Positions 1 through 57,771 are shown, counted from the first letter of the whole stretch. The stretch is DNA of 57,771 bases, filler included, from Sphacelaria rigidula (GCA_964200075.2; 7 parts of 7 records of this genome joined end to end with filler, not necessarily neighbours in it), one strand, 5' to 3'. Notes: a model not told the origin generated them from the letters alone. Made by a program: numbers and translations.

Positions 1-100
1 GATGACTATGGCAAGCATGATCATGAGTACACCCCCCCCCCCCATATCCCCTTGTGCGCTCACTCTTCCTCTCAATGTGCTAAAAATGCTCATTTTCTAC

Positions 101-2113
101 CTGAGGCATATCGACGCGAGTCTGGGCGCGGCGGTTGGGATTTTCCTCCAGGAAGTACTGCAGGTTGTTGTGGGAACAGTACTGCATCTGGATGTAAAGC
201 CACAAGTCGTACACTTCCCTCGTCCCTCTCCCGCCACCCCTTCTCCTCCCTCTCCCATGACCACCCCTGTCAGCCCAGCCTCCCGCCGCACCGCGCCCCC
301 ACCGCCGCCCTTGCTGCCTCCGTAAATCTCGCCGAAGAGCAGCGGCTGCGCGATTCGGGACCTCCTGCGCCCCTTCCCCGGCGTCGCCGATGCGCGACTC
401 TCTTCCCTGTAACGTCGTTGTAGCGTCTGAACCATCGGCGGGTACGCCCGTGGCGATGTTTTGCGGCCAGCTCTTACCGCGCGGTCGACGGCTGCTGTCG
501 CTGCCCGGAGAGTTTCGTGGGACGGGGCCGGCGGCACCAGTGCCGTCCAATACGGCCCTGACGGCCGCCGCATCTAGGTGGTCTACCTTGAGGGTGGTGG
601 TGTTGCCGGCGGATGCCTCGGCGGCGGCCGCGGCAGCCAGAGTAGTCCCGGCGTCGGTCGAGCGAGCGCGGAGGTGGCGTTGGGGGGGGTGGTTGCGGTA
701 TCCGTTGTTCGTACCGGCGATCTCTGCTGTCGATAGCGCGAGAGGACTCACCCGGTTCCAACTGCAACTGTCGTCATTGTCGTCAACTTGGTCTGGGGCA
801 TGGTCGTGATTGATCTCGCCGTTGCTCCGCATACTTCTCTCTTTCTCACCATCTTCATCAGCGGCGGCGCCGTGGCGGTCTTCATCATCCGCGTCCACCT
901 TCTCCCGTGTTTCATCGCCTTCTTCCTCACTACAATGCCTCGGGGACACACTGCCGCTCGACTGTTCCTCGCCGGAGTCTGCGTCCTGCGCAATATCATC
1001 GCATGCTGCTGAGCTCTCGCCATTGCTACTGATCTCGTTGCCGCGGCAGATGTCACCAGCTCTGGACTCACCTTCCCGAGGCGAAGGATCCGCGGTTATT
1101 GTGTCGTTCCGGATAGGACACGAGTCGACCACGTACGAGCTGGCTGGAGCGGTGGAACCGGACGGCCTGCGCTCACTGTCACCCTTGGTCCATTCCTCCT
1201 CGCCAATTTCCCATTTTCCGGCTCCACCCTCGCCGGCGCCACCTGCACCGTGGCCGTCAGTAGTACCGCCGACAACGGCGATCAATCCCTCGGCGTTCTC
1301 GAACTGTCCACGAGTATCCCCGTTTCCCTCTCCATCCCCGTCGCCTTCCCGATCGAAAACGAATCCGCCCATGCTGGCCTCCTCGTCGTCTTCCATTTCC
1401 TCACCCAGCTCTCCCTCCATATCTTCGTCATCATCCTCATCCCCCTCCTCCTCATCGAACTCCCCGAACCGACCATTACCTCGCCACCGTCGCCGACCGC
1501 GCCGCCGCCCTCCGCCTCCGCCGCCGCCGACACCCCCTCGATCGTCCATACTTCGGCTGTCAACAGACCACCCGTCAACGCTGAGCTCTTCGGAAAACTG
1601 CGAACTATCAACAAATCCCTGATGACGACCATCGTTCAGTAAAGCACGCGAGGGAGAGTTCCTCCAATGTTGCTGCCAACGTGGCTCCTCGTCCCCTCCC
1701 CTACCCCCGCCGCCACGGCCACTGGTGGCGCCCGCCACGGCATCACTTCGCCGCAAATCCCCAGCTGCGGATGAAGTGAACGCTGGATTGCGTGACCCGC
1801 ACACCACCTCGTGACAACTACCGCGGCAGGCGTCATCGTTTCGCGCGGCCGTATCTCCTTCGCCGTACGGGGAATCGCCGGCGTCGGCCCTTTGCGGGCG
1901 GCAGATAGCGGTATTGTCGTAGTGCTGGTGACGACTTGTTGCAGTGCTGGCTGTGCCCATGTTGAGGCGACCAGTGCGCGTTCCCGTCGTGCCCAATCCT
2001 CCGGCCGTAGAAGACTGTCCCCAGGCGGCCGAGGTGTTGGTGTCGGATAGCGATGGCGCCTTTTCGCTCCGGAGCAGCTGCTCGTCTTCCTCAGTGAACT
2101 TTTCCAGCCAGGC
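101..2113 (-). CDS. PERK-like eIF2-alpha kinase, exon 2 (long kinase insert and subdomain V); gene continues off the contig
   Basis: Acceptor tcatcgcag|GCC restores HPNIVRYYQ|AWLE, typical of eIF2-alpha kinases. Ends with LWLYIQMQYCSHNNLQYFL (subdomain V, cf. YLYIQMEYC) and donor CAG|gtagaa at 101/100. Length 2013 bp, phase 0/0. The catalytic HRD and DFG exons are not in the window. Confidence 0.85.
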
Positions 2114-2430
2114 CTGCGATGACAATCGGTTTGTGTAAATATCATACCTGGCGTATCAAGAGAGAAAAGAGAGTCTCCGAGCGGCATAACGCAAAGCGCA
2201 CGCCTACGTACTCTGTCTATAGACTGGACATTCAACAGAAGTAGGTTCGCCTTGAAGCCATCTACGAGAAATACGATATTCAGGGGGGAATCAACCACAA
2301 ACAACTCAATTTCATGTCAACCAGCGAGAACATTCTCATTTACAAAATCGCACGTGACACCTGCTATTGTATACACCACATCTGCTGTGCATAATAAAGC
2401 ACACACACAAAAATACAAACACACGCACAC

Positions 2431-5400
2431 CTGGTAATACCGCACGATGTTGGGGTGATCCAGGAGGGCCAGGATCTTCACCTCCCGGAGGACCTTAGCC
2501 AGCTGCTGTTGCCATCGCCTGTCAGATGACAACCTGATCTTTTTCACGGCGTAGTCATGCCCGTCCAGCCGGTTCCGACACTTGTACACCGCGCCAAAAC
2601 CGCCTCGTCCGAGCTTTGGCCCTTCCACAAACTCCGTACGGAGGCGTCGGTTGGTGACCAGAAGTGCATCCGGTGCATCCCTCCCATTTTCCACACCCAC
2701 AGAGTCAGCCCCCCCGCCGACCTCCCCGCTGCCCCCCACGCAACTACCACCGCCCAACAAAATCGCGCCATGTTCTTCCTCCTCCTCCTCCTCACGCGCC
2801 AAAATTGTGCGGGGGCTCCGACTCGTTCTTCGCTCTCGATGTTCACTACCACGATCTCGTTCGCTCCACCCGTCGGAATCGACGTCTGGCCTACCGGCAC
2901 CCCTGTCGCCGGAGTGGCCTCTTCGAGACGATGCAGCTGAATCTCGCCCTTGCAGTTGTCGCTGATGCCTCCGTCGTCGCCCGGATCCGCTAGAGTGCAC
3001 AGATCCTGAGCCGTGATCGCGTGTCGCCCGCGACGCCCCCGCTCCCTTGTCGGCCGTTCTGCTGCTCTCTCTGGAGAAGACGGGAGATGATGGAGATGAA
3101 GACGAAGACGAAGACGAAGACCGAGAGGACTCATCGGAAGAATCATCTACCGAACGACGCTCGTCAGACAAGCTTTCGGGGCTGTCGATTCCTGCAGCAC
3201 CTACAATTATGATTTCATCACCAGCAGAGTTGACGAGCGGCTTCCCTGCCGCTTCGCCTCGCGCGTTTTCGGCGGCGGCCGTCTTGTGCGAAGGAGAGCC
3301 AACGGGCGAAGCAGAGTCGACGGTTGACCGGCAGAGCTGCTCTGCCGCAGCGGCGATTGTGGCGCTGGCGCCTCCCGTCCCGTGGCTGTCGCCAGCGCCA
3401 GCACCAGCACCACCCTGGTCGGCTTCATCCTGCACGCCGCTGTGTTTCTCCGGGGAGCTGTTAGCTGAGACCGCACGCATGAGGTTGCCCTCGCCGCTCG
3501 CGTGCCCGAAGAGGGACTTCCACTGCCCCTTGCCGTCACGCCGATCTCGTGGAGTCGAGGGAGAGAGGGATTGGCCCAACACTGGCAGGGAGTGCACTCG
3601 ATGGATGCTCACCGCGGTGCTGCGCTGCACGTTCCGAAGCACTTCTGCTGGAGTCGGCCCCCCGCTTCGTGAAGTTTGCTCCTTGTTACTTCCGTTGGTC
3701 CATATCCAAGAGCGCGAGCCTGTGACCGTGGACGAAGCGCTGGCGCCGTGGTGCAGCGTGGGATGCTCGAGCAAGGGTGACTCGCGGCCGCTGGTCGATG
3801 AAGACCGCGAGGACGTAAACGGTAGATTGCTTCGGAGGGCGAGAACCCCGTTCACAGCTGCCGCCGGTGGAGTGGCGCTGTTGGTACGACTGAGCCTGCC
3901 GACTGTTATGCTCCCCTTGCGGGTGATGGTCGACATATTCGCCATAGCTTCTGCGCCGTACTTGTACGCCATGTACGCCACGACTGCCACAATCACAGAT
4001 ACCAACCCGACAACCCACCCTAAAAAGCGCCACGACACGTACAGTCCCTGGTGGTCTGGGTTGAACTCACTGGCCACCGAGCTCTTCCCCGCCTGCAGAT
4101 CCCTCTCCACGCGCTCTCCCAGCGCTTGTCGCCAGTCCCCCGAGGTCACGCTTGCTCCGCTCCTGCCGTTTACATTCCCGTGCCCGGCGTCCGGGTCTGG
4201 GGGCCGCGCGTGCGGAGGGAGCTTCGATACAGGTGGTTCAATGTGCGGAAGCGCTTCAGTGGCGGCCGCTCCCATATCCCCGCCTCCGCCACGTGAGCCC
4301 CTTCCCGCGGAGTCAACGAAAGATCGGCGACTGGCCATTCCGCCCACTGGATGAGGATACCGATCGTGCGCAACAATAGCAGAATCCTCCGCCGCGGCTT
4401 GGAGAGGGCTCTTTCTCAGGGATGATGAGACGAAAAAATGTCCGTTGAGGAACCCAACCTGCGCTTGCATTTGGCCTCCATGGCGGAGTCCCGGCTGCAG
4501 GAGCCCGGGCATCCTGGAGGTGCCCGGTCGCCTGTTCGTCGTCGAGGCTACGACAGCCTTTGTTGTCTCTTCTTCATGGAAAGCGGAAGAGAACGGGCAC
4601 GTATCATCGGTCAGCTCCCCTTCTGAGCTGAGGGATGTGCTCCTATCGTCAGGACTGTCGTTTCCGCTACCGCCCTCTTCATCGGAGATGACCGATGCAT
4701 CCTTCGAAGGAAGACCTGACGCGGGATCCCACGTCGACTGGTCCACCTCGAACAGGTCGTTCGCACCGCCCTCGTTTGTGAGCAATAGCAGCGGTTCTAC
4801 TTCTTCAGGCGCACGGGACCACTCCACCTCGCCGTCTGATAGCATGTCATCTACTGAAGCCTGAGTGACCAAGCCCGTGCCGCCGGGACCCACCAGAGTC
4901 GGTGACTGCAGTGGATGCTGCGGTCCTTTTAACAGCGACATTGGGGGCGGCATGATATCGACCCACTCCCGTCCGCGTATCCCATACAGGGAAACGGCGA
5001 GCGAGGGCATCTCTCGACGCCACAGGACGCTTCCGTCTATCGGGTCCATCGCTACAACCCACGCGTTTTCCTCGTACAGGAGATAAGGGAATCGATCGAC
5101 GTGCCTGGTGCCGAACTTTTCCCTCACAATATTCTGGCGCGGGCGCCGCCTACCGCCGCCGCTCCCACTCCCATCACCCCATTCCGTTCCGGAACTTGGT
5201 CCGGCACCCCCGTCATCCCAACGTTCTCCTTCGCGGGCAAACAAAGCATCGGTATCCCAGAACTCGCTGCTCTCGCCGTCCTCACCTGCCAGCATATCAT
5301 CAGGTGGGGGTAGCAACTTCATGAGCTCTTCACCTATTTCGTGGTCGCCGAACTGCGTACGGACGGCGCGTGAGTAGCCCTCGCGGCCGGCCGCGGCGAC

Positions 5401-6450
5401 TTTGGCGCGAGTGAGCGCAGACACACCTCCCTTGCCCTCGAGATCGAGTGCGCTAAAGTGCGCTACTGTGACGAACCAAAGCTCTTCCGAGGTAACCGTG
5501 TCTAGGGCACGGACAACGTACTCGTCGCGCTGGAGCAAGAGACGGCTCTGGGCTCGTTGCGGAGTATTGCTTCCCCAGTTCCACGGACTATCCCCTCGAG
5601 TCCAGTCGGTATGCTTGCCATCGCTATGACTGCCGCCGCTGTAGCTGCCGCTGTCGGCCGACTCCTTGAACATCGGACGAGTAGGCCCGCCGCCGCCGAC
5701 CCGCGTCGCCTCGCCGGTCTCCGTGTCCAAGGAAAATAGCTCGGTGGTCTTCTCACCAATCAGGAGGCCGCAGCTCTCATCTTTCACGATTCCGTCCGAG
5801 TCCGAGCTGACCGCTAGACAAGCCATCCTTGGCTCGAGAACGAGGTCGGGTGCCGACGACATCAGAACGCTGAGTCGGCCGTCAGTGTCAAGCGAGTATA
5901 TCACCCCGTCAAGCCCCGGCACAACAAAGCCTTCCCCCAACGCATTCCTACGCGTTCCACTACTACTCGATTCATCGCCACCCTCACTGCCGTGGTCGCT
6001 TCTATCTTGCCCGCCATTTTCATCTCCGCTGCCTTCCGCCGTCGTGGATACATCGATCGTTGTGCTCGAAGACACAAGGGGCCCACCCGAGTCTGCGAAC
6101 ACTCCCCGCACGTTGCCGGTCCAGGCGTCCAGGGTATGCACATGACCGTCTACAGTCACGGCGACTACAGCGTGGTCTTCACGTTCCATGTATTCACTTT
6201 TACTTTCACGCTCACGTGTAGACGCACCCCTCGCCCCTCCCGTGCCAGCTGCCGTCGCCGTCGCCCCCGCCGCCGCCACGGGGGCTGCCAACACTATCGC
6301 TGCCCACGATAAGAACAGCAACAGAGGGGTCGCCCTCGCTCGAGCTCGCCGGCAGACGACGGTTTGACGTGTGCTGGTATTATGCCCCTCTTCTCTTCGC
6401 GCTAGCGTGGCACCGGTAGCATGCTGCCGACGTCTTCTTCGCCAGGGCAT
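2431..6450 (-). CDS. PERK-like eIF2-alpha kinase, exon 1 (signal peptide, IRE1/PERK-type luminal domain, TM helix, kinase subdomains I-IV)
   Basis: ATG at 6450. Hydrophobic leader LLLFLSWAAIVLAAPVAAA. Luminal-domain-like motifs VTVDGHVHTLDAWTG, VPGLDGVIYSL, IGEKTTELFSLDTETG, LLLQRDEYVVRALD..EELWFVTVAHFS. TM segment WRFLGWVVGLVSVIVAVVAYMAY (~3964-4033). Kinase RLRTEFVEGPKLGRGGFGAVYKCRNRLDGHDYAVKKI...VLREVKILALLDHPNIVRYYQ. Donor CAG|gtgtgc at 2431/2430. Confidence 0.88.
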
Positions 6451-8000
6451 CCTGTCAGGAAGGTCGGGTCCAGCTCGCGCACGGCATGTCCGTACTGTTG
6501 GAATAATCGGGGCCGCACCAGTCCGAATCTAACTGCAGCAAACAGCGCGGGTTGTGGGAGCAAAACAGGATTGGGGAGATAGTTTTGCAGCCCGCAGGTT
6601 TTTTGGCAGTAGGTATGAAACAGAGCAGGATGCCGGCGGACGGAGCTGTTGTCGGAGGCAGGGCGGGGGTCTTGGCGGTGCACGGCTTGCTCTGCAATAC
6701 ACAACCGTAACCGTACAGAATTGGGAGGGAATATATGCTGCGTTTAGAAGGCTGCAGGCGGTACCGTCGTTACAAGGGTTGACTTGGTTGCCACTGCACT
6801 ATGAACTCAACGGTTTTGACATGAAAAACTAAACATGCGGGAAGGGGATCCCGAGTGGTGCTACCAAACAAGGGCGGCAACTTGCCTTCTCGGAGAGAAA
6901 AACATCCGGTCTTGAAACAATGAAAACTGCACTGACCAACCTGCCATTCCGACAGGTGCGGTACTGCACCGTGAGGGACGATATGGTAGCCGTGTACTAC
7001 ACTGTGTACAGAGCTTTAGTCTGTGTCGTAGTGTATGTAGTCTAATAGTGAAACACGGTAGCATACTGATTTCGTAGACAGCGTCCGAGCAAGTATTCAA
7101 CAAGACGAAGAAAGCAGCACATACCACGGCGAAAACAAGCGAAGGTCTCCGTATGAAGCTACCCTATGATAATCTTGTGTCGCATCTAATATTCTCACCT
7201 CTTATGGGGTATATGGTCGCCTCACTTCGCGTGGTCTTCCCTCCGTTTCGCTGCCCCCCACCCCAACGCACTTGGCAGCCAGCTCTCACGATAGTTCGAC
7301 ACGCGTTTGTAGGGCAAACACTACTAAACACTACTAAGCAGAACACGAACGAATAAGTATTTCTCACCGACCCCTACCCCCTTCTGGAACAAGATGCACA
7401 AGAATCAGTACTTCACACAGAGAAATGGCTGTGGCTCCCTCCTCCGTGTCCCCTGTCCCCACCTCCCACTCAGGGCAGCTATCTATAGCTTCGCGGCGCT
7501 GTATGGTCTAGCCAGAGACAGGGGTTTTCTCGTGTGATATTTTTTGTTCAACACAACAGGAAGCAGGAAGCCTTGTGAAACTTCGGGGAGATTGCGTGTC
7601 TAGTGTTCGAGGCCTGGGATTGGGTGAAATCTAGCCGAAAACTTGAAACTGGGTCATCATTCGTTGGCCACTTGCCTGGGGATTGAGTCTGGTAAGCGGG
7701 TTATGCTCATCCGGGTCTACCTTTTGATGGTGTTTTTCTTTCAGCGTCAGGACAGTACCGCATGCAGCTCACTACACCCGTTGGATAAACTCCAACAAAG
7801 AACTTATGATTTTTTTGCGTGGTTTCTCGGGGACCTTCAACTGCGACCGCGGGTCTGAATAGATAAGCCCATTCGATAGCGGGGGGCGCTTGGGGGAGTT
7901 TCCAATAGAAGCGCCAGATGAAAGCATCTACGAGCTGATTCATGCTTTTATCACCCAAAAAACACTCAGCGGCAAAACATCACGCCGTTTTAAGCAGTTC

Positions 8001-8130
8001 GACCGACTCTTATGAGAGCCGTTCAAGTTTCCTGTTCAAAACTGCCATTTTGGCCCTTATCCGTCGTTTTACGCCTGAAAAGACGGCTAGGCGGATGTGG
8101 ACGCCTTGGAATGACTTGCACTACTCATTA
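8001..8130 (+). mobile_element. Partial copy (one arm) of the GACC...GGTC foldback MITE seen complete at 25211-25590
   Basis: gaccgactcttatgagagccgttcaag...ggaatgacttgcactactca aligns with 25211-25340. Confidence 0.75.
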
Positions 8131-8168
8131 ACAGCCGATTTTCGAAAATGGGGTTGAAAAAATAAATG

Positions 8169-8268
8169 NNNNNNNNNNNNNNNNNNNNNNNNNNNNNNNN
8201 NNNNNNNNNNNNTTAATTAATTAANNNNNNNNNNNNNNNNNNNNNNNNNNNNNNNNNNNNNNNNNNNN
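8169..8268. other. Artificial contig-join linker (N44-TTAATTAATTAA-N44); identical linkers at 16437-16536, 24704-24803, 32971-33070, 41238-41337, 49505-49604
   Basis: Identical 100-bp spacer with stops in all six frames recurs every 8267-8268 bp, consistent with concatenated, length-sorted contigs. Confidence 0.97.
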
Positions 8269-8420
8269 TGCAACCAACATATCGGGTATACCTTTAATAA
8301 CAGAACTGTATCTCTTATATGCCCTTCACCCATATGTCATAATCCAATCACAATATCCATTTCCAACTCATCCAGGCCTGTCCGCGTGTATCCAACATTG
8401 AGTGTGAGTATAATCGATTA

Positions 8421-11400
8421 AAGCGCTCTTGTGACCGAGTGTAACAGCTTCACACGCGTGATCTGCACTTTTCGTTCCGCGCGACGAAACAAAATGAAAC
8501 AAAAAAGCTTGGCTCAATTGTTTTCGCCCGCGGATCGTTCATAGTTTGGAGCCAGCTGCTGCACACACCCGCACACCATGGATGTCGTGCACAGCATGCT
8601 GCCGACTGCAACACGCTGCTATGTCGTCGCTGGCTGCAGCCATTTCTTCTGCTCAGCCGGCGCTCGTGCTACCAACAAGCTCTTGCCAAGCGCTCTTGCT
8701 ACCGAGTGCAACGGCAGCACACGCGTGATCTGCACTTTTCGTTTCACGCGACGGAGCAAAATGAGAAGCGAAAAAGCTTGACTCGGTTTTTCTCTCCCGC
8801 GGATCGTTCACATTTTGCAACCAGTCACTGCACATACCCGCGCACCATGGATGTCGCGTACTAGCATGCTGCCGACTGCAGCACGCTGGTATGTTGTCGC
8901 TCGCTACAGCCATTTCTCCTGCTCGGCCGGCGCCGGTGCTACCAACCAACAAACTGTTGCCAAGCGCTCTCGTTACCGAGTGCAACAGAATGGAGCGCGT
9001 GATCTGCACTCTTCATTTCGCGGGACGAAACAAAATGGAAACAGAAAAAGCTTGACTCGGTTCTTCTCGTCCCCGGATCATTCACATTTTGCAGCCAGCC
9101 ACTGCGCACACCCGCACACCATGGATGTCGTGTACAGCATGCTGCCGACTGCAACACGCTGCTTTTTTGTCGCTCGCTACAGCCACTTCTTCCGCTTAGC
9201 CAGCGCCCGTGCCACCAACAAGTTGTTGTCTAGAGGTCTTGTTACCAAATGCAGCACACGCGTGATCTGCACTTTTCGTTTCGCGCGACGGAACAAAATG
9301 GAAACAGGAAAAGCCTGGCTCGGTTTTTCTCTCCCGCCGATGGTCCACATTTTGCAGCCAGCCACAGCACACACCCGCGCACCATGGATGTCGTGTACAG
9401 CATGCTGCCGACTGCAACGTGCTTTTACATTGTCGCTCGCTACAGCCACTCCTTCTGTCAGCCAGCGATCGTGCGACCAACAAGCTCTTGCAAAGCGCTC
9501 TTGTTACCAAGTGCAACAGCAGCACACGCGTGCTCTGCACTTTTCGTTTCGCGCGACGAAAACAAATGGAAACAGAGAAAGCTTGGCTCGGTTTTCCTCG
9601 CCCGCGGATCACTCATATTTCGCAGCCGTCGTGTACAACATGCTGCCGACTGCAACACGCTGCTATGTCGTCGCTCGCTACAGCCATTTCTTCCACTCAG
9701 CCAGCGCCCGTGCTACCAACGAGGTGTTGTCAATCGCTCTTGTTACCGATTGCGACAGCAGCACACGCGTGAGTTGCACTTTTCGTTTATCGCGATGAAA
9801 CGAAATCGAAACAGAAAAGCCTTTGCTCGGTTTTTGTCTTTTCGGATCGTCCACATTTTGCAGCCAGCCATTGCACACACCAGCGCACCACGGATGTCGT
9901 ATACAGCATGCTGCCGACTGCAACACGCTGCTATGATGTAACTGGCCTGGGCCACTTCCTCTGCTCAGCAAGCGCCCGTGCTACCAACGAGCTGCTGCCA
10001 AGCGCTCTTGTTACCGAGTGCGACAGCAGCACACGCATGATCTGCACTTTTCGTTTCGTGCGACAGAACAAAATGGAAACAGGAAAAGCTTGACTCGGTT
10101 TTGCTCGCCCGCGGATCGTTCACATTGAGCAGCCAACCACTGCACACACCCGCGCACCATAGATGTCGTGTACAGCATGCTGCCTACTGCAATACGCTGC
10201 TATGTCGTCGCTCGCTACAGCCATTTCTTCTGTCAGCCAGCGCTTGTGCTGCCAACAAGCTGTTGCCAAGCGCTTTTGTCGCCGAGTGCAATAGCAGCAC
10301 ACGCGAGATTCGAACTTTTCGTTCCGCGCGACGGAATAAAATGGGGATAGAAAAAGCTTGGCTCGGTTTTTCTCGTCCGCGGATCGTTCACATTTTGCCG
10401 CCGTCGTGTACAGCATGCTGCCGACTGCAACACGCCGCTATGTCGTCGCTCGCTACAGCCACGTCCTCTTTTCAGCCAGCGCCCGTGCTACCAACGAGCT
10501 AATGCCAGGCGCTTTTTTCACCAAGGGCAACAGCAGCACACGCGTGGTCTGCACTTCTTGTTTCGCGCGACGGAACGAAATTAAAACGGAAACGTCTTGA
10601 CTCGGTTTTTCTCGTCCGCGGATCGGCCACATTCTGCAGCCGTCGTGTACAGCATGCTGCCGACTGCAACACGCTGCTATTATGTCGTGGCTCGCTACAG
10701 CCACATCCTTTGCTCAGCCAGCACCCGTGCTACCAACGAGCTGTTGCACAGCGCTCTTGCTACCGAGTGCAACAGCAGCACACGCGTGATCTGCACTTTT
10801 TGTGTCGCGCGAGGAAACAAAATTGGTACAGAGAATGCTTGGCTCGGTTTTTCTCGCTTCGGATCGTTCACATTTTGCAGCCAGCCACTGCACACACCCG
10901 CGCACCATGGATGTCGCGTACAGCATGCTGCGGACTGCAACACGCTGCTATGCCGTCGCTTGCTACAACGATTTCTTCCGCTCAACCAGCGATCATGCTA
11001 CCAACGAGCTGTTGCAGAGCGCTCTTGCTACCGAGTGCAACAGCAGCACACGCGTGATCTGCACTTTTTGTTCCGCGCGACGGGACGAAATGGAAACAGA
11101 GAATGCTTGGCTCGGTTTTTCTCGCCCGCGGATCGTTCACATGTTGCAGCAAGCTACTACACACACCCGCGCGCCATGGATGTCGTGTACAGTATGCTGC
11201 CGACTGCAACACGCTGCTATGTCGTCGCTCGCTACAGCCACGTCCTCTGCTCAGCCAGCGCCCGTGCTACCAACGAGCTCTTGCCAAGCGCTGTTGTTAC
11301 CGAGTGCAACAGCAGCACACGCGTGATCTGCACTTTCCGTTTCGCGCGACGAAACAAAATGGAAACGGGAAAAGCTTGACTCGGTTTTTCTCGCCCGCGT

Positions 11401-13405
11401 ATCGTTCACATTTTGCAGCCAGCCACAGCACACACCCGCGCAGCATGGATGTCGTGTACAGCATGCTGCCGACTGCAACACGCTGCTATGTTGTCGCTCG
11501 CTACAGCGATTTCTTCTGTCAGCCAGCGCTTGTGCTACGAAGGAGCTGTTGCCAAGCGCTTTTGTCACCGAGTGCAGCAGCAGCACACGCGTGATCTGCA
11601 GTTTTTGTTTCGTGTGACGGAAAAAAATGGAATTAGAAAAAGCTTGGCTCGGTTTTTCTCGCCCGCGCATCGTTCACATTTTGCCGCCGTCGTGTACTAG
11701 CATGCTGCCGACTGCAACACGCTGCTCTGTCGTCGCTTGCTACAGCCACTTCCTCCGCTCAGCCAGCGCCCGTACCACCAACGAGCTGGTGCCAAGCGCT
11801 GTTGTTACCGAGTGCAACAGCAGCACACGCGCGGTCTGCACTTCTTGTTTCGCGCGACGGAGCAAAATGGAAACAGAAAAAGCTTGACTCGGGTTTTCTC
11901 GCCCGCGGATCGGCCACATTCTGCAGCCGTCGTGTACAGCATGCTGCCGACTGCAACATACTGCTATGTCGTCGCTCGCTACAGCCACATCCTTTGCTCA
12001 GACAACGCCCGTGCTACCAACGAGATGTTGCACAGCGCTCTTGCTACCGAGTGCAACAGCAGCACACGCGTGATCTGCACTTTTCGTTTCGCGCGACGGA
12101 ACAAAATTGAAGCAGAGAATGCTTGGCTCGGTTCTTCTCGCTTCGGATCATTCACATTTTGCAGCCAGCCACTGCACACACCCGCGCACCATGGATGTCG
12201 CGTACAGCATGCTGCGGACTGCAACACGCTGCTATGTCGTCGCTTGCTACAACGATTTCTTCCTCTCAGCCAGCGATCATGCTACCAACGAGCTGTTGCA
12301 GAGCGCTCTTGTTACCGAGTGCAACAGCAGCTCCCGCGCGATCTGCACTTTTTGTTCCGCGCGAAGAAACAAAATGGAAACAGAAGAAGCTTGGCTTGGT
12401 TTTTCTCGCCCGCGGATCGTTCACATTTTGCACCCAGCCAATGCACACACGCGCGCACCATGGATGTCGCGTACTAGCATGCTGCCGACCGCAACACGCT
12501 GCTATGTCGTCGCTCGCTACAGCCACGTCCTCTGCTCAGCCAGCGCCCGTGCTATCAACGAGCTGTTGTCGAGCGCTCTTGTCACCGAGTGCAACGGCAG
12601 CACACGCGTGATCTGTACTTTTCGTTTCACGCGACGGAACAAAATGGAAACACAAAAAGCTTGGCTCAGGTTTTCTCGCCCGCGGATCGTCCACATTTTG
12701 CAGCCAGCCACTGCACACACCCGCGCAGCATGGATGCCGTGTACAGCATGCTGCCGACTGCAACACGCTGCTATGCCGTCGCTTGCTACAGCCATTTCTT
12801 CCGCTCAACCAGCGCCCGTGCTACCAACAAGCTCTTGCCAAGCGCTCTTGTTACCGAGTGCATCAGCAGCACGCGCGTGATCTGCACTTTTCGTTTCGCG
12901 CGACGAAACAAAATGGAAACACAAAAAGCTTGGCTCGATTTTTCTCGCCCGCGTATCGTTCACATTTTGCAGCCAGCCACTGCACACACCCGCGCACCAT
13001 GGATGTCGTGTACAGCATGCCGCCGACTGCAACACGCTGCTATGTCGTCGCTTGCTACAGCCGCTTCCCCTCCTCACCCAGCGCCCGTACTATCAACAAG
13101 CCCTTGCCAAGCGCTCTTGTTACCGAATGCAGCACACGCGTGATCTACACTTTCCGTTTCGCGCGACGAAACAAAATGGAAACAGAAAAAGCTTGGCTCG
13201 GTTTTTCTCGCCCGCGGATCGTTCACATTTTGCAGCCAGCCATTGCACACACCCGCGCAGCATGGATGTCGTGTACAGCATGCTGCCGACTGCAACACGC
13301 TGCTATGTCGTCGCTCGCCTGGGCCGCTTCCGCTGCTCAGCCAGCGCCCGTGCTACGAAGAAGCTGTTGCCAAGCGCTGTTGTTACCGAGTGCAGCAGCA
13401 GCACA
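8421..13405. repeat. Satellite array, ~19 head-to-tail monomers of ~268 bp with ~240-bp deletion variants
   Basis: Marker (a)agcgctcttgttaccgagtgc recurs at about 8421, 8688, 8962, 9231, 9493, 9733, 10000, 10268, 10508, 10750, 11017, 11287, 11553, 11794, 12033, 12301, 12571, 12840, 13109, 13372. Short units lack cagccactgcacacacccgcgcaccatgga. Confidence 0.96.
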
Positions 13406-13737
13406 GAAGAAAGGTTTTTTTAATCAGTTGAGAAACTCGAACTGTTTAGTTAGCACAGCCGTTGGTAGTTTCCGTGCATGTTGTTAACTTGACTGTGCAG
13501 ACGACAGTCAGTACAGGGTAGCAACGAAATCTAGCTATGATCGGGTTTGCCTGCCGCACCGCCGCCAGCGTTTTTGGAAAGCTACGAGACCCTTGCGGTC
13601 GGCTGTCGATGGCGTGGATGTCAAATGCAACGACAAGTGGTTGATTATCAAGCACTCTTGTTCCTCGTAGGGTCATATCTCGCCCCAGCTTGTATAGATT
13701 CTTGAAAACTGCTGTACCGCGGGGTTCATGTAGGGGG

Positions 13738-13948
13738 TGTAATGCGTGAGAAGACCGCATGCTTAGAGGACCGCATTGGAAGTTGAACATCCCTATGGTT
13801 AGTGTTAGGGTTAGGGTTAGTGTTAGGGTTATGGTCATTGGCGTGGTACCTTCAGGGCCTGACCCGATCGATTTTGAAAAACGTCGATTCTGAGGTGTTT
13901 TGGACTACGGCGCGGTCCTCTAAGCACGCGGTCCTCTCACACATTACA
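13738..13948. mobile_element. MITE-like element with ~37-bp TIRs (TGT...ACA) and internal telomere-like repeats
   Basis: Left tgtaatgcgtgagaagaccgcatgcttagaggaccgc is the reverse complement of right gcggtcctctaagcacgcggtcctctcacacattaca, with 3 mismatches. Both flanks are GGGGG. Internal ggttagtgttagggttagggttagtgttagggtta at ~13797-13831. Confidence 0.8.
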
Positions 13949-15215
13949 GGGGGGTTGTACTCCAGATTGTAGCATGGAGGCACCCCTTCTCGCCCCGCTA
14001 GCAACAGTTAGGTCACCACCATAGGTATCTAGATTCACTCGGCATGTCAAGAAGGTCGTTACAAGTATTTAATCTCTCATACAAGTGTGGCACGCTCTTG
14101 TCATTGGGCACCCAGATGGTCACATGTCGGGGGAAATAAACGATGAACAGTACACCCCAAGTTCCAATTGGATCTAGTATTGCCGCAGCACTCGCTGGCG
14201 TGTGTGTGACAGAGACCAGTAGCTGTGACGGGAACGTTGCCCTGTTTTTCAACGACATGTTCTGCAGCGCACAGAGGCGCGTCCTGTCCAAAAAGAGAAG
14301 CAGCGAGAAATTGATCTCCGCATTGGTGAGCTCCACAGACAAGAAGAGACGGCATCTCTCCGCACTCGATGTTTTTGGGAGGGCTGTGTTTGGCTGTGCA
14401 GCTATATAACATGCCTACCGGCACATGAGAAGTTGGGTACATGCTGGTAGCATGCATGATGCCAGTCTCTCGAGTGATTGGTCATCGCCGTGCGAGGACA
14501 TGTCACGAATCACGTGGTGAACGTCTCAAGGTTTAGGGTGCTAGTCTGTGGGCACCCTCCCAGTCATGCTCAAAAGACATGCAAGCACCAGGATCCGACC
14601 AAGCTCGATGGTGATTGTGCGTGCAAGATGGTGCAAGTAATATGTTCATGTAGTCACATTCCACCTGTAGTGTGTCGACCGCATGCTCGAGGCAACACAA
14701 GCTGCAGGCGAATCAGGCTCACTTTAGACGAAGACCAGCAACACCTCTGATGTCGCAGTCCGCGGATGGCGTAGATGTTTCTTATATTATCGGCGAACAG
14801 GCTAATTGTTGCGGTGCTCGTTGGGATCAGTCCTATAAGCTTTGTGAATACATCAGGGTAGACAGACGGATACCAAGCACGACAAAGTATAACATATAGA
14901 GACTAGTCCACTGGAAAATGGCCAAATAAATCTGTAACAGACACACAAAAGACACGGGCGAGGAGCTTCCTCTCTGCCGTTGATTCTCTCTCTAGTGATA
15001 TTGTCATCGACACACGTGTACACACCATTCGTTCGGTGCACCTTGCCACAAGTGCTTAACTGCTGCAGACATTTGCAAACATTTGGGGGGACAGATGGTT
15101 TCGCTCGGTGTACCTGTTTCACGTCATCCCTGTAAAACAAAATGCCACTTTGACCCCATTTTTGAGATCAACCCCAAAAATTAGGATCCGCTGTTCATTC
15201 TAAAACGTAGCCTAA

Positions 15216-15696
15216 GGCCAGATGTTATGGCACACAGATTTTTGGCCCACGGATTGTTCGCTTTAATGGCGTTTGAGCCACTTTTTGACCCCCAAACAGG
15301 GAAAATCGCCGACACATGTCTTGAGCACTTTGCATCACCCCACAAAGACGAACCTAGCCCACTTTTCAGATTCGCTTGGCTCCAAGGTTTCGAGAGCGGC
15401 CGCTGAACAAAAATTTGTGTGCAACAAAATCTACGGCGATCTCCACAGATTATCGGGCAAACTGGTGGGGTCGGCAAGCACAGATTTTCTCACACGAATT
15501 TTCGTTCAGCGGTCGATCTCAAAACCTCCGAGCCAAGCGAATCTGAAAAGCAGACTAGGCTCCTCTCTCTGGGGTGATGCAAAGTGTCCAACACGTGTGT
15601 TGGCGATTTTTCCTGGTTGGGGGTCAAAACGTGGCTCAAACCTCTCAAAAGTCAACAATCCGGGGGCCAAAACTCTGTGTGCCATAACATCTGGCC
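15216..15696. mobile_element. PIF/Harbinger (Tourist)-type foldback MITE, 481 bp
   Basis: Near-palindromic with ~215-bp arms: ggccagatgttatggcacacaga...tctgtgtgccataacatctggcc. Flanked by TAA on both sides (15213-15215, 15697-15699). Confidence 0.85.
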
Positions 15697-17656
15697 TAAC
15701 GACGGTTACCTAGCCTCTTATTATGCTACACGTCAACGTGTCGTGCAACAATTTGAAAGGTACATGTGACCTTTTTTCGAATAGATTGTTGACTCTCATT
15801 CCCATCTGCTACTGTCAATCTCACGAAAACATTGTTATGTATGTAATGGTACTCAGTGAGATCGTGAAAAAAAACCGCAACATTTTGGCGAACTGCGGGT
15901 GAGGCAATCGCCTATATTTTCACCTGCAAACTCTGCTCCAGTGATACAAACGGAATACTGTTGGCCATAGTGGTCGTCCACATGCATGTCTCCACTGTAC
16001 AAGTCGAGTACTAGAGCAAACAACAATAGCATTTCGGTCATGCATGATACAAGGTTTTGCTAGCTCATGCAAATATGACTTACTTTTACTATTACATATG
16101 GTTATACATTTCACCATTCCATTTGGCACAGTTCGATTTTACTATCACGTCCACCTTCTAGCATCTGCTCGCTGCATGGAATCAAACACCTTACTGTCTC
16201 ACCGTAACTCTTGAAACAATCGTAAGCTCACAGCATGTGGGTAAGTCCAACGTAGAATGACACAGGACGAACGTCACGATATGCTTGGTCACAGATCAAG
16301 GCTGATTTCTTTTCTCTTTCTCTCATTGGTGGTGTCGAGACTTCGCACTTCCGAAAAGGAGTGGACACCAGGGTGCACCCGATTGGGTCGGTCCTCGGAA
16401 AGAACTGGATCCAACCAGATGTAAAGAGGCATGTTTNNNNNNNNNNNNNNNNNNNNNNNNNNNNNNNNNNNNNNNNNNNNTTAATTAATTAANNNNNNNN
16501 NNNNNNNNNNNNNNNNNNNNNNNNNNNNNNNNNNNNTAGTGGTGGTGAGGATGTGGGAATTCTTCTTTTACCTTCGGGACAGCGGTAGCCGTTAGTCCGC
16601 TTCGGACCCCCCCCCCCCCTATCGTAGGATGACGCATTTGATCATGCTCCAAAATTGGAAAAAAAGCGTTGCAGTGTGTAGGGGATTGCAGGGCGCAACA
16701 TGGATACGGACAGCAGCTCAGTATGCGAAGGTGCAAAAAAAGGCGCAAAAATCATCGATGAAGACAATTTTTGCGCCCCAAGTTGGATAATAACTCGCGT
16801 ATTTTGTTGCGAGATCATCTCGGACCCCAAACCCTCTACGCTCGTCTTGGTGCCCTCAAGGTTGTCGGCGATGGTGTCCACGCGGTCGCTAATGCGGCCC
16901 ATGTTTTCGATAATGTCGCCCACCTGGTTGTCCAAAGTGTCGATTTGTTGTATCGTAGCCCGCGGCAATTCACGGCCATCCCACCGTCGAGGGCGAGCCA
17001 CCCCGACGCAGGGTCATCACTGTGCGTGTTCCCGCTGTGTGCCGTAGACCTGGTGGAAGACGACCTCGTCTGGGAGGCAGGCGCGGACGCGAGCGCCGCG
17101 GCCTTCTGTTTACCACTGCCCCCCGCCCCCGCTGAAGCTCTTCCTGACGACGGCATGTCGGTCAGAGCCACGAGGTGTAGCTGCAAATGAAAATCTCCAG
17201 AAAACACTCGGGACGCACGAGCTAGGGCAGCGGTTCGAGATGCTGTTACTCGCTGATGGTCGCGACGCCCGTATCCCGTAACTCACACACCTCGAGCTTA
17301 CTCCACACCCCGCCACTGTCGCTCAGTCGTGCTTGCACTTGCCCTTGTATATCAGCTGCTTCCTACACACTGAGGCTCTCAACTGTTCGGAAATGGCTTC
17401 AAGATACTTCAACCGCAATCCAGATCTGAAAATATATATATATCCGCTTCTGCACAAAAACTCGATTCTTTTCAGCCAGAGAATCGACATATTTTGCTGC
17501 GTTTTTTTCAGGTGCATACGTCGTACATTTTCTCCACCTCCCTTGCACATATGTGTCGGATAAATATCTTGTGCCCACGGCTAGCTGCATTCGTAGCGGA
17601 TCACTTGATGCTAGTGAGCGACAGTCAATCAATCCATCAATCAATGTCAATCAATG

Positions 17657-17857
17657 GAAACTTTCGGAAAACGCTTTTTTGCTATTTCTGAGTACAAATA
17701 TCCCAGGATCAGAATGTAGGGCTTGAAACTTGTTCCCACTTCCGTCAAAATTGGTATTCCCTCGACCTTTTTCGATGACGTTGTTCATTTCATTCTGCAC
17801 TTTGATTCTGAGATATTTGCACTCGCAAATAACAAAAAAGCGTTTCCCGAAACTCTC
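17657..17857. mobile_element. Small MITE with ~57-bp imperfect TIRs, set within (TCAA)n/(CAAA)n microsatellite
   Basis: tttcggaaaacgcttttttgctatttctgagtacaaatatcccaggatcagaatgtag (17662-17719) matches the reverse complement of 17795-17852. Confidence 0.65.
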
Positions 17858-18164
17858 TATTATCAACCAATCAACCAACCGATCACTCAAACAAACAAAC
17901 GAACAAATAAACAAACAAACAAGTAGACACATGTTGAGAAGTCATTGGCATTAAATAGGACGAGGCCGAGCTCCCCGCATATCGTAACTTTTGCCCAACA
18001 CACAACACAAAACCGCAACTCATAACTTGCTCTTGCTCCTGATTTTCGAATCATTGCTTCGTTCGGCTGTGTTTTTAGAATATTTTATTTTGCTTGTTCA
18101 GCTCATGTTTTTATCGCACATGTTTTGTCCCCTTTTTTTTCTGCGTTTTTTTCGTTCGTCACAG

Positions 18165-18259
18165 GTATCAAACGGCGCTCGATTGGAGCGCGTGAACTGG
18201 ATAGCAGACAATTCAACGAAAGGCATCGGACAAAGCTTCGGGCTTATGGTTAACTACAT
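18165..18259 (+). CDS. MLYCD: Malonyl-CoA decarboxylase, penultimate exon
   Basis: Polypyrimidine tract plus cag|. Encodes VSNGARLERVNWIADNSTKGIGQSFGLMVNY, matching the conserved MCD C-terminal motif FHLxNGAxLxRINWxADxSxxGxxQSxGxMVNY. Donor AT|gtaaga, phase 2. Confidence 0.88.
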
Positions 18260-19427
18260 GTAAGATATTTCCGTTCACCACACACATTTTTCTTTTCTTC
18301 TTTTTTTTTCTTCTTTTTTCTTTTTTTTATGTTCTGTTTCTTCGTTTGTTTTTCCGTCCATTTTTCCTTTTTTTTTTCCCCGCCATACTCTTAATCCCTG
18401 CCCTTCCTCGGGACGAGCCCGTAGTCTCCAGCAGCATCAGCCCATCTCTCTCGCGGTACGGCCTGCCGAGCATTTCGGCAGCGCGCACTAGATCAGCAGT
18501 CTCGCGCTCTCGCGTCCACTCTCCTTGGTGCTTCCTTCACTACTCGCGTCCTCTCCTCACGTTTTCAACGATGGGAAAGCATTTTCCACTGAAAAATGAC
18601 CATATCTTGTGGGGATCCGGATCTGCCCCTCTCGCCCCTAAGTGGCTGCTGATCTGTCAGGTTGTACTTGGACCACCGCGAGACGGCGGCTGTCTGTGTC
18701 GTTTTTTTGTTTTTCGGTTTCTGTTTTTGCAGTACAACAAATTTCGTCATAGTCCGGCGAAAACGTCAAAGAGAAATCAGAACATAGTATGTCGAGGCCC
18801 ATTTTATTTTTTAATGTTGCTATTTTATCTACTGCTTCTTCGGTGCGCTGTAGTTTTGACCGATCGGTTTGAATTGCGCGCCCTTCGTGCAGCCACTATT
18901 GCACGTTCGTACGTGACAGTGTTGTTTGGGAAGTTTGTGTTGGTAGCAGCATGCCACAGGAGCCAGAAATTATCGAGCCTCTGCTCTCGCAGACCTCGCG
19001 TGGAGCGATGAACAGGTGATTCACGAATCCTTGTTTTAGTTGTCATTGTCATTGTCCAGAAGGTGCAGTTCGCGCACGGTGTTGGTTTCTGAACCGCTTG
19101 TTGCAGGAAAAAGGGCCTCTGAAAGCTTCGACACGCGGGCAATTCCCCCAAAACAGTAGAGCAAACCTGAGTACCATGAAGCACACGCGGCCACCGCAGT
19201 GCACGAACGCTCTGCATGCCGACGAAGATCGAGAACAAACAGAGATACGAGAAATAAGAGAAACTAAAAAGAAAAGAAAGGTGTGATCGGTGTATTGCTC
19301 GTCAAATGCGGTTTTGCTGGCATGCAGTCTTGGAAGGAGCAACGAATTGATAACCAGTCGTAGCACCGTTTTTTGCCATCAGACAACCATCGGATGGCAG
19401 TCGTTTCTCAAACCGTTTTTTTTTCAT

Positions 19428-19567
19428 ACCCTGGACAATATATACTATTGTCGAAAAATCTTCTGCGTATAGTCTGGAATGTATTGTCTGCTGAAACAAG
19501 CGCAATAGTCGATACTGTACGCAGTACACTTTCTGACGGTGTATTATTTTGTCATTATCCAACGTGG
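19428..19567. mobile_element. Small TIR element family (CCCTGGACAAT...ATTATCCA); other copies at ~27061-27120 (partial) and 36412-36900 (SINE-interrupted)
   Basis: Shared ccctggacaat..tgtcaaaa..tgcgtacagtat left arm and atactgtacgcagta..tttgac..cattatcca right arm on three contigs. Confidence 0.65.
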
Positions 19568-19764
19568 ATTTGTTTCTCGAGACGCAAGAGGTGGCCGCGC
19601 TGTCGAAGGAGCCAAGTCTATCATTGTCGACACATCTCAGAAATATATGCGCTAACGGTACTGGTGCCATCGAAGTCATAGCACATCGTCGCTGTCGAGA
19701 ACCTATTATAGAGCTTAGAAAATGACATGTATATGCCACGTGTGTGTGCCGTGTGGTGTGTTTA

Positions 19765-20210
19765 CATCCCATCTTTGTGCACGCCAGTCTACACCTTTTC
19801 GGTATGTGTAGGCGCATCAGCCGGGGCCACACAGAAAGGTCAACACAGGAATGTTTTATTTTTAATTTTGTTTTTAGTACCCCACCTTCCGTCTGCGGTG
19901 CTTGTCTTTTTGCTGCTGTCACGAGGAGGGCTCAGAGATCCTTTTCCCTCATCGAGTTTTGTTTTAGTACCACACCTTCCTTCTACGGTGCTTGCCTGTC
20001 TTTCTATTGGAAAGAGAATTCAACCGTCTCCTTCCCTCGTCGACCGTGGAGTCGACTCCTGTGTACCCACGATAAAGTCGCTCTCGATTGTTGGGCATGA
20101 TTCGAGAAAAACTCCCAGATCGTGTGAGTTGCACCGAGATTCGAACCCACGTCTCAACCGTCTGAAGGTTTGAGGGGTTGGAAACCAACTGAGCCACCGG
20201 GCCGACCGGC
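19765..20210 (-). mobile_element. tRNA-derived SINE
   Basis: Minus strand starts gccggtcggcccggTGGCTCAGTTGG (A box)...GGTTCGAATC (B box). Body (gagagcgact..tcgtgggtacaca..ggtcgacgaggg..ggcaagcaccg..ccccggctgatgcgcc..ataccgaaa) is shared with 36463-36797. Internal ~50-bp duplication at ~19870 and ~19960. Confidence 0.78.
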
Positions 20211-22380
20211 TATGTTCGCGGGATGCATCAACATTTGAAAAACAAAAGTTGGACAAACGACACATTCAAGCGACACAACCAAGTTTGCCGTTTTTTGGGG
20301 ACGCGAGGCCGTCTTCCAGAACAATATCCCCTGCTGTCCTCCAACGTCGGTGCGATAACGCCTACGCTCTAGCCGCAAAAAACGGTGCTCGATCTCTGTT
20401 CGCAATCACCGGCCCCTGTCGACGACATGCCGTCTCATCCAGAGTCCCCGACCCGTGGTTAGCGATGTTGCGTTACGTTATGAGTGAATTGAAAGGAGCG
20501 TATTTTCGCGTGTTCCCAGCGGTTGATCTCGGGTTGATTCCTGGTGGAATCTTTAGCGTGTTTCGCACCGCTCAAGGGATTACGTCACGGTATGATTTCG
20601 TGGAGGATTGCGAGGTAACTCGCGAATTTTCGTTGTTTTTGACAAAATTAGAATTCTCATTTTTATTTTTTATAACTTCGGAGGGATGGGGACGTGGGGG
20701 GCGGGGGCGTACTCATGTGTTGCTTTGCCTTGGTCGTTTGACAAGTGACCACGCATCCCTTCCGAGACCGAGCACCGTTCCTACTCCTGATAGGGATACC
20801 TCCAACATTTGAGCGCCCATTTACCTTTCTTCCATACATTATTTCGCCGTCTGTGGCCGCCATATAAGTCCTAGTATAGCGACCGTTGCCTCGCTCCTGT
20901 TTAATGTATCAAAGGATTTCGTGCCACCTTCGTTCACTTCCCACATTCCCCCCTCTGGAGGGATGGCGTGGGTTGGTGTACTCGTGATCATGCATGCCCC
21001 GGGGGGGGCGGCAGGAGGTTCATCGATATTTATATTTTTAGTGCTTCCCGCAAAACTGAACAAGGCGAGACAGAACGAAACATCAAACTGCAAACGGAAG
21101 AAACATGTTGTGATGATTCTGTGATGAATATCTCCCACGTATTTGCGAGCTTTAGCTAGCTTCAGCCTGGATAGCTCACAGTGTCGCAAGAATAAATGGA
21201 TACAATTGTCCATCGAGGTGTGTTGCCTGTATTTGTGTTCGCTTTTTGATTTGTCAACTTCCGTGATCTCTTCTTCGTGCCCTTCGAGAATCAAAACAGT
21301 CAGTGGGTTTGGTGTACTATACCTTTGCTCCAGGCGGTGTTTTTTTTTTTATCTCCTGGTACGAGCTGAGCCAGCCAGCAGTGGGTAGTTTTCTCGCGCA
21401 GGCGACGCACGGCGTGAAATTAGGAGTTGGACGCTGAAATTTTGACAGCAGCGTACTATGATCGACATGCAAAATATGATGAGAGCAGCAAAGAAAAAAA
21501 AAGAAGAAAAAAAGGAAGTTATGGGGATTTGAAATTTCAGCAAAAACAAGGTAATGTCATAAGTTCAGGAAAAAATGAGAACCTGCAGCTGCTCCCGCTG
21601 TATATCATTTCCTTGGGTGCAGAAGGTCTTCGTGAAATTTCAAGAGTCGTCGAATTGGACCGTGCGTGCAATGTTTTGCGTGACCCTGCTGCACCCCACA
21701 TATACCCGGTGCGGGGCGATTGCTGGCGTGAACCCACCGCATGAGAAAAAAAAAACGCACTCCGACACGCTATCGCCCAACGATATCAGCACACCGCGTA
21801 CTATATGCAGTACAATAATGTCATCGACAATACGACGCCAATCGAACACCGACGCAGTCCTTTGTCCTCAGGTGGGTCTGCAGTCCACAGTGATATGCTT
21901 ACGTCGGGTTCATTCGGGAAACTGGGGAAGCTGTGATGTGGGCAACTTTTAGCCGCTGTCAGGCTGACCCAGCTCGTATATCGCTTGGGTTGCGGTTCCA
22001 TCGGGTATGTAGATATATTATATATATATATATAGGGGTCAACTGCCGTGACAAATATATCAGGGTGTTTATCGGCAGACCTTCCTTTGTGCTTTTTTGT
22101 TGGAAGACATGTCACCCATTCCGCCCCCGGTTACCCTTTACAATAATTGATGCCGTGGAAATAGATGTGCTATTAAATAATTTGTTTCACTTCCCGATGC
22201 GGAAGGTGCGACATTTATTGTTCTACATACACATGGGCGTGTGAATAAAGCAAAAATTGATTCAAGATCGACTGGGCTCAGGAGTTCTTCTCTGATGCTG
22301 GGTAGTATGAAGACAACACGGGTAGATATCCCGGGATGAGTGCGTTGATTGTTTGAGACTACGGATTCGCTCCGAGGACA

Positions 22381-22576
22381 AGGGGGGGGCGTACTCATTC
22401 GTTGCTTGCCTTAGTCGTTCGACCATTGACCACGCATCCTTTTCGAGACGGAGCTCCGAGGACAGGGTAAGGGGGCGGGGGCGGGGGGGCTACGAACTCA
22501 TTCGTTGCTTGCCTTAGTCATTCGACCATTGACCGTGCATCCCTTTCCAGACGGAGCATGGGGGGGGGGGGGGGGC
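22381..22576 (-). repeat. Two adjacent copies of a ~70-bp interspersed repeat ending in a poly(C) tract; further copies at 1-43, 20695-20773, 20975-21000, 24655-24703, 33071-33130, 54928-54965
   Basis: Consensus on the C-tail strand: gctccgtctcgaaagggatgcgtggtcaatggtcg(a/t)a(c/t)gacta(a/t)ggcaagca...atgagtac(a/g)ccccc. Confidence 0.75.
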
Positions 22577-22912
22577 ACGTATATCGTGAAAACGTGGGTT
22601 AGGTAGTCCCTTGCGCCCTCTGATGAAGAAGTTTACCGACTTCGTGACGTCACCTCTACACGGATAGTATGGAAAGCACCAAATTTTAGTCAAGACTTTG
22701 ATACATCGTCCTGAGCAGTGACATTTCACTAGTCAGCTAGTGCAATAGTACCGCGAGAGCCAGTCGTAAACCGTCTGCGGTACAAGTGTTTCTTCGTTCG
22801 ACCAATCGTTTTCTTGCTATAGATTTTGTATCACCGGTCAGATATACAATACTTGACCCTGTCCGTGTCTTTGTCTCTGTACTCGTCTCTATCATGGTCT
22901 CTGTAACTCGCT

Positions 22913-22913
22913 C

Positions 22914-22944
<31 letters not shown>

Positions 22945-22945
22945 G
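22913..22945. repeat. (TCTG)n microsatellite
   Basis: About 8 perfect TCTG units. Confidence 0.9.
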
Positions 22946-23125
22946 CCAGTTTGTCTCGGAATACGTTAAATCTGCAATAGTAGTCCATTCCACGAATGTA
23001 TCGGCAGACGCTACGTTTTTGTGATGAAACGTTTTCTTTATTTTTTTCATCTTAGAGTATGGAACCATGTTTTGCCCGATATTTTCTCTCATTTTTTTCC
23101 TTCTTCTTTTTTTTCCAAATCGCAG

Positions 23126-23291
23126 GTATGACCTGCACAAGATCGACTCGAACAACAGGCTTTACCTGTCGCGGGGAGAAGTCCCGACATCGGATGATGT
23201 ACGTGAGCTAGCGTGGTCGCTGCGGAAACAATGGAGATCGCCGCACAAGGAAGAGCAACGGAAAGGGCGGCCGCCGGCGGGATATTTGTAG
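23126..23291 (+). CDS. MLYCD: Malonyl-CoA decarboxylase, last exon
   Basis: Acceptor ttttccaaatcgcag|G completes the ATG codon in phase 2. Encodes YDLHKIDSNNRLYLSRGEVPTSDDVREL...GYL*, matching the MCD tail YDLxxIxxNxxxYxxxGxI. The intervening intron is 4866 bp. Confidence 0.82.
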
Positions 23292-24879
23292 CTAACCTCA
23301 CCTCTCTTTGTTCGTTTTCTTTATTTTTGTCTGACACTTTTCAGTGAGTGTCAAGAGCGGTCCCTGTAGACGATATGTGCACAGTGCTCACTTCCAAATT
23401 GGATGGGTTTTATGAATTTTCCGGGAGCCTTGAGGAATAGTGAAATACTGACTGTACCGTAGGAATGACCTGCAGAAAATGTGGAGAGGATCTCAGCTTT
23501 TACCGCGTAGAGAGGAAGTTCGCCTCTGCTCTGGAACTTGCCTGTTGTCCTGTGAAGATAGCAGTGGAGGGAGACGGGGGGGGGGGGGGGTGCTCCGTTT
23601 GGAGAGTTTATGTTTTGCCCACACGATGGCATCCATGCACTGTCGACGAGGATCACTCACTCGTTGTGAGAACATTGTGGGTGCTGCGGTGGCAGCAATC
23701 CGTTGGGAGGTTTTGCTGCAGGGGCACACGTTGATTTTATTTCGTGTGTGTAAGTAGTGGTATATGTATATACAGTATAGGAAATACTGGTTTTGAGGTG
23801 CAACGTAGTAGGCTACACGACGACGAGCCGAAAAACGTCGTGCGTGTGTATATCTACATGTCTCTCATCCAGTCGTCAGGGGCATGGACGTGAAGTTCCT
23901 GTCCCTCCACTTGACGGGGTCGGGGTTGCGCACGACAGGCCTCTCCTTGCGCTTTCACCGCTTGCGGAAGACAACTGTTGTTTTGGGCAATATCCAGGAA
24001 AGGGTACATCATGCACCTTGAATTTTGCTTCGCCACTTCCCTAGGCTGCACTAGGATCAGCGAGGTTTTTACACACACATGGTGAATACTTTGTGTTGAC
24101 GCCTGCGGTGGTCCACAGCGGATGCAAAAAGGTGCTTGTGTCAGAGGTGCAAAAAAAGGTGTGGTGGTGACCGCAGTCGGCGAATAGTAAGCAATGAAGG
24201 TCGATACCCAGTTAACGTGAAGATGAACGGGTGTACCTTATACTGCCGTTTGGTGCCACTCCAGGGTACAGAGTGGCGCTGGTGGATATACCCCAATCTT
24301 GGCGGCATTCTTTGCCCAGCACTATCCGGGTTGTTTTTCCTCAGGCTTTGGTGTAGTGTGCATGTGTGTGTCCAAAAGTGAAGCCACGATGCTCTTTGTT
24401 CGCAGTCAAACCAGAGTGGAAGTCAAGTCATGTCCACAACGTCAAATCCACTATTGTTTTCTGTTTGTCGTTTCCTTGCTGCTTTGATTCGTTTTGGATT
24501 TCGAGCCGTCGTGGGTTGCGAGAGGTCTGTACGTCTACGAAAAACAACACGTTTCCCGCTTGCGTGTAGACCTTGTTTTTTTTCCCTCCTTTCTTTGAAT
24601 CTTTTTCACCATGGTCACGGCAGTAGCCTTTTTACGAGTGATCCCACGGTGAGTGGGGGGGGTGTACTCATGATCATGCATGCCATAGTCATCAGACCAT
24701 TGANNNNNNNNNNNNNNNNNNNNNNNNNNNNNNNNNNNNNNNNNNNNTTAATTAATTAANNNNNNNNNNNNNNNNNNNNNNNNNNNNNNNNNNNNNNNNN
24801 NNNATTATTATTATTATTATTATTATTTCCGCACATTAGTCCGATCTCGCGAACCCGTGGTCACAGACGTAGGCTCGCC

Positions 24880-25205
24880 CTACTGGTAGCTTTTGACAAC
24901 TGCTACACGCCCTAAGAAATTGGATTTCGATAACCGAAATGCCGGGGTCCTAGATGAAAAACAATATTCGGGGAACTTCGTGATCCGGTCGAATCAATCG
25001 CTGAAATTCCCCGAAATTGGTTCTTCACCTAGGACCCCAACATTTCGGTTGTCGAAATCCAAAATTTGTATGACTCAATGACTACCATTAGCTGAAGGAA
25101 TGCAACCATACTTTGGAGATTTGGTATGGATACACGAAGATTTTAATCCTCCGGGTTTTCATTCTCAATGAAAAGCTCCATTCTCAATTTCGATAATCGG
25201 CTGTT
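24880..25205. mobile_element. Palindromic (foldback) repeat family, partial copy; related copies at 41893-42178 and 49725-50083
   Basis: Shared arms ...gacaactgctacacgcc..gatttcgataaccgaaat..ggggtcctag(a/g)tgaa / ttcacctaggacccc..tttcgg..tcgaaatcc..gatttggt(a/g)tggatac..gaagattttaat on three contigs. Confidence 0.78.
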
Positions 25206-25210
25206 CTTTA

Positions 25211-25590
25211 GACCGACTCTAATGAGGGGCGTTCAAATTTTCTGTTCAAAACTGCACTTTTGGCCCTTCTCCGTCGTTTGACGCCTGAAAAGAGGGCTAG
25301 GGGGATATTGATGCCTTGAAATGACTTGCTCTACTCATCGAGGCCATTCCAGGGCAACTTTGCATTTCCCGCTGGCCGCATTTTCATTTTTGGCCAAACA
25401 CGGATTTGGCCAAAAATATGTGCGGCCGGCGGGAAATGCATGGGTTCCCTAGAACGGTTTCAACGAGTAGAGCAAGTCATTCCAAGGGGTCAACATCCGC
25501 CTAGCCCTCTTTTCGGGCGTAAATCGACGGAGAAGGGCCCAAAAGGCAGTTTTCGACAAGAATTTTGAACGGCTCCCATTAGAGTTGGTC
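25211..25590. mobile_element. PIF/Harbinger-type foldback MITE, 380 bp
   Basis: Almost fully palindromic: gaccgactctaatgag...cccattagagttggtc, centred on ttttggccaaacacggatttggccaaaa. Flanked by TTA on both sides (25208-25210, 25591-25593). Confidence 0.85.
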
Positions 25591-27799
25591 TTATACAAGT
25601 GAGTTAAAACTCTTCACGGAAGCAGCCAAACATTTTCCTTTTCTCCTCATCGAATCGCGTTTTTCTTTTTTCCAATTTCTCCAGATTTCTGCTTCTTTTT
25701 TCTCCACTCTCGGTCACTTCCGTTGTGCTGTCCGCATTTTGATGACATTATTACGTGCAAAATTTCACCTTCCAGATCTCAAGATAAAGTCGGGCGGGAC
25801 TGTTCAACCAAGAGGAATTCTTGCCTGGTCCACCTCGCAGTCGAATGGGATGGCTTGCTGAAAGGTTGCGATGCCGCACAGGATCCAACACTTGCACGCC
25901 GTAAACTTTCGACAAAAGCCGTGGGGAAAAGTTATGACACACTCGAGCGGTGTCATGAAAAAACAGGAATGTTGATACCCCTCGACTTTGGAAGGAAAAA
26001 CACAACAATAGAGTAGAAACGCGATTGTCACCGGAGCTGGGTACTGCCACCGAGACACCAAAAAGAGGGGCAAAATGCGGTGTTTATTATTAATTCTAGC
26101 CAACACAACAAACAGATCAAACACAGTAACCAAAGCTAATGAAATGGAATCGAATCGCTCTCGAAGTTACGCGCTCATCTCCACTCCCTCTCCTTTATCA
26201 TCTTCCAACTCCACTTACACGATACTAAACCAACCCTACAGTATAATAATGACGGTGACCAAAAGAGCGAATAAAATCCGGGTTCGAGGGTTACACACCC
26301 TTCATACAACCCCGACAACTATTCCCCTCTCTTGATACTTTTTCTTCTCGACAAAAACATGGAGGGTACTCCGCACGAACCTCCCCGGAGGGTACACAGC
26401 AAGCTACGTAACACGTTACGGTACCCCCCACGGGCGAGTAGTTACGGCGCACACACCACACCGGTTAGAAAATGTGGGGGCGACGACCATGAAATCATCA
26501 ACTCAAACCCTGTCCCGTTTATTCGCTGAGCTAGGATGCAAATGGGCGATCATACTTTTGCGCCCCTGCACAGCCCATGCCAATCACTATACTGTATAGC
26601 CACATTTTCAACCCAATAAGCCCATCTGCAACGATGTACCGGACTGCACTCTGTTCACTTTCTGCTTGCAGCGGTCGGCACGTTTGACCAGTGAAAACAA
26701 AAATAGGGACCAAACGCTCTATTTTCAATGTTCATGCGCCATATTTCATTCTGCAACTGGCAGTTGTTCTCCATTCCCATGTATCAACTCACACAGCTGC
26801 CCATCGCTCCTGCATGCCCCATGTTGTGCTTCAAGGGAACGAATTATGATCACGCTCGACATCCCCGCCGTCAACCCAGCAACTCCCTCCGCTCAGTTTT
26901 TGTATTCGGATTCGAGTGCGATACAAACCACAAACGTCGAGTAAAACGTACGACATGTCAATCCGATTCGTAAAAAAACAGACGAGGGAGAAAGAAAGGT
27001 GGAGGGTGATGGCGCCCCCCCCCCCGTCCCTCTCACCTACCCCCAAATTCACAGAAATCACACCCTGGACAATGGACGGTACTGTCAAAAAGTGTGCTGC
27101 GTACAGTATCGAATATTTTGTCTGTCGTAAAACAAAAACAAAGTACTCGATACTGCACGTGGTACACTTTTGGCCAGTGTAATCTCTTCTCCAAAAGATT
27201 GCGTTCCAACCCAGATTACGGCACCCGATACCACTACTGCCCTAACTATTCGCTCGAGCAAGGAACTTGCAGAATGTTGGAGACACATGCAGAACACTGG
27301 GGGGCTGTGGGGCACAAAAAAAACGCTGTTTCTCTCGGCGGCGAGAGGTACGAACGAGAGCACATCAATAAATCGCGGGGCCAGGGTGTTTCGCACACAA
27401 AGCAAACTGGTCACCAGTGGTCAAAACCACGACTTCTCTCGGTACCCTCGGCTTCACGTATCGACCAAAAAAGAAGGCAAGAACAAACGGCGTCCTGCCG
27501 TCTATCGCTAGTCCCCCAGTATCGCAACGCGAACGTTTTGTGCGCCGACAGCAAATCTGACCGCGTTCAATTCAAACAAATAACGCCCGTCACCACTTAT
27601 GTTGCAGAACAAATAAGCAAAACCCCGACATGAGGCCAAAAAACAGAGGACCCCCGCCTGACAATCTCACTGCCCATATGCTTGATCCCGAAGTCCTCGC
27701 CGGCGTGTTACTCCTTCCGTACAGAAAAGAACACTCGGAGGACACTCCTCCCACATAACCAAACATCCATCAACCTGTTCACCTGTCTAATGATCACAC

Positions 27800-30208
27800 T
27801 CAAGAACTGCGAGGGGAGGTCGGAGGCGGCGACGATAGTGGCGAAGTCTTGGTCTTGCAACTCTCTATACCCACCCCAGGCAATACATCAGCAGGCTCCT
27901 TCGGCGGACTAATCGCTTCCTTAACGTACTGTTGTAGCGAGACACGATAGGCCGTCATATCCGCCTGGGTCGTCCACGCATTCACATCTTGCCTCATGTG
28001 CCCTTGTCCGCACTTCTCAGCGTATAGCAGCGTCGCCACCCCGCAGTCGAAGCCCGTCGTTTGTTGTTGCTGCGTGATTGCCGAGTACGCACGATTGCAC
28101 CACCCCCCGCCGGCGTCCGAGACTCCCCTTGAAATTCCGCCGCCATCATCCGCCGCTCCCGATCTTGGCCGCTTGCGGTTAACGCCCGCCCCCCGGCTGC
28201 TTCCGCCCCCGGTGCCGGTCGAGCAAGAACTACTACACCTCCCGCTGCGAGGCGGCGAGGACGATCCTCTCGCGTGCGAGAGATGATCGACACTGCTGCT
28301 GCCAAAATTTTCACGGTACACACCCGAGCGTCCTCGGATATCCAGCGGCCACACCTCGTCCAGCCACTCGTACACAGCTCTGGGGATGCACCGGAACCCG
28401 GTACCGCGGGAGCGCGTCGTCTCGCCACCATCGCCGCTGTACGCTCTCGCCGGCTGCTGGCGACTGCGCGGGGGAGGCTTGCCCATGGGCTCGAACAGCT
28501 GTAGCTCGGGCACCGGCTCGTGTTCCACGCGGAGCAGGTTCCAGTGGACGTTGTTGACGTGCGTGAGGAAGACGATCGACTTGCGTTCCGAGTACACAAC
28601 AGGTCTGCCGAGTATGTCCCTGTACTCGCGGTCGGTGTTTGCGGAAGCGACCGCGGCCGATGCCACCGATCGTGACCCGACTGCATCGTCGCTGTCGTAT
28701 GCCCCTGGCGACGCACTAGAGGATGCAGCGGACGAGGTCGACGAGGCATCGGTGACCGGGGGAGTTGGAGACCGCTTTCCGCTGATCGCCGACGTCGACT
28801 TCAGTTCCAGCTTCGCAAACTCGCACGGCATGAAGTGCACATCCGGGTATGTGCGAGCAAACTTGGTGAGAACCACATCGATGAACACCGAGCTGAGCCA
28901 GGAGTTCGAGCTAGCCCCGTCCGCAGGATCAAGCGCCATCAACATCGCCGCCGCGTGCGCCATAGCGTCTCCCTGTACGGCTGCCGCAGGGGCGTTCCCG
29001 CCCCCGCCTCCCGCCCCGCCGTCGCTCCCCGCCCCCGGTTGCACTCGATCCTCCGCGGAAACCTCAGTGAGGCACGTTTGAAACGGCGGCTGTAGTCCGG
29101 CGAATCGCGACGGCATCTCTGATTTTGGCAAGCGCACCGTTACGACATTTCGAGAATGCTTCTTCGGAAGACCCTCGACACCTTCTTCCATCCCTGTGGC
29201 CTCCGTCGCCTCTGCCGCCGGAAGGTTATCATCATCCTCGACGCCACACCCGAGAATTTCATCGTCATCTCCCTCGATACCCCCATCAGCGTGCCCCCGC
29301 GCTCCTACGCTGCCGTCCCCACCACCGTCGCAGCGAGAGGAACAACCGGACGCGGCCGAGTCCCTTGAAGACACGTGTGACAGTGGCAAGACCAAGTCGC
29401 CCGTGCTGGCGTACTCGCTATCGGTATCCGAAGCCGCAACCGAGGGTGCATCTACCGACGCGGACTTGTCCGAAGCTAGGCTCTCCTCGGCGGAGGTAGC
29501 GGCAGTAGTAGCAGCAAGCCGATCATCCCCGGTCGTCCCCGTGTTTTCTCGCCGCCTCGCGGCCCTGATCCCGTTGTCTTTCGCGGGCCGTCGCCACGGC
29601 AGATTCTTTTGGGACATGACCGTGGCATAAGAGCAGTCCGAATCGGAGTCGCTCCCGCTTCCGCTGGTGCTTGGACTAACACTGCTCGAATACGTCGTGG
29701 ACCCTGACCCCGTAGCTCCCACTGCCGACTGGTCTTGACCTTCCTCCTCGCCGCCGTCTCCCGCCGCGGGACCAACGCCATTGACATGGCCGCCGGATTT
29801 AGACTGCAATGCCGCCAGCTGAGACCACCCGACGAACGACGGCCGCTGTTGATCGTTTGACCTGTCGTTTGCTTCAGCTGCACCGCCGCAGCTGCCACTG
29901 CTGGAGGTTCCCGCCGAAGTCGTAGACCTCGGCCGCTTCTTGCCAGCGAAAAACTTCGCGGGGCCAGCAGTATCGACACCGGCTTGTTTTTGTTGAGTCA
30001 GGGAGGGAGGCTTCGATGGTTTTTCGGCTAGGAGCGTCCCCTTGGCAGCCTTGGGTTGCGCGAGGCCCCCAGCATCTGTCTCCGGGCGTTCATGACGCAC
30101 TTTGGTCAGGAGGTCGCGCTTGCGGACGTGCTGGGACGTATTGTTCCAGGGGGCTACTGCTGCAGGAGAGGGGTCAAACCTAGCGGTTTGCTTCCGTTCC
30201 CTGGGCAT
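27800..30208 (-). CDS. Ulp1/SENP-like (clan CE, peptidase C48-like) cysteine protease, 802 aa, single exon
   Basis: Long disordered N-terminus, then ordered motifs WLSSVFIDVVL (cf. WLNDEVIN), IVFLTHVNNVHWNLLRV (catalytic His-Trp), LQLFEPMG (cf. YYDSL/M) and QQQTTGFDCGVATLLYA (oxyanion Gln and catalytic Cys). Basic NLS-like KKRPR and RKRPR. Confidence 0.82.
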   Translation of the reverse strand: MPRERKQTARFDPSPAAVAPWNNTSQHVRKRDLLTKVRHERPETDAGGLAQPKAAKGTLLAEKPSKPPSLTQQKQAGVDTAGPAKFFAGKKRPRSTTSAGTSSSGSCGGAAEANDRSNDQQRPSFVGWSQLAALQSKSGGHVNGVGPAAGDGGEEEGQDQSAVGATGSGSTTYSSSVSPSTSGSGSDSDSDCSYATVMSQKNLPWRRPAKDNGIRAARRRENTGTTGDDRLAATTAATSAEESLASDKSASVDAPSVAASDTDSEYASTGDLVLPLSHVSSRDSAASGCSSRCDGGGDGSVGARGHADGGIEGDDDEILGCGVEDDDNLPAAEATEATGMEEGVEGLPKKHSRNVVTVRLPKSEMPSRFAGLQPPFQTCLTEVSAEDRVQPGAGSDGGAGGGGGNAPAAAVQGDAMAHAAAMLMALDPADGASSNSWLSSVFIDVVLTKFARTYPDVHFMPCEFAKLELKSTSAISGKRSPTPPVTDASSTSSAASSSASPGAYDSDDAVGSRSVASAAVASANTDREYRDILGRPVVYSERKSIVFLTHVNNVHWNLLRVEHEPVPELQLFEPMGKPPPRSRQQPARAYSGDGGETTRSRGTGFRCIPRAVYEWLDEVWPLDIRGRSGVYRENFGSSSVDHLSHARGSSSPPRSGRCSSSCSTGTGGGSSRGAGVNRKRPRSGAADDGGGISRGVSDAGGGWCNRAYSAITQQQQTTGFDCGVATLLYAEKCGQGHMRQDVNAWTTQADMTAYRVSLQQYVKEAISPPKEPADVLPGVGIESCKTKTSPLSSPPPTSPRSS

Positions 30209-32846
30209 TTCCGTCCGGTTTTACTCCCCCGCCGTCTGTTGTGTTCGCGGTCTACCGTATGTCACGGCTTTGCGATGTGGCTGGTTCTGTCTCCCCTGTA
30301 GTGAAGGGTGCGTGGGGTGGATTGTTACAAAGTGAGGGAAGAAACCTTCCAATGTTGAATGAATGTTGGGGAATAGAACACGAGGTGATGTTGATGAAGC
30401 ACCCTTTTGTATGTACATGTTCGCGGCCAGTGAACATTCCAATAGACAGTCACTGATGCATCAAACGCAAGCGACAACGTGCAGCTAGTACGGAGAAGTG
30501 GGGTGCTGCAGTCATCATTGTACAATTGGGGGAACATCAGACAAGAAGCGCGGAGCTATAGTTGCTGCCAGGCGAGGAGAGCCAAAAAGCCAACACGTGT
30601 GTACTCGCTGAATTTCACCAAGCATCGTGAAAATATACCAAATAGTGTGTCGCACCAAACTATGAACGCCATTTCCTGCTGGGGGAATACGGAGATGAGA
30701 TGGTACTAGTAATGAGTTATCTGACACTGCGTAAGCATGGAAACGTTGACGAGCAGATTCTAATTCTCAGCATGATCAGGAACGACGGCCACAGGTCACG
30801 CCGTGGAGTGGAGCTCCAGTTGGCCTCCAAAAAATACGGTAGGGGTTTGTCACTGCCTGTGAAATGACCTGAAAACTCAGTGGCTTGCAGCGAAGCACGT
30901 CAGTAAAGAACAGCGCCCGATACTGAAAACCATATATAAAATTTGATGGACAGGCAACAGAACAGTCCGGATAAATACATTCAGACAAGTAGTCTGGGAC
31001 GCAGGTTATGAACGACTATAAGGCCCTCTTAAACTACAGAACCAGATATAAATATACGCTCTAATTTTGATATAATCCTCAGCTATATACATACCTTATA
31101 TTTACAATCATGGGAATATGTGACTCGTTTTACATCGTTTGTGCGGAAGCGACAGAAACGCACGAAATGAAACACGACCAGCACACACAGTGCAAACTTG
31201 ACCTGAAACGCTCACCTCATCAACAGCGTAGCCCCTCAGTGTAGGCAAGACTGGCTCCTGACCCGTATCTACCAGCGAGTTGGGTTGGGACGGAGGTGAC
31301 AGCCTGAAAGCCCTAATTTTTCCTCTTCTTCCCCGTTTTTGGCGCACGACAAACAAGAGTCAAGGTCTCTCAAAAAAATCGTTATTTTTTGACGACCCAG
31401 AGCGGGGCCGGTGTGTAACACGGCCGATGCCGTCGACGTGCGCACACGGCGCACAGCTTCACTCAACGCCTAGTGAGTTGGGACTAGGACGCTTGAATCG
31501 CACTGTACCAGAAGTGTGATGAGTACCTGGGGATGTATTCTGTTGGGTTTGAAAAATTACACATCAATGCCCTCTTTCCGTTCTCAACAGAATATGGAAG
31601 CGTTGTTTGTTTGTTGCATTTGTGTTTGCGGCAATATATTCGTTCGCAAACTCTCCCTTTCTGGCCCGCGGTTTTAGGTCTTCTGCGCAAACAATACAGA
31701 GAACAGATACAACAGTACAGTAGTAGTTGAATAGTACAACAGTACTAAAACAATACTACATAGTATTTGAATTCATCCATGGGTCACTTGATACACGACG
31801 GAGCACGATACAGTACTAGTATAGGTGCATTAGACGGGGATATTCTGTAGAGAGCATTACCTGTACTGTGGATTTTACTGTTGTGTTGTACAGACAGTAA
31901 ATCTAATACTCTAACAAGTCAATGGTCCGGCGTATACTGTATACGCTACGTCTACAGAACTATACATATGGACCAACATTAGGTATCTGCGATCCTCCTT
32001 GCAACATCATTGGTAGTGACTGAACATTTCAAAATATCCATCAGTGTCGTTTGGCATGACAGGATGCCCCCACCGACGAGAATAGACAAGCTGATTGCCG
32101 TTTCTTTCGTCTTATCAAATCTTCTAGAAGATGGGCGAGCATTTTGGCTGCATGGAAGCCCGCTGGAGCCCTGTTCCAAGACACGCACCAGGTGCCGTGG
32201 CACTGCTGTTGTACTGTACTGAGTAGCGAGAATGATGCGCTGAGTGTACAGACAACAACAGTGTTACGGTTGGACAATCAAGATTTTTTTTTGATGACGG
32301 GGTATAACACCCTCTCGGGATAAATGTTTGAATGTTTTTGTCCTTGACTTTCTCGAGCGGGAAGACAAAAAATATCTCGTTTAATGAAGTATCTTGATGG
32401 CATATTTCCCTTGACACAGTTCTCGACGTTGATAGTGGTCACAAGTATTGATTGAGAAATCTAGGTGGGAAAACATGTCACCGCGAGGGGGAATGAATGA
32501 TGTCGTACTCTGTCACCTGCGTCATGCATCCTGCTGACTGGCGGTCCCCTTTAGTGAGTGCTCATCGGGCCGTTTCGTACGCGCCTAGCGGCTGTTTTGT
32601 GCTCACCATCCCTACTGAGCAATGCAGACGGTAACGTGCTAGATGGTACCATGCGCTATCGAATGCTTTGTTAATCGACTTTGCTCTTGACTCAGAAATT
32701 ATGGATTATTTGGAATGGAGGGAAAAACGGAAAACTGACACAAACAAAACTGAAGACGAAAACGCGTTCTCGCAGCTGGGAAACTATCGGGCTAACCCGA
32801 AACTACTGTACTTAATATTGGCCCGCCCTTGCGGTAGGTCACTCTT

Positions 32847-32847
<1 letters not shown>

Positions 32848-32893
<46 letters not shown>

Positions 32894-32894
32894 A

Positions 32895-32932
<38 letters not shown>

Positions 32933-32970
32933 ACCTCCCCCAAAAAACAACCCCCCCCCCACCCCCCGCC
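32848..32970. repeat. Poly(C) low-complexity tract at contig end
   Basis: About 120 nt of nearly pure C next to the linker; its length is probably unreliable. Confidence 0.85.
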
Positions 32971-33846
32971 NNNNNNNNNNNNNNNNNNNNNNNNNNNNNN
33001 NNNNNNNNNNNNNNTTAATTAATTAANNNNNNNNNNNNNNNNNNNNNNNNNNNNNNNNNNNNNNNNNNNNAGGGATGCGAGATCAATGGTCGTATGACTA
33101 TGACATGCATGATCATGAGTACACCCCCTCCCCTCTCCCTCCCGGCGATCAAAGGAGTAACACAGTGAATGACTCCATGTATTATCATCTCCCTCTCGTG
33201 ATCAGCCGGCGGTGGCAGAGTATGCAGTAGGCGACGCGATGGCCATCCACTTTTGTAATGATTGCCATTGACTGCCTTGCGCGGACGCGAGAATTCGTTC
33301 CTGCCGCTAGCCGCATCTATAGTCAGGGCGATCAAATGATGGGTATGACTGTTCGTGGGCATACACACCCACCGACGAGAAGGATCATGTCCCCGTCAAG
33401 GCCATCCCGGCCTGTATGGCCAACACATGGCAGTAGCGATAGGCAAGGCGACTATGGAGATGGTGATTGCTGTAGATGAAGTGATCGCACCTAGGAAAGT
33501 AGGGCGCTTGCTTACATACATTGCACACCGTAGTATAATATATCGTACTGTAGCACGGGGGTTGCGATTGCATACCATGGTATATGGCGTGTATTGCACG
33601 TGCTCAGAGTCATGAAACCGACGTGATGTGCTGCATACGGGAGCTGGCGCCATTTCGAGTATGGGAATTTCGCACCGCCACTGATGGCATCACTACATGA
33701 AGACAGTATGAAAGTAGGGCGCTTGCTTACATACATTGCATACAGTATTGTTGTGTTCGTCTCTCTCTTACATATAGTATCAGTCAGGACGCAGGGCTGT
33801 CTACACACTTGACTGTTGAAAATTTGATGTCACCCGGCCCCATCAC

Positions 33847-34013
33847 TTGCGCGATACCGAACACGGCTGTGTAAAGGCACACAACCAGCACCAGTATACA
33901 CCGCTCGACCGGCTGAGCCAGACCCCATGCTCCAATGAAAGGAGCGACGCACAGCACAGTGCGGATATACTGCACCACCAGGGTACTGCTTGCACCCGTC
34001 AGCATGGCGGCTG
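33847..34013 (-). CDS. Possible further MFS exon (two hydrophobic helices)
   Basis: AAMLTGASSTLVVQYIRTVLCVAPFIGAWGLAQPVERCILVLVVCLYTAVFGIAQ followed by |gtgatg. The acceptor is uncertain and linking exons were not found. Confidence 0.4.
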
Positions 34014-36462
34014 CTGCCGTTGGCATCGGCGTCAGCGCTCGCGGCCACGGCAAGATTTAGTTTGCAACAAGAGAAGCTGATGCATACTGTATACAGTTCG
34101 TCTTCAGGTTCTAAAATAATTTTTAAAAAACACTGCATAACTGCCGTGTTGTCTTGTGTTTAGTGTAGTACTCTGCACTTCATATACCACTGCAGAATTG
34201 TCTTGTGTTCAGTGTACTACCCTGTACTCCATATATTGGGGTCATGTTTTGAGCAGTTTTTCGAAAAAATTTCCTTGTTTTTTGAAAAGTTTGCCAAGTT
34301 TTGTTCCAAGTATTCCGAAAAAACGAGTGTTTTTTGTCACAGAAATCTAATGCCGAATCTGGAATAGCCTAAGATAACAACCAATTTAAAAATTGTAACG
34401 ACCTTCCTCTCTCACCATGGTTGAGCTCGGTCTTTTCTGTACTACGTTTTCCCTGTCCATCTCAACGCTTCCAACAGTGAGGCGTCTGACAAAAGAATGA
34501 GATAGGACGGTTGCGACAGTGTCGAAGTAAACACATGGATCAATTTGATAGAACTGCATGTCTCAAACGGACCAACAAGATTCCCCCTCCCCCCCAAACC
34601 CTCCCCAAGCGAACAACGGTTTGCTCAGGGTAGCGCTGTCAAAACAGACTCAAAACCTGTGTTTGAGGTTTACGCTGCCAACACCAACAACGCATGATAT
34701 GTCCCGATCTACGCGAGGAGTAAGTGCTCCATGCACTGTTCATTACGCATGCTGACGTTAGGCATATCTGCTTCTTCCGCTTGGATAGATAAATGGTGGG
34801 AAATACAGCAAGTTTACAACGCTCAAGCAACTTTGATTCCGAAAACAAGAAGACGAGGATAAGGTTGCATGCCTTGCTCGTCGATAGTTAGCAGTCGGCG
34901 TCAGCTCAACATGTACTACGTCAGCCATGCTGCTGCATGATGTGAGTGCTGCAGGGCCACACAGTGCCGAATGTCATGCTAGTGTTAGCCGCTGTGTTGC
35001 TGGCCTAGGTGCTGTGTGAATGTTGAATGTTGTTGCAGACCAATTATACGAGTTGGATGTTCGTTTGTGTTCTGATTGGCTCATTTGAACGTTTCAGGTA
35101 GGATTTGAAAATGAAAATGAAAACCGCATGGCACACACGAAATAGCAGACGGGGCATTTGCAAGTGCTCATTATATATAAAAAAAATGACTGCGGCAACG
35201 CAATGGCTTTGGGTGCATGTGCTGTCGAGAGCGGGGTGAAGACGTTTATTCATAGATTGCATTTTCTCAAGAAGAAAGCACAAAGAATTGCCTTGTATGA
35301 CCACACCTCTTGCTTTCGGTTCGTTTGTCCTGCCTTTTTTTATTTCTCTTTTTGTAGCCTTGTCCTTGGACCTTACCATCCTTTTTTGGTTCTTGTCGAG
35401 TATTGCCTGCGTTGCCTCCCCTTGTCTTGCTCTTCCCTGTCCTGACCATGTCGATATGCCGACCTGTGCAGTATCCCTAGTTGACCTATTTGGCCTCTTC
35501 TGGCTCGCGTAACATGTGATCGACGATTTCGACGTACGTCCTATATTTCGCCGACATGTTTGTGCAACCTCGTCCTGCAGGGCGTCGTGTTTGTCATGTC
35601 TGTTAACGAATTATTTCCCCCTCCTCGTATTCTGTCTCTTGTGCCACGGCTTGTGGCCACGGCGCTACATTCCTGGAAAAGATCTGATGTGAGAAACAAC
35701 AACAACAACGCTTAGAACCCGCGGATCCGCCCGTAGCCGACTGTTTGCTCTCGCGGCGGTTGGGACGATCCTATACGGAACACACCCGGTCGGGAATGAG
35801 AGGGAACGGCGGGTCCGGTGCGTTCAGTTACTTTTTCTTGAGCCCGCAGGAAGACTAGCCGAGATATGAAGACAGCTGCTACGACACCTCTCACTCGAAC
35901 AAACACTTCAAAAAAACCTTGTGCATGAGAAACAAACAACGCAAAATCAACAACCTCGACGGCGGCTCGGCCAACACATTATGCCTGTTCTTATGATAAG
36001 ACCTGGCGCGTGGAGGAAGAATCGCGGACGTTCCACATATCCCCTCTCATACTTTTAAATCTTGCCTCAAGACAAGCCTGCGTTCTCAAGGAGGTCCAAC
36101 CATGTTGCCTCTGGTCTTCCCGGCCGTGAAAGTTGATCACGCAGTCCATTGACTTTCTGTGAGAAGAAATGTTTGAACCGGCGCGTCAAAGACCCACAAC
36201 ATGACTTTTTCAAAACCTGCTGATGGTCTCAGCAACCTTTCTGCTCATCGAGAAGCAGATCGCATTCGAACTGCCGAATCAAATCGTTAGAAGCATACTG
36301 CACGGGTGAATTGTGACCAACTTACAACAGTTCCAAGTAAGTGTCACGGTTGAAGCAATTATTGCGTGCCAACTTCATCACACCATTTCTCTCGAAATAG
36401 TGATGACACCACACCCTGGACAATGGTTGGTATTGTCAAAACGTGTACTGCGTACAGTATGG

Positions 36463-36797
36463 TGGCTCAGTTCGTAACCTCGGAACCTACTGACGGTTGG
36501 GTCGTGGGTTTGAATCTCGGAGCGACCTGGGGTTTTTCCTGCCACAATGTTCGACAGTGGAGAGCGACTATGTCGTGGGTACACAAAATCCGATTTAACG
36601 GTCGACGAGGGAAAGGAACTGCTGAACCCCTCTCGCGATAAACAATTAGAGGCAAGCACCGCAGGAGGAAGGTGGAGTGCTAAAAACACATGAAAGAGAA
36701 AAACTCCTGCGCTGACCTTCCCCCTGTGTAACCCCGGCTGATGCGCCCACATATACCGAAAGGTGTACACCGGCGTCCAGAATGGATGGGGCGACAA
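36463..36797 (+). mobile_element. tRNA-derived SINE with 10-bp target-site duplication, inserted in a MITE
   Basis: TGGCTCAGTTCG (A box) and GGTTTGAATC (degenerate B box). Homologous to 19765-20210. Flanked by TACAGTATGG at 36453-36462 and 36798-36807. Confidence 0.8.
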
Positions 36798-37736
36798 TAC
36801 AGTATGGAATATATCGCCTATTGCAATAGCCGCAGTAGTCGATACTGTACGCAGTATACTTTTTGACTGTGTGAGCTGTCGTCATTATCCAGTGTGTGGA
36901 TGGCATTCTCGCTGTGCAAGCGTGTACGTCCCTCACAGTTACTCGGGCCTTACAGCACGGATATATCACCGCAAGCATAGGATTTGCGTAGAAAAACAAA
37001 CAGAAGAAACGTTCTTGAAGATTGAGCGCACGAAAACACTATAAAATACTTTTTCCAGATGTGATCATAGTGGACGCGTATACAATTGGGGGATAGTTTT
37101 GTTGAGGCTGTCATCGTCGCTCTGTTGCTATGCTTCACAGATCGTAATCCACATAATCATCTGGTGTAATTACTGACTGGACGGCAAGCCTCTCTACGTA
37201 GTCTAAATGAAATATATCACCATCTTCGTTAGTCACGCCTAGAGACATCACAGGAAACGAAGACTTGGGTGCAGGTAGCAAGCAACACCCCCTGAGATAG
37301 ATGGACGTAAATGAAACACGAAGTTATAAGTTGGATGGACAACATCTGGCAACTTTGTTGCAAGTGTAGGACAAATATGAGAATGTGATCAGAAAATGAT
37401 ATTCACTTTATTCTTGTTAGCAAACAGCACACAGTAGGTGGTATGTGAAACAATTGAAGAAAAAAGATCGCTAGGATATGGATGCACATAACAAGCAACA
37501 GCCGCAGTGGAGAAACGAGCGTAACGTACTCGTAGCATATGGTGAAGTTGGGTGGGCAATCTATCACCATTTCTATTCTATTCGTGGTACCAGTATCGAA
37601 GTGTGGGGGAGAAATTATATGTTTGCTGTATGCTTTCAAAACATTATACCAAGGGAAATCATTAAATTGAAAATGCATATTACGTGTCTAAATGACACGC
37701 CGCCCGCTCTCGCTTTTTCGCCATTTCCCCGCTCAC

Positions 37737-38343
37737 CGAGGCGATGAACGCCATGAACAGTAGCGTGGGCACGAACGTTTTGGTCAGCAGTCCTCGCCTC
37801 CCGAACACCCCAATGTCAACACCACCAGAATCAGCGTCATCGACGGCATCAGCATCATCCTGCCCACGTCTCTCCTTGTCAGAATCGTTGCCTTCAGTCC
37901 CCACACGACCACCAACATCAACAGCACCATGAAAGTTGCGGCCGCTCGCTCCACACGCAGACTGCTCGCCACCGGCCAATTTGCTGGGCAGCAAAAGACG
38001 GATTTTACCGCCATCCTCAACATCACCATCACCATGTTCTCCACCGATGTTACGATTAGCCACACCGGTGAACGAACTCTCGTTCCTGATATTTTTCATA
38101 CCATGATTCCCCATAGCGCCCCCCGCCGTTGTTGAGGTTGTTGCGGGTTCTGCTGCTTTCGCCGCCGCTAGTTTTTCCATTGTGTCCTCCGTATCAGCAG
38201 AGGGCTCTAGGGGGGTGAAGTCATAACCTCCGGGCGTCAGTACAGGGGGGCTAACTTTGGCGATGAGAGTGCCCGATGTCGTCTTTCGGTGGATGTTGTC
38301 GCCTTTCTCGCTCACAGCCGGTGGACTACACAATGACGAAGAC
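37737..38343 (-). CDS. MFS transporter, next exon (large central cytoplasmic loop and start of TM7)
   Basis: Acceptor gaatcag|G is phase-compatible with the 40239 donor. Open for 202 codons ending GLLTKTFVPTLLFMAFIAS. Donor TCG|gtgagc. Confidence 0.68.
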
Positions 38344-40238
38344 CTGATTCAGACGGGTGCGGCCGGGTGGCAATAGGCAAGAGGGGACGAGGAAGGCTTC
38401 TTCACCTTGCTTCTCTGTAGGCACAGCTTTGTCAAGAATATTGGAGTGACTGTCGTTCTCGCCTTGGTTACAAATGTCAACATTGGAAATGATCACTCGA
38501 GAAAATCTTGAGATTTCGTTCATGGTACAAGCTGAAGCGTGACTTCATCAACTCCCTGCCCCACGAGATGCTGCTTATGGGTGCAAGAGGTGGCCACTAC
38601 TCTAGAAAAAACTATACCATATCCTGGGGTGCTGTGATGGGGCGTCTACGCATTCGACATGCGTTTTTACTTCTTGTTATTCACATCCTCTCCCTTTTGT
38701 GTATTGCTTTGCTCTGCTTTTTCGTTTCAATACGTCTGTCCCTCCGTTTCTTCATCTGTTCCTTCCAGCGACGGTTGCCATTTGTTCCCCTTGGGGATGT
38801 ATATCTTGTGGACAATGACCACGACTGGATTCATCGAACATACGTCATGGTGCGTGCTTACAGTGGCATTCGAGTAAGGATACACATGCGCCAGCAGATG
38901 TCACGGGGTGAAATTGTTCACATGCTCTCAATCTATTAGAATAAAAAATACAGTGAGGCCGGGCGTGTTGATCTAAATTGACCACCTGGTCAGTCGCGAA
39001 GGGCGGAGAACGGGAGGGGGACATGGAGAGGGACCCTTGTCTTTAGGGCCATCGACTGTACCGTGGTCTGCTTTCGTGGCGTCGATAGTGGCGACTGGTG
39101 GCAGGGAACGCTGAAGATGCACTTTCCATTTGGTTATACTACTCAGATAAATCAGAGGGGGGAAACGGAAGAAAGCATCACGCGGGTGGTGATTCCACCT
39201 CCCGACGATCCAGTATCACTGCACAGCATTCATTCCGTCACTGCGAAAGGATACCGCCCTGAATATCAAGCGATGCTGTCGACCAAGTATCTCGCGAGAC
39301 ATGAGCGACAAGATGTGCCAAAGCAACATTTATGGGCATGGTAAATACGAGCAATGATGAACGTCCAGATGAAGCAGGCAACGTTACTTCTTCTTTTTCA
39401 ACTGTCGAAAAACAAACAAATCGAGCGAATGTCGAACAATATCAGGTACCACGCCGAGGCAGATATAAACCTGTGACAATCACTCATGAACCGGGCAGTA
39501 CCGATTAGTGGGATCAAGCGACGATCACGATCCTACAACACGAACGGACGGTAACGACCAACCAAGACGGTGGTCATATCCGGGAGTCAAGCGGTGAAGA
39601 GCGGGAAGAGGTTCACAGCACGAAGAAGCTAAGTAATGAAGCAATGGCAGTTACCGGAAGGCGAAGCAATGGTAACGAGGAGTGGTACTTCGTGAAAGAG
39701 ACGAGCAAACTCAAGTGACGGTTTTTGTACCACTAGTGTTTTCACGTTCGATCTTGATAAATGGACCTAGCTACTTGAGATATTTCTCAATCATCCACAT
39801 ATTCATTTGTACCAATGTAAATAATGGCATCTTGTTCAGCTACAGGGAGTGGTGAATTTTGTTTTTGTTGTTGGTGTTATTGATTCCCAAACATCAGATT
39901 GCATTCTCCGACTAAAATGAAAAATTACGCTTGAAACAAAATCATACGTCCAAAATAAATCTAAAAACATATGATTCCATGCAGAAACTATGAAGTTGGA
40001 AAAAATAATGTTTTGAAAACCAAAACGATTGAGTATAATCGTGCAGATATTGATCCTAATGCTACATTTTCAACCTACCACAAGTTGTTCTCAAAAGCAG
40101 ATACAATTGTTGAGAAAGTGAAAGAGACGAGCAGACTCAGGCGTGACCGATTGGGGCTAGCTATCTAGGGAGTACAAGGGAGATGTTGATGGCGAAACAT
40201 CCCCCGTCTCGTCTCTTCTTTCCATTTCCCTCTCTCAC

Positions 40239-40373
40239 TTTTGTGCTTTGGAGTGAGCGCCTCCGCGACGGTCGAGCTTTAGCTTGTCTGTTTCGGGTAT
40301 GCAGAAGATGATGAGCGGCACAGCAATGACAGTCAGACCCGCTGGTATCAAGTTGGGTAAGAGGTACGGGAAC
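40239..40373 (-). CDS. MFS transporter (ZIFL/zinc-induced facilitator-like), internal exon
   Basis: caacag|G TTC CCG TAC gives RFPYLLPNLIPAGLTVIAVPLIIFCIPET, the FPYxLP...PET signature of TM6 in this MFS group. Donor AA|gtgaga, phase 2. Confidence 0.75.
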
Positions 40374-42617
40374 CTGTTGTCGTTAAGATAAACGCGACGG
40401 GGGAAAACATGGAGAAGGAGCGGAGAGTTGAGCAAAAGCAAAAAAACAACAAAAATAGTCAGGAAGCCTTACAACGGGTCAGCGTATCGCACAGTCCAAG
40501 TCCGAGCTTTGATTGGGGGGGGCGTCCACATAATCTGCACAATCTGGAGTATCTCTTATTTTACACAGGTGAGTCAACATCCCTGTCGTACCGATCTCTG
40601 CAGTGCCGAGTAGACAACGTTTGGAGGGTTCCTGGAAATTTCTGTTTCCAGTAGTTACGGACCGCGACCGAATGCTCTTGTCGGTATCTTTCAAACGTAC
40701 ACAGTTCTCGTAAACATTCCATTGTTTTCCCATCATGACTCATTGTCGCACATACGATAGTTGGTCTGTAACGAATCCTGTTGCAGCCGTCAAAATACGC
40801 ATATCGGGGGTACGGGAAAGAACGCAACAACCCCCTGAAGAAAACATGAAATGAGATGAAAAAATGAAAACAAGCATGGAGGACACAAGACATGGTAAAC
40901 GAGGAAAAATATTAAAGACGGGAAAAAAAACGAACAAACCGACGACAAGAACGGAAGACGAGAAGAGGAGAGGCGCTGGGCGAAGGGCTACTAGCGGCGT
41001 CGAGAAAAATAGAGACAGCCCTCGGGCTGGAAGTCGGATGGGTAAACCGTACGAGATGCCGCGACTGAGCCATCCGGGGGTCACATTACTATATGAGCAG
41101 GAACTGCTACCGACCAGCTGCGGGAGAGCGGGATACCATCACCAACACGGTTTAGCCACACAAGGAGAAAAAGAGATCAAATGTAGCAGAAAAAAAAATG
41201 GAAAAAAGAAAGGGGGGGGGCGGGGGGGTACTAATTTNNNNNNNNNNNNNNNNNNNNNNNNNNNNNNNNNNNNNNNNNNNNTTAATTAATTAANNNNNNN
41301 NNNNNNNNNNNNNNNNNNNNNNNNNNNNNNNNNNNNNTAGTTTCCGTCAGCGCTGTAAGCTCACAGAGTCGATAAAATGCGCTGAAAAAGTATCTACGCG
41401 ATCGAGGGGCATTAGGCCGACGAAAAAGTCATCGGGCACCATCGCTGAAAGTGTGGAGAAAGTACTGTTGTTTTGGGCTCGAACCTCATTTCATTGATGA
41501 ACCTCATTTTATAGAATTCTCTGTTACATGGTAAAATGTACGCTCCTTCCCGGTTTTTCCCGGCCCACCCGATGTTAGTGAAAATTACTACGTTTTAGTA
41601 TAGGATTGGGACCCGAAAAACACTTGGGAAAAACTCGGGATACTGAGTGCAAGTAATACCATAAAACCAAGCCGCGACCACGCTGCACTTAGAAACCTGG
41701 GGAGGCTTATCTGGGCAAGGGATAGGGCCCCCACACGATCTATGCACTGATATCACACTCGAGAACAATCCTTGCGCTGGTTGTTCGGGTCTGGTCGATA
41801 ATTTTCGCCTCGCCGTGATTGGGCAGGTCGCTCGAGGACTTATTTTTAACTATTTCACTAACATAAGTGGGGGTCCGGTCCCAAAGGGTCAACAGCCGAC
41901 TGTCGAAATTGTGGATGGAGCTTTCACTGAGGATGAGAACCCAAAGGATTGAAATCTTCGTATCCACACCAAGTCTTCGAAATATGGTTCCATTCCTTCA
42001 CCTACTTGTAGCTATCGACAACTACTACACGCCCTACAATTTTTTATTTCGATACCCGAAATGTGGCTTGGGGTCCTGGATGAGAAGCAATTCAGGGGAA
42101 GTCAGGTGATCCGATCGGATCGCCGAATTCCCCTGAAGTTTGTTGTTCACCTAGGACCCCAACATTTCGATTATTGACCAGTTATTACTAGGCGTTACTG
42201 TATGCGCACAGATCGTGGCAACTCTTTAGTGCGTCTGAAGTTCAGAGTTTGGAGATGAGACTCTTCAGCGCCACATTTTGTGTCGTGCTCGGCGTGAGGT
42301 ATCATGCCGTTTCGCTGCCGTAGTCAAGCCCAATCTTGCGCCGAGCAAATTTGACAGCTGCGAAGTGTTTCAAACCTTTCAATGGTGCTCAGGGATATGG
42401 TAGGGTATAGAGTAGGGCAAGGTAGGGTGAGTGAAAGGGGTACTCTCGTACGCAGCGCAGTTGAGCACGGTTTATTCGTGATGCTACAGGTATTCATTAT
42501 CTCACTAGTTTCAGCAGTCGACACCATGTTTACCCGGAAGAATTGGGTACCACTAAACGAGGGACGTTTATAAGTTTCCCCCACGACAAGCTGGGAATTG
42601 AAAACCGCCCGAGGCCT

Positions 42618-42827
42618 GAGGTACCTCAGGGCACGAACCCAGTCATGAGCACATTTGCACCTCAAGCTCATAGTCAATATCTATTCGCAAGAAAAGAAAA
42701 GAAACAGCGAGATTTGAGACCGGAGGTACCTCAGGGCACGAACCCAGTCATGAGCACATTTGCACCTCAAGCTCACAGTCAATATCTATTCGCAAGAAAA
42801 GAAAAGAAACAGCGAGATTTGAGACCG
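42618..42827. repeat. Recent tandem duplication, 2 x 105 bp
   Basis: gaggtacctcagggcacgaacc...gagatttgagaccg at 42618 and 42723, with one visible mismatch. Confidence 0.92.
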
Positions 42828-44277
42828 GGCCTGAATCCCTTAAAAAAATGAAACTTCGGCATCACTCCTCGCTGTAACCCATGACTGACACGGTTCAAGC
42901 CCTGAAGCATGGGGAACAAGTGCTTTCAAATGACCGCCGCCGCACGCGTCCGTGACATGACATGTACATCATGTTCCTGACTCGGTTTCAAGATGTCCGT
43001 ATGATATTTACTCGTGCCCGACTTCGAGAAAGGGTCAACGTGTAACGTCAGATTCATTGCATCTTGTTCACCGTCTGATTCAAGGGTGGTGACATGAGAT
43101 TCGTGCTCGCTTCAAACACCGTCGTGAGAGATTGCCTTCCTCGTGAAAAATCCTTCATTAAGAACGTAACCAGATACGAAAAATGATCACCTCATGAGTC
43201 CGGCAAGCATGTCCCACGATTGACGACGACAACAACAATCTGGAGAAAAAACAAGTATTGGACAACACGGATGCCTGAGTGACTTCCGCGGAACTGCACC
43301 GACAGCACCGGATACGCCCACATCATGGCAAGGTTGGTCTATCATATTTTATGCACTACGCAAAAAAAACGTACTGGCACTCTGCGCTATTCCCCGCACC
43401 GCCAACCTGAAAGGAACAGAACGTTTAATACGGGAGATGAAAGGTGGCATGAATCACACCCGCAAACGGGTATCCCAACACACGACACCTGCGCAACGAA
43501 ACAAATCACAGATTACCATTCTATCCCCGGCGCGCACCCGGCGGTGGAGAAGGGGGATGAGGGGTTCCAGTACTGTAAACGCTATGACAGGAGCAACACT
43601 TTCGACAAATTTACAAAACCAGGTAACCTATGATGGACGCACGTCGGATTGGCGCCACCATCAAACACCTTACACTACAGCGCTCAAGGGTAATTAACAA
43701 GTACAGGAATTCCCCCCGACCGCCCCCCCGCCGCCCTCCCCCCTCCTCCTCCACGCACTGGACCCCCGGGCCTGACCTTTGCACTTGTTTCCAAGGGATG
43801 AATCACCGACTGCCTCACGTTCGAGGAAGGGCCAGGCAACGGACAAACACTGCGAACACGACAGCTGCTCTTGATTCGTGCGCGCCTCGCATACTGTACA
43901 ACGGCCAAACAGATTCAAAAATAACCAACTACAAAACAACGGCCCGCCGTTTCTTCAAGGCGACAGCCCCCTCACTCTACAACGCGGGAACTTCAGCTTG
44001 TCAACATCGAAAAAAAATGAAAACCCAACCGAATGTTCCTCCAGCAAAACAACTCCCTAGGGCTATGGCACGATCGAACGAAAAAAAACGAAAAGAAAAA
44101 GGGGCAAAGATTACAAAGAAAAAATACTAGTCTTGTGGCCGCGTACGTCAGCAGCAAATAAAAAAAGTCACAAGCCTCTGAACGAGAATAAAGCAAGACA
44201 AACAAGAGAAACTTGCCATACCCCACAACTGAGCTGCGCACCACTGCTCATCTATCCGACACGTGAGGATAAACTTA

Positions 44278-44667
44278 TCATATCCGACCGCTGCCACCAC
44301 TGCTATCCATGCCCATCTCCACGTTTGCCCAACCCCCCGCCCCGCCTAGACCCTCCCCCTCGCCCCCAAGCCCCCCGCCCATGCCCATGCCCATGTGCAT
44401 CCCGCTGCCCTGAGACAAATACTTGCTGTCGCCAGCGGGGCCATGGCCATGAGAGCTGTCGCTTCTAGAGGCGTCAAACTTGCCGAACGATCCCGTTCCC
44501 TCTGATGATGAAGCAGCGGACGGGGTTCGATCGTGTGGAGAGAACGTCGTTCGTGTGCCAGCCCCGTCCCCGCCGCTACCGTTCGCACCGGTGGCGGTAC
44601 CCGCGCTGCTGCCGCCGCAGCCACTGTTGCAGTTCATCTGGCCGCATACATACTTGTTGCAGACGCC
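44278..44667 (-). CDS. Unknown alpha-helical protein, last exon (Gly/Ser-rich tail)
   Basis: Acceptor gatag|GGC in phase 0. GVCNKYVCGQMNCNSGCGG...GRI*; 390 bp including the stop. Confidence 0.68.
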   Translation of the reverse strand, partial: GVCNKYVCGQMNCNSGCGGSSAGTATGANGSGGDGAGTRTTFSPHDRTPSAASSSEGTGSFGKFDASRSDSSHGHGPAGDSKYLSQGSGMHMGMGMGGGLGGEGEGLGGAGGWANVEMGMDSSGGSGRI

Positions 44668-45303
44668 CTATCAATGATGAGTGATAAGTTTCATTGAAGA
44701 GGGGAAGGGGGGGGGGACGAGGTATTTACTTACATCTTATTTTTCAATGCACCTACCTCGTGAATGATGTGGAGACCCCACGTGCCATTGCCCAGATATC
44801 GCGGGGGGGAAGATTGTGATTTGAGCCCTGCTTCGTTTCACTATCATCGCACTGAAGTACTATACGTGACCCTTATGCTGTAGAGGGGAAATCTGCAGAG
44901 ACTTGTTTGGGAAAGCTGTCATCAAAGTCTGGACAGCTCCAGTGTCCTGCTTCAATGCTATTCATGGGAAACGATGAATTACGTTTTTGACTGTGAAGTG
45001 AACGGTGATTTGTGAGGCCATGCATATCGAGCCAAGACGTTTGTAACACGATTCTGATGTGCGAATGGTCCTACAATGAACTCCGAAGTCCACTCCGTCA
45101 TGCCGTAAGCTAAACAGGAGTTCAGGGTTGCACTTGACGCCCCAGTACAAGGTTCGATAGGGTACACCTCAGGTAAACGATAATTCAATTATCGTGAAAT
45201 ATTCCCATGTACCCTCCGCGGGCTCTTCAAAACCGAGCACGGGCGGACACACCATGGGAGTGAGACACGTGAACCATGGGCGTTTCCATGTTATATATCT
45301 CAC

Positions 45304-45435
45304 TTGCACGCCCTGCCAGAATCGCTTGTAGTCCGCCAATCGCTCCCTGAACCGCTGAAGCAACCGCGGCTTGTTAGCGAACGCCACGAATTTCTCCACC
45401 AGATCTGCTTTTCTCAACAGGACGTCAAAAATCAC
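45304..45435 (-). CDS. Unknown alpha-helical protein, internal exon
   Basis: ctccag|VIFDVLLRKADLVEKFVAFANKPRLLQRFRERLADYKRFWQGVQ|gtgaga; 132 bp, phase 0/0. Confidence 0.78.
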
Positions 45436-46679
45436 CTGGAGCATAACGAGAAACGGGAAGAGATGAAGCGGATGACGACGAAAATTGAGTCCCGGGGGAG
45501 GTACATACAGTACCATCAGCTGCTTGATCATCATGACGGACGACGTAAAACGACACGGGGGCTACCGCTACGGCGTGTAAGAAATGAAGTTACTGAAGGA
45601 TTCGATTTCCGGCTTGTTGCGTGGAAGCAGTACCATCATCACCGGTTCATCTGCGTGCACTACTTGCGCTAAGCATACGGAGTAGATCATATATATTTTG
45701 ACGTCGAATTGTGGCTTCAAATATCAACGATGTAGTGGTCATATTTATCGATCATTGGCCTCTCACACAAGCTGCATAATACAAAGGTTATGACATACAT
45801 ACATGGGTAGTGCACTTGTTTCTGTTCTGATTTTCCCATATTAGAATGTATATGAAAATAATAAAAAATAAGTCGTCCGTGATCCACAGACGGTGCAGTT
45901 GGGTATTATTACAAAATATATACATAGATAGTGCACTTTGTTCATGTTCCGATTGTGTCCCATACTAAAATATATATGAAAACAATCCCAATTGCACCGT
46001 CTGTGTGTCACAAATGATGACGAATGTCCCAGGGAGTGCACTACCTTTGTATATATGTCATAACCTTTGGCACAATACAATGCCTTCATCGACTCCTCTT
46101 CTCCACGGCACGAGGGACAAGTGGTTCGGACCTCGGTTGATTTCACCATTCCAGGACATTTTGAAGCACACTGATGGACATATCGTGCAACAAGATGATG
46201 GAGATTCAACGATTCCAGTACACGGTACGAGTATTCAGGGGCAAGTACATGGACATTAGTGCACACACACAAGGAGATACATGTTCAGGCACACAAGAGA
46301 GGTACCGTTTCGAACATGACGAGAGTTGCTGCAAGCACCGCTAGCACAGTTAGAGATCTTGGAGGGAAAATACCCAATACCAGAACCATGTACGAGTACA
46401 AGGCAGGAGAGCACGGAGGACTTGCACAGGATCATGACAATACAATTCGACTCATTATGGCAAATGACGCAGGCGTAAATCCTCCAGGACCCCTACACTG
46501 TTTTGAGCCAAGCATGCGAACGCTCGGGGCGTCTACCCCACATGACTGCCATGAGGCGGTCTAGCCGACTCCGGGTAATCCGCACATGAACCCCCTTGCG
46601 GGGGTAGGTATTGGATTGGGTTTCCTCCCTTCGACAAAAACAAAAGTTATCATCGACTGATGAAAGAATTGAGTCGTAC

Positions 46680-46769
46680 CTCACTGTTTGCCCAAAACAA
46701 TGCTAGCTGCTCCAGCACATTGTCCACCTCGTGGAGCATCTGTAATGCGCGTTGGACCTCGGTGATCAC
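46680..46769 (-). CDS. Unknown alpha-helical protein, internal exon
   Basis: ctgtcag|VITEVQRALQMLHEVDNVLEQLALFWANSE|gtacga; 90 bp, phase 0/0. Confidence 0.75.
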
Positions 46770-47310
46770 CTGACAGACAACGGACGAGAGACGCCATCCG
46801 GTAACAAGAAGCAGCAGAGAAAAATGACGTTGATCGGTTGGTGATGGTTTTAGCACGTTGACTGCGCTGTCCCGCTACGAACGCAGTCGAGACACAAGAT
46901 AGACGTGCCGGAGATCAGAAAACGAGAACACTCAGCTACAGAAAATTCAAGGAAGTGGAGAGATGCGAAGCGAGAGAGAGGGAGAGCCATGAGAGTAAAC
47001 TGAGGGAGAATGAAGAAGAAAATGAAGCTACAGGAAAGAAAGATTTTGAAGAAAAAAACGACGGCAGGGAACGTGTGCTACGGGTCCTGAGTAAAATGAA
47101 AAGAAATGACAAGACTCTACATCACGCTTCAGGTACGGACGGCGTTCAGCAGGGGGTAAGTGCATTAAAGAAAACTTCGCGAAAAAGGTTACTTTTTTTT
47201 TCGCACTGTGAACCTCTCCCCTTCCTCGGGATTAGTCCGTGGTCTCAAGGGATCAATCCATCTCTTCCCCGGTATGCGCCTTCCATTTTGGTCTCGCGGA
47301 NNNNNNNNNN

Positions 47311-47480
47311 CTCACGTCACACAAATCCAGTCGACTGCTTTGTTTACTCACGTTCTCACGCTTACCACGGTGGAAATCATCCATTACGAAGAAAGAAAAC
47401 AACGCATCGGGAATCGAACCCTCGTTCTCTTCACCCTAATGGCGACAGTCGGACCAATGCACCACCGGGTCGCAGCGGCA
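47311..47480 (-). mobile_element. tRNA-derived SINE head, second family, next to a 10-N scaffold gap (47301-47310)
   Basis: Minus strand gccgctgcgacccggTGGTGCATTGG (A box)...GGTTCGATTCCC (B box); no closed acceptor stem. Confidence 0.6.
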
Positions 47481-48301
47481 TGATTCTTCTGTGGTATCAG
47501 ACGGCAGCCGAGCGGTATTTCCGGCATTACCTTGTAGGAGAAAGGAACAGAATAGCTCCACGTATAGTTACCCGCGAAACCCAACATATGTGTGTACAGC
47601 AGGACGATTCATGCAACAAACGACGGAATTTGCTGACGAGAATCATGCAGCGACGACACGCCCCGGCAAAGATCGAACGACGAGACAGCTAAGCTTCAGT
47701 TCCGTATGCGCGCATCAAGTATAGCTTAATTTGAGGTTTTCAAGCTTAGATGGGCTCTTTCATCACAAAGTTTATAATTGGCTCAAGATGCTTGAAATGA
47801 GCTTGACATACTTGAAACTCGCATGAGACGTGCGCGACGTTGCGATAAAATTTTATGCGCCTCCTGCAGTCCGCTGCCCGCAAGTGCTTCATGTCGCGTC
47901 ACCAGACAGGCCGACAAGCTTCAATGCTCAACACTTTCATCGTCGTGTTTCGTGTTTCTATTTTGTTGCGGGTCTGACCAGCAAAACGTTCCACTTTATA
48001 CTCTTTAAACATGGTTTTATGTTGTTTTCGGAAAGAGTACAACTTGCTGTCGTTTTTGGACAACAAAAACAGGCTTCCCAGTTGGTATCTCGTGGCGACG
48101 TCTTGTACCTGTCCAGCCATCCTGCGCGTCTATGGAGCGAGTGTTTTCGATTTTGAGGGGGTGCTTGAACTCCCGGCAGGCGAAGGCGTTAGGTGACCTG
48201 ATCGAATCCGCGGTTATGATGAGGTACAATCGAGACCAGTAGTTGGACAATATTTTCAATGTCGACTGACGGTAGATGATGAGGTGGGGGTCAGCGTGTA
48301 C

Positions 48302-48369
48302 CTGTAGCTTGCCAGGCGAGAGGCCAAAGGCTACAATGCCCCGAGTCCAGAGGCTACAAAGCGCTTCTA
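48302..48369 (-). CDS. Probable upstream exon of the same gene
   Basis: atacag|TA GAA GCG...(V)EALCSLWTRGIVAFGLSPGKLQ|gtacac; phase 1/0 fits the 49041 donor. Confidence 0.45.
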
Positions 48370-49040
48370 CTGTATCATGTATTATAAGTGTAGTGACATT
48401 TTTTGTTTCTGTATGATGGTTGGGGTGTATTGGGTGTGCAAGTTATGGCCTTCAACCTTTTCAACCTTAAATGACTGAGGAAAAGTCTCATTTTCAATTT
48501 AGAAAAAACATGAAAAAAAGCGAATGCCCAACTCATCGTCGTCCTCATGCTCAGAGAGCGCCTCGTGAGAGGATACTGCCACAGCGCCGTAACAAGGACG
48601 GGAATGAGGCACATAAAGCGCGCCTGATTTGCGCTAGAAAAGCTTGAAGTAGGGCTTGAGAAAATATTGAACGCTTATAAATAAAAATTGGAAGCATAAT
48701 TTCGAGAAAAAACGCGCATACCGAACTAAAGCCCGAAGACAGCACGCATCCACCCCGGCTGACTGATGGCATATATATTTTCATGCTTTATTATTACAGC
48801 AAAACGCTCCTCTTCTGTCGGATACATTGTCCGAAGGCCCCTTCTCGTATATCTAGTATACATGTATACCTATATGCACTGTAAAGGAAGGAAAGAGTTG
48901 ACATCTCAGCCTCGCGAGCAAACTTCTGTGAAGCCTTGCGCCGCCGCTACCGCGGCTATCAACATAGCCCACCTTGCCTCCATCTCGTCGAGCGAGCTGC
49001 AGCTCATGCTCCTGATTTCCGTTCCATAGCCCCTCCTTAC

Positions 49041-49383
49041 CACCCGCCGCCGCTGCGGTCTTCCCTGGTCGCTCTGGTTCTGGCGTTTGTCCCATCATGC
49101 TGACACCTCGCGTGAGGCCTCCGGAGCCACCGTCGTCTATAGACATCTGGGACGTGAGATTCGTCGCCATGTGAGTGTCGTCCAAGACTGCTGTGCTCGT
49201 CGAGGTACCGTCGCTCTGTCGGCTTAGTCTGTTGGAGGAGAAAGACATGGACGACAAGTGGAGGAAGGGAAGAGGACGAGACGTGGTGGAATGAAACTTG
49301 ATCATGTCATCAATCGCCACCCCTCTATACCCGACGCGTCTGTTCACAACCTCAAGATTGCTTGACATCGTCATTACCCATCC
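49041..49383 (-). CDS. Probable upstream coding segment of the same gene (may contain a short unrecognised intron)
   Basis: ggacag|GWVMTMSSNLEVVNRR...QTPEPERPGKTAAAAG G|gtaagg; open frame with coding-like composition. Confidence 0.5.
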
Positions 49384-50834
49384 CTGTCCGGGTGATGATC
49401 ACTTTTCCGGTGATGAAAGGAGACCTCTTGCCCCCCGGTTGGACACCCATGAGGCAGTGTGAAACCCGTGGCTGTCTCTGGAAGTGGCGATACCACAAAA
49501 TAAANNNNNNNNNNNNNNNNNNNNNNNNNNNNNNNNNNNNNNNNNNNNTTAATTAATTAANNNNNNNNNNNNNNNNNNNNNNNNNNNNNNNNNNNNNNNN
49601 NNNNCGCTATGCAAAATGCTATTACAGGTACTAGGGTTTGCAAATGCTGCACAGGGGTTTTCACAAAGACTGTGGAGAACCCTGTGCAGCTCGTCCTACA
49701 GGGTGCTATTTGTCCACATGTGCTGTATCCACACCAAATTTTCGAAATATGGCCCCATTCCTTCGCCTACAGATAGCTATTGACAACCGCTACACGCCAT
49801 ACAAAATCGGATCTCGATAACCGAATACTTGAAGTCCTAGGTGAAAAGTCAAGTTGGGGAAATTCGGGGTGTCCGAACGGACGCCAAAATGGTTCCGAAA
49901 TTAGTTTTTCACCTAGGACCCCATCACTTTGGTGATCGAAATCCAAAATTCTATGGCGTGTAGCAGTTGTCGAAAGCCATCAGTAGGTAAGGAAATGGAA
50001 CTATATTTCGAAGATTTGGTGTGGATACGAAGATTTTAATTCTCCGGGGTTCTCATCCCCAATAAAAGATCCATCCCCAATTTGTAAGATCCCGTGTTCC
50101 ACGCACCTTGTGCGTGATAGCTACCATGCTGGAAGGCGCTGGTCCGTACTACCTGCTGATGAGTCTATGGTCCCCTACTAGGCTTAGTTCTGGGAAATAT
50201 AGCTGTGGACATCTCTCTGTGCGAGCTGTGCACATGGGGGGTGTCTCGCACGCGTGGCTACTGCTGGTGATGGGAATAAAGTCAGCGTCCAGTACAGGGG
50301 AAAACAAGTGGTATGTACTCGTACTGTAAATGCTGTGGGGGTAACAACACCGAAACAGATGAGAGTCAATTTCATATAGGGGGAGGCAATAACGCGACAA
50401 GTGCATGCGTATTGCCGCACGTAGAAACGCGGACCGCCTCCCGTACGAGAAGCAGCAGCAGCAGCAGTATCAACAGCATATTAAGTGCCGGCAAATGTAC
50501 GCAGCTGGGGTTGGGTCTGAATCAGCCGGTGCCAATGCTGCTGCTGCTGCTGCTGCTCTTCATCGTAGACGGCCCACCGGGCGTGGCCCTTAATCTGCAA
50601 CAGGTCCGCGTTTCGGCCGTGAGACAACACCCACACACCTCGCGAGTAATAGCTACCGTGCTGGACAGCGCTGGTTCGTACTACCTGCCGACGGGTCCAT
50701 GCTTGCTTACTCCGCGAAGTTCCAGGAGACATATAGCTGTGCGCATCTACTCTGTACTGCTATATATACTGAAGGACTTCTGCATTTTGACAATGGGAAT
50801 CAAGGAATGTGGGACGGGTCACGTTTCGGGCAGC

Positions 50835-50990
50835 TTCTTGAAAAGTTCTGGTTGGTTCTTGAAAAGTTCTACTTGTTTTTTGAGAAGTTATGATTGTTTT
50901 TTCAAAAGTTATGATTGTTTTTCGAGAAGTTATGATTGGTTCTTGAAAAGTTCTGGTTGGTTCTTGAAAAGTTCAGATTGGTTCTGAAAA
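50835..50990. repeat. 21-bp minisatellite (TTCTTGAAAAGTTCTGGTTGG-like, ~7 units) inside an interspersed element also seen at ~34236-34368
   Basis: Visible 21-nt period. Flanks gggtca(c/t)gttt(c/t)g(g/a)gcag and tgtcac(g/a)gaa..ct.atgcc.aatct.gaat.gcc are shared with 34236-34368. Confidence 0.82.
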
Positions 50991-52967
50991 CATATTCTGA
51001 AAAAATCGGAACACTTTTCTGTCACGGAATTCTCATGCCAAATCTTGAATGGCCTGAGGCAACAACAAATTTGAGAATTGCAATTCAAGACCTATCGTAT
51101 TGTCCAAGGCGTGAAAAGTATACCGCACGCGCTTGATTAAACGTCCAGCTAGAACGCTCAGCGGCGATACAAAGTTTCCCATACACAAATAACTACCCAA
51201 ACAGCAATGAGAAAACGCATATCATGCTTAACAAGCCATCATTTGTTGTACTTCTACAGCCAGCCTATGCCGCACAAGGTCAAGAGCAGTGAGCATAGAT
51301 TGGTGTACTGAAGAATGCCGCATTAAGGGCAGGGAACGGGGTGACGGGGGATATTGCAATAATTAAAACGTTAACAGTTACACCTCAGGAACGAAAAATA
51401 ACCGCGAATCTACCGAACACTTCGGGGTGTTTACACACCGCTGGGCTACTCTCACCACGAAACGACACACACCAACAGCCGTTTCTCATCATCAATAGAG
51501 GGTTAATCTCTTGAACGGTCGTGGAAACCCACCAACTCCAAGTGAAGCAGCAAGGCAACAGAAAGGAGGGGGTCTGTGTCCACGGCAGGTGCGGGCAAAA
51601 CAACGAAACAATCACCATGCATTATGCTATTGCTTGCTCTAGGTCGCCCCAGTCGTCGAGAAATACCCCTTACCAATCAGTGTACCATGGCCTCCAATCC
51701 CACACGAACTGCTGACTGGCGCACCTTGGCGACTAACTTCAAGATAAACGCACGTTCAGCACGGCACTAACAGCCTTTAAGTGTAACAACTAAACACGAC
51801 ACACACGAAAAGGAGGAAATGAATCGAATAAAACACATGAACAAAACTGCACTACCCATGCACACAACCACGGACATCAAAGGCGAAAAACGAGTTGTAA
51901 ACAGTGAAGGGAACAGAAAATCATCATTTCTGTACTATACGATAAATGCGGCTAAACGCACCAATTTCATAAAACCATTGTTCACACGCCACTTCAACTA
52001 TTGAAGATCGCTGGAATACGGAGGATACATTCCCACGGTCCCTGGGGTCGCCCCCGCTTCAACACCAAATTCCCGAGAGATCACCCAATTCATCTTCAGC
52101 CACATCGTCGGGACGGTTTATCGTCTTCCGATCCTGCACACAATCCCCTTTCTCCGGAGTCGACCTCCGATATTAACCAACGCGTAAGCTCTGTAATTGT
52201 TCAACTTACAATAAAAGCTATATAGTTGCACAAAATGGTTGTCGAAAATGAGCTCAACATTCAGCCGAGCATTCAGCGTCTTCAGCATGTTTCACTTTGT
52301 CCTGTCCGGCCCAAGAGGCGGGCTGTAGTCGATACCACATCCTCCCATGGTGTTCGGGTAGACAACGCATGGTGAGGGCGTAGCGCCGGTTGCCGGCAGT
52401 GCTGCCGCTCCCATAATCGTATCTAAAACCGTCAGCAGCAGTAGTGGCAACAAGCACCAACAGAAGCTAAGGTGACGGACGAAAGTCGGTAGAGCGTTCC
52501 GCGAAAACGTTATGGGCAATCAGAAGTAGATGGAAGCAACACAAGACAGTATTCGCGACCATCAACAATCAATGAGCACAGGTTATTGATTAGAGCGTAA
52601 AAGTGCTATCAGAACGTAGGGATCAAAATAAGTAAGAACAGAGCTTCCATGAGAAGATGGAACCAGCCTGGCAACAACGACGACGGCAAAGACAGGCAGT
52701 GACCGACGCAATAAAGATGTGATGCAAGAATGATATCAGCTGAAAACACTCGGCAACAACAATGCGTGAGGGAAAAACTCACACAAATCGAGCAGTAAAC
52801 ATCGACAACGGTGAAAAGAAAAGGCAGTGTCATCACCTATGCACGCTTTCCGCGCAGTTTGAAAACATGAGTCTACAGAAGACAAATAAGTGAAGGCAGT
52901 TCCGAAGATGCGCCTTGAATGTACGCATGTAATAGCGTGCATTGCGGGTATCCGGGGAACGTTTCAC

Positions 52968-53139
52968 CTTGCAGGAGGCGAGGGATGGCCAGAGCGGATC
53001 TTCGGTAGGATTGTATGCGGTATTGACGAAATGTTCCTGGTTGGATAGCACCACCGTCCACACGCTTACAGTCCTCTGCTTGAGTTTGAGGTGCTTCCGT
53101 CGCCGCTCCGTGTCGCACAGAAACGTGCCGAACATCCCG
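52968..53139 (-). CDS. Myotubularin, exon
   Basis: ctccag|C GGG completes S-GMFGTFLCDTERRRKHLKLKQRTVSVW...FVNTAYNP (cf. SCLFGTFLCNSExER...TVSLW...FxNPxY). Donor AAG|gtgaaa. Confidence 0.9.
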
Positions 53140-53420
53140 CTGGAGAGGAAAGCCATGGATGTTCAGGGTGAAATATCAAAGTTCGCAGTCGTAGCAACCA
53201 CTCATTGAGCATATCAAGCTGTGATGAGGATGGTGGCTAGCAGCGATCCCGAGGTCAACGAGTTGAGCGAGACGAGCAACCTCGACGATCGAACCGACAC
53301 GTTGTCAGGCAGTTTTGCCAACATTGTGTTCCGCATTTTCACGAAGCGATCCGAGAGCACTTCATACGAAGTATACTTGGGGACAATAATAAATCAACGT
53401 CCGTCAGTTGCAGCGACTAC

Positions 53421-53683
53421 CTGAACGTATGTTCGGCGACGAAGGCGAGCAAATCCTCAGTGAACTCGAACGCCGCTGGAAACTGAGCCATGACGTTGTG
53501 CACCACGTCCAGGAACTGCAAAAACACAGGACTGAACTCGTCGTACTGTTTCACGTTTCCCTTGGTGTTTCTGCTGCCACTGTTACCCAAAGGCGACGTG
53601 ACTGACGGCCCGTACGGGTTAGCACCGGCGGCGTTAACGTCGTGATTGCTGTCGTGCGTTCCACCCATGCATCGTGCCCAGAA
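53421..53683 (-). CDS. Myotubularin, exon
   Basis: FWARCMG...EFSPVFLQFLDVVHNVMAQFPAAFEFTEDLLAFVAEHTF matches SPVFLQFxDCVWQxxxQFPxAFEF; phase 0/2. Confidence 0.9.
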
Positions 53684-55060
53684 CTGGAAAACGCGCAGAC
53701 GCGAGAAGAGTAAACATATCCCAAGGGGGAGGGCACGGGGGGGTGGGCGCAAACCATTCGTGTTAAACCTCAGCTGTTGATGCTGCCTTCTTTCAATTGT
53801 TATATATATATGGATATTCACGTATGAGCATACTGCAAAATGTTGACGCTCCAATCGTAAAGTAGCGTAAGCTAACCCCTCAGAATGGTTGCTTCGGTCG
53901 ATCTTCCAAATGTTGTGGAGAATGACGGCTGTATGCAATACGATCCGTACTCAAGGGCTCCAATCCGGACGTGGGAAGTCCGGATATCCGACCCGTGTGC
54001 TTGCTTCAATCAGCACATCATCCGTGCCACAATGTTGGATTAATATTGCATATTTCCGTCAATAGCTCTGATATATCGTCGTGAGGCCGACCGATTCGCA
54101 GATTGAATATTTCCGCCGCCTTTCGAGGCCACCCCGCTGGTACACACCATTCCAGGATCTAGTAGTAGTGAGTGTAGTTCGCCATGCAGTACGCCGTGCA
54201 GTACACTAATCACGCTTGTTCTTTGCGTCATGCATACACTAATCACGCTTGTACTATCGCTACTGTTGTATATCTTACCCGACGAGTTCATGTCACCTTC
54301 GTTTAATCCCCACATTTCCCCTTCAACACGTCCCGTTCCCCCCTGTAGTTAACATCCAACCACTATCTGAGTTCTACTCGCTATTGCTTTGTGACGGGAG
54401 CAATTATGTGCCACTACTTCCTCGTCCACCCGTCTACTGATAAACCTCTCCTTTCTGGTAAGTTCAGGTGAACCACGGGGTGGGGGGGGAGGGGGACGCT
54501 AACGAAAAGTTCACCAGCCAAGATATCTCGAAGCCTGTCTCTTTTTGCGAGCAATCTATCCCGTGGTTCATGCTGGCGTCGGTATTGCTCCAACCACGCG
54601 GCTGCACATGTCACGCATCGTGAGAACGACAAAATCATATGTCTCGTACCATGGAACGCGCTGAAGTGAAGCTTAGGGCAAGAACACAAGAGCGAACGTG
54701 AGTCACAGAGATTGAGAGATTTGAACGGCCGCCTGAAAACAGTGATACTGAGCGGCTTGCTCGCGATGCAATGCTGCACGGGCCAGGTGCCAAGCTCTGT
54801 GGTACCCCTTGATATTTTGTTCTAGTACCGGGGCACAAAGCTGCCGGAGTCCACTTGGGCCGGCGAACGAAATAAAGGATAAAAAGCACTAAAAAAAGGC
54901 CCTTGTCGCGAAGCAACGCCATCCTTAGGGGGTGTACTCGTGGTCTTACATGCGATAGTCGTTAGGGAAGAGGACAACCTACTCCGAAATAAGAGAAATG
55001 TGAATGAATGGAAGCAGGAAACACAAAAACGCACCACTACGGTGTGTGAAACCTTCTCAC

Positions 55061-55234
55061 CCGGTGTCCGAAACTCAGCCACTCCTTCTCTATAAGAACG
55101 CAGAAGCCTTTCAGCGTGCGGTAAAACGGGTCCAATAAAAGCTGTGACGTTGCGCAGATCTGGGGCGTGCGGTCCCATCCATCGCTGCAGTGAACCAAAA
55201 CCGAACACCCTGTCAGCCGCAACAGGCGGGCAGC
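55061..55234 (-). CDS. Myotubularin, catalytic exon
   Basis: [58 protein letters not shown] contains the intact [10 protein letters not shown] signature. Splice sites ctccag| and |gtgaga. Confidence 0.95.
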
Positions 55235-55950
55235 CTGGAGGCAGAACACAACATGCACACAATACAGTAACCAACGGATTATGATATTTGCAAATTGGAC
55301 TCGGGATAAAAATTGAACGGTGGTGCTGGAATCTAAAGTGCGTGTTCCGATCGTCGTCATCGAGTTACCCCAGTGAATACTCCCAGAAAGACATGCGGCG
55401 TTCATCGAAAATGTGCGAAAGTAGTCAGGATTAATACGGAGTATTTCGGGGGTACCTGGGGTGCCGACTGCCGAAAACATCGGATACTCCGTAGTATCTG
55501 GAGGGTCGGTCGAATAAACACTGAATACTTCCGAAATACTGGGCCGTACCTACCCTACCCTACCCCATTCTGGGCACTTCCGCAAGCGCGCATCCCGTTG
55601 GATTATTGACAGGCATGGCACTTTTGACGAGTGATAGACCGACCACAGCACGAGTGTTCTACTATCAAGTCAGACTAGACATAGGACCAATCAAGTGACG
55701 TCACATAAAATATGCCTAAGGTGTGACAGACTGCAAACAACGAAAGACCGCTTCAAAACGGGGCAGACCTCGTGAGTGTCGTCACGTACGTCGCTGGCGT
55801 CATTTTCAACCATCAGATAACGCACATGACATGGCACAGCATCACTTGGTTTATTTTCTCCTAAACAGGAAGCCATAAATACGTGGTGGCAAGAAAAACA
55901 CAGCACAGTACAGCGCATGCGGACGTCATCACACGTTCGGGTTTCTTCAC

Positions 55951-56076
55951 CAGCACACTGGACGCCATAATTTGGCGAATCAGCTTCGGCCACAGCGTGT
56001 ACACTCCACCCTCCGCTAGCTCGTCCCCTAATGCTTGCGTTAGATCCAATGTCTTCGTCAACCCTAGACCCCGGGA
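55951..56076 (-). CDS. Myotubularin, exon
   Basis: ggcag|SRGLGLTKTLDLTQALGDELAEGGVYTLWPKLIRQIMASSVL|gtgaag; phase 0/0. Corresponds to the WLxHIxxIL helix preceding the active site. Confidence 0.72.
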
Positions 56077-56836
56077 CTGCCATATTTATGTAGCAGAGGG
56101 AGTGAAGGACAAAGAGTGTAGCGGACGACAAATTGCCAGGGACCAAAGGTGTACGTAGCGTTAGAGACTGGTATATTGGGTACAACGCGATGAGCGCGGA
56201 AGGGGCTTCCGTCATGAGCATCATTGGTTCAACGTACATAATACCATCACTCGAAGGAGGAACGGGAAGCACACAAGTGTATCGAACGGAAGAATATCAT
56301 GGATGAAATGGTCTGACTTCTAGCCGTTTGTACAACGGATATGATATCACCGTGGCGGCTACCAAATTTCCGAGAAATTCAAGAAAGATGCACACATTAC
56401 AATTTCCTCATGACTTCCGCTACGTACATCTACACATAGATGTGACAATGCTCGCAAGATTTCAACAGGGGTGTGCGTTATAATTTGAACAACCCACCAT
56501 ATATTTCGATGTTTGACGGCTCAGCACATTTGCTCCGGCACTAAATCAAGCCACCTTGTGTCAGGTATCACGGTAGTCCCGTGATCACTCTCACATCAAC
56601 ATCAATACAACGCGCGCAGCAGCAATGCCCAGACACACGACAGAGGAGCCATGCCATCTGCTTGGATACAGGTGAAAGCAGCAACAACTGCATACCTTAC
56701 TGGGTGAGCCAGATTCTTCGCAAACCCAGACAAACAGCCCTTGCAGTGTTACCTCGAGGTTCTATTTTTCTGGCTGTTTCAGATGGCCGCTGAATGACGG
56801 TGTTGTTATTATAGTACTTTTCTCAAGGATGCTCAC

Positions 56837-56978
56837 CATCATGTCCACCATGAACGATTCGTCCTTCTTTTCAGACAGCCTCAACGGGTCCAAGGCGTTC
56901 CTCAGTTCCTCGAACGCGTCGTTGACGGCGTGAATGTTTCCAATCCCAGAAAACACCACCTGCGTCGACGTCCCGTTG
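56837..56978 (-). CDS. Myotubularin-family phosphoinositide 3-phosphatase, exon
   Basis: NGTSTQVVFSGIGNIHAVNDAFEELRNAL matches the MTM motif FxxIxNIHxMRxSxxxL. Splice sites ttacag| and ATG|gtgagc. Confidence 0.82.
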
Positions 56979-57771
56979 CTGTAACCGTATGAAAGAAAAG
57001 AACATGACAAATGTCATACCGGCCTTAGTTTGCATTTTTATGGATCATCTTCCAGAGCGGCCTGTACTGTTGTGTCGACTGACGCGGCATGATGGAGCTC
57101 TGTGGCTTCTCCGGTTTCCCAGGAGCGCTGTACATGTCCGCCACAAAAGTATACAGATATGATATTGCATGTTCCATCTGAAGTGTGGGAAACGCCCAAC
57201 ACTCATATCGCGGAATTGATACGCCACGCGTGTATGTACTTCTGTCCATCCCATCACGCGATTGCTATGCCGAGCCAATGCATTTCACCGACGAAGTAAG
57301 AAGGTGTTTGCGCAGCCGCAACCGAAGTGCGAAGTTCAACCCACAGACAAGAGCGTCATCTACAAAAAGTGGCAATGACAACGATAGCGAAAAAAAGCGT
57401 CGAGGGCGGAAGGAGGGTAGGTGAACAACGCATACCATGAAACTGCCGCCGAAGTTTACGACCATTAAAAAAAAAAGCTACGTACAAACGAGTGTCGAAC
57501 AGGAGGCACAACGAGTGCAAAGATCACGGTAAGGCAATGATGAAAGCGATGGCAACGGGAACGCAAGCGATGCAACCGTAAAGTTTGAGTCCACGGTCTA
57601 CATACCCTCATCAGACGATGTCATGCAGGGACCATGATGGAAAGGCGGAACAGGCACACGCAACCCCCTCACCCTCCTCCCGCCTCCCCCCCCCCCTCTG
57701 AATCGTTTGATGCATTAGACAGTAGGGAGAAAACGATGGCTATACTAGGGGATAGACGGTGGCCAGAGACA

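Follow-up and report, generated by a model that had tools for sequence, protein, structure and literature searches.

Does a brown alga possess a receptor of the PERK (EIF2AK3) type, and if so, is it an old inheritance or a separate invention? PERK is commonly presented as a component that animals added to the unfolded protein response. The first-pass annotation of a stretch of DNA from Sphacelaria rigidula (57,771 nucleotides; hereafter the window) proposed a PERK-type architecture of luminal sensor, transmembrane (TM) helix and eIF2-alpha kinase, either ancient or built by independent domain fusion. The window strings together unrelated contigs with N spacers, drawn from an assembly of 244 Mb in 27,214 contigs. 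Bases 1–8168 are one contig, and the PERK-like gene lies on its minus strand, reads from 6450 to 101 and is spliced; all gene features below are on this strand. The motifs quoted in the annotation all occur there, comprising the luminal motifs TVDGHVHTLDAWTG, VPGLDGVIY, GEKTTELFSLDTETG and LQRDEYVVRALDTVTSEELW and the kinase motifs GGFGAV, NRLDGHDYAVKKI, HPNIVRYYQ/AWLE and LYIQMQYC.

The gene model combines open frames with contigs assembled from sequencing runs. The runs are not recorded as RNA (four of eight were guessed to be RNA); we read those whose contigs skip GT-AG introns as spliced RNA, since splicing leaves such gaps. Contigs of three of four runs, two of the three resembling one data set filed twice, exactly skip a 317-nt GT-AG intron (2114–2430) between coding exon 1 (2431–6450; residues 1–1340) and coding exon 2. 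Neither frame (1,340 and 671 codons) is interrupted, and the spliced contigs cover the gene with zero letter differences. Coding exon 2 opens with AWLE and a low-complexity kinase insert of ~630 residues (200–2113) and reaches kinase subdomain V (LYIQMQYC) and the start of the C-lobe (101–199), placed by alignment with orthologues. A GT donor then begins the next intron (1–100), in which the contig ends. The contig gives out at base 1 before the gene ends, leaving the catalytic C-lobe outside the window; contigs of three runs exit at position 99 and carry ~960 further transcript-like bases. The fourth run looks genomic and yields one unspliced 8,059-base contig spanning the gene. At the 5′ end, contigs of three of four runs join pieces of a non-coding first exon (7199–7533) to 6691, skipping a 507-nt GT-AG intron in the leader (6692–7198); one run uses an alternative acceptor near 6533. 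The 576-nt spliced leader holds a single upstream ATG, which opens a 10-codon reading frame (6455–6487) that stops four bases ahead of the main ATG and could place translation of the kinase itself under the influence of eIF2-alpha phosphorylation. Elsewhere in the window, a different contig carries a satellite-like array (8421–13405) of alternating 239- and 269-base units that are 80–86% alike, and other contigs hold tandem repeats with a 105-base unit (42611–42828; 2.1 copies) and a 21-base unit (50835–50990; 7.5 copies).

Hydropathy analysis of the encoded protein reveals two hydrophobic segments only, at residues 43–68 (peak 2.3) and 809–827 (peak 2.4). The first follows a long basic n-region of 42 residues and is presumed, from its hydropathy, to be a signal peptide with its core at residues 43–61 (6268–6324; Kyte-Doolittle 2.3); a peak at residues 49–58 is present in four of 14 other brown-algal-type sequences (P0004, P0005, P0006 and P0030). 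The second is the lone TM helix that the annotation had placed between the luminal domain and the kinase (3970–4026). It is preceded by a G-L-x-x-x-W motif conserved in the alignment and followed by a cytosolic Ser/Gly-rich linker of ~430 residues (2656–3963). An internal hydrophobic peak above 1.7 recurs in 37 of the 43 sequences matched in a search with the C-lobe, the other six, all from oomycetes, falling below this threshold.

The region between the two segments contains a luminal domain of the IRE1/PERK fold with long low-complexity loops (approximately residues 93–676; 4423–6174). A profile built from 10 sequences, all of them from stramenopiles, was compared to solved structures. Four PERK luminal entries lead at 66–72 bits (best E 6e-19), the best of them spanning positions 3–284 of the 287-position profile, and are followed by IRE1alpha at 44 bits (E 2e-10), IRE1beta at 33 and yeast Ire1 at 22. 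An AlphaFold2 model gave a concordant result: the listed Foldseek matches with E <0.001 (14, out of 15 counted) are all PERK or IRE1 luminal domains, ranks 1–5 are PERK, and among the matches listed the first other fold appears only at E 0.11. By Z score, the top structural match of the model is yeast Ire1. Luminal identity to PERK in the structural alignments is low (10–24%). Profile and structure thus agree with the proposal that the N-terminus resembles PERK/IRE1 luminal domains. In the ESM Atlas the luminal part falls into PQQ/IRE-like clusters (0.89–0.93), which we treat as a lead only. We rejected identity with PQQ/BamB propellers, whose scores are far below those of PERK and IRE1; PQQ-like matches are expected for this fold, according to the accessible text of PMC3797127. 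The luminal sequences of an IRE1-named cluster (P0190) score 113 bits on the same stramenopile profile, a value obtained in a different database from that of the lower-scoring animal PERK chains.

The kinase N-lobe (2431–2652; Pfam Pkinase E 6e-14) features the Gly loop, the catalytic Lys, the alphaC Glu and HPNIVRYY. Compared to the PDB, this N-lobe alone matches HRI first, then PERK and GCN2, and a whole-protein profile of 29 orthologues places the PERK kinase ahead of HRI, GCN2 and PKR. The top 19 PDB sequences are eIF2-alpha kinases, and IRE1 is absent from the 45 PDB sequences over the E 1e-30 mark, so an IRE1-type kinase is not supported. The domain therefore belongs to the eIF2-alpha kinases, as first annotated, with PERK as the best match of the family and the ~630-residue insert located between subdomains IV and V. 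In a tree from a quick search over 29 chosen orthologue sequences, the partial Sphacelaria kinase and two paralogues, groups emerge for brown algae (98), oomycetes (100) and eustigmatophytes (100); the gene falls with Ectocarpus, Cladosiphon and Nemacystus (SH-aLRT 98), and Chrysoparadoxa is their sister (95). Because the paralogues and a protein from Fabomonas, discussed below, form long branches, the tree has no usable root and leaves Fabomonas unplaced. The genome also encodes eIF2-alpha (G000:C372; L101:809-4367, minus strand) with an intact Ser51 loop, ELSRRRIRS. Two other kinases of the family have separate genes: an HRI-like kinase assigned by motifs (G000:C4489; L105:500-4800, plus strand) and a GCN2-like kinase represented by two N-lobe exons (G000:C10584; L103:2377-5860, plus strand). 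The HRI-like kinase likewise has a very long insert, as well as a second insert in its C-lobe.

Recovery of the 3′ exons, which the first-pass annotation had called for, succeeded in part. Contig G000:C17341 contains a 27-codon terminal exon behind an AG acceptor that closely resembles the ends of the Cladosiphon and Nemacystus proteins; it probably is the end of the PERK-like gene, which would make the protein ~2,350 residues long. The exons carrying HRD and DFG were not recovered: when the assembly was searched three times with C-lobes and tails of orthologues, no orthologous exon came up, and the best match was the paralogue on C4489. In the brown-algal orthologue P0014, the HRD/DFG C-lobe is intact.

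Full-length orthologues continue for ~90 residues past the kinase with a beta-alpha-beta-beta-alpha-beta order. The AlphaFold2 model of residues 1083–1158 of a diatom orthologue (P0029) has an ACT/ferredoxin-like topology at a pLDDT of ~80–90. Pfam ACT matches are weak and under the cut-off (ACT_4 at E 0.031 in one of 29 orthologues; in a second set, ACT_4 at E 0.031–0.17 in three of 14 sequences and ACT at E 0.2 in one), and 'ACT-like' is therefore the label that we use. A profile of this tail scores all 43 C-lobe search matches, from brown algae to oomycetes, at 55–98 bits, 18 of them having helped to build it. It also scores 36 of the 39 sequences that, among the best 150 library matches, reach 150 residues past the APE-like motif, five of the 36 being in its training set. 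The ESM Atlas returned no usable match for the tail. One apparently complete JGI protein (P0182) has the luminal domain, TM helix and eIF2-alpha kinase and ends in a short tail without an ACT-like domain. The expected absence of a KEN RNase held for the full-length orthologues by both Pfam and motif scan, the C-terminus being this small alpha/beta fold instead: PF06479 is not one of the 25 families listed, out of 31, for 29 orthologues, and a KEN-like motif was found in none of the 134 luminal-domain matches among the best 150. As for IRE1 itself, insensitive searches of the genome gave neither a KEN Pfam match (the controls were silent too) nor a second luminal domain. RWD, pseudokinase and HisRS-like domains are likewise missing among the Pfam families listed for the orthologues.

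How widely is this receptor distributed? A search with the luminal region returned 20 proteins, itself included. Fifteen brown-algal-type sequences, including Ectocarpus fasciculatus, Discosporangium and Scytosiphon, share 49–65% luminal identity over at least 70% of the region, and four diatom-type sequences share 23–35%. These identities and the kinase tree identify the gene as brown-algal rather than animal, in line with the annotation. The C-lobe search added Chrysoparadoxa, Nannochloropsis and many oomycetes to the brown algae. In a library of 1.84 billion representatives, 134 of the best 150 matches have the luminal domain, the remaining 16 being repeat propellers, and 92 of the 134 also have the eIF2-alpha-kinase N-lobe motif. 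Thirty look-ups of names for matches returned labels of pelagophytes, Parmales, xanthophytes, diatoms, brown algae and oomycetes, together with one luminal fragment from the IRE1-named cluster and a single protein from outside the stramenopiles, that of Fabomonas tropica; none of these names was apicomplexan. Since the library search started from stramenopile sequences and was counted in its best 150, it says little on other lineages. A metagenome scan for orthologous loci yielded 79 generic-kinase loci, none with the L-Y/F-I-Q-M motif. The luminal–TM–kinase build thus recurs in brown algae, eustigmatophytes, diatoms, oomycetes and one Fabomonas record, and vertical inheritance across ochrophytes and oomycetes is the best explanation. 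In the gene model of P0031 (Nemacystus decipiens), IGPS and PRAI domains of tryptophan biosynthesis precede the kinase; this model probably merges two adjacent genes.

The Fabomonas protein (P0203, EukProt), known from one transcriptome record of this ancyromonad, has the same order of luminal domain, TM helix, eIF2-alpha kinase and ACT-like domain. Its luminal part finds PERK as the best natural match (E 8e-15), ahead of IRE1 (3e-12), with designed propellers scoring higher. Its luminal identity to its best matches in the analysed set is ~25–32%, too low for a close copy of any stramenopile protein in the sample. The kinase is ambiguous, with a tie between GCN2 and PERK; its catalytic loop reads HRDLNP. 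The tail aligns collinearly with the stramenopile tail and gives faint ACT matches; it scores 7.2 bits, and the highest value from 500 shuffles, 460 of which received a score, is 4.6.

The PERK-like architecture is thus real, and wider than the first-pass annotation saw. From its domains, we consider it likely that the protein, at ~2,350 residues, is an eIF2-alpha kinase anchored in the ER membrane with type I topology and that its function is PERK-like. By analogy with IRE1 and PERK as outlined in the accessible part of PMC3634511, BiP release or direct binding of unfolded proteins would lead to luminal oligomerisation. The cytosolic kinases would then pair and autophosphorylate an activation-loop Thr, and the active kinase would phosphorylate eIF2-alpha, lowering translation initiation. 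More tentatively, the ACT-like tail would most plausibly add a cytosolic allosteric input that tunes the kinase, such as an amino acid, another small ligand, or a contact with a protein or the ribosome. ACT domains often bind amino acids. This, together with the presence of the tail in all 43 C-lobe matches (those 18 in the profile included) and its modelled topology, would also fit a receptor with a different signal, in which the main trigger is cytosolic amino acid status and the luminal domain would mainly help the receptor to dimerise, or would sense membrane lipid state or plastid-protein traffic through the chloroplast ER. We regard this as improbable. Conservation of the luminal core extends to its individual strands, P0182 lacks the tail, a GCN2-like kinase is already there for amino acid sensing, and oomycetes carry the protein yet have no plastids. 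Far less probable still is a contaminant, an animal-derived transfer, a mis-assembly or a dead gene: the assembly is fragmented and has not yielded the C-lobe exons, but a single genomic contig spans the gene, spliced contigs match it letter for letter, both long frames are intact, 15 brown-algal-type orthologues share 49–65% luminal identity with it and the kinase tree follows species groups.

Where the receptor came from is a closer call. The evidence leans, without deciding, towards an ancient PERK orthologue older than animals, because both halves rank PERK first and because the four-domain order is common to the stramenopile and ancyromonad proteins. This argument rests on similarity ranks, which are sensitive to evolutionary rate; the kinase tree comprises only orthologues of this gene and two paralogues. 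The main competitor, which would alter the origin and not the function and which we find the less probable of the two, is independent fusion, in which an IRE1 luminal domain and TM helix joined an HRI- or GCN2-type kinase in stramenopiles and did so again in ancyromonads. It would account for yeast Ire1 being the top structural match by Z, for the preference of the Sphacelaria N-lobe for HRI, for the GCN2/PERK tie in Fabomonas and for the 113 bits of the IRE1-named P0190, above animal PERK chains in another database; the ACT-like tail itself shows that domains have been shuffled in this PERK-like family. Fusion of IRE1 with HRI predicts, however, something other than what is seen when each half is separately compared to solved structures, namely PERK in first place, and the collinear tail of Fabomonas would require convergence on four domains. 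Should orthology hold, a bolder scenario can be offered tentatively. PERK would predate the split of animals and stramenopiles, perhaps reaching back to the last eukaryotic common ancestor, as a four-domain receptor (luminal, TM, eIF2-alpha kinase and ACT) that joined ER folding load to a cytosolic metabolite signal; animals would have lost the ACT domain, and plants and fungi the gene.

Comparison with known systems delimits the family. Like animal PERK, the algal protein combines a luminal domain of the IRE1 fold with a single TM helix and an eIF2-alpha kinase that is interrupted by an insert between subdomains IV and V; among solved structures, PERK is the best match for its luminal and its kinase domain alike. 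It is, however, about twice as long as animal PERK, with its ~630-residue insert and ~430-residue linker, and the orthologues, together with the matching last exon on C17341, carry the C-terminal ACT-like domain. To our knowledge, animal PERK has no folded, ACT-like domain after the kinase, and the conserved tail thus points to a regulatory input missing from it. Unlike yeast Ire1 and human IRE1alpha/beta, the protein has an eIF2-alpha-family kinase, and its full-length orthologues have no KEN RNase. GCN2 and HRI are of the same kinase family but soluble, and both have their own homologues in the genome; in contrast to GCN2, the orthologues show no RWD, pseudokinase or HisRS-like domain among their listed Pfam families and begin with a luminal fold.

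By description, TgIF2K-A of apicomplexans and kinases of anaerobic fungi are likewise membrane-bound eIF2-alpha kinases outside animals. The accessible text of PMC10512342 describes TgIF2K-A as responsive to ER stress, reports that the fungal PERK-like kinases match PERK in the catalytic domain only, with no luminal domain or signal peptide, and credits the PERK archetype to Hernandez and Jagus 2016. In the portions available, PMC5025754 calls PERK conserved in protists with apicomplexan examples, PMC5583660 notes that protozoa control translation in a PERK-like way, PMC5851622 traces EIF2AK3 back only as far as nematodes and flatworms and contains no match to four stramenopile terms, and PMC3478156 offers a mention in its reference list only. 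For Phytophthora infestans, PMC3019232 gives a count of five PEK/GCN2 kinases and, in its available text, assigns TM domains to TKL kinases only, so the receptor build went unrecognised in that kinome. As names, the proteins are already on record: NCBI labels the Nannochloropsis orthologue EIF2AK3, and 'PEK' labels occur too. Full-text searches, with subscription papers, supplements, Hernandez and Jagus 2016 and Hollien 2013 set aside, turned up no account of a stramenopile PERK that carries either a luminal domain or an ACT tail.

These findings describe a PERK-type receptor family with an added ACT-like domain across ochrophytes and oomycetes, possibly of very early eukaryotic origin. If this is true PERK in stramenopiles and an ancyromonad alike, its origin would be far earlier than animals, and its absence from plants and fungi would be loss. 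The family includes genetically tractable algae, among them Phaeodactylum, Nannochloropsis and Ectocarpus, in which ER load bears on plastid protein import and lipid production.
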